A stretch of DNA of 43,725 nt, taken from IMG/VR virus record IMGVR_UViG_3300035494_000048; one strand, given 5' to 3'. The DNA is from a virus. A program made the position numbers and the translations under genes. Within the stretch, counting starts at the first letter, position 1, and each line of letters starts with the position of its first letter. This document shows, one piece after another, positions 1 through 43,725 of the stretch. The notes beneath the pieces are model-generated. The model was not told where the DNA came from. It saw only the letters and a list, made by a program, of their open reading frames with translations, and searched no databases.

Positions 1-127
1 TCCAGAAGTATGGGCTGCGGTCCTCGCATGGCTGCACGCTATTGCGCCGAGCCTGTACGCGTTCTGTCTGTCCGTGACTATCGCCGTGCTGCGAGTCGTG
101 TACGGGGGCGGAACTAAGCGGCAGATG
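1..127. repeat. Terminal direct repeat copy 1 (identical to 43599..43725); circular-assembly overlap
   Basis: 127 nt at window start recur verbatim at window end. The repeat lies inside one continuous ORF (holin), so the window is a closed circle opened within a gene. Confidence 0.95.
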
Positions 128-301
128 GTGCTCGAGGGCGCCCTGTGTGGATTCGCCACGCTGACCCTGGTCCCGCTGCTCGAGTACTTCGGCCTCCCGC
201 AGAGCATGGCTACGTTCGTAGGTGGATCAGTCGGGTTTCTCGGTACCGAGAAGCTCCGTGAGCTGGCTGTACGGTTCGGCGAGAAGAAGGCCGGCGTATG
301 A
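2..301 (+). CDS. S: Holin, lambda S-like (3' part; 5' part is 43576..43725 across the circular junction)
   Basis: Joined product MPKMPEKSPEVWAAVLAWLH...VLRVVYGGGTKRQ...FLGTEKLRELAVRFGEKKAGV aligns by eye with lambda S (MKMPEK...YLRGRYNGG...IGSLIKRFAAKKAGV). It has three hydrophobic segments. Frame is continuous from 43576 through position 2. Confidence 0.85.
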   Translation, partial: PEVWAAVLAWLHAIAPSLYAFCLSVTIAVLRVVYGGGTKRQMVLEGALCGFATLTLVPLLEYFGLPQSMATFVGGSVGFLGTEKLRELAVRFGEKKAGV

Positions 302-411
302 AACGCCTCCACGCCATCCTCCTCATCACCTGGCTAGGCATCTGCATCGCCTGCCTCTGTGCAGGGGAAATGGGGAGAGCGGCTAGACGGTGGTGGAGAA
401 AACGGAAATGA
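298..411 (+). CDS. 37-aa small membrane protein (MKRLHAILLITWLGICIACLCAGEMGRAARRWWRKRK)
   Basis: ATGA overlap with the holin stop (298-301). One hydrophobic helix followed by a very basic tail. Its TGA overlaps the next ATG (408-411). Below the ORF-track size cutoff. Confidence 0.45.
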   Translation: MKRLHAILLITWLGICIACLCAGEMGRAARRWWRKRK

Positions 412-578
412 CGAAATACCAGTTATTAGCTGCTGGTGAGCCTCACGAGATTGAGGCGCACACCTATGTTCAGGACTCCAACGGTCTGCGCTTCATCGGA
501 TCCGATGGGGTAGTTGTTGCAATCTTCACCAGCTTCGACTGGATGAAGGTTGTGAAGCCTGTCGAAACCACGTCCTGA
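408..578 (+). CDS. Hypothetical 56-aa protein
   Basis: ATG at 408 is coupled (ATGA) to the preceding micro-ORF. In frame with track ORF 390..578. Confidence 0.5.
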   Translation: MTKYQLLAAGEPHEIEAHTYVQDSNGLRFIGSDGVVVAIFTSFDWMKVVKPVETTS

Positions 579-599
579 TAAAAAATCAAGGTATTTCAA

Positions 600-884
600 A
601 TGGCAGCAGGCGGAAAGCGTGCAGGCGCTGGCCGGCCGGCTGGCAGCCGCAACAAAGTGACGGCTGACATCAAGGAGCTAGCTCAGTCCTTCGGTGAGGA
701 AGCCATCAAGTCACTGGTAGAGATCGTTCGTGACGGCGAGGCGCCCCATGCGGCGCGTGTGTCGGCGGTCAAGGAGTTGCTGGATCGCGGCTATGGCAAG
801 GCCAAGCAGGCGCTCGAGCATTCGGGCGGCATGACATACAACGTAGTGACGGGTGTTCCTCATGGCTCAGACGCAGACGATTGA
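600..884 (+). CDS. Putative terminase small subunit / DNA-binding packaging protein
   Basis: 94 aa directly upstream of and overlapping TerL. Basic Gly/Arg-rich N-terminus (GGKRAGAGRPAGSRNK) followed by a helical region. The call rests mainly on position. Confidence 0.45.
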   Translation: MAAGGKRAGAGRPAGSRNKVTADIKELAQSFGEEAIKSLVEIVRDGEAPHAARVSAVKELLDRGYGKAKQALEHSGGMTYNVVTGVPHGSDADD

Positions 885-2163
885 TCTGGGCTACAGGCCG
901 AGGCAGTGGCAGAAGCAGGTTCATAGCAAGCGCAAGCGGTTCACGGTGTGCGCATTGCACCGCCGGGCTGGCAAGACTGAGCTGGCGGTTATGGAGCTGG
1001 TCGACAAGGCCATGCAGTTCCAGCTGGACCTTGGGCTGTTCGCCTACGTGGCTCCGTATCTGAAGCAGGCCAAGGCCATCGCCTGGCTGCGACTGAAGCA
1101 CTACTGCCTGAAGATCCCTGGCGTCGAGGTCAACGAGTCCGAGCTGTGGGTCAGGTTTCCTCACAATGGCGCGATGATTCGCCTGTTCGGTGGCGATAAC
1201 GCTGACTCATTGCGCGGCCTTCGCCTTGACGGAGGCGTGATCGATGAGGTTGCGCAGATCAAGCCGGAACTGTGGGAGGAGGTTGTTCAGCCGGCTCTGT
1301 CCGACCGCAATGGCTGGGCGCTGTTCATCGGTACGCCGCACGGCCTCAACCTTTTCTCCAAGCTGTTCTTCGATGGTCAGTCAAAGGCGGATTGGCTGAG
1401 CGTTCGCTACACCGTGTACGACACGAACGCGATCGATGAGGGGGAGGTTGCTCGCCTGCGCTCTGACATGAGCGAGAACGCCTTTGCCCGCGAGTACCTG
1501 TGTGACTTCTCGGCGGCCGGTGATGACCAGTTGCTCAGCCTGTCGGAGGTTGAGGACTCAAGCCGGCGCACGCTGCGCGAGGATCAGTACAGCTTTGCCC
1601 CTGTCGTCCTGGGCGTTGACGTTGCCCGATATGGCGATGACTCGTGCGTGATCATGCGGCGCCAGGGCCTCGGCTCGTTTCCTCCGCTGGTGTGGCAGGG
1701 TATCGACAATATGACCTTCGCTGGCCATGTTGCGCAACAGATCACTCAGCACAAGCCTGATGCCGTGTTCATCGACGCAGGGCACGGGCAGGGTGTTATC
1801 GACCGGCTGCGGCAGCTTGGCTTCCACGTCATTGAGGTTCACTTCGGCGGCGCTGCTGGGCATCCGCGGTTCAAGAACAAGCGCGCCGAGATGTGGTACG
1901 CGATGGCCGACTGGATCAGGCAGGGCGGTGTTATCCCGGCTGACTCCAGGCTCAAGCAAGACCTGGCGACTCCGACCTACAGCTATGACAAGGCCGGCAA
2001 GATCCAGCTTGAGGCCAAGGACGACATCAAGGCCCGCGGCCTGCCTTCTCCTGACATCGCCGACGCGCTGGCCCTGACCTTCACCTTCCCAGTCCATAAA
2101 TCACAACACACGCACGAGCACGGTACAGCGCTGCTCAGCGACTACGACCCGTTTGCGAGGTAG
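862..2163 (+). CDS. terL: Terminase large subunit
   Basis: Walker A-like HRRAGKTE and Walker B-like LDGGVIDE. C-terminal RNaseH-like nuclease region (VLGVDVARYGDD). ATG at 862 (MAQTQTIDLGYRPRQWQ) chosen inside track ORF 853..2163. Confidence 0.85.
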   Translation: MAQTQTIDLGYRPRQWQKQVHSKRKRFTVCALHRRAGKTELAVMELVDKAMQFQLDLGLFAYVAPYLKQAKAIAWLRLKHYCLKIPGVEVNESELWVRFPHNGAMIRLFGGDNADSLRGLRLDGGVIDEVAQIKPELWEEVVQPALSDRNGWALFIGTPHGLNLFSKLFFDGQSKADWLSVRYTVYDTNAIDEGEVARLRSDMSENAFAREYLCDFSAAGDDQLLSLSEVEDSSRRTLREDQYSFAPVVLGVDVARYGDDSCVIMRRQGLGSFPPLVWQGIDNMTFAGHVAQQITQHKPDAVFIDAGHGQGVIDRLRQLGFHVIEVHFGGAAGHPRFKNKRAEMWYAMADWIRQGGVIPADSRLKQDLATPTYSYDKAGKIQLEAKDDIKARGLPSPDIADALALTFTFPVHKSQHTHEHGTALLSDYDPFAR

Positions 2164-2168
2164 AAACA

Positions 2169-2429
2169 ATGTGCGGCAGCTCGCTCAAGAAGATCGTCAA
2201 AGTGGCCACGCTCGGCCTCGTTGATATGGAAACACCCAAGCCGCCGAGCGCCCCAGATGCACCAACCCAGAGCACGCCTACTGCGGTCGACCCTGGCGTC
2301 ACGCAGGCGCGCGAGGACGAGCGGCGCCGCAGGGCTGCAGCAGCAGGCGCAGGCAGCACGATCCTGACTGGCGCAGGTGGGCTAAACACAACAGCCCAGA
2401 CCGGGCAGAAAACGCTCCTGGGGGCATGA
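2169..2429 (+). CDS. Hypothetical small virion-module protein
   Basis: 86-aa ORF between terL and portal with a GAGG RBS. Pro/Ala-rich with a C-terminal STILTGAGGL...KTLLG motif. Confidence 0.55.
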   Translation: MCGSSLKKIVKVATLGLVDMETPKPPSAPDAPTQSTPTAVDPGVTQAREDERRRRAAAAGAGSTILTGAGGLNTTAQTGQKTLLGA

Positions 2430-2430
2430 T

Positions 2431-4116
2431 ATGGCTGATTCGTTGCGTCAACGCCTGGATCGCCGCATGTCTCAGCTCAAAACCGAGCGTGACCGTGGCT
2501 GGCTCTCGCTGTGGCGCGACATCAGCGACTACATCGCGCCAGATATGGGCCGCTGGAATCTGAGCGACGCCAACGAGGGCAAGCGCAGGGACCAGCGGAT
2601 CATCAACAGCACGTCGCGTGCGGCGCTGAAGATCCTGGCATCTGGCATGTTCTCCGGCATGACCAGCCCATCTCGGCCGTGGTTCAAGCTGGCCACGCCT
2701 GATGCTGCGCTGATGGAGTTCGGGCCGGTCAAGTCCTGGTTGCACCAGGCCGAGCGCGTCATGCAGGACGTGTTCGCGCGCTCCAATCTGTACAACGTGC
2801 TGCCTACTCTCTACGGCGAACTGGGCGGTTTTGGCATCGGCGCCATTGCCTGCATGCCGGACGATGACGAGTTCGTGAGGTTCTACAACTTCACGGCAGG
2901 CAGCTACATGGCCGCTACCAGTTCGCGGCAACAGGTGGACACGCTCTACCGCGAGTTCCGCATGACGGCGCGCCAGATGGAGCAGCAGTTCGGGCGCGAC
3001 GCGATGAGTCAGGCCGCGCAGAGCCTGCTCAGCAGCAACCCGGATGCGTGGATTGACGTCTGCCACGCAGTCGAGCCGAACGATAAGCGTGATTCTGGCA
3101 GGCCAGACAACCGCAATATGCCGTTCAGGTCCGTGTATTGGGAGAAGGGCGGGGATTCAGACGCGCTGCTGCGGCAGTCCGGATTCCAGACCTCGCCGAT
3201 CATGGTGCCGCGCTGGGATGTAAACGGTGAGAACGTCTACGGCCACGGTCCAGGCTCAGTGGCGCTCGGTGATACCAAGGCACTGCAGCTGATGGAGAAG
3301 CGCAAGGCGCAGATGCTCGAGAAGCTGGTAAACCCGCCAATGGGTGCTCCTGCTTCACTGCGCGGCCAGCGTGCGTCGATCCTGCCAGGCGACATCACAT
3401 ACCTGGACATGACGAACGTCGGCCAGCAGTTCGCGCCGCTGCATGAGATCAACCCGTCGGCTTATACGGCATTGCGCGGCGAGATCGAGGCACACGAGGA
3501 GCGGATCAACTCGGCCTTCTTCGTCGACCTGTTCCTGATGATCAGTTCGATGGATGACGTCCGCACTGCGACAGAGATCGCGGCGCGCAAGGAAGAGAAG
3601 ATGCTGATGCTCGGCCCCGTGCTCGAGCGGATGAACGACGAGCTGCTCGACCCACTGATCGATCGGGTGTTCAACCTAATGATCGAGCAATCGTCACCGC
3701 GCTGGTCTGGCCTGCTGCCTGGCAAACCTCTGCTCCCTCCGCCTCCGCAAGAGCTGTCGGGCATGGATCTGAACGTCGAGTACGTTTCGATCCTCGCTCA
3801 GGCGCAGAAGGCGCTAGGGGTCGCTGGCATCGAGCGCGTGGTGGGCTTCGCTGGGAACCTGGCTGGCATCTACCCGGACATCGTCGACAAGCTCAACCTC
3901 GACCAGGCTGTAGACGAGTACGCCGGGATGTCCGGTGTGCCGCCGACGATCATCCGCTCAGACGATGAGGTTGGCCAGATTCGCAAGGCCCGCGCCGATG
4001 CGGCTCAGGCCGAGGCCATGAACCAGCAGATGCTGGCCGGCATCCAGGGCGCCAAGCTGCTCTCTGAAACCGACGTATCAAACGACAACGCACTGACCGC
4101 ACTGGTAGGCCAATGA
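2431..4116 (+). CDS. Portal (podovirus head-to-tail connector type)
   Basis: 561 aa. N-terminal pattern RLD...W..I.DYI.P...INSTSRAALKILASGM.SGMTSPSRPWFKL is typical of T7-type connector proteins. Synteny: terL-portal-scaffold-capsid. Confidence 0.85.
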   Translation: MADSLRQRLDRRMSQLKTERDRGWLSLWRDISDYIAPDMGRWNLSDANEGKRRDQRIINSTSRAALKILASGMFSGMTSPSRPWFKLATPDAALMEFGPVKSWLHQAERVMQDVFARSNLYNVLPTLYGELGGFGIGAIACMPDDDEFVRFYNFTAGSYMAATSSRQQVDTLYREFRMTARQMEQQFGRDAMSQAAQSLLSSNPDAWIDVCHAVEPNDKRDSGRPDNRNMPFRSVYWEKGGDSDALLRQSGFQTSPIMVPRWDVNGENVYGHGPGSVALGDTKALQLMEKRKAQMLEKLVNPPMGAPASLRGQRASILPGDITYLDMTNVGQQFAPLHEINPSAYTALRGEIEAHEERINSAFFVDLFLMISSMDDVRTATEIAARKEEKMLMLGPVLERMNDELLDPLIDRVFNLMIEQSSPRWSGLLPGKPLLPPPPQELSGMDLNVEYVSILAQAQKALGVAGIERVVGFAGNLAGIYPDIVDKLNLDQAVDEYAGMSGVPPTIIRSDDEVGQIRKARADAAQAEAMNQQMLAGIQGAKLLSETDVSNDNALTALVGQ

Positions 4117-4430
4117 CCAACGCAAGCGATGAGCGCTCCCTGAAGAAGGCTGAGCGCGAGGAGCGGCTGGCCCGCGAAACCCTCGAGGCCGACTTTCGCT
4201 GGCTGATGGACGACCCGCGAGGGCGCCGCATCGTCTGGCGCCTGATGGCCAGGTGCAAGGTGTTCGAGCCCGTCTTCAACACGCATGGCGGAGTGATGAA
4301 CTTCAACGAGGGCCGGAGAGATACCGGCCTTTTTCTTTTGGGCGAGATCGACCGGCTGTGCCCTGCGAAATTCGCAGTGATGGCAGCAGAGAACGCCCGC
4401 CAACCCGAGGAAACGGAAACCAATGACTGA
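4113..4430 (+). CDS. Conserved post-portal hypothetical protein (Bbp19-like by recollection)
   Basis: ATGA overlap with the portal stop. 105 aa with FRWLMDDPRGRRIVWRLM...GRRDTGLFLLGEI. The family name comes from memory only. Confidence 0.5.
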   Translation: MTNASDERSLKKAEREERLARETLEADFRWLMDDPRGRRIVWRLMARCKVFEPVFNTHGGVMNFNEGRRDTGLFLLGEIDRLCPAKFAVMAAENARQPEETETND

Positions 4431-5040
4431 CTCGACTCAAGCAAGCGCTCCGGAAGCCACCACCAGCGCAGCGGCAGACGTTCAGTCCGGAGCCACTGTT
4501 GAAGCCCCTGAGCAGGCCCCGGCGACCCCGGAAACGCCAGCACCGGAGAAAACAGATGGCGACGGCCAGCCCCAAGTGGCACCTGATGATTACGCCGACT
4601 TCAAGCTCGCCGACGGCGCAGAGCTCGATGCGGAAGTGCTGACCAGCTTCAAGGGCATCGCCAAGGAGCTGGGTATCTCGCAAGAGGCAGCACAGAAGCT
4701 GATCAACCTGCAGGGCCAGCTCGATTCGAAGCGTATGCAGGCGCTTGAGGCGGCTCAGGCCGAACAGTCGCAGCGCTGGGCCGACGCCGTGAAAGCGGAC
4801 AAGGAGCTTGGTGGCGAGAACTACGACAAGACCGTAGAGACCGCCGTCAAGGCCGTGGAGAAATTCGGAAGCCCTGAACTGCGCGCCCTACTGAACGAAA
4901 CCGGAATCGGCAACCACCCCGAACTGGTGAAGTTCTGTCATCGCATTGGCAAAGCACTGTCCGAAGACAGTCTCGTGATGGGCGGCGATCAAAAGCCCGG
5001 CGCCCGTACCGCTGACGTGCTCTTCGGCGACATCAACTGA
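4423..5040 (+). CDS. Scaffolding protein
   Basis: 205 aa, acidic, Ala/Glu/Gln-rich and helical, lying immediately before the major capsid gene. Confidence 0.7.
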   Translation: MTDSTQASAPEATTSAAADVQSGATVEAPEQAPATPETPAPEKTDGDGQPQVAPDDYADFKLADGAELDAEVLTSFKGIAKELGISQEAAQKLINLQGQLDSKRMQALEAAQAEQSQRWADAVKADKELGGENYDKTVETAVKAVEKFGSPELRALLNETGIGNHPELVKFCHRIGKALSEDSLVMGGDQKPGARTADVLFGDIN

Positions 5041-5055
5041 GTTGAGGACTGACAC

Positions 5056-6045
5056 ATGGCAACCCTGAATACCACCAACCCCACGCTGGCGGACCTCGCC
5101 AAGCGCAAAGACCCCGATGGCAAGATCGCCAAGATCATCGAGCTGCTGAACGGCACAAACGAGATTCTGGACGATATGCCCTGGATCGAAGCCAACGACG
5201 GCACCGGCCACAAGACCACGATCCGCTCCGGCCTGCCGAAAGGTACCTGGCGCAAGCTGAACTACGGCGTGCAACCCGAAAAGTCGACCACCGTACAGGT
5301 GCGCGACGGTACCGGCATGCTGGAGACCTACGCCCAGGTCGATAAGAAGCTCGTGCAGCTGTCGAAGGACAAAGCCGGCTTCATGCTCTCCGAGCACAAG
5401 GCGTTCCTCGAGGGCCTGAACCAGAACATGGCCACCCAGCTGATCTACGGCGACGCCTCGCTGAATCCGGAGCGCATTACCGGCCTCGCACCGCGCTTCA
5501 ACAGCAAGAGCGCCGAGAACGGCCAGAACATCATCGATGCCGGCGGAACAGGCTCGAATAACACCTCGATCTGGCTGTGCTGCTGGGACGAGACCACCAT
5601 CCATGGCATCTACCCGGAAGGCACCGTTGGCGGTCTGCAGGTTGGCGCGAACAAGGAGGAGACTCTTTCGGATGCCGCTGGCGGCATGTACGAGGGCATC
5701 CGTACCCACTACGAGTGGAACGCTGGCCTCACCCTGCGCGATTGGCGCTATGTGGTGCGCATCGCCAACATCGATGTCACCGCGCTGACCAAGAACGCTT
5801 CGGCCGGTGCTGACCTGATCGACCTGATGGTCCAGGCCATCGAGCTGCTGCCGAACGCCCGCGTCGGCCGGCCGGTCTTCTACGGCAACCGCACCGTCCG
5901 CAGCTTCCTGCGCCGGCAGATCGCCAACAAGTCCAACGTCTGGCTGAACATGGAAGAGGTTGCAGGCCGCAAGGTCATGACCTTCGACAGCGTTCCGTTC
6001 AAGCGCGTTGACGCCATCCTCAACACCGAGGCTCGCGTGGTTTAA
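5056..6045 (+). CDS. Major capsid protein
   Basis: 329 aa with a good RBS (GAGGA). Position after the scaffold gene. Sequence resembles capsid proteins of temperate podoviruses (MATLNTTNPTLADLAKRKDPDGKIAKIIELL...). Confidence 0.85.
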   Translation: MATLNTTNPTLADLAKRKDPDGKIAKIIELLNGTNEILDDMPWIEANDGTGHKTTIRSGLPKGTWRKLNYGVQPEKSTTVQVRDGTGMLETYAQVDKKLVQLSKDKAGFMLSEHKAFLEGLNQNMATQLIYGDASLNPERITGLAPRFNSKSAENGQNIIDAGGTGSNNTSIWLCCWDETTIHGIYPEGTVGGLQVGANKEETLSDAAGGMYEGIRTHYEWNAGLTLRDWRYVVRIANIDVTALTKNASAGADLIDLMVQAIELLPNARVGRPVFYGNRTVRSFLRRQIANKSNVWLNMEEVAGRKVMTFDSVPFKRVDAILNTEARVV

Positions 6046-6077
6046 GCCGCGCAGCCTCTGACATAGGAGAGATCCAA

Positions 6078-6509
6078 ATGGCGATCATCGATCGTTTCCT
6101 CCAGGTCTCCGCTGCCCAGGCGGTTACCGCTTCTGCTGCATCGACTGACGTGATCGACGCAGGCGCAACCAAGAACGCCAGTATCGGGCGCGACATCGGT
6201 GCTGGCACTCCGCTGGTGATGGAGTTCGACGTGCTGACCGCGCCGACTGCAGCAGGCGCCGCAACCGTGACCTTCTCGGTTCAGGACTCGGCCGACAACA
6301 GCTCCTTCGCTGATGTCGTGGCCACTAAGGCCGTGCCGATTGCGGAGCTTACTGCCGGCAAGCAGGTATTCCTGCCGCTACCGCCCGGCCTGCGTCGGTA
6401 CGTGCGCGCCTACTACACCATCGGCACCGGCCCGCTTACCGCGGGCGCCTTCAACGCCCAGGTTGTAGACGGCGCCAACTTCCAGCGTGCCTATCCGGAC
6501 CTGCTGTAA
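6078..6509 (+). CDS. Head decoration / cement protein (Bbp16-like by recollection)
   Basis: 143 aa directly after the capsid gene with RBS GGAGAG. Ala/Thr/Gly-rich beta-type sequence. Confidence 0.55.
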   Translation: MAIIDRFLQVSAAQAVTASAASTDVIDAGATKNASIGRDIGAGTPLVMEFDVLTAPTAAGAATVTFSVQDSADNSSFADVVATKAVPIAELTAGKQVFLPLPPGLRRYVRAYYTIGTGPLTAGAFNAQVVDGANFQRAYPDLL

Positions 6510-6520
6510 GGAGGTAGCCG

Positions 6521-6706
6521 ATGCGAGTCAAGGCAACAGCAGTGGGCTTCTACGGGAGCCTGCGTGAGGTCGGCGAAGAGTTCGACATCAAGGGCAAGGA
6601 CGACCTCGGCGCGTGGATGGTCGAAGTCGAAAAGCCCGAACGGGCAAAGCCAGGCCACAAGCCGGCCGCCAAGCCTGAAGAGTCCGGCAACCTGCCTGAC
6701 GCGTAA
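6521..6706 (+). CDS. Hypothetical 61-aa protein
   Basis: RBS GGAGG 6 nt upstream. Lies inside the head module. Confidence 0.5.
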   Translation: MRVKATAVGFYGSLREVGEEFDIKGKDDLGAWMVEVEKPERAKPGHKPAAKPEESGNLPDA

Positions 6707-6748
6707 CACCAAGGGGCCTCCGGGCCCCTACTCATTTCCGGAGATCGC

Positions 6749-7345
6749 ATGGCCAGTGTCGTTCAAATCTGCAACATGGCGCTCACCCGCATCGGGCAGA
6801 ACCAGTTCATCGACTCGATCGACGAGCAGAGCAAGGCGGCCGAGCTGTGCGCGCTCCACTACGAGCAGTGCCGCGACGAGGTGCTGCAGGCGCTCCCTTG
6901 GCCCTTTGCCGAGGCTCGTGTTGCGCTGGCTGATATCGGCTCGCCACCGCAGAGCTGGGCGTTTCGCTACCGCTACCCGGTCAACTGCCTGCAGGCGCGC
7001 CGTATCAGCGTGCCAGGGCTCGAGATGCCCACTGCAGAGCAACGCGTGCCGTTCAAGGTCGTGAACGCGGCCGGCGGCCGGGCCATTCTGAGCAATCAGG
7101 AGCAGGCCGAGCTGGTCTACACGGTGCGCGTCGAGGATACGACCTACTTTCCGCAGATGTTCGTCAATGCGCTGGCGTGGCGCCTTGCTGCCGAGCTCGC
7201 TATGGGGCTGCAGGCCAGGCCAGAGAACTACTCGTCTGCGATGCAGAACTACCAGATGACCATTAGCCAGGCCCAGGCGCTCGCCTTTGAAGAAAGCGAG
7301 GAGGGCCCGGTTCCAGAATCCGAGTTCATACAGGCGCGCAACTGA
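6749..7345 (+). CDS. Head-tail adaptor / tail tubular protein A-like (T7 gp11 position)
   Basis: 198 aa. N-terminus ICNMALTRIGQNQFIDSIDEQSKAAELC..HYEQCRDEVL..LPWPFA is typical of podovirus adaptor proteins. Precedes the nozzle gene. Confidence 0.55.
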   Translation: MASVVQICNMALTRIGQNQFIDSIDEQSKAAELCALHYEQCRDEVLQALPWPFAEARVALADIGSPPQSWAFRYRYPVNCLQARRISVPGLEMPTAEQRVPFKVVNAAGGRAILSNQEQAELVYTVRVEDTTYFPQMFVNALAWRLAAELAMGLQARPENYSSAMQNYQMTISQAQALAFEESEEGPVPESEFIQARN

Positions 7346-9654
7346 TGGGCAACAGCATCATTCAGCCGTCGTTCGCTGCGGGCGAACTGGCGCCGTCACT
7401 CTACGCGCGCGTCGATCTGGCCAGATACCAGACCGGCCTGCGTCTGTGCTCGAATTTCTTTGTGATGCCTTACGGCGGCGTCAAGAATCGCCCAGGAACC
7501 CGATTCATCTACGAGGCCAAGGGCAGCGGGAAGGCCCGCCTGATCCCGTTCCAGTTCAATGATGAGCAGACCTATGTCCTAGAGTTCGGCGACCTCTACA
7601 TGCGCGTCTACAAGGACGGCGGCATCGTAGAGTCCAGCCCTGGCGTGCCGTATGAGATCGTCACGCCGTTTACCGAGGCGCAACTGTTCGACCTGAACTA
7701 CACGCAGTCGGCTGATGTGATGACGATTGTTCACCCGTCGCATGCGCCGCGCGAGCTGTCGCGCTTAGATCACGACAACTGGACGCTGGCGGCGATCAGT
7801 TTTGTGCCGAGCATCAATGCGCCGACAGGCCTTTCTGCCGCCGCGCGCTCTGGAGGCTCTGGCGATACGACGACCTTCCGCTACGTAATCACTGCCGTAT
7901 CGGATAGCGAGGTTCCCGAAGAAAGTCTGCCGTCAGCTGCAGCCAGCGTGGCCAGCTGGGATAGCAAGCCCGGCGCCGTGCTTAGCTGGTCTGCGGTCAC
8001 TGGCGCCGACTATTACAACGTCTACAAGGACAACAACGGTTCCGGCATTTACGGCTTCATCGGCCGCGCGGACAGTGTTGCATTCACCGACAACAACATT
8101 TCGCCGACCAAGACAGACACCCCGCCGACTGGAAACAACCCGTTCGTTGGCGCTGGCAACTACCCCGGAGCCGTCGGCTACTACCAGCAGCGCCTGTGCT
8201 TCGCCGGAAGCAATCTGAAGCCACAGACCATCTGGATGAGCAAGACTGGAAACTTCAAGAACTTCGGCTATGCGACGCCGGTCAAGGACGACGACTCGAT
8301 CACCCTGACCATCGCCGCGCGCCAGGTTCATCGCTTCCGCCATCTGCTCCCGCTTCGGCAGCTGCTCGGGCTGACAACTGGCGGTGAGTGGGTAATCGCA
8401 GGCGATGACGCCGGCATCACGCCGAAGAACGTCAAGGCGGACATCCAGAGCTACAACGGCATCTCCAAGATTCCGCCGATCGTCATCAACGACAGTGCGA
8501 TCTACGTGCAGCAACGCGGCAATGCCGTGTCCTCGCTGGCCTACACCTTCGAAAGCGACGGGTTCTCCGGCGACGACCTGACCAAGTTCTCGCCGCACTT
8601 CTTCCGCGGGCATACGCTGGTCGACTGGACGTACCAGCAGGTGCCTGACCGCCTCGTCTGGGCGGTGCGTGATGATGGCGCGATGCTTGGAATGACGTTC
8701 CTGCCAGAGGAGCAGCTGCTGGCCTGGCATCAGCATCACACCGATGGCGCTGTAGAGTCGGTGTGCGGCATTGCAGAGGGCGGAGAGGACGCTCTTTACT
8801 TGCTAGTCAACCGCACGATCAATGGCGCCACGAAGCGCTATATCGAGCGACTAGAGACGCGCCAGATCGAGGATATCGAAGACGCGTTCTTTGTCGACTG
8901 CGGGCTGACCTATGACGGCCGAAACCATGCCGCCAACGAGACACTGACACTCAGCGGCGGAACGGACTGGAAGTATCCAGAGGAAGTCACCGTAACGGCC
9001 GTCGGGCATTCGTCGTTCAGTGCCGGCCTGATCGGTCGCCGCCTGCGTCTGCGGGACGGTGATGAAATTGTGCGAATTGAGCTGACGGGCTTCACGTCGT
9101 CCACTGTGATGACGGCCAAGCTGCTCGAGATATGCCCAGAGTCGCTGCGAGACGTGGCGGTGAGCGATTGGGCGCTGATGGCCACAACCGTGTCTGGCCT
9201 GTCCCACCTCGAGGGCAAGACCGTTTCCGTGCTGGTAGACGGCGACGTGCACCCGCAGCGCGTTGTGACTGGCGGGTCGATTACCCTGCAGTCGTCCGCC
9301 GCAGTGGTGCATGTTGGCCTGCCGTATGTGGCGGAGATCGAGACGCTCGAGATCGACGTGCCAGGCAACGAGACATTGCTCGACAAGCGCAAGATCATCC
9401 CCAGCGTCACGGTGTACGTCGAGGAGTCACGCGGTTTCATGGCCGGGCGCAAGAAGGGCGACAAGCTCTACGAGCAGAAGCCCGAATATCGCCAGCGCTA
9501 CAACGCACCGATTCCGCTGCTGACAGGCCCGAGCGAACTCAAGATCAGCTCCGTGTGGGACGAGTCTGGTCGCGTCTACATCCAGCAGGCAGATCCGCTC
9601 CCGCTCACCGTCCTTGCTGTGATTCCCGAGGTGACTGTCAGTGGTAAAAGCTGA
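7345..9654 (+). CDS. Tail tubular protein B / nozzle-like (T7 gp12 position)
   Basis: 769 aa. N-terminus IIQPSFAAGELAPSLYARVDLARYQTGLRLC.NFFV.PYGGVKNRPGT. Start overlaps the upstream stop (TGATG). Confidence 0.6.
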   Translation: MGNSIIQPSFAAGELAPSLYARVDLARYQTGLRLCSNFFVMPYGGVKNRPGTRFIYEAKGSGKARLIPFQFNDEQTYVLEFGDLYMRVYKDGGIVESSPGVPYEIVTPFTEAQLFDLNYTQSADVMTIVHPSHAPRELSRLDHDNWTLAAISFVPSINAPTGLSAAARSGGSGDTTTFRYVITAVSDSEVPEESLPSAAASVASWDSKPGAVLSWSAVTGADYYNVYKDNNGSGIYGFIGRADSVAFTDNNISPTKTDTPPTGNNPFVGAGNYPGAVGYYQQRLCFAGSNLKPQTIWMSKTGNFKNFGYATPVKDDDSITLTIAARQVHRFRHLLPLRQLLGLTTGGEWVIAGDDAGITPKNVKADIQSYNGISKIPPIVINDSAIYVQQRGNAVSSLAYTFESDGFSGDDLTKFSPHFFRGHTLVDWTYQQVPDRLVWAVRDDGAMLGMTFLPEEQLLAWHQHHTDGAVESVCGIAEGGEDALYLLVNRTINGATKRYIERLETRQIEDIEDAFFVDCGLTYDGRNHAANETLTLSGGTDWKYPEEVTVTAVGHSSFSAGLIGRRLRLRDGDEIVRIELTGFTSSTVMTAKLLEICPESLRDVAVSDWALMATTVSGLSHLEGKTVSVLVDGDVHPQRVVTGGSITLQSSAAVVHVGLPYVAEIETLEIDVPGNETLLDKRKIIPSVTVYVEESRGFMAGRKKGDKLYEQKPEYRQRYNAPIPLLTGPSELKISSVWDESGRVYIQQADPLPLTVLAVIPEVTVSGKS

Positions 9655-10108
9655 AGTTTTGCCGCTGTGCGAGGCGGATATCGACGCGATCCTGCCGGAC
9701 ATCCGCCAGGCCGACCGCGACGAGATAGAGGAAGCCCTGCAAACGCCCATGCGCAAAGCTCTTGCCGATGCGCTGGCCAACCATTGCAAGGCGTCAAAAA
9801 TCGTCGTGAGCGGCCTCGTGGTGGCTGTATTCGGTGATTCTCGGCATTCGGCAGAGGCCGGGGTTCCTTGGCTGATCAGCACGCGCCATGTCGAGCGTTT
9901 TCCGAAGGCGTTCCTGCAGGTCTGCAAGCCGGAGGTAGCAGAAATGCTCACGCGCCATGAGGTGCTGGTCAACTACGTCGATGTCCGCAACGCGGCGGCC
10001 ATTCGCTGGCTGCGCTGGCTCGGCTTCACCTTCGGCGATCCTGAGCCATACGGGCCGCTTGGCCTCCCGTTTCACTGTTTTTGGATGAGGCGCCAATCAT
10101 GTGCGTGA
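9641..10108 (+). CDS. Internal virion protein A-like (T7 gp13 / DUF2833-like, GNAT-like fold suspected)
   Basis: 155 aa in the gp13 position after the nozzle. Start is uncertain: GTG 9641 overlaps the upstream gene, and TTG 9659 is an alternative. Confidence 0.45.
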   Translation: MVKAEVLPLCEADIDAILPDIRQADRDEIEEALQTPMRKALADALANHCKASKIVVSGLVVAVFGDSRHSAEAGVPWLISTRHVERFPKAFLQVCKPEVAEMLTRHEVLVNYVDVRNAAAIRWLRWLGFTFGDPEPYGPLGLPFHCFWMRRQSCA

Positions 10109-10536
10109 GTAACCTGTTCAACGCTTACGCGAGCTATGAGCAAGGCAAGTACCTAGACGAAGTGGCCAAGGTAAATGCCGGAATCTCGAACCAGGCCGCG
10201 AGGGATGCCATCAAGCGCGGCAGCATTGAAGCAGACGAGCAGCGCAAAACCACGCAGCAGGTCATCGGTGCACAGCGCACAGGTTTCGCGGCAGGCAACA
10301 TCGACGTGAACACTGGCTCGGCCGGACAGGTGCAGAACGACGCCGCAGCGCTGGGCGAGCTTGACGCGCTTACGATCATCAACAACGCCGCGCGCGAGGC
10401 CTACGGCTACCGGGTGCAGGCGATGGATCAGCGGCAGCAAGGCAAGCTGGCGAAGTGGCAAGGCAAGATGGAAGCGTTTGGTTCTATCCTGGGCGGCGCC
10501 GAGAAGGGCGCCATGTTTGCAGCTGGAGGCGCCTGA
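10099..10536 (+). CDS. Internal virion protein (gp14 position)
   Basis: About 145 aa, Ala/Gly/Gln-rich (GFAAGNIDVNTGSAGQV). ATG 10099 chosen within track ORF 10081..10536. Confidence 0.5.
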   Translation: MCVSNLFNAYASYEQGKYLDEVAKVNAGISNQAARDAIKRGSIEADEQRKTTQQVIGAQRTGFAAGNIDVNTGSAGQVQNDAAALGELDALTIINNAAREAYGYRVQAMDQRQQGKLAKWQGKMEAFGSILGGAEKGAMFAAGGA

Positions 10537-12644
10537 TGGCACGAGTCCCCGATTACTCGCAGCGCCAAGTCAGCGTGCGTCCGGTGAGCTCCAACGGGTT
10601 CAGCATGCGGGCTCCGGACGCTTCAGGCTTCACCCGCGGCCTTGAGCAGGCAGAGAATGCCATGCTGCGCCAGGTCGAAAAAGAGCGCGAGAACGCTAAT
10701 CGAGCAGCCCTGCTCGAGGCCGACAAGCAGCTGACCGACTGGCAGCACAACACGCTGTTCAACCCGGAAAGCGGCGTGTACACCCGCAAGGGCAAGAACG
10801 CGCTCGACGTGACCAACAACACGCTTGCTCAGTTCGAGGAGGCGCAGGCGAAGATCGCTGACGGTCTCAAATCAGAAGAGCAGCGTGCCCTGTTCACCCA
10901 GGTTGCTGCGCAGCGCCGTGAGTCCATCTCGCGCGAGCTGAACCGCTACGAATACGGCGAGCGCCAGCGCTACTACGACGACGTCGACCGCGGTCAGCTC
11001 GAGACGGCCATGCAGGGCGCCGCGCTGAACTACAACAACCCGGAGAAGATTGCCTACTACCAGCGCTCGGCCAATGAGGTATTGAAGGCGCAGGCTGAGC
11101 GCAAAGGCCTCCCGGAGGAGATGCTGCAGGCCAACCTGCTCCAGGCCAACAGCGGCATGGCGACGGCCGTTATCTCGCGCATGGTCAACGAGGATCCGGG
11201 GCGCGCTAAGCAGTATTTTGAGACTGCGCAAGGGCAGATGACTGCCGACGACCAGGTGCGTGTATCGAATCTGATCGACCGCGAGATCAAGCGCCGCGAA
11301 ATCGAGGCCAGGCAGATTCAGGCGATCGCCCGGGCGGAACTGTCGAGTCGCGTGTCTGATGCGCAGTCGGCCTACCTGTCCGGCTACGAGTTCGACAACC
11401 CGCCGAGCAAGTCTGACTTCATCGCGTCGTATGGTGCACAAGAAGGTGCAGACCGCTACGCGCAGTTCGAGAAGACTCAGCAGATCGGAAGTGCTATTCG
11501 CCAGGTGGCAATGGCCTCTCCCGAAGAGCGCGTCAAGCTGATCGAACAGTTCCAGCCGGCCCGCGATGGCGTCGCCAAGGAAGGGTTTGCGGTCGACTCC
11601 AAGCTGTTCGGCCAGTTGGTCAACACGGCGTCACGCCTTGGCGAAGAGCTGCAGCGCGATCCTGCGACCTATGTTGCCAGTCGCAGCCCCCTGCTACGCA
11701 AGGCGGCCGAGGACGCAGCAGCAGGCGATCCCGCGGCCGTCGAGGCTTACGCAACGGCCATGCTTGCCGAGCAGCAACGCCTTGGCGCGTCTCAACCCAA
11801 GCTGTTGAGCGAGAAACAGGCCGCCGGCATTGCCGCCGCTTTCGAAAGTACCGAAGACGGCGGGAGCAACGCGGCAAAGCTCGTTGAGCAGCTGCAGCAG
11901 CAGTGGGGCAAACACTGGCCCACGGTCTATAAGCAACTGCAAGACAAGCTGCCAGGGGCCGCGCTGGTGATTGGCTCCGGCGTCGATCCGCAAACCAGTG
12001 CCACGCTGGCCCGGATTGCTTCGTTGAAGACTGAAGAACTTAAGAAAGGTCTCGACAGTACAGAGACGCGCGACGCCAAGCTTGCGCTGAACGAAGGCAT
12101 GGCTGAGTTCCGCAACACCCTTGCCGGTCAAGTTGGCGGCGAGCGCACGTTCTCTACGCTCTACAACGAAGCCGAACGCCTGGCCTATGCCTACATGGGG
12201 CAGGGCAAGGGCGCGCGGGACGCGGTCGAACTGGCGAAGAAAGCGCTCATCGATGACAAGTACACGCTGCTTGGCACGTACCGCGTGCCGAAGTCCTTTA
12301 ATGCCGATATCGTCGAAACTGGTGCAGAACGAGCTATTGAGGGGCTAGACCCTGAGTCGCTTCAGTTTTCAGTTCCTTCTGGTATCGACGAGAAGTTCGC
12401 TAAAGAGCGCGTAAAAGCAGCCATCAGCAAAGACGGGTATTGGGTCACACTCCCCGACGAAAGTGGCGTGGCGCTCTACTATGGCGGCGAAGCAGTGCTT
12501 GACAAGCAAGGCCAGCCGGTCACGCGCAGCTTTGACGAGCTTACTTCGAAAGCGGCCGAGGATCCTAGTGCGTGGCAGCGATTCAACGAAGGCCGCAAGC
12601 AGATGAACAATGCCAACGCGCCGTCTGGGACATGGGGTAGATAA
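10536..12644 (+). CDS. Internal virion / ejection protein (gp15 position)
   Basis: 702 aa from ATG 10536, which overlaps the upstream TGA (TGATG). Helical and Ala/Gln/Glu-rich. Confidence 0.6.
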   Translation: MARVPDYSQRQVSVRPVSSNGFSMRAPDASGFTRGLEQAENAMLRQVEKERENANRAALLEADKQLTDWQHNTLFNPESGVYTRKGKNALDVTNNTLAQFEEAQAKIADGLKSEEQRALFTQVAAQRRESISRELNRYEYGERQRYYDDVDRGQLETAMQGAALNYNNPEKIAYYQRSANEVLKAQAERKGLPEEMLQANLLQANSGMATAVISRMVNEDPGRAKQYFETAQGQMTADDQVRVSNLIDREIKRREIEARQIQAIARAELSSRVSDAQSAYLSGYEFDNPPSKSDFIASYGAQEGADRYAQFEKTQQIGSAIRQVAMASPEERVKLIEQFQPARDGVAKEGFAVDSKLFGQLVNTASRLGEELQRDPATYVASRSPLLRKAAEDAAAGDPAAVEAYATAMLAEQQRLGASQPKLLSEKQAAGIAAAFESTEDGGSNAAKLVEQLQQQWGKHWPTVYKQLQDKLPGAALVIGSGVDPQTSATLARIASLKTEELKKGLDSTETRDAKLALNEGMAEFRNTLAGQVGGERTFSTLYNEAERLAYAYMGQGKGARDAVELAKKALIDDKYTLLGTYRVPKSFNADIVETGAERAIEGLDPESLQFSVPSGIDEKFAKERVKAAISKDGYWVTLPDESGVALYYGGEAVLDKQGQPVTRSFDELTSKAAEDPSAWQRFNEGRKQMNNANAPSGTWGR

Positions 12645-14377
12645 TGACGCTATTCACCGATGGGCTGATCATCCGCCGCGACCGAAACCTGCTCGATGAC
12701 GTTGTCACTGGGCAGTTCGACGCGGCAGAAGCGTCGTTCGACCAGGCGATGTTCGAGAACCCGACCAGCGCCGCGCGCCGCATCGGTGAGCTGAATCGTG
12801 CAGAGCAGGGCAGGGTAGAGATGCAGGCCTATCCGGCCTATGGCATCCCTGAGCGCCGCGCGGAGCCGGAAACCCCGCTGCTGACCGCTGAGCAGGCCCG
12901 CGCTCGCATCAAGGAGGAAGGCCTTGATCTGACTGTCGAGGACTCAGGCATCAGAGCCGGTGCGCTGGACATCCTGATCGAGCGAAAGCGGGAGGAGGTC
13001 AAGCGGAAATTCATTCTTGATAACGCTCCCGCGTCCACTGTGCCGGTTCAGCTGCTTGCCGGTTTCGCGGCGTCTGCGCTGGATCCGATCAACGTGGCGT
13101 CCGCGTTTGTGCCGGTTGTAGGTGAGGCGCGCTATGCCTCTCTGCTTGCCCGGGCCGGGCAGTCTGCCATGGCAAGGGCTGCCGTGCGCGCCCAGGTTGG
13201 CGCAGTTGAAGGTGCGGTTGGTGCTGCGCTGGTGGAGCCGCTTGTGCTCTATGCATCAGCCCGCGATCAGGCCGATTACGACCTGACCAATAGCCTGCTC
13301 AACGTGGCATTTGGCTCGGTTATGGGTGGAGGCCTGCATGCGGCCGGCGGCCTGGTCAGCGATCTTCGGCGTGGCAACCTGCTCGAGCAAGTCAGGGTCG
13401 AGTCACTGGCAAAAGCTCCGCAAGGCGCTGAGGTCAGGGCGACGACGCCAGAGATCGCACTACGGCGCGGCGACGATGATCCCATGCTTCGCCTGAGTGA
13501 CTCGCTGGCCAGGGGCATCGAGGCTGACCGTGTGCGGATTGCCGAAGCCTCCGCTATTCAAGCGCGTGACGATCTGGTCCCGCATATTCGTGCAGAGCTT
13601 GAAGTAGTAGCTGCCGGCCGCCTGCCTAACGTAGGAGATCTCAAAACCGAGCGCAGTGCCATTGAGAAAAGCCTGGCGTCGCTGGATGAGTCTTACAGCG
13701 TGCGGGCCAAGGATTTCCAGCGGCAGGGCCTTACGCGCAAACAGGCAGAGCGTGCGGCGCGTGACGCAATCACCGAGGAGCGACAGCGCCTCACTGAGCG
13801 TCAGCAAGAGGTCGAAACAGCTCTTTCTGGAAACGCTCGAGCAGAGCAGGCCCGCGCCGAGCTATCACGCCTGCGTCGTGGAGAGATCCCCGAGCGCTAC
13901 CAGGCCAAGATAGCAGAACGTGCAGGTCAGATTGCTGGGGGCTTTGACTTGCGCCAGACGGCCAGGGCGATGGCTGAGGCGGCTCCATGGCAGGTGCGTG
14001 AGAGCGCACTGCGCACTGCAGTGGCACAGGCCGTTACGGGGCGCCCGATCGACGTTGAGCTGCTCTTCCACCTTGCCGACCCTGCGAAGCGCAAAGCAGC
14101 TCTTGAACGTATCAAGGAGCCAGTCAAAACGGTTTCTGACCCTGAAGGCGAAGCTGCTGCCTACATGGCCGACGAAACGGCCGACGCGCTGGACGGTACC
14201 GATCTTGAAGGCGCCGAGCGAATGCTTGCCGATGAGCTTGCCTTGACGCAGGAAATGGCCTCACAGGCCGGCGTCGACGTGGCTCCTTTCGTTCGTGAGG
14301 CTGACGCTCTGGTCGCAGATGCCGAAACCTTTGCCGCCGCTTATCGCGCCGCGGCGCTTTGTCAGTTGAGGACGTAA
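12644..14377 (+). CDS. Internal virion / ejection protein
   Basis: 577 aa. TAATG coupling at both ends. Central hydrophobic Ala/Gly/Val segments followed by a long coiled-coil-like region. Confidence 0.55.
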   Translation: MTLFTDGLIIRRDRNLLDDVVTGQFDAAEASFDQAMFENPTSAARRIGELNRAEQGRVEMQAYPAYGIPERRAEPETPLLTAEQARARIKEEGLDLTVEDSGIRAGALDILIERKREEVKRKFILDNAPASTVPVQLLAGFAASALDPINVASAFVPVVGEARYASLLARAGQSAMARAAVRAQVGAVEGAVGAALVEPLVLYASARDQADYDLTNSLLNVAFGSVMGGGLHAAGGLVSDLRRGNLLEQVRVESLAKAPQGAEVRATTPEIALRRGDDDPMLRLSDSLARGIEADRVRIAEASAIQARDDLVPHIRAELEVVAAGRLPNVGDLKTERSAIEKSLASLDESYSVRAKDFQRQGLTRKQAERAARDAITEERQRLTERQQEVETALSGNARAEQARAELSRLRRGEIPERYQAKIAERAGQIAGGFDLRQTARAMAEAAPWQVRESALRTAVAQAVTGRPIDVELLFHLADPAKRKAALERIKEPVKTVSDPEGEAAAYMADETADALDGTDLEGAERMLADELALTQEMASQAGVDVAPFVREADALVADAETFAAAYRAAALCQLRT

Positions 14378-16929
14378 TGGCTGCTCAAGACTGCATCGAC
14401 ACTATCCAGGCCGCCGCCAAATCGGCTGGCCGAGAGCTGAGTCTGGAGGAACTGACCGAGCTGGTTGGCGATCTTCAGACGCGCATCAAGCAGCTGCAGG
14501 CCACCGATGGCATGCTAGGCCTTGAAGAAGCCGCCATGAAGGCCGCCGATGAGATGGGCAACCAGGTCAAACTGGCTGCCGTTATCGAGAAGCGCAACGC
14601 GCTGCTCAACGCTCGCCGCCGCGCCGAGCTGGTCGGCTACATCCGCAGCACCTGGTCGGATCGTCCAGACCTCGGCCTCGAGTCGTTCCTTGTCGGCACC
14701 AACGTTGCACGCCCCGGTGCGCGTCGGTCGGTCGCCGCTGAGCAGAAACAGCTCAGCCAGGCCTATATCGCCGGCTTCCTCAATGACATCGACAAAGAGG
14801 GCCTGCTGTCGTTCCTGACCCGCGGCGATCTCGACCAGGATATCGCCGACGCGCTCTGGCGTATCGGCATGGATCGTCCGCTGGACGGCCTGAGCAAGGA
14901 GGCCGTGTCGATCGCCAAGATTATGCAGAAATACCAGGAGACGGCCAGGATCGACGCGAACCGCGCGGGCGCTTTCATCCGCAAGTTGCCTGGCTACGTG
15001 GTGCGCCAGTCCCACGACCCGTACAAGATTCAGCGCGCCGGTTTCCAGCAATGGCGCGACGAGATCCTGCCGCTGTTGGACGAACGCACCTTCGAGGCTG
15101 GCTCGGACGTAGATGGCTTCCTGCTGGCCACCTACAACAATCTGGTATCTGGTGTGCACCTGAAAGCTACCACGCCAGAACCGACAGGCTTTAAAGGTCC
15201 GCGCAACCTGGCCAAGAAGGTCAGCGCCGAGCGCGTGCTGCACTTCAAGGACGGCGTTGCGTGGAACCAGTACAACAAGGTCTACGGCACCGGCTCGCTG
15301 CGCGAAGCATTCCTCGGCGGCCTTGATCGCTCGGGTGACAGCACCGGCCTGATGCGTCGCATGGGCACCAACCCTGAAAGCAACTGGAGCGCCGCGCTCG
15401 ACGAGCTTCAGCTTGATCTGAAGAATGACCCGGAAGGCCTGCGCAAATTCCAGCAGGATCGCAACGGGATGCTTAAGACTCGCTTCGCCGAGATCGACGG
15501 TACTTCGCGGATGGCAGTCAACCATGTAGGTGCCCGCGTGGCATCCAACCTGCGCGCCTGGCAGTCCATGGCCAAGCTGGGCGGCGCTGTGGTTTCTGCC
15601 GTCACCGACCTTCCGGTAGCCGCCAGTGAAATGCGCTATCAGGGAAAGGGCATGCTGTCCTCGATGGGCTCGTTGATCGGCGGGCTTGTGAGCGGCAAAA
15701 AACCTGCCGAGCAGCGTGAAATCTTATCGACGCTCGGCGTGTTCTTCGACAGCGTGCGCGGGGAAGTGGTCAGCAAGTTCAGCGCCGACGATTCGCTTGG
15801 CGGAAAGATGAGCCGAGCACAGCAGCTGTTCTTCAAGCTTAACGGCCTGACGTGGTGGACCGACACCATGCGCAGCACCGCGGCGCTCATGATGAGTCAT
15901 CACCTGGCCTACAACCGTTCACTGAACTGGGACCAGATGAACCCTGATCTGCGTCGCACGCTTGAGCTGTTCGACTTCGATGCTGGCAAGTGGGATCTGG
16001 TAAGGAGGACGGGAGCCAAGAAGGCCGACGGCCGCGAGTACATGACAGCCCAGGGCATCGACGATATCGCTGACGCGGACCTCGCCGGATACCTCACCAG
16101 CAAGGGTCGCACAGTCAACGACGCGGCTGTTGCTGAGCTGCGCGAGGAGCTGCGCGGCAGCCTGCGCAGCTACATCACTGACCGGGCCAGCTATGCGGTT
16201 ATCGAACCGGATGCCAGGACGCGAGCCATGATGCGCCGCGGTACTCAACCCGGAACCGTAGCCGGCGAGCTGCTGCGGTTCGTGGGTCAGTTCAAGGCCT
16301 TTCCGGTGGCCATCCTGCAGAAGTCGTTCGGTCGTGAACTCTACGGCCGCGGCTACCAGCCTGGCGCTTACGGCGCAAACCCTGGCCGCGAGCTGATCCA
16401 GGCTATGCGTAGTGGCAACGGCGAAAAGCTCGGCATCGCTCAGCTGATGCTGTGGACCACGCTGTTCGGCTATGGCGCGATGGCGGCGAAGGATCTGCTG
16501 AAAGGGCGCGAGCCCCGCCCGGCAGATGATCCGAAGACATGGGTGGCTGCAATGCTACAGGGCGGCGCGCTCGGGTTGTACGGCGACTTCCTGTTCGGTG
16601 AAGCCAACCGCTTCGGCGGCGGGCTCACTCAGTCGCTGTCCGGCCCGACGCTGGGTCTGATCGACGGCGGGTACGACTTGTTCACGAGGATGCGTGACGG
16701 CGACGACGCAGCAGCGGCCAGCTTCCGCTTCGCTATCCAGAACACGCCCTTCGCAAATTTGTTTTACACTCGCACAGCCATGGACTATCTGTTCCTGCAC
16801 AGCGTGCAAGAGGCCCTTAACCCTGGGGCGCTGCGCCGCATGGAGCGCCGGATAGAAAAGGAGAACGCCCAGCAGTTCCTGCTGCGGCCATCACAGACCT
16901 ACCTGGACCCGCTAGGGATTGCGAGGTAA
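14377..16929 (+). CDS. Internal virion / ejection protein (gp16 position)
   Basis: 850 aa from ATG 14377 (TAATG coupling). Largest virion-module ORF, with a C-terminal hydrophobic region. Confidence 0.6.
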   Translation: MAAQDCIDTIQAAAKSAGRELSLEELTELVGDLQTRIKQLQATDGMLGLEEAAMKAADEMGNQVKLAAVIEKRNALLNARRRAELVGYIRSTWSDRPDLGLESFLVGTNVARPGARRSVAAEQKQLSQAYIAGFLNDIDKEGLLSFLTRGDLDQDIADALWRIGMDRPLDGLSKEAVSIAKIMQKYQETARIDANRAGAFIRKLPGYVVRQSHDPYKIQRAGFQQWRDEILPLLDERTFEAGSDVDGFLLATYNNLVSGVHLKATTPEPTGFKGPRNLAKKVSAERVLHFKDGVAWNQYNKVYGTGSLREAFLGGLDRSGDSTGLMRRMGTNPESNWSAALDELQLDLKNDPEGLRKFQQDRNGMLKTRFAEIDGTSRMAVNHVGARVASNLRAWQSMAKLGGAVVSAVTDLPVAASEMRYQGKGMLSSMGSLIGGLVSGKKPAEQREILSTLGVFFDSVRGEVVSKFSADDSLGGKMSRAQQLFFKLNGLTWWTDTMRSTAALMMSHHLAYNRSLNWDQMNPDLRRTLELFDFDAGKWDLVRRTGAKKADGREYMTAQGIDDIADADLAGYLTSKGRTVNDAAVAELREELRGSLRSYITDRASYAVIEPDARTRAMMRRGTQPGTVAGELLRFVGQFKAFPVAILQKSFGRELYGRGYQPGAYGANPGRELIQAMRSGNGEKLGIAQLMLWTTLFGYGAMAAKDLLKGREPRPADDPKTWVAAMLQGGALGLYGDFLFGEANRFGGGLTQSLSGPTLGLIDGGYDLFTRMRDGDDAAAASFRFAIQNTPFANLFYTRTAMDYLFLHSVQEALNPGALRRMERRIEKENAQQFLLRPSQTYLDPLGIAR

Positions 16930-16933
16930 TTCA

Positions 16934-17197
16934 ATGCTCACGTTTTTAGCCATCACACTGGCGCGCTTGCTGGACCCTTTGAGCATTGGGCTTTGTATGT
17001 TGGTTGCCTGGTGGATGCCTCGCCTCTGGCAGGCTATGGCTGCCAGCGCCGCAGCTTACATCGCACTAATGTTGGCGATGGGAAACCCGACAACGCCAGT
17101 AGTGTTCGCTGCCACTGCGGCGGCGGGTGCGCTCATAGGGCTGGCGGCTAATCGTCTGCGCGTTTGGCTATCGGCTCGTAAGGCCGCCAAGGCATGA
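16934..17197 (+). CDS. Small integral membrane protein (87 aa)
   Basis: MLTFLAITLARLLDPLSIGLCMLVAWW...: about 3 hydrophobic segments. Starts 5 nt after the ejection-protein stop. Confidence 0.6.
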   Translation: MLTFLAITLARLLDPLSIGLCMLVAWWMPRLWQAMAASAAAYIALMLAMGNPTTPVVFAATAAAGALIGLAANRLRVWLSARKAAKA

Positions 17198-17481
17198 GCC
17201 TTTTGATTGCTGGCTTGATCGTCTTCGTCGCGCCGCTGCTGGTAGCAGTGGCCGTCGGCCTCGTGCTGCCAGATCATGCTCGGCTGTACGGAATAATCGT
17301 TGCGTACTTGTTCGCATCGGTGGTAGCCGTGTCTGTCGCCGCTGAGCGGTATCACGGCCGTATTCGGTCAGCTGGCGACTTGCTTGTCTCTGCGCGTGAC
17401 GGAGCAAAGGCTGCCGGATGGATTGGCCTGGCTGTCGGAGGCGTTATCGCTGCGGCATGGCTCGCCGCGCAAATGACGTAG
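17194..17481 (+). CDS. Small integral membrane protein (95 aa)
   Basis: MSLLIAGLIVFVAPLLVAVAVGLVL...: 3 hydrophobic segments. ATGA overlap with the previous gene. Confidence 0.6.
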   Translation: MSLLIAGLIVFVAPLLVAVAVGLVLPDHARLYGIIVAYLFASVVAVSVAAERYHGRIRSAGDLLVSARDGAKAAGWIGLAVGGVIAAAWLAAQMT

Positions 17482-17501
17482 CGCCAACGAAACACACAAG
17501 A

Positions 17502-17521
17502 CCCGCTTCGGCGGGTTTTTT
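17502..17521 (+). terminator. Rho-independent terminator
   Basis: cccgc-TTCG-gcggg stem-loop followed by TTTTTT. Confidence 0.8.
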
Positions 17522-17537
17522 ATTTCCCAAATTTCAG

Positions 17538-17563
17538 GCCTCGCCAATGAGCGGGGCTTTTTT
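17538..17563 (+). terminator. Second tandem rho-independent terminator
   Basis: gcctcgc-caatga-gcggggc (7 bp including one G-U) followed by TTTTTT. Confidence 0.7.
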
Positions 17564-17586
17564 ATGCCCACACGAAAGGATCGGCC

Positions 17587-19971
17587 ATGACCGTTCAAAC
17601 TAGCACCAACGTTGCAGCCTTCGTCGGAAACGGTGTTACCACTAGTTTTCCGATCGGGTTCAAGTTCAATTCGTCAGCCGATTTGATCGTAGAAGCGACC
17701 AACACAGTAACGGGTGTCACTACGCCCCTTTCGCTGAACTCGGATTACACCGTCACCGGTGCGGGCGATGAGAACGGAGGCACCATTACCTTCACGGCAG
17801 CTCCGCTTTCCGTTGAGAAAGTAAAGGTCACCCGTCACGTCGATTTGCTGCAATTGACCGACTTGCGCAACCAGGGCAAGTTTTATGCAGAGGTACACGA
17901 GGACGTGTTTGACAAGCTGGTCATGATCGATCAGCAGCAGCAGACCGAGATCAATACCGCAAACGACAAATCCGACGAAGCATTAGAAGTCGCTAATGCT
18001 GCAAACGGAAAGTCTGATCAGGCCGTCGCAAAAGCCGACCAGAACCTCGTTGATATGCAAGCGCAGTACGATGCTTTCGAGCAAGGCGCCTCGCTCGTGG
18101 TCATTGGCGATTATGCCGCCGGCCTTGTCGTTGATGGCTACAACAAGGTTTTTCGCAAAGACGGCGAGTTCTACCGGGCAAAGGCTGAACTGACCCTGCC
18201 GTATCCGCTGAATGGTGATTGGGCAGTAGATGCGCCGAAATTCGTGTCGGTTGGCGATGCAGTGCTGCGGCAGGAGCTGGCTGGCGCAGACGGGGTTTAT
18301 ATGGTTGGCGGCGCTCGGCGTACAGTTGCAAGCCTGGCGGCACTTTCCTCAATCAATGTCCGGCAGTCTGGCGATGTTGTCTGTGTCGAGCACCGCACTC
18401 AACCACTATGGGCCGAGGCCGCTCCGCTAGTTGGTGGCGGCGGCGATTTCGTGTGGGTGGGCGGCGATCAGAGCGCTCAGGTTGCGGCTGACCCTGGGCA
18501 GGGCGTATGGCTTGCACCTGATGCGGATGTAACTGGTGCCTCGGGGGCGTGGCGCCGCCTTTATGACGGCCCGCTGCGCGCTGAGTGGTGGGGTGTTGCG
18601 GATACCGGCGCCGATATCACTTCGCAAGCTCAGGCGTTCGTCACCTACTGCAACGCAAAGAAACTGTCCGGCGCGTTCCCGGCTGGCACGCTGCGCATAT
18701 CCGGTTCGCTTGAATTCCCAAATGAAATCGAATTGTACGGTCAGGGGCAGGCCACGGTGTTTAGTGCATCGCTGCCGGCGGGCGCGTACTTGTTTGACCA
18801 GCCTACAACCTATTGTCGGTCCTACGCGCTTGGCCGGTTCCGCGTAAATAATGCAGTATCAGCAGTCCGGCGCGACTTTGGCGTTATTCGGCTATGGGGC
18901 ACTCTGCGCAAGGGGCTGGTTGAGGATATCGTCTCTTATGATTTAGTTGCCCCATACTTTTTCGATACAAACCAGTGGGGTCAAGTGAGCCTGAAGCGCC
19001 TTTGTGCGTACAATTTCAATGGCTCAAACGTCGTACTCGGCTCCAACGCGCTTGAGTTCAAGGGCAATACGATGTTTGCCGAAGACATCGAAATTCTCGG
19101 CACATTTGATCGCGGGCTGGTATTTAGCGGTCGAGTGTTCAAGTTGCATGGTTTCAATATCGGCGGATCTGAAAACGACTATATGCGCATCGGGGTCCGC
19201 ATCAATGGTGGCGGCGATGGGTGCATCTCGTCGGGCTGGATCGAGCAACTTGATCCCGTTTACTGGGGCAACGGCGCAGGATTGGCGATTGACGTGGACG
19301 GCGCCAAGAATGTCGAGGTTCGAGGTGTAGACGTTGCGGCGGGGTCGGTCTTTTACAAAAACGGAGCAACAGGCAGCGTATCGTCTGTGACCTATGGCCA
19401 AGCTAACGGAGGCTTGCGAGTAGAGTCCGGGAGCGTTGTTGCTGTATCGTCGAGCGCGCTCAAATACCAGGCCATGACCGACAGCCCGGCGTTTCCGCGA
19501 TTGCTGGACGGCAACCACACCGGCGCAGGTCTGAACGCTACGCCTACGTTTGTCGGTGCAGACCCGATGACGAATACGAACAACACTTACGTTACAGTTG
19601 CCGACAATACAACTGACTTTCTCACAGGCACTCGCTCCAGACTTGTGACAACCACAGAAACATTTCAAGGCCGGCGATTCACTGCGACGATACCAAAGGC
19701 GGAAGAAACCTACACCGTGGTTGCTCGCGTTCGGCGCTTAACCAGCGGCAGGCTTAGCATGACGCCGGAGGCTACGACAGTAATTGATGCGTCTGGCTTC
19801 ACGATCTATAGGACGAGCGGAACCGACTGGGAGCTTCTTATTATGACTGTGAGGAGCAGCACCACATCCCTACAGGTTCGAATCATCGCGGAGACGGCGG
19901 GGACATTCCTGATTGACAGTTTCAACGTCCTTCGCGGGTTGAGCACTTTCGATCCGAAGAACTACGCATAA
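17587..19971 (+). CDS. Tailspike / tail fibre with parallel beta-helix (depolymerase-like) domain
   Basis: 794 aa. N-terminal particle-binding-type domain (VAAFVGNGVTTSFPIGFKF...DYTVTG). Central repeats typical of a pectate-lyase-like beta-helix (GAKNVEVRGVDVAAGSVFYKNGATGSV...). Confidence 0.75.
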   Translation: MTVQTSTNVAAFVGNGVTTSFPIGFKFNSSADLIVEATNTVTGVTTPLSLNSDYTVTGAGDENGGTITFTAAPLSVEKVKVTRHVDLLQLTDLRNQGKFYAEVHEDVFDKLVMIDQQQQTEINTANDKSDEALEVANAANGKSDQAVAKADQNLVDMQAQYDAFEQGASLVVIGDYAAGLVVDGYNKVFRKDGEFYRAKAELTLPYPLNGDWAVDAPKFVSVGDAVLRQELAGADGVYMVGGARRTVASLAALSSINVRQSGDVVCVEHRTQPLWAEAAPLVGGGGDFVWVGGDQSAQVAADPGQGVWLAPDADVTGASGAWRRLYDGPLRAEWWGVADTGADITSQAQAFVTYCNAKKLSGAFPAGTLRISGSLEFPNEIELYGQGQATVFSASLPAGAYLFDQPTTYCRSYALGRFRVNNAVSAVRRDFGVIRLWGTLRKGLVEDIVSYDLVAPYFFDTNQWGQVSLKRLCAYNFNGSNVVLGSNALEFKGNTMFAEDIEILGTFDRGLVFSGRVFKLHGFNIGGSENDYMRIGVRINGGGDGCISSGWIEQLDPVYWGNGAGLAIDVDGAKNVEVRGVDVAAGSVFYKNGATGSVSSVTYGQANGGLRVESGSVVAVSSSALKYQAMTDSPAFPRLLDGNHTGAGLNATPTFVGADPMTNTNNTYVTVADNTTDFLTGTRSRLVTTTETFQGRRFTATIPKAEETYTVVARVRRLTSGRLSMTPEATTVIDASGFTIYRTSGTDWELLIMTVRSSTTSLQVRIIAETAGTFLIDSFNVLRGLSTFDPKNYA

Positions 19972-19980
19972 TTCCTAACA

Positions 19981-20002
19981 GCCCCGCCAGTCGGGGCATT
20001 TT
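19981..20002 (+). terminator. Rho-independent terminator
   Basis: gccccg-ccagt-cggggc followed by ATTTT, 10 nt after the tailspike stop. Confidence 0.65.
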
Positions 20003-20018
20003 CTGCCTGGAGTTTCCC

Positions 20019-20531
20019 ATGACCCTCTCTGAAATACGGGAGCGAGCCATAGCGCCCGCTCTCGCGCTGCTGCCTGCGCGGATGTCGAGCCGAGAGGCTG
20101 AGATCATGCTGCTGGCTATCGGGCTGCAGGAAAGTCGCTTTGTCCACCGTCGCCAGATGGGCAACGGCCCGGCCCGGTCGTTCTGGCAGGGTGAGCTCGG
20201 CGGCGGGATGGTGGCCGGAGTTCGCACCCATGAGACGACCGAGGCCCATGCCGCCGCTCTGTACCGAGCTCGAGGCGTTGCGCCTGACAACCGATCGATC
20301 TGGAATGCCATTGAGCATGACGACGTGCTGGCCGCTGGGCTGGCTCGCCTTCTGCTCTGGAGCGATCCGGGCCGGCTGCCGGGCGAGGATGACGTCGAAG
20401 GCGCCTGGCGGTTGTACCTGAAGACGTGGCGCCCGGGCGCATACGAACGCGGCACTGCCGAGCAGCGCGCAGAGCTCCGCGCCAAGTGGGGCCGGAACTA
20501 CGCCGCTGCCGTGCGCGAGGTGATGCGATGA
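20019..20531 (+). CDS. Endolysin, lytic transglycosylase / lysozyme-like
   Basis: 170 aa with an SLT-like catalytic region LLAIGLQESRF. Directly followed by the spanin genes. No signal or SAR sequence evident. Confidence 0.7.
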   Translation: MTLSEIRERAIAPALALLPARMSSREAEIMLLAIGLQESRFVHRRQMGNGPARSFWQGELGGGMVAGVRTHETTEAHAAALYRARGVAPDNRSIWNAIEHDDVLAAGLARLLLWSDPGRLPGEDDVEGAWRLYLKTWRPGAYERGTAEQRAELRAKWGRNYAAAVREVMR

Positions 20532-21043
20532 CCGCCTGGCTGAAGTTCGTGCCCAGCTGGGCCTGGTGGGTGCTGGCTCTGGCTGTCGTGGCTGGCGGGC
20601 AGCAGATCCGGGTGCTATCGGCTCAGTCTGACGCCGCTCAGGCGAGAACCGATCTTGCCTCCTACCGCACCGAAGTCAGCGAGCGCGACCGCCGTGCCGC
20701 GCTGTTCGTCATTCAAGAAAACCAGCGGCGCCAGGCCGCGACGGAGAAATCAGATGCAGAGGCACAGGAACAACTGGCTGCAGCGCGTACTGACGCTGAG
20801 CGCGCTGGCAGTGCTCTTGAGCGGCTGCAGCAGCGCCTCGCAGCAGCTGAGCAGCGCAGTCGTGACGCCGGCAATGCCATCACTGCCCAGCTCAGCCAGG
20901 CAGCCGAAGGCGCCGCCAGAGTGCGAGCCGACGTGCTCGGCAGGGTTGGAGAGGCTGCTCAACTCTATGCTCGAGTCGCCGACGAGCGGGGAGTAGCGGG
21001 TGCCGCATGTGAGCGGGCCTATGATGCGGTGAAGGGGGATTAG
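20528..21043 (+). CDS. Rz: Inner-membrane spanin (Rz-like)
   Basis: ATG 20528 overlaps the endolysin stop (ATGA). N-terminal TM (WAWWVLALAVVAGG) followed by a coiled coil. Contains an embedded lipoprotein ORF. Confidence 0.8.
   Translation: MTAWLKFVPSWAWWVLALAVVAGGQQIRVLSAQSDAAQARTDLASYRTEVSERDRRAALFVIQENQRRQAATEKSDAEAQEQLAAARTDAERAGSALERLQQRLAAAEQRSRDAGNAITAQLSQAAEGAARVRADVLGRVGEAAQLYARVADERGVAGAACERAYDAVKGD
20754..20996 (+). CDS. Rz1: Outer-membrane lipoprotein spanin (Rz1-like), embedded in Rz in the +1 frame
   Basis: MQRHRNNWLQRVLTLSALAVLLSGC: signal peptide with lipobox LSGC. Pro-rich mature part. Entirely inside Rz. Confidence 0.8.
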   Translation: MQRHRNNWLQRVLTLSALAVLLSGCSSASQQLSSAVVTPAMPSLPSSARQPKAPPECEPTCSAGLERLLNSMLESPTSGE

Positions 21044-21408
21044 ATTTGCCCGGACGGGCGAGGAAGGTAGACCGGGACTCCGGCCTCCTGTGCTGCGGTG
21101 ATCATGTCGCGAGTGCCTGGACCGCCCGTGTCGAAGGCGACCACGCCGTCTGGCTTCAGTTCGAGCATCTGCCGGTTCCTGACCGGGCCGGCGCGCTTGC
21201 CGTACTTCTCCCATTCGGCCCGGCACCTGGTTGGCTCCTGCCCCATGTTGATTGCCCATTCTCGAGCAAATCGATCAGCTCCAGTTGGGCATTCTCCCTG
21301 GATGATCTCGCAGATTCCGCGGAGCGTGTGGATCTTGTCGAGCACCTGAAACACGAACGCCCGGTCGGCGTAGTCGCGGCCTCCGCAGACGATGATTCGG
21401 ACGGGCAT
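21040..21408 (-). CDS. SLOG-family protein (DUF2493 / YspA-like)
   Basis: MPVRIIVCGGRDY...GADRFAREWA...AGPVRNRQML...DGVVAF..GGPGTRDMI..A.EAGVPV matches the DUF2493 pattern by eye. GGAG RBS. Stop codon overlaps the Rz stop on the opposite strand. Confidence 0.75.
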   Translation of the reverse strand: MPVRIIVCGGRDYADRAFVFQVLDKIHTLRGICEIIQGECPTGADRFAREWAINMGQEPTRCRAEWEKYGKRAGPVRNRQMLELKPDGVVAFDTGGPGTRDMITAAQEAGVPVYLPRPSGQI

Positions 21409-21432
21409 AGGAGCTCCGTTATGCGCCGCTGA

Positions 21433-21466
21433 TTTGGGCCAAATCTTGGGGCAATCTTTGGGGCAG
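21433..21466 (+). repeat. Three tandem arm-type repeats (TTTGGGCCAAA / TCTTGGGGCAA / TCTTTGGGGCAG)
   Basis: Read directly; about 11-12 bp period. Confidence 0.7.
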
Positions 21467-21610
21467 AGTACGGTTTTTCGAGGGCCCGTGAGGGCCTGCA
21501 GCCCAGTAAATACGTGAAGTTTACCCCGCCAAAACCCCCATTAGAACTGCATGGTGATGTTGGCGGTAGAAATCAAGAGGCTTTGTCTCGCTGGTTTCAG
21601 AGGTGTGGTG

Positions 21611-22792
21611 CTACGCTTGGGGCACTTTTGGGGCAAACTGTAATTTGCGCATCTCGGCCCAATCGCCTTCGCCGTCGATCCAGCGGGCATACCGAGACAG
21701 CAAAATCTGTATCGAATGGCCGAGCTGCTTGGCGATGAATGCCGGTGTCATTCCGGCCATCAGGCACATGGTTGCGTAGGTGTGGCGCGCATTGTACGGG
21801 GGCCGGTAGCGAATACCCAGCGCCTTTAGTGTCGGGCGCCACTGGTGATGCAGGTCACTCGTCTGCTGGATGAACTGAGAGCTCTTGCTCGGCGGAAAGC
21901 AGAACGGAAAATCTGTCAGCCTACCGGAGCCGGCCGCGCGCCGCTCGGCGTACTGCTTGGCGAACAGAAGGGCATGCACTGCCCGATCATTCAGCAGCAC
22001 AAACCTATCCTTCTTGGTCTTCGTCCGCTCGACGACCTTCTTCTTTGCTACGGACCTGCAGACGTGGACCGTACGCCTCTTCAAATCGACCTCTTCCCAG
22101 CGAAGGGCGGCGATCTCTCCTAACCGCATGCCGGTATAGAAGGCGAACTCAAAGAACGCCGCGTATATCTGGCTTGGCCAATGCTCCGTTTCGTAAAGCC
22201 TCGCAATGATCCTGTCCGCCTCATCCTGCGTAAACGGGTCGACCTTCGCCTCCGTCCGCGTCGGGATGTCCAGCGCCTGGATCGGGTTCTCTGCAATCAG
22301 CCTGTCCGAAACCGCTGACTCAAGAATGGTGCTCAGCTTGTTCATGGCGTTGGCCTTCACGCCGTCCGAGGTCCATGGGATTTGAACGACGAGCTCGCGC
22401 ATGAAGGCGGTCGTCAGGTTGGGAAGGGGAGTTGTGGCCAGGTACGGCATCCACCAGACATTGAGCACTGACTTGTAGTTGTCGCGCGTGCCTTCCGAGA
22501 TCGATCGGCTGTCGAGCCAGACCTGGGCGTACTGTCCGAACCCGCGCGAAACGCTCGATACGGCGTTCGGCGAGCCCGGGAAGAGCTCGGCATACTTACG
22601 CTCGTCGAAGATGCCGTGCTTGATCTGCTGGACTACTTGATCGCGTAGACGGGATGCAGCGGCAATGCCCGCTTGCGTCGGGGGGAGGGCGAGGGTTTCT
22701 GAGCATCGCTTTCCGTTCCAGCTAAATCGGATGCGGATCGTATCGTTGCGTAGCTCAACTCCGGTGGGCAGTGCCATAGGCTTTCTTGCCAT
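21611..22792 (-). CDS. int: Tyrosine integrase (lambda-Int type with N-terminal arm-binding domain)
   Basis: 393 aa. C-terminal catalytic pattern ...ARHTYATMCLMAG...LGHS...LSRYARW (R, HxxR, Y). N-terminus LPTGVELRNDTIRIRFSWNGKR is arm-binding type. Confidence 0.9.
   Translation of the reverse strand: MARKPMALPTGVELRNDTIRIRFSWNGKRCSETLALPPTQAGIAAASRLRDQVVQQIKHGIFDERKYAELFPGSPNAVSSVSRGFGQYAQVWLDSRSISEGTRDNYKSVLNVWWMPYLATTPLPNLTTAFMRELVVQIPWTSDGVKANAMNKLSTILESAVSDRLIAENPIQALDIPTRTEAKVDPFTQDEADRIIARLYETEHWPSQIYAAFFEFAFYTGMRLGEIAALRWEEVDLKRRTVHVCRSVAKKKVVERTKTKKDRFVLLNDRAVHALLFAKQYAERRAAGSGRLTDFPFCFPPSKSSQFIQQTSDLHHQWRPTLKALGIRYRPPYNARHTYATMCLMAGMTPAFIAKQLGHSIQILLSRYARWIDGEGDWAEMRKLQFAPKVPQA
21616..21637 (+). 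repeat. Two tandem arm-type repeats (CTTGGGGCAC / TTTTGGGGCAAA) inside the last codons of int
   Basis: Read directly; same orientation as the 21433-21466 cluster. Confidence 0.7.
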
Positions 22793-22980
22793 TCTTCGTA
22801 CCTTGATCGGCTGTAGTAGATTCGTCCATTGATGCGATTCCAGACGCCCTCGGGAATCTGGTTCCGGCTTCGCCTGCCTTCTAGGGCTCGATCGGTTGTT
22901 CCAAGTATCATGGCCATCTGCTGTTCGGTCACCTTGTCAGGGAACCACTCCGGCAGATTCTCGAGTTTCTCTGCGCCCAT
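22633..22980 (-). CDS. xis: Excisionase-like protein with a long C-terminal tail overlapping int
   Basis: 115 aa directly upstream of int. Winged-helix-like core (VTEQQMAMILGTTDRALEGRRSRNQIPEGVWNRINGRIYYSRSRYEEW). The last ~53 codons overlap the int N-terminus out of frame. Confidence 0.6.
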   Translation of the reverse strand: MGAEKLENLPEWFPDKVTEQQMAMILGTTDRALEGRRSRNQIPEGVWNRINGRIYYSRSRYEEWQESLWHCPPELSYATIRSASDLAGTESDAQKPSPSPRRKRALPLHPVYAIK

Positions 22981-22983
22981 CCC

Positions 22984-23229
22984 TCACCCCCTCACCGTTA
23001 CGCCGGCTGCTTCGATGGCGTCGATTGCCTCGCCGCGCATGTCATTCCACCCGCCCTCATAGCTCGTGTATGGCGGCGCGTTCATCGGCTGCGGCAGCTC
23101 AACCACAAGCTCCCGCCGCGACGCCAGCCACACATTGCGCATCTGGTCCTTCACGTCCTCGAACTGCTCGCGGAACGGCTGCTGCTGCCACCACGCCTCG
23201 AACTCTGCTATCGCCTTGTCTGTGTGCAT
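22984..23229 (-). CDS. Hypothetical protein (81 aa)
   Basis: ORF in the leftward operon, tightly packed with its neighbours. Confidence 0.55.
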   Translation of the reverse strand: MHTDKAIAEFEAWWQQQPFREQFEDVKDQMRNVWLASRRELVVELPQPMNAPPYTSYEGGWNDMRGEAIDAIEAAGVTVRG

Positions 23230-23253
23230 GTCTATCTCCTGCTGCGTGTGGGG

Positions 23254-23544
23254 TTAGGCGGTGCGCTCTGCCTTGTCCAGTGCTGCGATGCGCTTGTTGA
23301 TTCGCTCAAGGCGCTTGGCGATGTCGGCCTGCTGCTCGTCGATCTTCTTGCGGCCTGCTGCAATAGCCGCTGCTTTGTTGGGGAATAGCTCAGTACCGAT
23401 TTCGTAAACCTTGCCAGTCGCCGTTTTTTCGAAGCTCTGGCTCTTGGACCAAAATCCGCTGTAGCTCGCGATCAGCTCGACCTCGACTGGTTTGAAAGAA
23501 GGCATAAGCACCCATGCTTTGTACGGGTAGGTTCTTTCGGACAT
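23254..23544 (-). CDS. Hypothetical protein (96 aa)
   Basis: ORF in the leftward operon with RBS GGAGG (rc of cctcc at 23552-56). Confidence 0.55.
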   Translation of the reverse strand: MSERTYPYKAWVLMPSFKPVEVELIASYSGFWSKSQSFEKTATGKVYEIGTELFPNKAAAIAAGRKKIDEQQADIAKRLERINKRIAALDKAERTA

Positions 23545-23622
23545 GCAGAATCTCCTCCCCGCCGACTCTCGCCGGCAGGCTGTGTGTTTGGGTGGGGTTA
23601 GGGGTGACTACCTGACTTGGGT

Positions 23623-23865
23623 TCAGGTGGTCTTAGCTTCGCGCTCAAGATAAACCGCCAGCCACTTGAGCTTGCACGGACGACACACAATGCCGCTTGT
23701 GCAGCCGTATGGCTGATCGAACACCAAGACGCCACGGATATGCGCTGGCCCAACGTCGCGGTCGCCACTGTTTACCTGTACGCGGACCTCGCCGTCTTCC
23801 GGCACGCACTCCGATCCGCAAACATCACAGCAGCAGACGGTTATGGTTTTCGTTGTGATGCCCAT
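23623..23865 (-). CDS. Cys-rich (zinc-ribbon-like) hypothetical protein (80 aa)
   Basis: CCCDVCGSEC ... C..C pairs. ATG immediately follows the upstream TGA. Confidence 0.5.
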   Translation of the reverse strand: MGITTKTITVCCCDVCGSECVPEDGEVRVQVNSGDRDVGPAHIRGVLVFDQPYGCTSGIVCRPCKLKWLAVYLEREAKTT

Positions 23866-24405
23866 TCACGCCTCCTTCGCAGCCATGGCGGGGCTTCTTG
23901 GTACAGGCTGGAATTTGTGCATTTCGGCTTTTGCCTTAAGGTAAGCGGCATAGGCTAGTTCTTCAGAGTCGAACGCCCCTAGGTCGTACTTTCTGCCGTT
24001 AGCTCTGATCTGTGCTCGCCACTTTCCAGTCGGTGGAATCAATGAAACTCCTAGCAAGCGAGAGCTGCTGGTCCGTTTGGCATTTACATTTTGCTGGTTC
24101 TCAGAATTCGTGCATTCGCGCAGGTTGCTTAGCCGGTTGTCAGTCGTGTTCCCGTTTATGTGGTCTAGGTAGTGCTCTGGGAAAGCACCGTGCTCGATAA
24201 GCCAGGCTAGCCGGTGAGCAAGATACGTCCTCCCCCAGAATTTCACCTGCAGGTATCCGTTCGATCCGACGCACCCAGCTACAGTGCCAATCCTGATCTT
24301 CTGATTGGTTGGCTTCTTCCAAGACAGCACTCCGGTCTCACGATCGTAGGCCAATGCCTCGCGCACCATCTCCAGCAGCTCCCGATCAACCAATACCTTG
24401 CTCAT
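23866..24405 (-). CDS. HNH homing endonuclease with AP2-type DNA-binding domain
   Basis: YLAHRLAWLIEHG...LDHINGNTTDNRLSNLR..T..EN (HNH_3 pattern), then GVS....GKWRAQI..NGK...LG.F...E.A..AY (AP2 pattern). Visibly more AT-rich than its neighbours. Confidence 0.85.
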   Translation of the reverse strand: MSKVLVDRELLEMVREALAYDRETGVLSWKKPTNQKIRIGTVAGCVGSNGYLQVKFWGRTYLAHRLAWLIEHGAFPEHYLDHINGNTTDNRLSNLRECTNSENQQNVNAKRTSSSRLLGVSLIPPTGKWRAQIRANGRKYDLGAFDSEELAYAAYLKAKAEMHKFQPVPRSPAMAAKEA

Positions 24406-25172
24406 AGCTTACCTACTTGGGCGGCCATGGCGGCGCGACATACGGCTAAGGCGTCTTGCAGGTCGCCGAACTCGGCTCGTACCTTCTGGTATTGCCGATC
24501 AGTCATCCGGTGGATGATCGCGGATGACAGGCGCTCGGCGGCTCGAACAGCCGGCAGTGTCGCCTCAACCAGCCCGCTTTGCTCCGGCTGAGGGGCGGTC
24601 TGCGCGATGGGGGCGGCGTAAAGCGGGCGAGATCGCGCATGTTCGTTTGGCTCGTCGCTGAAGTAGTGGCCAAGCTCCGGCTCTTCGGGCCAGTCGATCA
24701 GCCACGCCACCGGCTGCTGCTCGGTCTGCGCGGGGCGGGCGATGCGTTCCAGTGTGTACATCACCGCCGCCTCTGCGGCGTGCTGGTAGGTTGCGCCAGG
24801 CAAGCGGATGCAATCACCATGCACCTTGCGGGCGATGTTCTCGATTTGCTCGCGCGAAAGCATCTGCTCGGGACTTTGCTCATCCTGCGCCGTGGCTTGC
24901 TCTACTGCCGCCTGCCCATCCCTGAACCCCTGCGCTGCGGCTGTGGCCATGTCGACGGCGGTGAAGGTGTCGGTGGGCTCGGGCTGCTGGGATAGGAAGG
25001 CATCAATTCGGTCAATCAGGTCGAGCGTTTCCCCGCGGAAACCGACTTCTGTCTTCATCACCAGAAGCTCGCTGTATGACTCGCGCAGCAGAATGCGCAT
25101 CGCTTCGTTCTCCGCCTTCGCAGCCCCCAGCTCAGCGCCGATTCGCCCGGCTGCCTTCAGTGTGTCGTTCAT
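24402..25172 (-). CDS. Hypothetical protein (about 257 aa)
   Basis: Track ORF 24402..25184. ATG 25172 preferred because it forms an ATGA overlap with the upstream 50-aa ORF. Confidence 0.55.
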   Translation of the reverse strand: MNDTLKAAGRIGAELGAAKAENEAMRILLRESYSELLVMKTEVGFRGETLDLIDRIDAFLSQQPEPTDTFTAVDMATAAAQGFRDGQAAVEQATAQDEQSPEQMLSREQIENIARKVHGDCIRLPGATYQHAAEAAVMYTLERIARPAQTEQQPVAWLIDWPEEPELGHYFSDEPNEHARSRPLYAAPIAQTAPQPEQSGLVEATLPAVRAAERLSSAIIHRMTDRQYQKVRAEFGDLQDALAVCRAAMAAQVGKL

Positions 25173-25321
25173 ACTCGACTCCATAGTTCCGAATTGTTCA
25201 GTTCAGCCTCTACGGCCCAGCGAAAGCCGCTGAGCGCCTGCATCAGGTGTGCGGCGCCGTTGCTGCGGGCGATGTAGTAGCGGGTGTTCGTGGGTTTGTG
25301 CAGCCAGATCGTGGTTCGCAT
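25169..25321 (-). CDS. Hypothetical 50-aa protein (MRTTIWLHKPTNTRYYIARSNGAAHLMQAL...)
   Basis: GGAGG RBS 6 nt upstream of the ATG. Stop overlaps the next ATG. Below the ORF-track cutoff. Confidence 0.45.
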   Translation of the reverse strand: MRTTIWLHKPTNTRYYIARSNGAAHLMQALSGFRWAVEAELNNSELWSRV

Positions 25322-25400
25322 GGGGCCTCCGGTGGGCGGCAGCGGTAGCAGTCACAGATGCCAATTCGCTGGCCAGAGGTGCGGCAGTAGGTCGGGGCGT

Positions 25401-25802
25401 TCACAACTTCTCGCGCAGCCCCTCGTCGGTGATGATGCGGCGCACCGATCGGGAGTCGATGCCGATCCGCTCGCTTATCTGCACGCTGTTGAGCCCCTGT
25501 CTGAGCAGCGGCAGGATCGAGTCGATGTTGCGCTGCCGCTGTTCGCGGTGCTTGTCGGTGTTTCCGGAGCGTTTCTTCATGGCGCTGTTCTTGACGCCGC
25601 GGCGCCGGCTGGCATCCTCGGCCGCACGGTTGCCCTGGTTGTTGTTCCAGGTGCGCTCTGGTATCGGGCGGTACTGGAAGCCTTCGATGATCTGGATCGT
25701 TCCGCCGCTGGTAACGTACTCGTCCATCTGTGCGGCTAGTTTCTGGCGCTCAGCCTCGTGCGCGGCAAGCGTATTCACGCGGTCGTATGCGTAGTTCTGC
25801 AT
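25401..25802 (-). CDS. DNA-binding protein with C-terminal resolvase-type HTH
   Basis: 133 aa from ATG 25802 (MQNYAYDRV...). C-terminus LRQGLNSVQISERIGIDSRSVRRII is HTH-like. The longer track ORF start would overlap the upstream gene. Confidence 0.55.
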   Translation of the reverse strand: MQNYAYDRVNTLAAHEAERQKLAAQMDEYVTSGGTIQIIEGFQYRPIPERTWNNNQGNRAAEDASRRRGVKNSAMKKRSGNTDKHREQRQRNIDSILPLLRQGLNSVQISERIGIDSRSVRRIITDEGLREKL

Positions 25803-25846
25803 TGGGATGTACCGGGGAGGAGGGCGCGCTGGGCGCCCGGGGTGGA

Positions 25847-26314
25847 TCAGGCGGCGGCGCGCTGCTTCATGGTGAAGTCGCGATGCAGTTTCGAGTGACA
25901 CGAGACGCACAGCCAGACAACCGAAAGCGGTTTGTCGTAGTCGACGTGGTGTCCGTGCAGGCGCTCAGTGTTGAAGCAACCTGGCGCCATACAGCATGGT
26001 GATTTCCAGAGGCGCTTGTCCCTGACGGCGTTATCGACCGTACATGCTGCCGAGTACTTTTCTGGATTTCGCTCCACGTATGCGCGCTTTGCAGCGTTTG
26101 CGCGCTCTCGTCCGCGCTCAGTGCGCTGGTAATTTGCTCGGGCCTCAACACGGTGAGGAAGGTTTGCTCTGCGGCGCTCGTACTCGCGATACGCTTCACG
26201 GTTCCGTGCGTAATTCGCGCGCACGGCTGCCTTGCGACATTCCTTGCAGGTCTTGTCGCGGTTATAGAAGTCAGTATCTGCTTTCTGATCGCCGCACTTA
26301 GCACAGTGCTTCAT
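25847..26314 (-). CDS. HNH-type nuclease / zinc-finger protein
   Basis: 155 aa from ATG 26314 (AGGAG RBS). N-terminal CxxC...CxxC. C-terminus HGHHVDYDKPLSVVWLCVSCHSKLH is an HNH motif. Confidence 0.7.
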   Translation of the reverse strand: MKHCAKCGDQKADTDFYNRDKTCKECRKAAVRANYARNREAYREYERRRANLPHRVEARANYQRTERGRERANAAKRAYVERNPEKYSAACTVDNAVRDKRLWKSPCCMAPGCFNTERLHGHHVDYDKPLSVVWLCVSCHSKLHRDFTMKQRAAA

Positions 26315-26333
26315 GCGGCGCTCCTGAATGGGC

Positions 26334-26663
26334 TTATGCCCCAGCGAGGTGATGCAGGGGGAGGAAGGGAATTTCCGAGTCAAAATCATCCGGCGGCGCG
26401 GCCTGCTGGCTCCGCTGCGGCTGTTGGCGCTGCTGCTGCGGCTGCCCTTGCTGCTGATCGTCGCGCGGTTCAAACAGGGCCAGCCAGATCGAGCCGTCCT
26501 CGTCGACCTTGCAGCCGGCCGGGTTGAAGAAGGCGTCCATCTTCATACGGAAGCCCTTATCGGTCTGGATGACCGCGCCGACCTTCCGACTGAGGTACTT
26601 GGTCTCGCCGTTCTTCTCGTACTTCCCGACCGTTGCCACAACGTCATACTTGTGCTTCGCCAT
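26334..26663 (-). CDS. SSB-like single-strand DNA-binding protein (short N-domain, Gln/Pro linker, acidic tip)
   Basis: Architecture: about 70-aa domain, QQQGQPQQQRQQPQRSQQAAPP linker, then DDFDSEIPF. Lies directly downstream of recT. Confidence 0.5.
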   Translation of the reverse strand: MAKHKYDVVATVGKYEKNGETKYLSRKVGAVIQTDKGFRMKMDAFFNPAGCKVDEDGSIWLALFEPRDDQQQGQPQQQRQQPQRSQQAAPPDDFDSEIPFLPLHHLAGA

Positions 26664-27466
26664 TATTGCTGCTCTCCGCTTGCGTCATTGACCACTTCAA
26701 AATCTCCATCGAAGACGTACTCGTTACCCTGCGGCAGCCCGGCCTCTGCGGCCTCGTCCAGGGTGACGGCGCGCTGGATCTCGACCGACACTGGCAGGTA
26801 CTTGAAGAGGCGGCGGATAACCGTCTTCTTGGCCATCTCTTCCCAGTGACTGACCCACGGCCCGGACTTTCCGGCCTTGCTCTGTGAGCGAACCGCCTCT
26901 ACCTGCGCCTTGCTCATCACCTCGAACTGCACCCCGCCGCCCTGCAGTCGGGCGACCGCATAGACGTGGGTGATCTCGCCGGCGTGCTCGCCCTCGAACG
27001 GCTTGTGGGTCAGGTCTTCGTGCAGCCCGAGCTGATAGTCGAACTCGTCGTGTTCGCGCACTGTGCGCGCCGACAGGCTGACGATTTGCCCGGATCGGCG
27101 GGCCAGGTCGATCATGCCGCGATAGCCGATGATCAGCTGCACCTGGTTCCCGTAGGGCAGCAGGTAGGCGTGGCCTAGAGAGTTGCCCGGCTCCAGGCCA
27201 AGCTGGGCGCATTGGATGACCGAGCCGAGGAAGCTGTGCTGATCGCACTTGACCAGCGCCGGGGTCTTCCGGATCTCGGTGGTGACGATCCGCGCCATCC
27301 GCTCGGCCGTCATGTGCTTTGGCAGCGCCGCGGCGAATTGCGCCTTCATCTTCGGGCTTGCCAGCATTGCGGCCAGGCTGTCGGCTGGGCTGCGTGGCTT
27401 GACCTGCTGGCCGGTGGCTTGCTGCATGTCCTTCTGCGAGAAGGGTGCGACGTTCTCAGTGTTCAT
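26663..27466 (-). CDS. recT: RecT-family single-strand annealing protein
   Basis: 267 aa from ATG 27466 (ATGA overlap with the exonuclease stop). Classic RecT blocks (SFLGSVIQCAQLGLEPG..LGHAYLLPYGN..QLIIGYRGMIDLARRSG). Confidence 0.9.
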   Translation of the reverse strand: MNTENVAPFSQKDMQQATGQQVKPRSPADSLAAMLASPKMKAQFAAALPKHMTAERMARIVTTEIRKTPALVKCDQHSFLGSVIQCAQLGLEPGNSLGHAYLLPYGNQVQLIIGYRGMIDLARRSGQIVSLSARTVREHDEFDYQLGLHEDLTHKPFEGEHAGEITHVYAVARLQGGGVQFEVMSKAQVEAVRSQSKAGKSGPWVSHWEEMAKKTVIRRLFKYLPVSVEIQRAVTLDEAAEAGLPQGNEYVFDGDFEVVNDASGEQQ

Positions 27467-28296
27467 CTTCGATCCTTGGCCCAATAGGGCAGAGAGAGGG
27501 TTTCGACGCCAGACCATTCACCGGTGCGGATGCAGTCGGCGTAGGTGGCCATGTCCTCAAGGTATGTGTCTCGACCGATCGACTTGGCTTCGTGGTCGAG
27601 CGTGAAAAGGCGCACCGGGTACTTGCCGCACTCGATGCTTGTGCTAACGACCAGGAACACGAACGCGGCCGGCTGCTCGCCGAAGTGCGCTGCGTAGCCG
27701 TCGCAGTAGAACGGGTCTTGGACGTAATAGCGGTACTCGTAGACGGAGCTGGCGAACTTCTCCATATCGCCTGTCGTCTTCACGTCGGCGATCCAGCCAA
27801 GCGAGGTGATGGTCTTGTCCGGCCGGCAGCGCGCCAGGAGGCCCGTCGACTGCTCTTTCCAGTAGATGCTGGCCTCTGCATCGCCTTCGGCCTCAATCAG
27901 CCAGCGTGCGTGCGGATGGGCCATCACGCTCTCGCGGATCAGCATAACCTTCCGGCCTTCGTCGGCGGTGAGGACGGTCTGGCCATTCAGCCCGGCCTCG
28001 AACTCCTCCCATTTTTCTTTGCCGGCCTTGGTGTTGCGCGGCGCGTCGGCCGGCCCGATGGCGTACTGCTCAGCGAACCGGTGCGGCTCAAGCAGGATGG
28101 CGTGCACTGCGTCGCCGATGTTTAGCGCCGACTTCTTCTCCTCGTCCTCTGGGGCGGCCTTGCTCCACTGGTACAGCGCCGGGCTCTTGTGGATCAGGTC
28201 AAGCTGCGACTTAGAGACGCCTGGCCCGCCGTGGTAGGCCTCGTTGCTGAGGTCGCGGTAGTAGCCTGGCGTGATTGCCTCGACTGGAGCGTTCAT
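27463..28296 (-). CDS. RecE/ExoVIII-type PD-(D/E)XK exonuclease
   Basis: 277 aa. YHGGPGVSKSQL...GDAVHAILLEP...RCRPD...IADVKTT pattern of the PDDEXK_1 exonuclease VIII family. Paired with recT. Confidence 0.8.
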   Translation of the reverse strand: MNAPVEAITPGYYRDLSNEAYHGGPGVSKSQLDLIHKSPALYQWSKAAPEDEEKKSALNIGDAVHAILLEPHRFAEQYAIGPADAPRNTKAGKEKWEEFEAGLNGQTVLTADEGRKVMLIRESVMAHPHARWLIEAEGDAEASIYWKEQSTGLLARCRPDKTITSLGWIADVKTTGDMEKFASSVYEYRYYVQDPFYCDGYAAHFGEQPAAFVFLVVSTSIECGKYPVRLFTLDHEAKSIGRDTYLEDMATYADCIRTGEWSGVETLSLPYWAKDRR

Positions 28297-28298
28297 GC

Positions 28299-28469
28299 TC
28301 AGCCTCCGAAAAGTTTGTAGATCGCCGCCTCACCAATGAGGCCGACGATCAGCGTTGCGGAAAGGACGCCGAACCCGGTAAGGGTCCACCAAGCAGCTGC
28401 GAAGCTGTGGCCTGATGGGGTGTCGTCGTGCGGGCCGGTGTCGTAGGGGAGGGGGAGGGTGCGGTTCAT
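28299..28469 (-). CDS. 56-aa membrane protein (C-terminal TM WWTLTGFGVLSATLIVGLIGEAAIY)
   Basis: ATGA overlap with the upstream gene stop. Stop lies 2 nt before the exonuclease ATG. Below the track cutoff. Confidence 0.45.
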   Translation of the reverse strand: MNRTLPLPYDTGPHDDTPSGHSFAAAWWTLTGFGVLSATLIVGLIGEAAIYKLFGG

Positions 28470-28870
28470 GGGGTCACCAGTTCAGCCGGGACTTGAACTG
28501 TGTCGCCCAGCTTGGCGGCCACGATGGCGCGACAGGCGGCGATCAGCGGCGTCTCGCCTTCCATCAGGTGCAGGTCTGGAGTCGGCAGGTCATCATCCCA
28601 GCAAGCCGATTCCCAGCAATTAGCCGATGCAACGCAGTTCAGGTCGCACCCGTACCTGTGAATCAGCGCGCCGCCCTGATCCCATTCAGTTGATGGCGAG
28701 TAGTGGTTGGCCCAGCAGCCACCATCGGCTAGCTGGTACACGCAGCTGACGGTATTCCCGTCGCCCCATTCCACTACCTTCACTTGGCTTGCATCAGTTG
28801 CCTTTGCTACAGCCCAGTTCAGCGCTGGGCCGCTCAAGTCTGCGGTATCCACTTTGATCATCTGGCTCAT
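28466..28870 (-). CDS. DUF2591-like phage protein
   Basis: 134 aa. N-terminus DLSGPALNWAVAKA is typical of DUF2591 (by recollection). Confidence 0.6.
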   Translation of the reverse strand: MSQMIKVDTADLSGPALNWAVAKATDASQVKVVEWGDGNTVSCVYQLADGGCWANHYSPSTEWDQGGALIHRYGCDLNCVASANCWESACWDDDLPTPDLHLMEGETPLIAACRAIVAAKLGDTVQVPAELVTP

Positions 28871-28986
28871 CCCGTCACCTTCCCTGCCAGTCCGCTAATC
28901 ACAGCCAGCAGCGAGAACACTGCCAGGCCGTAGCCGTAGAATTTCCAGAACGCTAGGCGCTTGGCTTTTTGATAACTCGACGCCAT
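28867..28986 (-). CDS. 39-aa membrane micro-protein (MASSYQKAKRLAFWKFYGYGLAVFSLLAVISGLAGKVTG)
   Basis: ATGA-coupled to the downstream gene and TGATG-coupled to the upstream micro-ORF. Confidence 0.4.
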   Translation of the reverse strand: MASSYQKAKRLAFWKFYGYGLAVFSLLAVISGLAGKVTG

Positions 28987-29084
28987 CACACACCCCCCAT
29001 AAGCGCCACGTACGCGAGAGCCGCTAAGAAAGGCGCCACTCCGCCATACAGCAGGAAGGCGCCGGCTATGTTCTTGAGGGTCAT
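28986..29084 (-). CDS. 32-aa membrane micro-protein (MTLKNIAGAFLLYGGVAPFLAALAYVALMGGV)
   Basis: ATGA overlap with the stop of the 29081..29278 gene. Hydrophobic. Confidence 0.4.
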   Translation of the reverse strand: MTLKNIAGAFLLYGGVAPFLAALAYVALMGGV

Positions 29085-29278
29085 GGCTGCTCTCCTTGCA
29101 TGGCCTCGCCGAGAGTTACAAACCGGAATGAATCAGGCAGCTTTACAGCCTCAATTGAGCCGCCAGATAGGGACTGGATCATCTGGATCAAAACGTCCTG
29201 GCACTCGGCCGGAAATTTTATGTGGCATACCGCTCCGTCAATCTCTGCGGTGATTTGTAGCCGTGTGATTCGAGTCAT
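29081..29278 (-). CDS. Hypothetical protein (65 aa)
   Basis: ORF coupled to both neighbours. Confidence 0.5.
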   Translation of the reverse strand: MTRITRLQITAEIDGAVCHIKFPAECQDVLIQMIQSLSGGSIEAVKLPDSFRFVTLGEAMQGEQP

Positions 29279-29562
29279 GGATGGGCTCCTTGCAGGGCGG
29301 CGCGTATTTGTGATCTAAGAGCGGCGACTCCGTCTTTCCAGCCCCTGCGATAGCAGTAGTTCTGCTCAGCGTGCAGGGCGCCACTTCCGACCGGAACAAG
29401 GCTTCTTCCTGGCAGCTTTGCCTTGATGCCGCGGTGTAGTGCGCTTACCTGCGCCTCCAGAGCATCCCGCTCAGCGAGAAGGGCGTCGTAGTCGGAGGCA
29501 TAAACCATTTCGCTGCACTCGCTCCCGGCCTTCACTAGATAACGCACTACTTCCTTGCTCAT
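29275..29562 (-). CDS. Hypothetical protein (95 aa)
   Basis: ATG 29562 (MSKEVVRYL...) forms an ATGA overlap with the upstream stop. The longer track ORF is rejected. Confidence 0.5.
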   Translation of the reverse strand: MSKEVVRYLVKAGSECSEMVYASDYDALLAERDALEAQVSALHRGIKAKLPGRSLVPVGSGALHAEQNYCYRRGWKDGVAALRSQIRAALQGAHP

Positions 29563-29924
29563 GCCGCCTCCTGCTTGCTCTGTTCGATCTGCTCTGCCTT
29601 GCTGCGCAACTGCGCCGCGTGGTGTTCGATGAATGCCGCTTGCTGCTTGTCGATGCTCCAGACGATCTCGTTCAGGGCTTCGTCTAGCCATTCGTTCGAG
29701 TAGCCGATCCGGCTGCGCAGGGCGTCCCACTTGCCGGAGCAGATGGACAGGATCAGCGCCTTGGCCAGCGCGGCCGGCACCTCTAGCTTGTCCTCGCAGA
29801 ACTCGGCGTATGCCTGCATGGTTGGTTCGTGGAGGCTGTCGAGCGCGGCCAGAACCTGATCTGCCTCGGAAACGCTGTCATCCGGGCACGGCTGTTCGCG
29901 GCGCCCTATGGGTCCGTATTGCAT
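29559..29924 (-). CDS. Hypothetical protein (121 aa)
   Basis: ORF with a GAGGT RBS. First gene after a 189-bp gap. Confidence 0.55.
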   Translation of the reverse strand: MQYGPIGRREQPCPDDSVSEADQVLAALDSLHEPTMQAYAEFCEDKLEVPAALAKALILSICSGKWDALRSRIGYSNEWLDEALNEIVWSIDKQQAAFIEHHAAQLRSKAEQIEQSKQEAA

Positions 29925-30113
29925 GGTGGTTACCTCTGTGCCCGGATGGGCTGGGGGAATGAATGCCTGCTACCGATTCCCGGCAGGCGCTAGGCAGGAG
30001 TTGTCTTCCGTGACGCCGGATCGGCTCCAGCTGATGGTCATGGCGCTACCAGCACCGCGCGCCGTACGGTTATCGCAGACCTGGGGGTCTGGCCTGGCTG
30101 GTTCAGGCGGGGG

Positions 30114-30311
30114 TTATTCAAGCGGCATGATTGGTAGCGGTCCGATGAATCCGTAGACGTGGCCTCGGTACGCTTGAGGCGAGAGTGGATACCACCATTT
30201 CCCGTCCATCCAAGTCAGAAAAATCCGATCGGCTACGATGTCTATCGGGCCGTTGACATAGGCCACGTAGCAGCCTCGTTTGGTTGGCTCGCCTTCCTGA
30301 ATGTCGAGCAT
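30114..30311 (-). CDS. Hypothetical protein (65 aa)
   Basis: ATG 30311 with an AAGGAG RBS (the track starts at GTG 30314). Confidence 0.55.
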   Translation of the reverse strand: MLDIQEGEPTKRGCYVAYVNGPIDIVADRIFLTWMDGKWWYPLSPQAYRGHVYGFIGPLPIMPLE

Positions 30312-30406
30312 CACTTATCTCCTTTCCAATTCCCTCTCCACCAATCCCACATGTACAGCGCTGCGAGGATGGCGCAGAGGATCAGGATTTCGGGGCCGGT
30401 TAGCAT
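30311..30406 (-). CDS. 31-aa membrane micro-protein (MLTGPEILILCAILAALYMWDWWRGNWKGDK)
   Basis: Start overlaps the upstream stop (ATGCTAA). Stop overlaps the downstream ATG (TGATG). Confidence 0.4.
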   Translation of the reverse strand: MLTGPEILILCAILAALYMWDWWRGNWKGDK

Positions 30407-30696
30407 GGCGCGCCGCGGGCCTTGGTAACTGCTGCGCGCATCTTCTCGATCCAGGCGTCACCCGTAGCAGTTCCGCATAGAAAGCCAGGGAACGATTCCA
30501 GCACCTCGAGCATGTCGAAGCTCGCAGCCATTACATGCGCTCGCTCAATCGCCTGGTCGAGATGGATTCCATGCCCCAGCGTCGGGTGCGGGTCGCGCTG
30601 GACGACTACCGCAACGCCCTGGAAAGTCTGCGGCAAGCTGCGATCAATGATGCGAACCCCTCCGCCTACCGGCGTTTCGTCCACTGCAATGCTCAT
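30400..30696 (-). CDS. Hypothetical protein (98 aa)
   Basis: ORF with an ATGA overlap to the upstream gene. Confidence 0.5.
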   Translation of the reverse strand: MSIAVDETPVGGGVRIIDRSLPQTFQGVAVVVQRDPHPTLGHGIHLDQAIERAHVMAASFDMLEVLESFPGFLCGTATGDAWIEKMRAAVTKARGAPC

Positions 30697-30983
30697 CTCA
30701 TCCTCCTATGTGCTGATGGGTGCCCGCTGCAGCCTGTCGCCAAGCTGCGGGGGTGGGGTGTTGTGTCTTTGGCGGCGTATTCCCAGGCGTTGTGTGCCAA
30801 GGTGCTGATTCGCATGTATTCGCTCTGCGTGATGACGCCGACCACTGCCAGCGCACTGATGAAGCCAAGGCATCGTGGGCCTAGCACATCAACACCATCG
30901 CGGTCGTCGCAGTTGCGCAAGTCGGTTAGCTGCCGGCCGATCTGGCGCCGGGCAAAGCCTACATCGTGATCGCTGATTTCCAT
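30693..30983 (-). CDS. Hypothetical protein (96 aa)
   Basis: ORF in the leftward operon. Confidence 0.5.
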   Translation of the reverse strand: MEISDHDVGFARRQIGRQLTDLRNCDDRDGVDVLGPRCLGFISALAVVGVITQSEYMRISTLAHNAWEYAAKDTTPHPRSLATGCSGHPSAHRRMR

Positions 30984-30998
30984 CTCTATCCCCTCCTG

Positions 30999-31367
30999 TT
31001 AAGCCGCCAACTGCGCCTCTTCCATCCGCTGAGCCCGCGCTACTGTCTGAGAGCGGGGAGCTTCCGGCCGGCGAATCGGGCGAGCCTGCGGGTTGTGCTC
31101 GGCGCCTACCAATAACGCCAGCACCAGGGGTGCGATGATTCCCCGGCGCATGGCTTCAAGGCAGAGGCCGCGTGTTGTGCGCTGGTTGCCCAGCTTGAAA
31201 CGGGCGTCGTCGAGCTGCTGCTTGACGGTGTAGTGGCTGCAGTCCATCAGCCGTGCGATTTCCTTTGCCGTCTTGTCTGTTGCTGCCCAGAGAACGGCCA
31301 GCAGCTGGCGCGGTGCCAGGCCTTCGCCGAGGCGTCCTTGCCAACCATCAATTTGGATCGTGTCCAT
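30999..31367 (-). CDS. LuxR/GerE-type HTH protein (no ligand or receiver domain); first gene of the leftward early operon
   Basis: 122 aa from ATG 31367 (AGGAG RBS). LAPRQLLAVLWAATDKTAKEIARLMDCSHYTVKQQLDDARFKLG is a GerE-type HTH. Hydrophobic stretch GIIAPLVLALLVGA follows. Confidence 0.7.
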   Translation of the reverse strand: MDTIQIDGWQGRLGEGLAPRQLLAVLWAATDKTAKEIARLMDCSHYTVKQQLDDARFKLGNQRTTRGLCLEAMRRGIIAPLVLALLVGAEHNPQARPIRRPEAPRSQTVARAQRMEEAQLAA

Positions 31368-31619
31368 CGTGGTTCTCCTTGCTTTGGGTCTTGCTGCTTT
31401 CCCAATGCCCGCTGTCTCCAACGAGCATCAGTGAAAGTCACTCCCCTTACACGCCCTGGGGATCTAGGCGCTTTGCATTGCGTGCTGGGTCATTCGCACG
31501 GTTCTGGCTATGCCATCGTCAGCCGTCGAGGTTCTTCCTCGCGTGGGCAGCCTTTCGGGGCTGTCTGATCGCCGGTCGCCAGCAGAGGCAATGCGGTCTG
31601 TTTGGTTGTTGCGCTTCAG

Positions 31620-31660
31620 TTTTAAAGAGCGTTTCGGGTCACCCCGAGGCCTCTCGGCCT
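31620..31660 (-). promoter_or_regulatory. nutL-like element: two tetraloop hairpins followed by boxA-like CGCTCTTTAAAA
   Basis: On the - strand RNA: aggcc-gaga-ggccu, cggg-guga-cccg, aaa, CGCUCUUUAAAAC. The boxA consensus CGCTCTT(T)A is matched exactly. Confidence 0.5.
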
Positions 31661-31691
31661 GTCGTCGCTGTGTTTCGCTTCGATGGGTGAG

Positions 31692-31720
31692 AATTTAGAG
31701 AACTAAACTAAAAGCGTCAA
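31692..31720 (-). promoter_or_regulatory. PL-like early promoter with overlapping operator
   Basis: - strand TTGACG, 17 nt, TAAATT. A perfect palindrome TTTAGAGAACTAAA (31694-31707) has the same TTTAG-N4-CTAAA form as the cI/cro operators. Confidence 0.65.
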
Positions 31721-31751
31721 CAAGTTTTTAAAGAAAACTTAACTGCGGGCT

Positions 31752-31779
31752 GAAAAATAAGCCCGCTCAAGGGCGGGCT
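31752..31779 (-). terminator. Rho-independent terminator after the 83-aa moron gene
   Basis: - strand agcccgc-ccttga-gcgggct followed by TATTTTT, 7 nt after the stop at 31786. Confidence 0.75.
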
Positions 31780-31785
31780 AGGGTG

Positions 31786-32037
31786 TCAGTGCTCCGATCC
31801 GGTCCAGATGACGTGCACGCTTCCGTCCGGTCTTCGTCGCATGGTCACGTTGTCGGCCTGCTCGATCTCTTCAAGAAGACGCTCCCAGTCTTCAGGTCGA
31901 TCATCAGGCCCCGGCCTGAGGTTGGCCTGGCGTTCGCGCTGCGCGGTAGGCGCCGTGATGGTGAGGTTTACGCGCCGCACTAGGCGGCTGTAGCTGGAGA
32001 GCTGACGCTGATTGGTGACGACTGCTGGTCCTGGCAT
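31786..32037 (-). CDS. Hypothetical 83-aa protein; terminator-insulated moron in the immunity region
   Basis: ATG 32037 preceded by a perfect AAGGAGG RBS. Intrinsic terminators on both sides. Upstream region is AT-richer. Confidence 0.6.
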   Translation of the reverse strand: MPGPAVVTNQRQLSSYSRLVRRVNLTITAPTAQRERQANLRPGPDDRPEDWERLLEEIEQADNVTMRRRPDGSVHVIWTGSEH

Positions 32038-32168
32038 GTGAATCCTCCTTACTGCTGGATATCCACACAGTAATTGTGAGGGTTTCACTGGGCAAGAGGA
32101 AACATGGTGGCCGTTTGCCACATGTAAAGAAGTGGCTCAGACCTAAGTAGGAGAGGGTGCCATGGATA

Positions 32169-32194
32169 CAAAAAGCCCCGCGTGGTGCGGGGCT
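32169..32194 (-). terminator. Rho-independent terminator ending the cI operon
   Basis: - strand gccccgc-accac-gcggggc followed by TTTTTGT, 6 nt after the stop at 32200. Confidence 0.8.
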
Positions 32195-32199
32195 TTGAG

Positions 32200-32493
32200 T
32201 CACTTTGGAAGGTTTGCCACAAGCGGAGCCAGATACTGCTGAACCACCCACCAGCCAGCAGCGAACACTGCTATTCCGGCGACAAGCGTATAAATGGCCA
32301 TCTGCCCTTTGGTGAGCATGTTTAGCTCAATGTTCTCCAAGCGGGTCTCGACCTTGCCTAAGGCGACCTTCATGTCTGTCATGTCTCTTTCAAGGTCTCT
32401 GATTCGGCCGTCCATCCCATCGCCTCCAGGTGGATTTGTACCTCCAGTATCACTGGATCGCCTTATCGGCACAACCGTCTCACTCCTGGCCAT
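32200..32493 (-). CDS. Coiled-coil protein with C-terminal transmembrane helix (XhlA-like architecture)
   Basis: 97 aa. RIRDLERDMTDMKVALGKVETRLENIELNML, then TM AIYTLVAGIAVFAAGWWVV. GGGAGG RBS. Overlaps the upstream gene by 14 nt. Confidence 0.6.
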   Translation of the reverse strand: MARSETVVPIRRSSDTGGTNPPGGDGMDGRIRDLERDMTDMKVALGKVETRLENIELNMLTKGQMAIYTLVAGIAVFAAGWWVVQQYLAPLVANLPK

Positions 32494-32782
32494 GCGCCGC
32501 CTCCCAGTCCTTGATGTCCCTTGCGACCCGCGTGGCGTTGAGCTGCCTTATGTTGCCGCAGAACGAACACGTCAGCGGCAGCGTGATCATGAAAGCCTCT
32601 GTGACGTAAGGGAGGTTCGAGCTGAGAAAAACTACGTTGCCTTTCCATGCGTCAAGCAGCCAGTCGCTATGACCACATGCCTCGCATGGCCGCTCACAGT
32701 CCTTGCGCTGGAGGTATTGGTTGATCTGGTTGACCGTCAATGACTTGATGTAGTTCGGGTCAACCTTAGTAGGCTCACTCAT
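32480..32782 (-). CDS. Zinc-ribbon-like hypothetical protein (100 aa) co-transcribed with cI
   Basis: ATG lies 1 nt after the cI TGA. Cys pairs PCEACG ... CSFCG. Confidence 0.6.
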   Translation of the reverse strand: MSEPTKVDPNYIKSLTVNQINQYLQRKDCERPCEACGHSDWLLDAWKGNVVFLSSNLPYVTEAFMITLPLTCSFCGNIRQLNATRVARDIKDWEAAHGQE

Positions 32783-32783
32783 A

Positions 32784-33461
32784 TCAAACCCTAGCCCTGC
32801 TCGGCGGCACGATGGCGCCGACCGAATGAATGTGCTCTATCTGCTCCGTGGGGATGTTGCGGATCGTGTGGCCGTTCACTGAAAGCAGGCTGACTTCCGC
32901 CTCGTTGGAGTACAGCAGGCGCTTTAACATGCTCTCGCCTTCAGTAGTGCGAACCATGACGTACTCGCCTGGGAAGTAGTCCCGATCCGGCTCGATGACT
33001 GCGACCCAGCCGCTATGGATCGCCGGCTCCATCGAGTCGCCCTTTAGGCGTAGCGCATAGGCGCTGGCGTCGCGCGAGTAGGCATCCACGGTGCCGTCAG
33101 CTTCTTCCAGGGCATACCAGTAGCCATCGGCGCCCATCTGCGCAGTGCCTACGATAGGGATAGCGCGGTACGGGCTGACGATCGGCGGGCCTTGCTCGAC
33201 GTTGCTGGCGTCATCCATGTCCAGCCACGGCTTGTCCAGGCTCAGGCCTTCGGGAACGGGTGCGCCCTCACCTGTAGCGAGCCAGCGAGCAGAGCAGCGG
33301 AGCGCCTTGGCGAGAGCCATCAGGTTCTCTCCGCTCAGTTTGTTCACGCCGGTCTTCCAGAAAGTGATCGTCGTCTTCGAGACGCCGATCCGCTTGGCCA
33401 GCTCGCTCTGAGTCAAGCCGGTTTCCTTCAGGCGCTGGGTCAATCGGTCTTTGAATTCCAT
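32784..33461 (-). CDS. cI: CI-type repressor (XRE HTH plus S24 LexA-like autopeptidase domain)
   Basis: 225 aa. N-terminal HTH LTQSELAKRIGVSKTTITFWKTG. C-terminal GDSMEP ... MLKRL (Ser/Lys dyad). Divergent from cro. Confidence 0.9.
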   Translation of the reverse strand: MEFKDRLTQRLKETGLTQSELAKRIGVSKTTITFWKTGVNKLSGENLMALAKALRCSARWLATGEGAPVPEGLSLDKPWLDMDDASNVEQGPPIVSPYRAIPIVGTAQMGADGYWYALEEADGTVDAYSRDASAYALRLKGDSMEPAIHSGWVAVIEPDRDYFPGEYVMVRTTEGESMLKRLLYSNEAEVSLLSVNGHTIRNIPTEQIEHIHSVGAIVPPSRARV

Positions 33462-33462
33462 G

Positions 33463-33526
33463 TTTAGGATTCTAAAGCCTTATTGAGTTTAGATTCCTTG
33501 CCTTTGCGTGTTAAGATGCCTAAACT
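33463..33526. promoter_or_regulatory. Tripartite operator with divergent PRM-like and PR-like promoters
   Basis: 14-bp sites TTTAGGATTCTAAA (33463-76), TTTAGATTCCTTGC (33488-501) and TTAAGATGCCTAAA (33511-24), spaced 25 and 23 bp start to start. PR is TTGCCT(33498-503)-17-TAAACT(33521-26). - strand TAGAAT (33474-69) lies 7 nt before the cI ATG. Confidence 0.65.
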
Positions 33527-33552
33527 GACCGCACAAATAGCGGAGAGCTGAA

Positions 33553-33756
33553 ATGACATTCGACGAAGCATTGGCGTTCTTTGGCTCGGGTCGAGCCATT
33601 GGAGATGCGCTTGGTGTCAGCAGCGGCCGAGTTTCCCAGTGCCGTGCAGCAGGAGGTTTTTCCTACCCGATGCAGTGCGTTCTTGAGAAAGAGTCTCGCC
33701 GGAAGTTGATCGCCAAGCGTGAAGACGAGCCGGGTAGTTCAGCGGCGGTTGCATAA
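33553..33756 (+). CDS. cro: Cro-like small HTH regulator
   Basis: 67 aa, divergent from cI, with a GGAGAG RBS. AIGDALGVSSGRVSQCRAAG is HTH-like. Confidence 0.7.
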   Translation: MTFDEALAFFGSGRAIGDALGVSSGRVSQCRAAGGFSYPMQCVLEKESRRKLIAKREDEPGSSAAVA

Positions 33757-33871
33757 GAGACATCCCTGTCAGTGGTTTCCATGGTTCCCATCTTAGGGCC
33801 GGATATCAGGGCAGGTAATAAAAGCGGGGAGGGTGTGGATTCATCCAGTACCTGAATCGCAGGCAACAAAA

Positions 33872-33903
33872 AGCCCGGTGGATCAGACCGGGCTCTTCAA
33901 CAG
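33872..33903 (+). promoter_or_regulatory. nutR-like element: 8-bp hairpin followed by boxA-like GCTCTTCAACAG
   Basis: agcccggt-ggatcag-accgggct, then CTCTTCAACAG (10/12 to rrn boxA GCTCTTTAACAA). Same hairpin-then-boxA order as the leftward leader. On the - strand the hairpin is followed by TTTTT. Confidence 0.4.
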
Positions 33904-33924
33904 CAACAACACACAGGACGAATC

Positions 33925-34743
33925 ATGACAAACGTTATTCAGATTGGCAACACCCAACGGGGGTTCACCCGGATGGACAACGAATTGTACGAGGCCCTGA
34001 TCGGTGCGGATCTTTCCGGCCGTGAGCTTCGTGTCGCGCTGGCAGTGCATCGCCAGACCATCGGCTACAACGTGCAGGAGTCGCGCATCGCGGCGTCCTA
34101 CATCGCAGAGATGGCCGGCCTGCACCGCGAGGACGTATCCCGCATCATCTCCGAGCTTCTGCGTCAGCGCGTCCTGTACCGCACCGGAGGAAGCCGTAGC
34201 CCTATCGGTATCGCTCCCGCTTCCGAGTGGAAGATCGACTCGAAGAACACCCGTAAGAACAGCGAACCCAAAGCGCCACAGTGTGGCGTTTCCACCACTT
34301 CCAAAGTGGCGTTCTTACCACACAATAAAGACAGGAAAGACAATACAGCTCCTTCGGAGCTTGTCGCCGCTGTCGCTGCGACCCCTTCGGTCGAGAAGCT
34401 GGAAGCACAAGCGCAAGACACCTCCGTCGCCGATCAACCCGCTTCTGCGAAAGCCGACCGCATCCCGTACTCGAAGATCGTTGATATCTACAACCGAGTC
34501 TGCGGCCAGCACATCCCGCGTTGCCTGACGCTGAACGACAAGCGCAAGCGCAACATCCGCAAGTGCTGGAACCTTGAGATTGAAGGAAAGCACCCGTTCC
34601 GCAAGGCGGACTTCTGGGAGGCCTACTTCGCTCAGTGCCTGCTGAACAATCACTGGATGGGGCAGAACGATACCGGCTGGACTGCCGACATTGAGTTCCT
34701 GACTCGCGTCGACAAAGTGCTGAAAGTTCTGGAGGCCGTGTGA
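33925..34743 (+). CDS. Replication initiator, lambda O-like N-terminal domain
   Basis: 272 aa. GFTRMDNELYEALIGADLSGRELRVALAVHRQTIGYN....RIAASYIAEMAGLHREDVSRIISEL matches the Phage_rep_O N-terminal pattern. Precedes dnaB. Confidence 0.75.
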   Translation: MTNVIQIGNTQRGFTRMDNELYEALIGADLSGRELRVALAVHRQTIGYNVQESRIAASYIAEMAGLHREDVSRIISELLRQRVLYRTGGSRSPIGIAPASEWKIDSKNTRKNSEPKAPQCGVSTTSKVAFLPHNKDRKDNTAPSELVAAVAATPSVEKLEAQAQDTSVADQPASAKADRIPYSKIVDIYNRVCGQHIPRCLTLNDKRKRNIRKCWNLEIEGKHPFRKADFWEAYFAQCLLNNHWMGQNDTGWTADIEFLTRVDKVLKVLEAV

Positions 34744-36125
34744 TGAGCAGCCGCCCCCTGATTTCAGACGAAGCAGAAACCGGCGTACTTGGCGCCCTGA
34801 TGCACGAGCCAGAACTGTGCGAAACCGTAGGCGCTTTCCTGGCTCCGGCCGACTTTGCGCACGAAGATCACCAGGCGCTGTACGCGATGATCCTGGCGGC
34901 GCACTCGAAGAAGCAGCGTCCGGACAGCATCACGCTATCGGAGATCCGCTCCGAGCTGCCAAGCGGCGAGATGACCATCGTTTACGCCTCGGACATCATG
35001 CGCAACGTTCCGAGCGCTGCCAATGGCGTGCACTACGGCCGCATCGTCGTCGAGCGTGCGAAGGCCCGCAAGTTGTACGAAGTCGGCCAGCAGATCATGG
35101 AGATGGCGCAGCAGGCTGGCAGCCTTGCCGAGCAGGTATCGAACGCTCAGCGGCTGGCTATGGACCTTGCCGTGCACGAAGAGTCACCGGATGTGGTGAC
35201 CATTCGCGAAGCGCTGGGCGAAGTCTTCGTAGACATGCAGGATCGTCTCGACGGCGTGCAGCAGATGGGCCTCAAGTTCGGCCTGAGCGATCTGGACAAC
35301 ATCATCAACGGCGTTCGCCCGGGGAACTTGGCGATCATCGCTGGCCGGCCCGGTACCGGCAAGACGGTATTGGGTACCGGCCTGGCCGATCAGGTGGCCA
35401 TCAAGGGCAAGGGCGGCGCACTGATCTTCTCGCTTGAAATGGCGAAGAAGGAGCTGGCGAAGCGCTCCCTGGCATCCATCTCCGGTGTTAGCCAGAACTG
35501 GATCGAGTCTGGCGAAGCTGTCATGGACGGCACATCCAAGCTCCAGATGGAAGCCGCGGTTGCCCGCATGGCAGATGCAGACGTTCGAATCTGCGACAAG
35601 CCGGGCCTGACCTTCTCCCGCATCTGTTCCATCGCCCGCTTTGAGCATCGGGCCAAACCGCTTGACCTAATCGTCGTCGATTACCTGAGCCTTATCGCGA
35701 GCGACCCGGCCGACCGGTACCAGAACCGAAACCAAGAGCTTGGCGCTTATACCCGCGGGTTCAAGCGGCTGGCGAAAGAGCTTGGAATCCCGGTCGTTGT
35801 TCTGGCGCAGCTCAACCGCAGCATTGAAACCCGCGCCGACAAGAAGCCCCAGATGAGCGACCTGCGGGACTCCGGCGAGATCGAGCAAGACGCCGACATA
35901 ATCATCATGGCTCACCGCGACATGGACACCGAGCGCGGCCAGAACGGCATCACCGAGATGAACATCGTGAAGTGCCGTCACGCCAACCCTGGGTTCTGCC
36001 TGCTCCAGTTCCAAGGCGCTCTGGCCCGCTTCGTTCCGTGCGCTCAGCAGCAGGAAGAGGACTACCAGCCGCAGAGCAAGCCAGCGCCGGCCAAGAATCT
36101 TCGCGCGATGATGGGGAGAGGCTAA
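34743..36125 (+). CDS. dnaB: Replicative DNA helicase (DnaB family)
   Basis: 460 aa. Walker A AGRPGTGKT, Walker B LIVVDYL, and SLEM, QLNR, DSGEIEQDAD blocks. ATG 34743 overlaps the upstream TGA (GTG 34740 is also possible). Confidence 0.9.
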   Translation: MSSRPLISDEAETGVLGALMHEPELCETVGAFLAPADFAHEDHQALYAMILAAHSKKQRPDSITLSEIRSELPSGEMTIVYASDIMRNVPSAANGVHYGRIVVERAKARKLYEVGQQIMEMAQQAGSLAEQVSNAQRLAMDLAVHEESPDVVTIREALGEVFVDMQDRLDGVQQMGLKFGLSDLDNIINGVRPGNLAIIAGRPGTGKTVLGTGLADQVAIKGKGGALIFSLEMAKKELAKRSLASISGVSQNWIESGEAVMDGTSKLQMEAAVARMADADVRICDKPGLTFSRICSIARFEHRAKPLDLIVVDYLSLIASDPADRYQNRNQELGAYTRGFKRLAKELGIPVVVLAQLNRSIETRADKKPQMSDLRDSGEIEQDADIIIMAHRDMDTERGQNGITEMNIVKCRHANPGFCLLQFQGALARFVPCAQQQEEDYQPQSKPAPAKNLRAMMGRG

Positions 36126-36766
36126 TGGATCAGACCATTTTCCCCTACGCCGGCTACGAGATGCGCTCGTACTCGGAAACCATCTGGGCGAAGTTCATGG
36201 ACGCACTGCGTGTTCGCTGGATTTACGAGCCGCAGGTCATGGAGACACGCCATGGCTGGTACCTGCCTGACTTTTACCTGCCGGCGTGCGGCATGTATCT
36301 GGAAGTGAAAGGTCAGTGCCCAACCACCAAGGAAATCGAGAAGGCTGGCGACGTTGAGGCGAAGACTGGCTTCCCTGTCGTGTTTGCGCACGGCGGCAGC
36401 CATTGCCGCGGCAATCCCTGGTACCAGGGCACGCTTGCTTACTTCGCCCCGGCCGGCGCCGTGACCATGAGCATGACCGAGGCCTGCAACCTGGTACGCA
36501 AGTACTACGGCGACCGGGAATACGCCCGCGTCCTGCAGTCTCGCAGCATTGAGTACTTCGACGGTACCCGCATGGCCGGTGAGTTGGTCTGGGAAATGCT
36601 GAATCGCTGGATGGACCGCGAAACGCTCGAGGAATCCAAGCGCCTTCTGCATACGCCGCTCAACGCTGCAACCCAAAACACCCACGGCCAGACTAGCCGC
36701 CCCGAGTTCATCGCGGCTGAGTTCGTGCGCCGCATCCAAGCCAAGCGCCAAAAGGTGGCCGCATGA
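36125..36766 (+). CDS. PD-(D/E)XK-type nuclease (possible junction or recombination endonuclease)
   Basis: 213 aa from ATG 36125 (TAATG coupling). SETIWAKFMDALRVRWIYEP....WYLPDFYLP...YLEVKG gives D...E-V-K spacing. Confidence 0.5.
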   Translation: MDQTIFPYAGYEMRSYSETIWAKFMDALRVRWIYEPQVMETRHGWYLPDFYLPACGMYLEVKGQCPTTKEIEKAGDVEAKTGFPVVFAHGGSHCRGNPWYQGTLAYFAPAGAVTMSMTEACNLVRKYYGDREYARVLQSRSIEYFDGTRMAGELVWEMLNRWMDRETLEESKRLLHTPLNAATQNTHGQTSRPEFIAAEFVRRIQAKRQKVAA

Positions 36767-36921
36767 CCGCTCTCCAGCAGCACGCCATCCAGCTCCTGCA
36801 GCGCCAGGGCTACCAGATACGACACACAACCGCGACCGGCATAGGCCTATCCCGCGGCAATGACCATCGCGTCGTCTGTGCTGACGGAAGCACCCAGCGC
36901 GGCGTAGGAGCGAGAAAATGA
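36763..36921 (+). CDS. Hypothetical 52-aa protein
   Basis: ATGA overlaps at both ends. Below the track cutoff. Confidence 0.45.
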   Translation: MTALQQHAIQLLQRQGYQIRHTTATGIGLSRGNDHRVVCADGSTQRGVGARK

Positions 36922-37751
36922 CGGACTACATGGAAATCACCGAAGCCTTCAACCAGGCCCGCACAGCCCCCGATGTAACAGATCGCGCTACTGGCCTAGA
37001 GGAGGCAGACCGTATAGGTGGCGTGGCGCTGGTACAGGCCAGGCTGCAGGGGCAGGGCGCTGAGGTTGTGCCTGGGGCTAGGTTTGGCTGGTTAACGGTT
37101 ATTGAGCCTGCAGTGCCACACCTGCGCAGCCATTGGATATGTGAGTGTGCGTGCGGGACCAGAAAGTCTTTTCCTAAGAGCGACCTGCTTCGCGCTAAGC
37201 ACGCGACGAAGAGTTGCGGTTGTATGCGCGGTAAAAGTCACGGGATGTATAAAACTGCGACCTACCGCACGTGGGGGAGCATGCTGCAGCGGGCCACAAA
37301 CCATAGCAACGACAGGGCTGCGGACTACGTCGACAGAGGAATTACCGTCTGCGAAGAGTGGAAGGTATTCGAGAACTTTCTGCGCGACATGGGTGAGCGG
37401 CCATCCGGGAAGACGCTTGACCGAATCGACAATTCGAAAGGCTACTCACCAGAAAACTGCCGCTGGGCTACGGCCCGGGAGCAGCAGAACAACACCAGAC
37501 GCAACCGATTTCTCACCATAAATGGTGAAACCAAAACGGTAGCGGCTTGGGCTGATGAGTGTGGAATCAAGCCAGGAACGATCTACAGCCGTATTGCTCG
37601 CGGCTGGACAGGGCAGGATCTGCTACTGGCAGGCACGCGCGCGGGGTTCCGTAGGGTGAAATCGTCGCACCCCGACGCTCGCCGCAAGGCCTATCCGTCG
37701 GCGGTGTGCTGCGTTGAGTGCCAGAGCCTGCGCGAAGGGAGGGCCCAATGA
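36918..37751 (+). CDS. HNH-related / DNA-binding phage protein
   Basis: 277 aa. YRTWGSMLQRATN...YVDRGITVCEEW..FENFLRDMGERPSGKTLDRIDNSKGYSPENCRWATAREQQNN.R....ING pattern is common in phage HNH-like proteins. Confidence 0.6.
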   Translation: MTDYMEITEAFNQARTAPDVTDRATGLEEADRIGGVALVQARLQGQGAEVVPGARFGWLTVIEPAVPHLRSHWICECACGTRKSFPKSDLLRAKHATKSCGCMRGKSHGMYKTATYRTWGSMLQRATNHSNDRAADYVDRGITVCEEWKVFENFLRDMGERPSGKTLDRIDNSKGYSPENCRWATAREQQNNTRRNRFLTINGETKTVAAWADECGIKPGTIYSRIARGWTGQDLLLAGTRAGFRRVKSSHPDARRKAYPSAVCCVECQSLREGRAQ

Positions 37752-38596
37752 ATGAGCTTCATCTATTCGCGGGCGCTGGTGGAGGAATTCTCGCAGGCCA
37801 ATTGCTCGGGCACCGATGTGTCTGCGCTGTTGAGTTCGAGCCCTACGCACAAGCCGTGCTTGTGGCACGACAAAACGACGGGACTTTCCCCACTTTCCCG
37901 ATTTGGGATGACGTGCGCACCTTTGACGGAAAGCCATGGCGCGGCCTTGTTGACGTGGTTTGTGGCGGATTCCCGTGTCAGGACATATCAGCTGCCGGGA
38001 ATGGTGCCGGCATCGATGGCGAGCGCTCAGGCCTCTGGCGAGAAATGGCCAGAATCGTCAGTGAGGTACGACCCAAGTACGTCTTCGTGGAGAACTCACC
38101 ACTGCTTGTGGGAAGAGGACTTGCCATGGTCCTCGGTGACCTTGCCGAGCTGGGGTATGACGCGCAGTGGTTTCGTCTATCAGCATCCGATTGCGGAGCG
38201 CCCCATCAGCGAGACCGCCTCTGGCTTGTGGCAAACGCCGGTGGCAGACGACTCGGTAAGCCGACCCAAGGGGAAATGGAACAGTCGTGGCGAGCCAAAG
38301 CTATCAGCGCAGGTTCTGCTTCGGAAGAGTTGGCCGACTCCTGTCGCATCGATGAGCAAGGGAAGCAGTCCCGCCAGCCTGACGCGCAAGTCCGGAGCGG
38401 ATCGCAGCAACGATCGACTGGACCATGCAGTCATGGCTTCGGACGGTGGCCAGCTGAACCCGGATTGGGTCGAGTGGTTGATGGGATGGCCAATCGGTCA
38501 CACCGACTTAAAGCCATTGGCAACGGGCAGGTATCGCGAGTGGCTGCAGCAGCATTCTCCATGCTTGCCGAGCAGGGAGGCCGCGTAAATGGCTAA
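37748..38596 (+). CDS. dcm: DNA (cytosine-5)-methyltransferase
   Basis: Motifs in order: I LFAGAGGG, IV GGFPCQDIS, VI YVFVENSP, VIII APHQRDRLWLV, X RLKAIGNGQV. ATG 37748 overlaps the upstream TGA (ATGA). Confidence 0.85.
   Translation: MNELHLFAGAGGGILAGQLLGHRCVCAVEFEPYAQAVLVARQNDGTFPTFPIWDDVRTFDGKPWRGLVDVVCGGFPCQDISAAGNGAGIDGERSGLWREMARIVSEVRPKYVFVENSPLLVGRGLAMVLGDLAELGYDAQWFRLSASDCGAPHQRDRLWLVANAGGRRLGKPTQGEMEQSWRAKAISAGSASEELADSCRIDEQGKQSRQPDAQVRSGSQQRSTGPCSHGFGRWPAEPGLGRVVDGMANRSHRLKAIGNGQVSRVAAAAFSMLAEQGGRVNG
37752..38588 (+). CDS. Full-length +1-frame ORF overlapping dcm (278 codons); candidate overprinted gene or frame shadow
   Basis: Open for all 278 codons. ATG abuts the upstream TGA and the TAA abuts the ninB ATG. 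Contains DPSTSSWRT, WGMTRSG, LWQTPVADD, WPTPVAS and LNPDWVEWLMGWPIGHTDL strings that I recall from annotated phage proteins. Confidence 0.35.
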   Translation: MSFIYSRALVEEFSQANCSGTDVSALLSSSPTHKPCLWHDKTTGLSPLSRFGMTCAPLTESHGAALLTWFVADSRVRTYQLPGMVPASMASAQASGEKWPESSVRYDPSTSSWRTHHCLWEEDLPWSSVTLPSWGMTRSGFVYQHPIAERPISETASGLWQTPVADDSVSRPKGKWNSRGEPKLSAQVLLRKSWPTPVASMSKGSSPASLTRKSGADRSNDRLDHAVMASDGGQLNPDWVEWLMGWPIGHTDLKPLATGRYREWLQQHSPCLPSREAA

Positions 38597-38993
38597 CCCA
38601 ACCTTCCCCCTACGCAATGAGATGGACCGCCAGCGCGCCATCGCCTGCCTGCAGAAGATCGACCTGGGCGCCGGCTACGTCTGGACCATGCGCGAGGAGG
38701 TCCGCAGCGACGCTCAGAACCGCCGCATGTGGGCCATGTTGCGTGACATCAGCCGCCAGGTTGAGTGGTACGGCCAGAAGCTCGAGGACACCGACTGGAA
38801 GCACGTATTCAGCGCGGCCGTCGAGCAGCAGCGCGCCGTGCCCGGCCTGAATGGTGGCTTCGTGGTCCTTGGCATCTCCACCCGCAAGCAGAGCAAGAAG
38901 TGGTTCTCGGACATGTTCGAGGTGATGGAAGCGTTCGCGGCTGAGCATGGCGTGCGCTTCACCACGGCTGACCATTGGGGGATTGCCGCATGA
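38589..38993 (+). CDS. ninB: NinB/Orf-family recombination protein
   Basis: 134 aa. RSDAQNRRMWAMLRDISRQVEWYGQKL...DWKHVF matches the NinB pattern. Confidence 0.75.
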   Translation: MANPTFPLRNEMDRQRAIACLQKIDLGAGYVWTMREEVRSDAQNRRMWAMLRDISRQVEWYGQKLEDTDWKHVFSAAVEQQRAVPGLNGGFVVLGISTRKQSKKWFSDMFEVMEAFAAEHGVRFTTADHWGIAA

Positions 38994-39490
38994 GCATGTC
39001 CGGACACCAATCACCCGTCATGGGCACCGATGAATGGCTGACACCGCCGGAGATCCTGGCTGTGCTGGGCTCGTTCGACCTTGATCCGTGCTCGCCGCAC
39101 GAGTCTCGCCGACCATGGCCGACCGCGGCCAAGCACTACTGCAAGGAAGACGATGGCCTGTCGCAAGAGTGGCACGGCCGCGTCTGGATGAACCCGCCGT
39201 TTGGCCGCGAGGCAACGAAGTGGATGCGCAAGCTGGCAGCCCACGGCAATGGCATTGCGCTGATACCGGCGCGCACCGAGACGGCCATGTTCTTCGAGTC
39301 GGTATGGGGCGCTGCTGATGCCGTCCTGTTCCTGCAAGGCCGCCCGCACTTCCACCGCGTAGACGGCAGCCGTGCGGCGTTCAACTCCGGCGCACCGATC
39401 TGCCTCGTTGCCTACGGCCTGGCAAACGTCGCCGCCCTGGAGCGCTCTGGTCTCGGTCAACTGGTCCCGGTACTGCGGAGGGCCGCCTGA
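38990..39490 (+). CDS. dam: DNA N6-adenine methyltransferase (phage Dam type)
   Basis: 166 aa from ATG 38990 (ATGA coupling). DEWLTPPEIL...FDLDPC...VWMNPPFG (NPPF catalytic motif). Confidence 0.8.
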   Translation: MSMSGHQSPVMGTDEWLTPPEILAVLGSFDLDPCSPHESRRPWPTAAKHYCKEDDGLSQEWHGRVWMNPPFGREATKWMRKLAAHGNGIALIPARTETAMFFESVWGAADAVLFLQGRPHFHRVDGSRAAFNSGAPICLVAYGLANVAALERSGLGQLVPVLRRAA

Positions 39491-39798
39491 TGCTACGTCA
39501 GCGCTCCCAGCCATTCCGCTCGAGCAAGTGGCTCTCAGCGGTACACAAGATCGAAAACTGCGTGCTCTGCGGCGCCTATGGCGTCCAGGCCGCACACATC
39601 AACGAAGGAAAGGGGATGAGCCAGAAGACAGACGACTGCCTCACAGCAGCCATCTGCCAGAGCTGCCACCACGAGCTGGACAACGGCAAGAAGTACAGCC
39701 GCGACGAGCGCCGGGAGATCCTGCGCAAGGCGGTGCTGGACACCATCGCACAACTCGCCCGCATGGGGCTGATCGACGCAAAGGGGAAGGCAGCGTGA
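39490..39798 (+). CDS. DUF1364-like Cys/His-rich nin-region protein
   Basis: 102 aa. CVLCG....AAH...GKGMSQKTDD.L.AAICQSCHHELD. Confidence 0.6.
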   Translation: MLRQRSQPFRSSKWLSAVHKIENCVLCGAYGVQAAHINEGKGMSQKTDDCLTAAICQSCHHELDNGKKYSRDERREILRKAVLDTIAQLARMGLIDAKGKAA

Positions 39799-39971
39799 CC
39801 GACTCACCACTCGGCCGCGCCTGCCCTGACTGCGGCGAGCCCATGAGCAATATGCCAAGCCTGAACGCCCGCCAATGCGCCACCGGATGCAAAGAGACAT
39901 TCGCGTGGAACCTTGCGCCCGGCCAGATACCCCTGATCGCAAACAACAGAGCCACAAGGAAGCCGCAATGA
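39795..39971 (+). CDS. 58-aa zinc-ribbon-like protein (GTG start)
   Basis: GTGA overlap with the upstream stop and ATGA overlap with the downstream start. CPDCG ... C..GC. Confidence 0.4.
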   Translation: MTDSPLGRACPDCGEPMSNMPSLNARQCATGCKETFAWNLAPGQIPLIANNRATRKPQ

Positions 39972-40396
39972 CTGACGCTATCAACCCAACCCATTACACC
40001 CGCGGCGCGGTTGAGTGCATCGACGCCATCGAAGCGGCCACCGTCGACAAGCGCGGCATCGAGGCTGCCTGCACCGCCAACGTCATCAAGTACCTGTGGC
40101 GCTATGAGGCGAAGAACGGACTCGAGGACGTGAAGAAAGCCCGCTGGTATCTGGAGCGCCTGATCGCGCACCTCGATAAAGCCGAGTTCGGCCAGCAGAA
40201 CACCATCGACTGCCGCACGGATGAGCAGAGGGGATTCAACGACCCGCGCACCGTGGAAGGCGTGGACGTGTCGTTTCCGACCGAGAAGCACATGAACTTT
40301 GCGCCGGACGAGAAGTGCGAAGTCTGCGGCTTCCCGGGCGAAACTCCTTCCAAACGCCACTGCAAGCACCACTACGCGGAGGCTAGCCATGCATGA
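39968..40396 (+). CDS. DUF3310 (SaV-like) protein with C-terminal Cys/His extension
   Basis: 142 aa from ATG 39968. INPTHYTRGAVECIDAIEAA......NVIKYLWRYEAKNGLEDVKKARWYLERLI matches the DUF3310 pattern. Confidence 0.75.
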   Translation: MTDAINPTHYTRGAVECIDAIEAATVDKRGIEAACTANVIKYLWRYEAKNGLEDVKKARWYLERLIAHLDKAEFGQQNTIDCRTDEQRGFNDPRTVEGVDVSFPTEKHMNFAPDEKCEVCGFPGETPSKRHCKHHYAEASHA

Positions 40397-40620
40397 GCAC
40401 CTCTGCGGCGAAGCATGGATTAACAGCGGAAGGCCTGACTGCCAAGGCCAATGCGGAGCAGCTTGCTCTCGCAATCGCGGACAAGATGCGGGAGCGCTGC
40501 AAGCCCATGGGTCTGCCGAAGTGGCGCCAGTGGGTGTCGGCCGAGCTGTCGAGGATGAGCCCTTTGCTGCGGTCGATGGTGCGCGCTGCGCTGGAAGCGA
40601 AGGCGAGGGCCGGTAAATGA
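40393..40620 (+). CDS. Hypothetical protein (75 aa)
   Basis: ATGA coupling at both ends. Confidence 0.5.
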   Translation: MSTSAAKHGLTAEGLTAKANAEQLALAIADKMRERCKPMGLPKWRQWVSAELSRMSPLLRSMVRAALEAKARAGK

Positions 40621-41069
40621 CTTTCCCGATCCGTAAAGCCTCAGCCCAAACCACGGTCAAGCCGGTGAAAAGTGCGGGATCGGGAAAATCCACCGCTAGC
40701 CAGGCTGAGGACGCGCTAGCCCTTCACCTGCGCGCGGAAGGCATCGAGGCCATCCGAGAGTACCGCTTCGCTGCCGAAGCTTGTGGAGGGCCTGGTAAGG
40801 GTCTGCGTGATCGTCTGGCTAAGGCCGGACTGCAGGACTGGCGCGCGGATTTCGCGCTGATCGAGCACGGATTGCTGATCGAGGTCGAGGGGGGAGGTTG
40901 GGTAAAGGGCCGGCATAACACCGGCGCCGGCTTCGCTGCCGACCTCAAGAAATACGACGCCGCTGCCCGCCTTGGGTGGCGCGTCTACCGCTGCGACCCC
41001 GCCATGATCAAGAGCGGGCGCGCAATCGAGACAATCCGAATTCTGATGCAGCAGGGGAGAGCAGCCTGA
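40617..41069 (+). CDS. Vsr/DUF559-like PD-(D/E)XK endonuclease-fold protein
   Basis: 150 aa. DFALIEHGLLIEVEGGGW..GRH....G...D..KYDAAARLGWRVYR pattern. Confidence 0.55.
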   Translation: MTFPIRKASAQTTVKPVKSAGSGKSTASQAEDALALHLRAEGIEAIREYRFAAEACGGPGKGLRDRLAKAGLQDWRADFALIEHGLLIEVEGGGWVKGRHNTGAGFAADLKKYDAAARLGWRVYRCDPAMIKSGRAIETIRILMQQGRAA

Positions 41070-42607
41070 TGGCAGCACGCAAGCATGACGACGCGCAGAT
41101 CATGGAGGCGCTCACGGGCAGAACCAGCGCCGAAGCAGCCGCCTTGCTTGGCTTGAATATCCGCAACGTGGAGCGCCACCGCTCCCGCCTGCGCAAGATG
41201 GGCTGGGAGCCTGGGCACGGTTCAGCAGAGGCACGCGCCGAGACGTATGTCATCACGGCCGCCGTGAACGCCACCAAGGCGCACGCCGGGTTCCTCAAGA
41301 CGCTGCAGCTGTATTGCTCCCTGCGTGGTGCCAGGCTAATCGTGATCCCCATGCGCTACAAGAACCCGACTCGCCGGGATGAAGTGGCCGATGACGACTG
41401 GTGGGATGCCCGCCTGATGCCGTACATCACGCACGAACGCACGAAGCTGGCGAAGGGGCTGGTAGTGCTGGCCGATATCAAGATTCAGCCGACGGCCGTA
41501 AGCCCACTGCAAGGATGGCTAACCGTATCGGGGCAGGACTGGGCAATCCTGGGGCACACGAAGATTGCAGTAGAGCCTGTAGCAACGCGCATGGGCGACC
41601 CTGCCAAGTTGGTGATGACGACTGGTGCCTGCACTGTGGAGAACTACAGCGACACCAACGCCGGCAAGAAAGGGGAGTTCCACCATACGCTCGGCGCGGT
41701 AGTCGTCGAGGTAGACGGCCCGCGCAACCATATCCGCCACATCTGCCCGATGAAGGATGGCAGCTTCATCGACCTCGACATGAAGTACACCGTCAAGGGG
41801 CCTGAAAAGGCTCCGCGTGCCGAAGTGCTGACGATGGGTGACGTACATGCTGAGATGGCTGATCCGGTCGTTACTGAGGCAACCAGAGAGCTTTCCGAGC
41901 TGATCAAGCCAAAGTATCTGGTGATGCATGACGTGCTGAACTTCGGCTCGGCCAGCCACCACAACAAATTCTTCGACAAGTTCAAGCGCCACGTGGACGG
42001 TACGTCTGGCGTGATGCATGAGCTGAAGGTAACGGCCCGGCACGTTGACTACCTGGCGACATTTGCCGACCAGGCCGTAATGGTGAACTCGAACCACAAC
42101 GATCACTTCCGGCAGTGGCTGGAGAAGTCCGAGAACGCTCTGGATATCGAGAACACGCTCGTCTTCCATGAGACCAAGGCCGTCATGCTGCGCGCCATTG
42201 TCGACGGCTCGTACTGTGACCCGTTCAAGCACTGGATGGACAAGCTGATGAAGTTGGCTGATCGGGTGAAATGGCTCAAGCCAGATGAGCCGTTCATTCG
42301 CTTCGGCATCGACTACAGCAACCACGGCGACAAAGGCCCGAACGGCGCACGCGGCAGCACCAAGGCATTCGCAACCGTAGGCGCAAAGGTCGTCAAGGGA
42401 CACGGTCACGCCCCGCAGGTCATCGATGGCGCCAGGTCTGTTGGCACAAGCTCGAAGCTCAACATGGGCTACAACGCCGGAGCCCTCAGTAACTGGATGG
42501 CCTCGCACGACATCACCTACGCCAACGGCAAGCAGACGCTCATTCACTGCGTCGGCGGTACCTTCTTTCGCCGCGATGCGGCAGCAGCACGGGGAGCAGC
42601 AGCATGA
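41069..42607 (+). CDS. Large HTH plus metallophosphoesterase-like protein (512 aa), function unknown
   Basis: ATG 41069 (TGATG coupling). N-terminal HTH-like AAALLGLNIRNVERHRSRLRKMGW. C-terminal half has GDVHAE, HDVLNFG, NSNHNDHF and KGHGHAP, resembling metallophosphatase motifs I, II, III and V. Confidence 0.4.
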   Translation: MAARKHDDAQIMEALTGRTSAEAAALLGLNIRNVERHRSRLRKMGWEPGHGSAEARAETYVITAAVNATKAHAGFLKTLQLYCSLRGARLIVIPMRYKNPTRRDEVADDDWWDARLMPYITHERTKLAKGLVVLADIKIQPTAVSPLQGWLTVSGQDWAILGHTKIAVEPVATRMGDPAKLVMTTGACTVENYSDTNAGKKGEFHHTLGAVVVEVDGPRNHIRHICPMKDGSFIDLDMKYTVKGPEKAPRAEVLTMGDVHAEMADPVVTEATRELSELIKPKYLVMHDVLNFGSASHHNKFFDKFKRHVDGTSGVMHELKVTARHVDYLATFADQAVMVNSNHNDHFRQWLEKSENALDIENTLVFHETKAVMLRAIVDGSYCDPFKHWMDKLMKLADRVKWLKPDEPFIRFGIDYSNHGDKGPNGARGSTKAFATVGAKVVKGHGHAPQVIDGARSVGTSSKLNMGYNAGALSNWMASHDITYANGKQTLIHCVGGTFFRRDAAAARGAAA

Positions 42608-43140
42608 GTACAGAAAAAGGCACCCTGGTCCGCATCATCGTTGCGGGTAGTGAAGGCATGACCGCTCCGGCAGCATGGGCGAAGATGGCTGAGGAGACGA
42701 TGGGTGGCAGCGGTATGAGCCGGCAGCAGCTGTTCGAGCTGGACTGCGACTGTCGCCGGATGCTCCACCACTCGATGCAGCCGCAGCACTGGAACGCACT
42801 CGTCGCCTTCTACGGCATAGACGCCAACGACCGCGGCGCGTCAATCAGAGCGCTTGCCTCATTTGTGGCCACGCCGGCACACAAGCACTTCAAGACCTAC
42901 GCAATCGTCACCTGGGCAGAGCCGCCGCGCAAAGGGGCGCAAGGACGCCGCAGCACCGCGATCCTGTCCGAGGACATGTATGACATGAACGTATGGGACG
43001 ACAACAAGGGCACGCCGGAGCGGACTCGGCGGGATTGGCGCCGCAAGATTCATCAGGCGCTTTTCCAGATTCTAGAGGGAGCAGAGATCGAGGCATTCGA
43101 ATTGCTGCGACAGAATGAAATATTCGACATGGCCGCTTGA
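42604..43140 (+). CDS. Hypothetical protein (178 aa) in the late-regulator (Q) position
   Basis: Last gene before the late promoter/terminator, with ATGA coupling. No recognisable motif; the role is inferred from position only. Confidence 0.5.
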   Translation: MSTEKGTLVRIIVAGSEGMTAPAAWAKMAEETMGGSGMSRQQLFELDCDCRRMLHHSMQPQHWNALVAFYGIDANDRGASIRALASFVATPAHKHFKTYAIVTWAEPPRKGAQGRRSTAILSEDMYDMNVWDDNKGTPERTRRDWRRKIHQALFQILEGAEIEAFELLRQNEIFDMAA

Positions 43141-43168
43141 CACTCTTTGCCGAATTGCCGAATATATA
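43137..43168 (+). promoter_or_regulatory. Candidate late promoter (PR'-like) with internal direct repeat
   Basis: Consensus -35 TTGACA (43137-42). TTGCCGAA TTGCCGAA direct repeat (43147-62). AATATATAT -10-like tract (43161-69). Spacer of 18-20 nt is non-optimal. Confidence 0.4.
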
Positions 43169-43295
43169 TCCATCCTGTCGATCTTGCGCGTTGAGGATTG
43201 ATGGTGATCTGCGACACCTGCTGCGAAAGCGTCTGATCAGCGCAAGTAGAAAGTGGTGTGGCCTCAAGGGGGAGAGTCCCCTTGGACAATCCAAG

Positions 43296-43321
43296 AGCCC
43301 TGACTTCGGTCGGGGCTTTTT
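43296..43321 (+). terminator. Strong rho-independent terminator (tR'-like) upstream of the late operon
   Basis: agccctgac-TTCG-gtcggggct (9 bp, UUCG loop) followed by TTTTCGTTT. Confidence 0.8.
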
Positions 43322-43575
43322 CGTTTGGGGCGCTAAAGGCCGTTTGAATGGCTCGCCACCATGCGCCCAACCCATTCCCCGGCCTGCTTGCGATCGGCTA
43401 CGCGCCACACGCAGCACACTGCGCGACCTGATAACAGGTATCGCCCCGTAGACGTGTACGGGGAATCGGGCTCTATTCCACGAATTCCGGCCCCATGCCT
43501 GCCTCCTTGCTCATAGGCGGATCGCACGCGCATGTGAGGCCGGACCTATCAACTGCCCCATGCGGGATAACCGAG

Positions 43576-43725
43576 ATGCCCAAGATGCCCGAGAAAAGTC
43601 CAGAAGTATGGGCTGCGGTCCTCGCATGGCTGCACGCTATTGCGCCGAGCCTGTACGCGTTCTGTCTGTCCGTGACTATCGCCGTGCTGCGAGTCGTGTA
43701 CGGGGGCGGAACTAAGCGGCAGATG
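43576..43725 (+). CDS. S: Holin, lambda S-like (5' part; continues at position 128 of the circle, overlap copy at 2..127)
   Basis: ATG 43576 and ATG 43585 give an M-P-K-M dual-start motif like lambda S (M-K-M). Reading frame is continuous into 2..301. Confidence 0.85.
   Translation, partial: MPKMPEKSPEVWAAVLAWLHAIAPSLYAFCLSVTIAVLRVVYGGGTKRQM
43599..43725. repeat. Terminal direct repeat copy 2 (identical to 1..127)
   Basis: Verbatim identity with the window start. Confidence 0.95.

Follow-up and report, generated by a model that had tools for sequence, protein, structure and literature searches.

Three small genes follow the cI-like repressor in a 43,725-nt stretch of viral DNA (IMG/VR record IMGVR_UViG_3300035494_000048; this whole stretch is hereafter called the window). 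The question raised by this locus is whether they form a single prophage-expressed exclusion or defence cassette, as the initial annotation of positions 31786-32782 had proposed. All the features which that annotation had claimed from the sequence were present where it placed them (Table 1), but the region is two units and not one cassette: cI, ORF100, ORF97 and a terminator make up the first, and ORF83, set apart by an SOS box, makes up the second. Both lie within the immunity region of a lambdoid Pseudomonas prophage. The repressor-adjoining pair of a zinc-ribbon protein and a membrane protein is uncharacterised and widely conserved, and a defence or exclusion role for it is plausible but unproven. 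None of the three proteins had been recognised at first. Profile and structure searches found no known defence family for any of them and no significant PDB match for ORF100 or ORF97, but they identified ORF83 as a member of Pfam DUF1654.

Table 1. Features of the immunity region, with positions in the window
Feature	Position	Strand	Description
cro-like gene	33553-33756	plus	across the OR-like region from cI
OR-like region	33463-33524	no strand	TTTAGNNNNCTAAA twice (33463-33476, 33511-33524), cI/cro intergenic
cI-like repressor	32784-33461	minus	HTH_3 and Peptidase_S24; lead gene of the predicted lysogenic operon
ORF100	32480-32782	minus	soluble four-cysteine zinc ribbon, phrog_4293 family; variable partner gene
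ORF97, long form (97 aa)	32200-32493	minus	Gly/Pro-rich N-tail, coiled coil 27-62, C-terminal TM helix 66-84
ORF97, predicted short form (71 aa)	32200-32415	minus	internal start ATG 32413-32415, GGAGG at 32423-32427
Intrinsic terminator, tImm equivalent	32169-32194	minus	hairpin GCCCCGC-ACCAC-GCGGGGC and T-run; ends cI-ORF100-ORF97
Inverted repeat GTGGC-AAACG-GCCAC	32107-32121	minus	in the conserved 130-nt block 5′ of ORF83
Putative ORF83 promoter	32055-32095	minus	-35 TTGCCC 32090-32095, 17-nt spacer, -10 TACTGT 32067-32072; hexamers read by eye
LexA-type SOS box CTGTGTGGATATCCAG	32055-32070	minus	overlaps the putative ORF83 -10
ORF83	31786-32037	minus	DUF1654; RBS AAGGAGG 32044-32050, 6 nt before ATG
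ORF83 terminator	31745-31779	minus	two overlapping hairpin readings, 31779-31760 and 31766-31745
PL-like promoter	31692-31720	minus	TTGACG-17-TAAATT; just 3′ of ORF83; left boundary of the immunity region
OL-like operator TTTAGAGAACTAAA	31694-31707	minus	overlaps the PL-like promoter

The setting of the three genes was defined by the repressor and its operators. The repressor matched Pfam S24 (8.4e-16), HTH_3 (4.2e-14) and Phage_CI_repr (3.2e-9), as well as phrog_4 (1.7e-41). Between cI and cro there are two copies of the 14-bp palindrome TTTAGNNNNCTAAA together with a promoter-like site (33514-33486), and a third copy forms the OL-like operator. Its pattern had four matches in the window versus 0.21 expected by chance. 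Since copies lie on both flanks, ORF100, ORF97 and ORF83 are located between the OR-like and OL-like operators, and they occupy the true Rex position. The positional analogy with lambda PRM-cI-rexA-rexB-tImm was thus strengthened by the flanking palindromes, and also by the recurrence of the gene order in other loci described below. Scans of the window for Rfam families and tRNAs gave no matches.

The organisation of the first unit was then compared across loci. These were fetched with ORF97 alone as the query (49 loci), and 38 non-redundant loci were used for the terminator and start counts. ORF100 starts 1 nt past the cI stop (TGA-T-ATG) and its end overlaps ORF97 by 14 nt, both as originally described. 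The strong intrinsic terminator that had been proposed behind ORF97, with its hairpin and T-run, was read in the sequence and recovered by an independent terminator scan. A terminator-like hairpin was present no more than 70 nt past the stop of the ORF97-type gene in 36 of the 38 non-redundant loci, compared with a background of 6%. On this spacing, overlap and conserved terminator, cI-ORF100-ORF97 is a single predicted lysogenic transcript, and by analogy with lambda cI-rexAB it would be expressed in lysogens. The GC content of ORF100 and ORF97 is below that of the neighbouring genes.

ORF97 belongs to phrog_6136 (1.3e-31) and has relatives in 59 clusters, indicating that it is a real gene and not a chance ORF; one P. 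aeruginosa cluster alone was present on 105 contigs. The coiled coil and C-terminal TM helix that had been assigned to it were both recovered, with hydrophobic residues at 10 of the 11 a/d heptad positions over residues 27-62 and a Kyte-Doolittle value of 1.94 for the helix 66-84. Conservation in the family peaks where the TM helix ends and in the short external tail (WWVVQQYLAPL), with W82 and Q85-Q86-Y87-L88-A89-P90 invariant. The conserved part of the protein begins at Met27 (32415) and comprises the C-terminal 71 aa. At the corresponding position, 37 of the 38 non-redundant homologues carry a start-type codon (ATG 21, TTG 10, GTG 6, other 1), with TTG accounting for 11.6% of Leu codons and GTG for 33.6% of Val codons in these loci. 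In locus L051 a stop codon is found 8 codons upstream of the internal start. On the other hand, the 24 nt ahead of the internal start showed 3-base periodic variation (0.43/0.58/1.46 bits), which supports the long form. The codon statistics support both starts, and suggest that ORF97 is made as isoforms of 97 and 71 aa.

ORF100 was more difficult to trace. A tblastn search against 50,697 phage records returned nothing, a word-indexed search gave a single cluster, and the family became visible only by an exhaustive HMMER search. The 39 distant relatives found in this way indicate that ORF100 is likewise a real gene rather than a chance ORF. Its description as zinc-ribbon-like was borne out by four cysteines (C33, C36, C72 and C75) that are invariant in 37 homologues; phrog_4293 was matched by 34 of these 37 family members. 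Foldseek of the AlphaFold model (mean pLDDT 91) against PDB gave no match with E <0.1 and just generic zinc ribbons with E >0.1, the weak, non-significant matches being of the TFIIS, NrdR and MqsA-N types. Against BFVD a single good match was obtained, an 87-aa protein that, judged by its length, is probably gp27 of phage PS-1. PDB sequence searches with the family profiles of ORF100 and ORF97 returned only generic zinc-ribbon and coiled-coil noise. PADLOC gave no matches to the proteins of the region at E up to 10, NCBIfam had no match to ORF100 and none above threshold to ORF97, and no DNA-binding domain was matched in either protein.

Among the 49 fetched loci, a cI-like S24 repressor was found upstream on the same strand in 47, and the order cI, small gene, ORF97-type gene and terminator was kept in nearly all. 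Conversely, all three distant ORF100 homologues examined at 28-35% identity (3/3) lie between cI and an ORF97-type gene. Such near-obligate linkage to the repressor in the same predicted transcript might mean that ORF100 and ORF97 belong to the lysis-lysogeny circuitry and not to defence, for example as a membrane-anchored factor and a zinc ribbon that tune repressor level, cleavage or induction timing. Zinc ribbons of the TFIIS/NrdR/MqsA-N type, to which the fold matches of ORF100 are weak and non-significant, often bind nucleic acid or regulators, and in holin/antiholin systems a dual start serves as a timing device. However, repressor identity was not correlated with partner or ORF97 identity (Spearman 0.06 and 0.10), which is unexpected for immunity-specific regulators. 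Moreover, the same ORF100 is paired with different cI alleles (225 and 232 aa), and neither protein matches a DNA-binding domain. We therefore regard a role in this circuitry as improbable.

The small gene in front of ORF97 is hypervariable or swapped, with at least four unrelated partner classes. In several lineages the ORF97 core is 79-89% identical and the zinc-ribbon partner just 18-26%, and no correlation was found between ORF97 identity and partner identity. These observations also bear on a toxin-antitoxin-like addiction module, in which ORF97 would be a membrane toxin neutralised by the zinc ribbon and the prophage would be stabilised. Two small overlapping genes, of which the first encodes the soluble protein, are of this kind, as are the single-TM coiled-coil form of ORF97, with its sub-threshold XhlA similarity (8 of 22 members, best E 7e-4), and the MqsA-N-like zinc ribbon among the weak fold matches of ORF100. 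But toxins and antitoxins normally co-evolve, and the identities of ORF100 and ORF97 are uncorrelated. In addition, Pfam, NCBIfam and PADLOC gave no match to a toxin-antitoxin family, of type II or otherwise, some loci have no partner, and the module lies within the repressor operon without an autoregulated promoter of its own. An addiction module is thus very unlikely.

A third alternative is that the ORF97-type protein is a classical envelope superinfection-exclusion protein. Its conserved segment next to the membrane and in the periplasm would stop DNA from entering or obstruct a receptor or pilus machine, and the partner would be accessory or an unrelated passenger and not a sensor. The peak of conservation at the TM end and external tail points to a fixed target, of host or phage, at the membrane, and the partner can be replaced or, as in L020, is missing as a separate gene. 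Known exclusion proteins of Pseudomonas prophages likewise target machines of the envelope, as Zip does with PilZ (bioRxiv 10.1101/2024.03.05.583538). Against this, the small gene is almost always immediately 5′ of ORF97 and overlaps or abuts the long ORF, which argues for a functional pair. The divergent branch of PS-1 and L010 lacks the WWVVQQYLAPL tail but retains the pair; in PS-1, gp27/gp26 correspond to ORF100/ORF97 in highly diverged form, with the same architecture (hhalign probability 93%). Overall, we consider simple exclusion by ORF97 unlikely.

The second unit consists of ORF83, a small acidic protein. It matched PF07867 over profile positions 1-67 of 70 (4.7e-19) and phrog_2707 (9.4e-23), and its 68.3 bits to DUF1654, compared with a cut-off of 27, indicate a real gene and not a chance ORF. 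The single-sequence structure model reached a pLDDT of 63, the fold search gave no matches, and the profile search against PDB was uninformative. The perfect AAGGAGG RBS, the inverted repeat and the AT-richer stretch upstream of the gene, where GC drops to about 50%, were all found as first described. The gene's own terminator, which had been placed at 31752-31779, was found at 31745-31779. The 130-nt upstream block that contains the inverted repeat is kept in PS-1, L005 and L006 apart from one loop base. With terminators on both sides, a putative promoter, the GC dip and this block shared with otherwise divergent loci, ORF83 has the moron architecture that had been attributed to it.

The regulation of ORF83, on the other hand, points in a different direction from the initial annotation, which had treated it as prophage-expressed. 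An SOS-type box was found in 28 of 29 distinct DUF1654 upstream regions versus 4.7% of random 180-nt windows. In most of the divergent DUF1654 loci the box lies 31-38 nt ahead of the ATG, and one gene of the divergent L002 pair is served by a shared box located 76 nt upstream. Near-consensus boxes were seen in divergent loci (e.g., TACTGTATATACATACAGTA), while that of the window is a weaker variant (CTGT-N8-CCAG, with a G-rich centre) than in most relatives. Because the bare pattern CTGT-N9-CAG was not enriched in the window, the SOS-box claim rests on positional conservation. Price et al. (bioRxiv 10.1101/072470) describe DUF1654 mutants as sensitive to cisplatin and predict control by LexA, and ORF83 carries a LexA box of the kind predicted there for close homologues. 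As the LexA-type box lies over the putative -10 and is conserved in 28 of 29 regions, ORF83 is predicted to be silent in the lysogen and switched on by damage; it is probably repressed by LexA and DNA damage-inducible rather than constitutive.

Such control would also fit an antirepressor or a RecA/SOS modulator that aids prophage induction, like phage 186 Tum, the Gifsy antirepressors or DinI, in place of a moron of benefit to the host. ORF83 is small and acidic, carries an SOS box and lies within the immunity region adjoining OL/PL, and other temperate phages are known to have antirepressors under LexA control. However, the repressor has its own S24 self-cleavage domain and an antirepressor would hence be unneeded, and the cisplatin phenotype of chromosomal, non-phage DUF1654 genes points to a general role in DNA damage. 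The low-confidence model without fold matches gives this assignment no help either. A function in prophage induction is therefore not what we expect of ORF83, and we rate it as unlikely.

The reading that we prefer, tentatively and at somewhat less than even confidence, is that of two independently regulated accessory units, a Rex-like two-component unit and a LexA-controlled ORF83. ORF100-ORF97 would most likely be a Rex-like exclusion or abortive-infection module. ORF97 would be a tail-anchored inner-membrane protein, probably in two forms of 97 and 71 aa from two start codons, with the coiled coil in the cytoplasm and the short, highly conserved tail in the periplasm. The fast-evolving cytoplasmic partner may sense the invading phage or give specificity, and may then release or activate the constant membrane protein, which would oligomerise through its coiled coil and compromise the membrane or block an envelope step. 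ORF83, with its own putative promoter, RBS and terminator, would be kept off in the quiet lysogen by the host LexA box and would be turned on, along with prophage induction, when DNA is damaged. A constant membrane protein with a hypervariable partner is compatible with sensor/effector abortive infection, but is no demonstration of it. The lack of co-evolution between partner and ORF97 is unusual for a tightly interacting pair and counts against this model, as do the missing RexA/RexB homology, the partner-less loci and the generic fold matches of ORF100.

A broader and rather doubtful extension is that phrog_6136 is the constant effector of an unrecognised, widespread two-component prophage defence in Pseudomonas and neighbouring genera. 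It would combine dual-start isoforms, co-transcription with the repressor and interchangeable fast-evolving sensors (zinc ribbons or at least three other folds), with a LexA-controlled DUF1654 gene habitually adjoining at the border of the immunity region. Should the pair act in defence or exclusion, the accessory systems of prophage immunity regions would gain a new and very compact effector type, a tail-anchored coiled-coil protein that spans the membrane once and has exchangeable partners. Because the ORF97 pair is common in Pseudomonas prophages, it could influence host ranges in phage therapy. The dual start of ORF97 is a testable prediction, and DUF1654 in phages gains a concrete regulatory assignment from the conserved SOS box. 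Cultured models include phage PS-1, P. aeruginosa phages YMC11/07/P54 and YMC/01/01/P52, and phage phi1.

Several known systems resemble parts of this locus. The similarity of ORF97 to XhlA (PF10779) of the lysis cassettes of Bacillus PBSX-like phages, which had been suggested at first, held for the architecture (a coiled coil at the N-terminus of a small protein and a TM helix at its C-terminus) but not for family membership: ORF97 scored 15.3 bits versus a gathering cut-off of 34.7, and only 8 of the 22 family members matched at E <0.1. One database entry of the ORF97 family is named 'Hemolysin XhlA'. ORF97 further differs from XhlA in belonging to a phage of a Gram-negative host and in lying in the repressor operon and not in a lysis cassette; the lysis genes are elsewhere (20019-21043), which rules it out as the holin of this phage. 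Like holin/antiholin genes of the lambda S105/S107 type, ORF97 encodes a small membrane protein of a phage and has two predicted in-frame starts, both with a Shine-Dalgarno sequence, but these are 26 codons apart versus 2-3, and the gene lies outside the lysis cassette. Among the SOS-regulated small Pseudomonas proteins of DUF1654, ORF83 is a full-length member above threshold, and differs as a prophage copy between the immunity terminator and OL/PL, with a weaker box than most relatives.

The closest positional counterparts are lambda RexA/RexB and PP_5643/PP_5644 of P. putida prophage P1 (PMC12894663). In each, as here, two genes lie 3′ of a cI-type repressor within the immunity region with a terminator at the end, and encode one soluble and one membrane protein with lysogenic expression expected. 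ORF100-ORF97 has the same location, between the OR-like and OL-like operators, without sequence or fold similarity to RexA/RexB: ORF100 is a 100-aa zinc ribbon and RexA a DNA-binding protein of about 280 aa, while ORF97 has a coiled coil and one C-terminal TM helix compared with the four TM helices of RexB. In P. putida KT2440 P1, PP_3897 and PP_3898 separate cI from the validated rexAB-type genes, and deletion of either gave no phenotype with phage groups 7B and 9A, the two that were tested (PMC12894663). This locus was retrieved via a published primer sequence. Neither PP_3897 nor PP_3898 proved homologous to ORF100 or ORF97: the family HMMs matched nothing there, the PP_3897-like gene being HIRAN-like, and the deletions are therefore silent for or against ORF100-ORF97. 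The mycobacteriophage and Gordonia prophage pairs Sbash gp30/31 and Butters gp30/31, which confer heterotypic defence (PMC6426596, PMC7542560), likewise combine a cytoplasmic and a membrane protein expressed by the prophage near its immunity genes; hosts and sequences are unrelated, and this comparison rests on architecture only. Within Pseudomonas, precedents for defence genes transcribed with, or located just 3′ of, a prophage repressor come from the RexAB-type system of prophage P1 (PMC12894663) and from the exclusion genes that phage Fc02 carries (PMC9936078).

The DNA, 43.7 kb long, is that of a temperate, lambdoid phage or prophage with a Pseudomonas-like host, and carries, in addition to the features in the table, genes for RecT, an exonuclease, a cI/cro switch, and O-like and DnaB-like replication proteins. 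The nearest isolated phage, Pseudomonas phage PS-1, aligned with only 34% of the queried 2.4-kb region (31500-33900), at ~86% identity. The lysis cassette consists of an endolysin-like gene (phrog_3108) and then an i-spanin-like ORF with an N-terminal TM segment and a coiled coil; an o-spanin-like lipoprotein ORF (20655-20996) is embedded in it in a different frame.

Features of the phage genome and its repressor locus
Feature	Coordinates	Strand	Remark
Lysis cassette, endolysin/spanin	20019-21043 (about 20.0-21.0 kb)		
Integrase	21611-22792		
Sigma-70-like promoter at OL copy	31720-31692		
Second terminator	31745-31779		
ORF83	31786-32037	minus	preceded by AAGGAGG
GC-rich hairpin + T-run	32169-32194		
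ORF97	32200-32493	minus	14-nt overlap with ORF100
ORF100	32480-32782	minus	start one base past cI stop
cI (HTH + Peptidase_S24)	32784-33461	minus	

Every feature described in the initial annotation of the three small genes downstream of cI was found in the sequence. All three are genuine genes: in an exhaustive HMMER search ORF100 had 39 relatives, with four cysteines invariant in the family, the relatives of ORF97 form 59 clusters, and ORF83 is a full-length member of Pfam DUF1654 (68 bits, cut-off 27). With the ORF97 family (phrog_6136) as the sole search query, 49 loci were collected from public genomes and viral contigs and annotated with HMMs built in this analysis. An S24 cI-like gene was present upstream on the same strand in 47 of them. 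A terminator-like hairpin lay ≤70 nt from the ORF97-type stop in 36 of 38 non-redundant loci, compared with 6% of random windows. The cI-ORF100-ORF97-terminator operon would be expressed in lysogens. Regulation of lysogeny or induction by the pair, which such linkage to cI brings to mind, appears doubtful.

The gene immediately upstream of the ORF97-type gene, here called the partner, was most commonly of the ORF100 zinc-ribbon family (phrog_4293). Alternatives were a helical, Cys-free protein (about 75-95 aa) and two further, unrelated small proteins; in some loci a second ORF97 paralogue occupied the partner slot, and in others there was no partner at all. That ORF97 acts alone as an envelope-level exclusion protein is a minor possibility. 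All three distant ORF100 homologues looked up were placed between cI and an ORF97-type gene. PS-1 gp27/gp26 is the same pair, highly diverged; among fold matches, the ORF100 model came closest to an unnamed BFVD protein of 87 aa, probably gp27. When the window was compared with L015, L022, L035, L040 and other related loci, the ORF97 core was 79-89% identical while the zinc-ribbon partner was 18-26% identical, and across 136 locus pairs no correlation was seen among the identity values for the partner, the ORF97 core and the repressor. These results show a constant membrane component and a hypervariable or shuffled cytoplasmic partner, reassorting freely with immunity type. In phage phi1 (L003), ~2.2 kb past the repressor and a BRCT-domain gene (2950-5128) is unannotated in the published record; this stretch holds a 107-126-aa partner-class gene and an ORF97 homologue.

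The conserved core of ORF97 starts at Met27. Among 38 non-redundant homologues, the aligned codon was ATG in 21, TTG in 10, GTG in 6 and another in 1, the last in a locus whose product has a long extension at its N-terminus. All Leu residues at this position were encoded by TTG and all Val residues by GTG, against a usage in these loci of 11.6% of Leu and 33.6% of Val codons, respectively; two close relatives differed solely in GTG versus ATG. A GGAGG motif lies 7 nt upstream of the internal start, and the upstream ATG at 32493, which overlaps the partner stop, has its own GGGAGG. The 24 nt before the internal start encode a conserved Pro-Pro-Gly-Gly-Asp-Gly motif and showed clear three-base periodicity (entropy 0.43 bits at the first codon position, 0.58 at the second and 1.46 at the third); because the sequences were chosen for carrying the PPG motif, the first two positions of three codons were fixed, and the informative part is the near-maximal entropy of the third positions. 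On the simplest reading, ORF97 would be made in two forms, of 97 aa and 71 aa. Two variant architectures were seen. L051 (3168-3722) carries two tandem paralogues, the second with a stop codon 8 codons before the start and hence the short form only. L020 (4001-4438) lacks a separate partner gene and encodes a form of 145 aa whose N-terminus is extended by a long helical stretch, with CTA, a non-start codon, at the usual internal start; this form may be a fusion of partner and effector.

Two copies of the 14-bp palindrome TTTAGNNNNCTAAA lie between cI and cro (33463-33476 and 33511-33524). A third copy (31694-31707) lies just downstream of the ORF83 terminator and overlaps a promoter-like TTGACG-17-TAAATT. 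The window holds four matches, compared with 0.21 expected by chance, and three are in the immunity region. These copies are likely cI/Cro operators marking OR and OL, which would place cI, ORF100, ORF97 and ORF83 all between the two operator regions, as are rexA and rexB of lambda. The PL-like operon begins with a gene (30999-31421, minus strand) for a GerE/LuxR-type HTH protein (phrog_3282, annotated 'sigma factor', 2e-41), not an N-like antiterminator; in PS-1 and several other loci, too, the same gene comes after DUF1654. Within the PL-like transcript's leader (31422-31692), a 124-nt non-coding stretch (31513-31636) shares 85.8% identity with unannotated DNA of phiPSA1, psageB2 and PSA-2T, which are otherwise unrelated phages. 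The stretch gave an RNA fold z-score of -2.2 and no Rfam match, and is a candidate nut/put-like antitermination element or small RNA.

The 130 nt upstream of ORF83 are almost invariant among the window, PS-1 and loci L005 and L006 despite differing flanking genes. This block contains a LexA-type SOS box, CTGTGTGGATATCCAG, overlapping a plausible -10 (TACTGT) 17 nt past TTGCCC. The SOS-box pattern alone was not enriched within the window. In divergent loci, a box was present at the same position upstream of DUF1654 genes, often near consensus (e.g. TACTGTATATACATACAGTA and TACTGTATATTCTTACAGTA), and a divergent DUF1654 gene pair shares the near-consensus CTGTACGAATATACAG. In total, 28 of 29 distinct DUF1654 upstream regions had a box, compared with 4.7% of random 180-nt windows; the remaining one belongs to a fragment of a split gene. 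Price et al. (bioRxiv 10.1101/072470) reported cisplatin sensitivity in P. fluorescens mutants of DUF1654 genes and predicted LexA control of close homologues. Taken with the DUF1654 identity, these data indicate that ORF83 is best read as an SOS-inducible moron, which host LexA would repress in the quiet lysogen and which would be expressed on prophage induction. DUF1654 genes often, not always, adjoin an ORF97-type gene, in either orientation. In L005 (4816-5183) and L006 (2528-2895), a ~200-nt insertion with a second terminator separates the ORF97-type gene from the DUF1654 upstream block, showing that the DUF1654 unit and its 130-nt regulatory block move as a separate module. The inverted repeat GTGGC-AAACG-GCCAC (32107-32121), lying ~50 nt before the putative ORF83 promoter, is kept in PS-1 and L005/L006 with one loop change and showed no relation to the operator palindrome.

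The initial annotation had proposed a single three-gene exclusion or defence cassette of unrecognised proteins, in the Rex position and expressed in lysogens. The Rex position was right, and is much better grounded now that OR/OL-like palindromes bracket the genes and the linkage to cI is established. On the other hand, the single cassette was wrong, ORF83 being functionally separate through its predicted SOS control; ORF83 belongs to a recognised family, and its constitutive or lysogenic expression is probably wrong given the conserved putative SOS box.

In ORF97, residues 27-62 keep a clean heptad register and residues 66-84 form a hydrophobic helix. ORF97 shares this architecture with XhlA, but failed the membership test (15.3 bits against the Pfam cut-off of 34.7) and lies outside the lysis cassette; 8 of 22 family members matched XhlA at E below 0.1. 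No TM segment was found in ORF100, whose confident model (pLDDT 91) runs from a helix through a zinc-ribbon beta sheet to a helix at the C-terminus. Foldseek matched it only to generic zinc ribbons (TFIIS/Rpb9, MqsA-N, NrdR) with non-significant E-values. NCBIfam gave nothing for ORF100 and nothing above threshold for ORF97, and PADLOC gave zero matches for the locus proteins. A TA-like addiction pair is improbable. As the likeliest reading, held with modest confidence, we propose that ORF97 and the upstream protein form a Rex-like two-component exclusion or abortive-infection module, on the basis of the immunity-region position, the constant effector with its variable partner, the lower GC content and Pseudomonas prophage precedents (PMC12894663; PMC9936078). 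In this proposal ORF97 would serve as membrane effector and the partner, with which it may physically interact, as specificity or sensor component; the defence function is a hypothesis. As an accessory module the pair is widespread and uncharacterised; it has unusual features, and model phages exist for it. It is worth experimental follow-up and is not yet a demonstrated new system.

In prophage P1 of P. putida KT2440, cI is followed by two other small genes, PP_3897 and PP_3898, and then by a validated RexAB-type pair; deletion of either small gene gave no phenotype against the phages tested (PMC12894663). The locus was retrieved via a published primer, and the PP_3897-like gene is HIRAN-like. 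The ORF100 and ORF97 HMMs had zero matches in the retrieved P1-type locus; the KT2440 study is therefore silent on the ORF97 family and supports the general principle. In L072 (6763-7993), a P1 relative, HIRAN-like 139-aa and TerB-like 145-aa ORFs, called by eye from motifs, lie directly downstream of a cI-like gene, apparently a further case of variable cargo in the post-cI position.

Follow-up and report, generated by a model that had tools for sequence, protein, structure and literature searches.

Two co-extensive reading frames on one strand of a viral DNA (IMG/VR record IMGVR_UViG_3300035494_000048; the whole 43,725-nt stretch is hereafter called the window) are both open from end to end, and purifying selection passes along them from the first frame (frame A) to the second (frame B, +1) and back to frame A. 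We consider it probable, from the arrangement of motifs and constraint, that this locus specifies a two-polypeptide C5-methyltransferase of the M.EcoHK31I kind, whose beta chain, read from frame B, would hold the target-recognition region. The alpha chain, read from frame A, would consist of the large catalytic/AdoMet domain with motifs I-VIII, an unconstrained linker and then motif X; beta would begin with an unconstrained leader of ~100 residues and continue into a WxTP/WPTP recognition region and motif IX, which together would make up the small DNA-recognition domain. A single Shine-Dalgarno sequence would serve both starts, such that both chains arise from one initiation site, and alpha and beta would come together as the active enzyme, an assembly that experiments have demonstrated for M.EcoHK31I. 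The main elements of the locus are:

37748 to 38596, + strand: frame A ORF, proposed to encode alpha (282 aa), which runs from the large catalytic domain through a neutral linker to motif X
37752 to 38588, + strand: frame B ORF (+1), the proposed beta chain (278 aa; a full-length ORF kept in homologues)
37734 to 37743, + strand: Shine-Dalgarno-like GAAGGGAGGG, with its core GGAGG at 37738-37742, assigned from the sequence
37748 to 37754, + strand: twin start ATGAATG, containing the frame A ATG (37748), the stop TGA of the upstream ORF (37749-37751) and the frame B ATG (37752)

The gene has a GC content of 0.60, and across the locus there are no stops in frame B and 14 in the +2 frame. Frame B is fitted tightly between its neighbors: the upstream ORF (36918-37751) terminates on the TGA within ATGAATG, which the frame B ATG abuts, and the TAA of frame B (38586-38588) is immediately followed by the ATG (38589) of ninB, whose product is NinB (PF05772). 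These boundaries had been pointed out in the initial annotation of this DNA, along with the ordered motifs of frame A, the 837-nt openness of frame B and a series of motif and shadow pairs, and all four observations are borne out, the listed pairs being exact frame images of one another. The coupling to a downstream start recurs elsewhere: 18 of 50 loci have TAAATG or TAAGTG where frame B ends, and 22 of 50 have an ATG or GTG right behind any frame B stop codon. No restriction enzyme gene was seen beside the locus.

That annotation had posed a choice between an overprinted gene pair and a frame shadow, to be decided by asking whether the +1 frame stays open in homologues, how often synonymous shuffling would leave it open and whether silent sites are constrained; on each count the outcome favors dual coding. 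Of 62 distinct viral loci, 56 have a co-extensive open pair, as do at least 63 of the 80 prophage loci, which come from bacterial genomes of many phyla. The GC contents of these loci range from 0.46 to 0.68 and their third frame contains 6-30 stops; even at GC 0.46-0.50, frame B is still open while the +2 frame has 20-28 stops. When frame A of the window was shuffled synonymously, the +1 frame acquired a mean of 4.0 stops and had none in 0.5% of shuffles. Across loci, shuffles that preserved each locus's own codon usage yielded 2.5-9.5 expected +1 stops per locus, with a probability of zero stops of at most 0.035 and mostly below 0.005, these per-locus probabilities not being independent because the loci share kinship. 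Double openness is therefore far above chance expectation. The same applies to those segments in which one frame is merely a passenger: frame B is free of stops over motifs I-VIII in 50/50 loci (1.4 stop-free loci expected), and frame A is free of them over the recognition region in 48/50 (3.3 expected), where 3.4 stops per locus would be expected in the alpha linker. For an average pair of loci, about four stop-creating silent substitutions are expected per segment and none is observed. Since these expected substitutions are missing, inertia is ruled out, and stops are actively avoided in the passenger segments of both frames. Within the window, none of the other genuine genes has a co-extensive +1 ORF (3-33 stops each), and the longest open +1 run among them is about 175 codons. 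The dcm gene of E. coli K-12 has 14 stops in its +1 frame. In the loci examined, an uncoupled A or B was never found.

Frame A contains the C5-methyltransferase motifs I (FxGxG), IV (PCQ), VI (ENV/ENS) and VIII (QxRxR) in order, and its features and segments are as follows:

37766 to 37786, + strand: motif I, FAGAGGG (frame A residues 7-13)
37964 to 37990, + strand: motif IV, GGFPCQDIS (frame A residues 73-81)
38084 to 38101, + strand: motif VI, FVENSP (frame A residues 113-118)
38207 to 38233, + strand: motif VIII, QRDRLWLVA (frame A residues 154-162)
38519 to 38533, + strand: motif X, GNGQV, in frame A (conserved in at least 90% of loci)
37748 to 38233, + strand: alpha residues 1-162, with motifs I, IV, VI and VIII; A is the selected frame (dN/dS of A 0.08-0.36)
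38234 to 38455, + strand: alpha residues 163-236, the linker; unconserved, with A neutral (dN/dS about 0.9-1.03)
38456 to 38593, + strand: alpha residues 237-282, EPGLGRVVDG...RLKAIGNGQVSRVAAAAF, including motif X; A is selected again (dN/dS 0.24-0.38)

Frame A matches PF00145 with an E-value of 1e-33, and its residues 4-162 match residues 15-170 of M.HhaI (E 8e-18), but the similarity to both stops at residue ~162-180, i.e., at motif VIII. Likewise, the solved prophage methylase 3g7u matches frame A by sequence only in the catalytic half (residues 2-162). Motif X is C-terminal, on the same chain as motifs I-VIII, and aligns with motif X of E. coli Dcm. By conservation and dN/dS, the target-recognition domain and the motif IX that lie between motifs VIII and X are absent from frame A, and only frames A and B together would give an enzyme that has them. 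The description of frame A as a complete C5-methyltransferase consequently had to be abandoned: residues ~163-236 are neutral, and frame A alone, as far as its motifs reveal, is an incomplete enzyme.

The change in the selected frame was followed by windowed dN/dS along both frames, with bootstrap intervals, and by site-class estimates. The latter were 0.19 for A and 0.70 for B over motifs I-VIII, 0.88 for A and 0.35 for B over the recognition region, 0.72 for A and 0.25 for B at motif IX, and 0.26 for A and 0.81 for B at motif X. In addition, the wobble position moves to the third base of frame B within the recognition region. This region has probably been swapped by recombination, and such exchange would inflate divergence there and saturate dNS (returned as NaN in the windowed dN/dS). 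The segments of frame B are:

37752 to 38051, + strand: beta residues 1-100, the leader (dN/dS of B 0.63-0.91, intervals including 1)
38052 to 38219, + strand: beta residues 101-156 (STSSWRT, WGMTRSG), under mild constraint in both frames
38220 to 38444, + strand: beta residues 157-231, the variable/target-recognition region; B is the selected frame
38454 to 38507, + strand: beta LNPDWVEWLMGWPIGHTD, motif IX, as assigned from pattern and position
38508 to 38588, + strand: beta tail LKPLATGRYREWLQQH... with the TAA at 38586-38588 (dN/dS of B 0.8-1.0 past residue ~262)

Amino-acid constraint in the leader (residues 1-100) is undetectable by dN/dS, and the leader is nevertheless stop-free in 95/95 canonical loci. 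Over residues 101-156, dN/dS is 0.52-0.54 for B (upper interval below 1) and 0.20-0.36 for A. The recognition region, whose frame B strings include GLWQTP (38223-38240) and WPTPVAS (38331-38351), has a dN/dS of 0.2-0.35 in B versus about 1.0 in A, and purifying selection (0.2-0.35) acts on beta residues ~157-253, where the WxTP/WPTP repeats and motif IX are located. The most conserved stretch of frame B is LNPDWVEWLMGWPIGHTD (dN/dS of B 0.25), which aligns with RLTPRECARLMGF of Dcm, a short pattern for which the score is not significant. Searched against Pfam, frame B matched no family, and PHROGs list it partly as ‘unknown function’. Because the selected part of frame B is collinear with single-chain relatives and its motif IX matches that of Dcm, we take it to be the part that is missing from frame A of the same enzyme. 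Judged by these patterns of conservation, frame B is not purely a shadow, nor is it an overprinted gene unrelated to A. Both earlier suggestions therefore survive in part. The evidence favors real dual coding, as an overprinted pair would have it, but B would supply the missing recognition region and motif IX and is not unrelated to A; and the idea that a ‘hypothetical protein family’ is a shadow of the methyltransferase applies to strings from the A-dominated part (DPSTSSWRT, LPSWGMTRSG) and fails for those under selection in B (SGLWQTPVADD, SWPTPVAS, LNPDWVEWLMGWPIGHTD).

The natural single chains of phage mcgavigan and of P0171 carry catalytic motifs, xPTP repeats, EW(L/M)MGWPxGW and GNG(V/Q) in one frame. 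In such relatives, xPTPxAxD repeats are in frame with the catalytic motifs and the motif IX pattern comes before motif X; it is with the target-recognition region of these two chains that the selected part of frame B is collinear. An AlphaFold2 model of P0171, for which Foldseek returned another solved prophage methylase, 3lx6 (below the sequence threshold in the frame A search), fits M.HhaI with a 2.3 A superposition of 168 columns; it resolves the motif X helix and the catalytic domain, and its pLDDT is about 35 in the recognition region. The frame B model has a mean pLDDT of 57.7, and of about 40 in the leader, where the alignment lacks depth. Foldseek with this model found nothing in the PDB, and phmmer of the frame B half against the PDB and hmmsearch of an 80-sequence profile gave chance matches or nothing. 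Pfam scans of A-B-A and A-B chimeras, of the C-terminal halves of frames A and B, and of Upyo gp53 did not extend PF00145 past motif VIII; Pfam is too insensitive for motifs IX and X here, having missed Upyo gp53 despite its GNGVVPQQA. The nesting itself is repeated in distant phages (Paenibacillus phage Leyra gp61/gp62, E. coli phage Ivi, cyanophage S-H1 and phage C72C1), and in distant families B begins at codons ~29-61. Some Pseudomonas genomes contain fused ORFs joining the N-terminal part of A to the C-terminal part of B without motif X (P0138, P0139), and those examined are indel derivatives in which the motif X segment is orphaned. BLASTP coverage does not separate A-type from fused proteins, and motif scanning was used instead.

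The spacing of GAAGGGAGGG is 5 nt to the frame A start and 9 nt to the frame B start, and 48/50 homologous loci have an SD-like tetramer between -6 and -16. The twin start NTGAATGAG occurs in 50 of the 62 viral loci and in most of the 80 genome loci; such NTGAATG starts, with their codons 4 nt apart, frequently overlap the upstream gene's stop codon. Whereas the initiator of frame A varies (ATG in 33, GTG in 15 and TTG in 2), the frame B ATG is invariant, and frame B codons 2-52 lack stops in 95/95 loci versus ~62 expected. On evolutionary grounds we infer translation of beta, starting at the twin ATG. This start could be wrong; it is the only reading that explains the openness of the 5' portion. 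An unconstrained leader of ~100 residues is an odd cost for beta, and both the distant families and M.EcoHK31I start beta internally.

A possible alternative is that there are indeed two polypeptides but beta starts at an internal methionine (e.g., M53 or M136), with the 5' openness serving some other purpose. The internal beta of M.EcoHK31I, in which alternative starts are tolerated (PMC2836561), the starts at codons ~29-61 in distant families, the lack of constraint in the leader and a JGI call of a 143-aa version (the M136 start) all agree with this possibility, which we regard as unlikely in view of the invariant ATG at +5 behind a variable frame A initiator, the Shine-Dalgarno spacing and the openness of B codons 2-52 in every one of the 95 loci. 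If beta did start internally, the 5' openness might let ribosomes from the twin ATG run through harmlessly or might tune the translation of alpha. Programmed ribosomal frameshifting would produce a single polypeptide instead, by a +1 shift from A into B after motif VIII, either ending there or shifting -1 before motif X. The selected segments (A, B, A) follow one another as the motifs do canonically, and fused ORFs (P0138, P0139) and a full single chain (P0171) do exist in nature; but a frameshift would leave unexplained the ATG of frame B and its openness in the 156 codons that lie upstream of the junction, as well as the openness of frame A through the linker. Moreover, there is neither a 0-frame stop nor a recognizable slippery site at 38225-38240, a return from B to A at GHTD/RLKAIGNG would leave ~10 residues between the motif IX proline and GN, as opposed to 17-21 in Dcm, Upyo and mcgavigan, and the examined fusions derive from indels that orphan the motif X segment. 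We consider frameshifting very unlikely.

Frame B could also encode a functional but independent protein (a regulator, an anti-defense factor or a DNA-binding protein) and not a methyltransferase subunit. Such a protein would account for the purifying selection on its C-terminal half and for its lack of a Pfam family and its partial ‘unknown function’ label in PHROGs, but not for the collinearity of its selected part with the motif VIII-X interval of single chains from the same family, nor for a motif IX pattern that frame A is missing. With frame A lacking a conserved recognition region of its own and the pair never uncoupled in the loci examined, we rate this reading as a shade less probable still. 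If, finally, frame B were a non-functional shadow, open through composition, codon usage or shared ancestry, a GC-rich gene (0.60), a leader devoid of amino-acid constraint and an N-terminal conservation largely imposed by A would all be in keeping. The persistence of the open frame at GC 0.46-0.50, its rejection by codon-usage-preserving shuffles, the missing stop-creating silent changes, and the switch of the wobble position to frame B in the recognition region (dN/dS of 0.2-0.35 in B and about 1 in A) make this the least credible of the four, and extremely improbable. Two further candidates were set aside: a sequencing-error frameshift in a single-chain gene, since the same two full-length frames occur in well over 100 independent loci, and a classical pair overprinted de novo, since the selected part of frame B is collinear with single-chain relatives and the pair spans many phyla.

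The reading that we prefer, a two-chain enzyme with beta in frame B, has a precedent in M.EcoHK31I, the beta chain of which is said to be 176 aa long and nested in a 309-aa alpha (reportedly Lee, Kam & Shaw 1995). This heterodimeric C5-methyltransferase (YGGCCR) needs two chains, the alpha gene encodes all of beta in a different reading frame, and the N-terminal portion of beta is important for association (PMC2836561, PMC3404938). Its beta is internal, with alternative internal starts tolerated (PMC2836561), and its recognition domain has been placed in alpha, as a prediction (PMC2836561, PMC3404938). Here too, frame B falls within the span of frame A, is in +1 and is conserved across homologues, and alpha would have motifs I-VIII plus X, with beta having motif IX (by pattern and position), a likeness in gene and motif arrangement as described; the role of the beta N-terminus has a parallel in the mildly constrained beta residues 101-156. 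Unlike the nested beta of M.EcoHK31I, beta here is co-extensive with alpha, its start lying 4 nt downstream; selection on the variable region acts in frame B, with A neutral there, as opposed to a recognition domain predicted in alpha; and the gene belongs to a phage or prophage, with no adjacent restriction enzyme seen. M.AquI (CYCGRG), the two subunits of which (alpha with motifs I-VIII, beta with IX-X) are encoded by consecutive genes (PMC3404938), is similarly a natural C5-methyltransferase split within the variable region into two polypeptides, whereas in our locus motif X is again encoded by the first frame, and the two ORFs overlap fully. An M.AquI-like layout is found in Gordonia phage Upyo (genes 54/53) and Mycobacterium phage ByChance (63/64). 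The monomeric M.HhaI, M.HaeIII and E. coli Dcm have the large-domain fold of the enzyme proposed here and its motifs I, IV, VI, VIII and X; unlike it, they carry their motifs and recognition domain in one frame, with a closed +1 frame. Outside of methyltransferases, Rz1 of phage lambda is embedded in +1 within Rz and its product acts with that of the containing gene, and the proposed complex would likewise come from two products of a same-strand +1 overlap; however, Rz1 is short, and Rz and Rz1 are unrelated in fold and origin, whereas the two frames here would be two domains of an enzyme that is elsewhere single, overlapping over their full length. No description of the arrangement turned up in the part of the literature on overlapping genes, phage methyltransferases and Paenibacillus phages that was covered, which is weak evidence of novelty.

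Comparison of these loci shows that a two-frame arrangement known from one enzyme, M.EcoHK31I, is widespread here and, going by the predicted genes, routinely mis-annotated. Gene callers disallow long same-strand overlaps, and for this reason annotations keep one frame or fragments: the JGI call on the window contig retains only the last 143 codons of frame B, GenBank phage phPA-G has frame B entered as hypothetical, at least 471 clusters of frame B fragments have no Pfam domain, and PHROGs keep separate families. Recognizing the A/B pair would merge these frame B entries into one enzyme. It would also have practical consequences, in that frame A by itself is predicted to be without a DNA-recognition domain, and a ‘dcm’ that was silently recoded or codon-optimized would lose beta and, with it, probably activity or specificity. 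A natural switch of the selected frame (A, B, A) over ~280 codons offers a test case for models of overlapping genes, and it bears on how a single-chain enzyme turns into a dual-coded heterodimer.

The two chains would associate, their complex would methylate DNA, and the WxTP region would determine specificity. Orphan phage methyltransferases protect against host restriction, and a swappable recognition subunit would bear on how their specificity diversifies. We suggest, tentatively and at somewhat less than even odds, that these loci may form an unrecognized, phylum-spanning class of phage and prophage methyltransferases in which the recognition subunit always lies in +1 across the catalytic gene, with the twin start NTGAATG behind one Shine-Dalgarno sequence. 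If so, the single Shine-Dalgarno and twin start would fix the ratio of alpha to beta, and, thanks to the neutral alpha linker, the recognition cassette could diverge or be exchanged while catalysis stayed untouched. Among same-strand, fully overlapping pairs known in double-stranded DNA phages, this one would then rank with the longest and the most widely conserved, and hundreds of ‘hypothetical protein’ entries, as well as several PHROG families, would turn out to be parts of one enzyme.

Both frames of the locus are open throughout, and what the initial annotation had read from the sequence (two open frames, the methyltransferase motifs and boundaries fitting the neighbouring genes) was correct in every statement on re-reading. 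The third frame contains 14 stops. Frame A carries motifs I (FAGAGGG), IV (GGFPCQDIS), VI (FVENSP), VIII (QRDRLWLVA) and X (GNGQV), and because the upstream ORF terminates within ATGAATG, the frame A ATG overlaps that stop and the frame B ATG directly follows it.

Features of the locus in the window
36918-37751: upstream ORF, 277 codons, terminating at the TGA within ATGAATG
GGAGG element: 5 nt from the frame A start and 9 nt from the frame B start
37748-38596: frame A ORF, 282 aa, open throughout
37752-38588: frame B ORF, +1 of frame A, 278 aa, open throughout
ninB (PF05772): ATG abutted by the frame B TAA

Two genes downstream, at 38975-39490 and with its start sharing 19 nt with the end of ninB, lies a Dam-family N6-adenine methyltransferase (PF05869, E 1e-10), so that, by family, C5 and N6 methyltransferases occur together in the nin region of this phage; Salmonella phage S9-5 instead has an adenine methylase directly upstream of the dual-coded gene.

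Synonymous-codon shuffles and homologous loci, the comparisons proposed in the initial annotation, both bear out that the open +1 frame is unusual. Shuffling frame A yielded 4.0 stops in +1 on average, with none in just 0.5% of shuffles. Other genuine genes of the window have 3-33 stops in +1, none of them with a co-extensive second ORF, and E. coli K-12 dcm has 14. Among 80 IMG/VR loci with frame A relatives (45-71% identity, GC 0.46-0.66), 56 of the 62 distinct sequences lack an internal +1 stop; shuffles preserving each locus's own codon usage predict 2.5-9.5, and the +2 frames contain 9-26. The same double openness occurs in the annotated Salmonella phage S9-5, Pseudomonas phage phPA-G and Acinetobacter phage ABMM1, the last (GC 0.50) with 28 stops in +2 and none in +1. 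A scan of one bacterial genome per species returned at least 457 loci, and at least 63 of the 80 fetched retain the co-extensive pair, A bearing motifs I, IV and X and B bearing motif IX. Their hosts span Gamma-, Beta- and Alphaproteobacteria, Desulfobacterota and Campylobacterota, as well as Verrucomicrobiota, Planctomycetota, Cyanobacteria, Chloroflexota and Patescibacteria. The loci are related by ancestry and per-locus probabilities are not independent; the conserved openness across them is the decisive evidence against chance.

An OLGenie-style site-class analysis (349 pairs from 50 distinct loci, 72-97% identical in nucleotide sequence) revealed that the selected frame changes along the gene.

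dN/dS by segment, with the codon position at which wobble falls
Motifs I-VIII: frame A 0.19, frame B 0.70; A's third base
Variable region (B residues 157-231; silent sites saturated): frame A 0.88, frame B 0.35; B's third base
LNPxWVEWLMGWPxGWT (B residues 232-253): frame A 0.72, frame B 0.25; B's third base
Motif X: frame A 0.26, frame B 0.81; A's third base

In 25-codon windows, frame A is neutral (0.91-1.03) over B residues 161-245, and both frames reach 0.24 at residues 241-265; over its residues 1-100 frame B cannot be told from neutral, and over 101-165 it is under mild constraint (about 0.53, with the upper bound <1). Given this alternation from A to B and back, neither simple description fits: a complete enzyme plus passenger for frame A, or a pure shadow for frame B. 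The initial annotation's "complete C5-MTase" in frame A does not hold: the variable region is neutral in A, and similarity to Pfam PF00145 and M.HhaI stops at motif VIII. Its choice between overprinting and a frame shadow divides along the gene, since selection on B residues 157-253 contradicts a shadow and residues 1-100, free of detectable constraint, are compatible with one. The variable region has probably been swapped by recombination. Alignment-wide, silent-site divergence in frame A is 0.26-0.49 over the first ~65 codons (window 37752-37950), far below that of frame B in the variable region (>1.2), and 0.76-0.98 further along motifs I-VIII (38000-38240); this may reflect constraint where the two frames share their initiation region, a beta leader under weak selection, or recombination that exchanges the 3' half.

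Each frame also stays open where the other is selected. With the frame A protein held, frame B across motifs I-VIII is stop-free in all 50 loci, the expectation being about 2.8 stops per locus and merely 1.4 stop-free loci; with the frame B protein held, frame A across the variable region is stop-free in 48 of 50 (about 3.4 stops expected per locus). Silent sites able to create such stops number about 6.9 (frame B) and 6.5 (frame A) per locus, and the silent divergence observed predicts, for an average pair, about 4 changes to a stop in each segment. None was seen, so that this openness is not inertia. Frame B codons 2-52 lack a stop in 95/95 canonical loci, vs. about 62 expected. The start context NTGAATGAG occurs in 50 of 62 viral loci; the frame A initiator varies (ATG 33, GTG 15, TTG 2) and the frame B ATG is fixed. 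An SD-like element precedes the start pair in 48 of 50 loci, the embedded TGA serves as the stop of an upstream ORF (50 codons or longer) in 31 of 50, and across the 50 loci the frame B stop typically lies 5-17 nt ahead of that of frame A. Judged by these comparisons, dual coding at the locus is real and strongly conserved.

Single-chain relatives indicate what the selected part of frame B may be. The Mycobacterium phage mcgavigan protein (438 aa, one frame) runs from motifs I-VIII through three LLPTPxAxD repeats to FPEWMMGWPAGWVT and IIGNGVCPQQA; the metagenomic protein P0171 runs from MNELHLFAGAGGG...RKRIWILA through WPTPT, LNPDWVEWLMGWPIGWT and about 35 residues to RLKAIGNGQVP. This order puts frame B's GLWQTP, WPTPVAS and LNPDWVEWLMGWPIGHTD at the position of the variable, target-recognition region and motif IX. 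Frame B QLNPDWVEWLMGW aligns to E. coli Dcm motif IX (RLTPRECARLMGF) and frame A KAIGNGQVSRVAAAAFSML to Dcm motif X, both as short pattern matches whose scores are not significant. In M.HhaI, the large domain comprises motifs I-VIII together with motif X, and the small domain the recognition region and motif IX. Sequence-specific DNA contacts of C5-methyltransferases are made by the small domain (PMC3404938). The counterpart of the large domain would be frame A, with a linker as filler, and that of the small domain would be frame B's selected part. AlphaFold gave no confident model of beta, nor of the recognition region of P0171; the modelled catalytic domain of this relative, not of the window protein, superposes on M.HhaI/M.HaeIII with an RMSD of 2.3 A over 168 columns. 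P0171 (locus L093, 1348-2310) is a complete single chain in which motif IX (LNPDWVEWLMGWPIGWT) is followed by the pre-motif X segment (PRVGTNIPDRAKRLKAIGNGQVP) instead of overlapping it. Its +1 frame is open from a twin ATG over exactly the first 160 codons (GC 0.49) and closed beyond, either marking a recent derivative of the dual-coded form or hinting at a role of the leader ORF's own.

The reading that best fits the window locus is a two-chain cytosine methyltransferase resembling M.EcoHK31I, arranged in a new way with co-extensive frames. Two products, alpha and beta, would be translated from one locus, alpha being read past the neutral linker as far as motif X and beta from its own start as far as the recognition region; two translated products would explain every feature of the locus. 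Ribosomal frameshifting could instead yield a single chain with the same motif order, but this is very unlikely: It accounts neither for the kept openness of both passenger segments nor for the conserved second ATG, and its motif IX-X spacer would be too short.

The beta of M.EcoHK31I is said, in a 1995 paper, to take up 176 of 309 codons. It lies wholly in another frame of the alpha gene, and both chains are needed experimentally (PMC2836561, PMC3404938); the likeness to our two-chain reading is one of described layout. Whereas that beta is internal, the one proposed here is co-extensive with alpha, starting 4 nt later, and whereas the recognition domain of M.EcoHK31I was placed, as a prediction, in alpha (PMC2836561, PMC3404938), here the selected variable region is in beta. 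M.AquI is split differently, I-VIII / IX-X (PMC3404938), and so are genes 54/53 of Gordonia phage Upyo and 63/64 of Mycobacterium phage ByChance.

Among close actinophage relatives, layouts differ: ByChance (L088, 1063-2143) and Upyo (L086, 921-2190) have two genes in succession, each in its own frame (motifs I-VIII, followed by the repeats with IX and X), and mcgavigan (L089, 1063-2379) is one chain whose +1 frame has an extra well-formed unit, LLPTPRATDGTKGGPNQRGSAGDLMLPSAV, ahead of the in-frame repeats, which suggests repeated frame changes in this region. Remoter families have nested +1 ORFs with the same motifs, in E. coli phage Ivi, cyanophage S-H1, phage C72C1 and Paenibacillus phage Leyra, whose gp61/gp62 (L085, 642-1679 and 826-1530) are both annotated as methyltransferases. 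Frame B matched 48 Paenibacillus larvae phage records, and many among the matches listed have two nested, different-frame CDSs, both called DNA (cytosine) methyltransferase; a comparison of these phages lists both and leaves the nesting without comment (PMC6070908).

In some Pseudomonas genomes, indel derivatives fuse the N-terminal part of A to the C-terminal part of B and orphan motif X. The fused ORFs of Pseudomonas chlororaphis and P. aeruginosa (L094, 1501-2260; L096, 1501-2300) join A's catalytic half in frame with B's recognition half, leaving a "linker + GNGQV" segment in the third frame; in the fused protein P0154 most of motif VIII is missing as well, and P0143 of P. kribbensis begins with frame B's MSWLFSQ before changing to frame A. 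Such ORFs could be prophage genes undergoing decay, or else represent a third type of split in this enzyme.

JGI calls on the sister contig (L091) are confined, in this stretch, to the final 143 codons of frame B (4001-4432, window 38157-38588; P0001, "hypothetical protein") and the final 84 codons of the upstream 277-codon ORF, leaving frame A uncovered in a 400-nt gap. Pseudomonas phage VB_PaD_phPA-G (L003, 1501-2233) was deposited with frame B as the CDS ("hypothetical protein"), its methyltransferase frame carrying no annotation; motif X of its frame A reads IRNGQV in place of IGNGQV, and the frame B tail PLEMDKFREW is well conserved. Frame B matches five PHROG families, two labelled DNA methyltransferase (phrog_1008, phrog_31772) and three unknown function (phrog_27243, phrog_26627, phrog_35493), all of which seem to have been assembled from ORFs of frame B or their fragments. 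The dual-coded locus is widespread in phages and prophages and is systematically mis-annotated.
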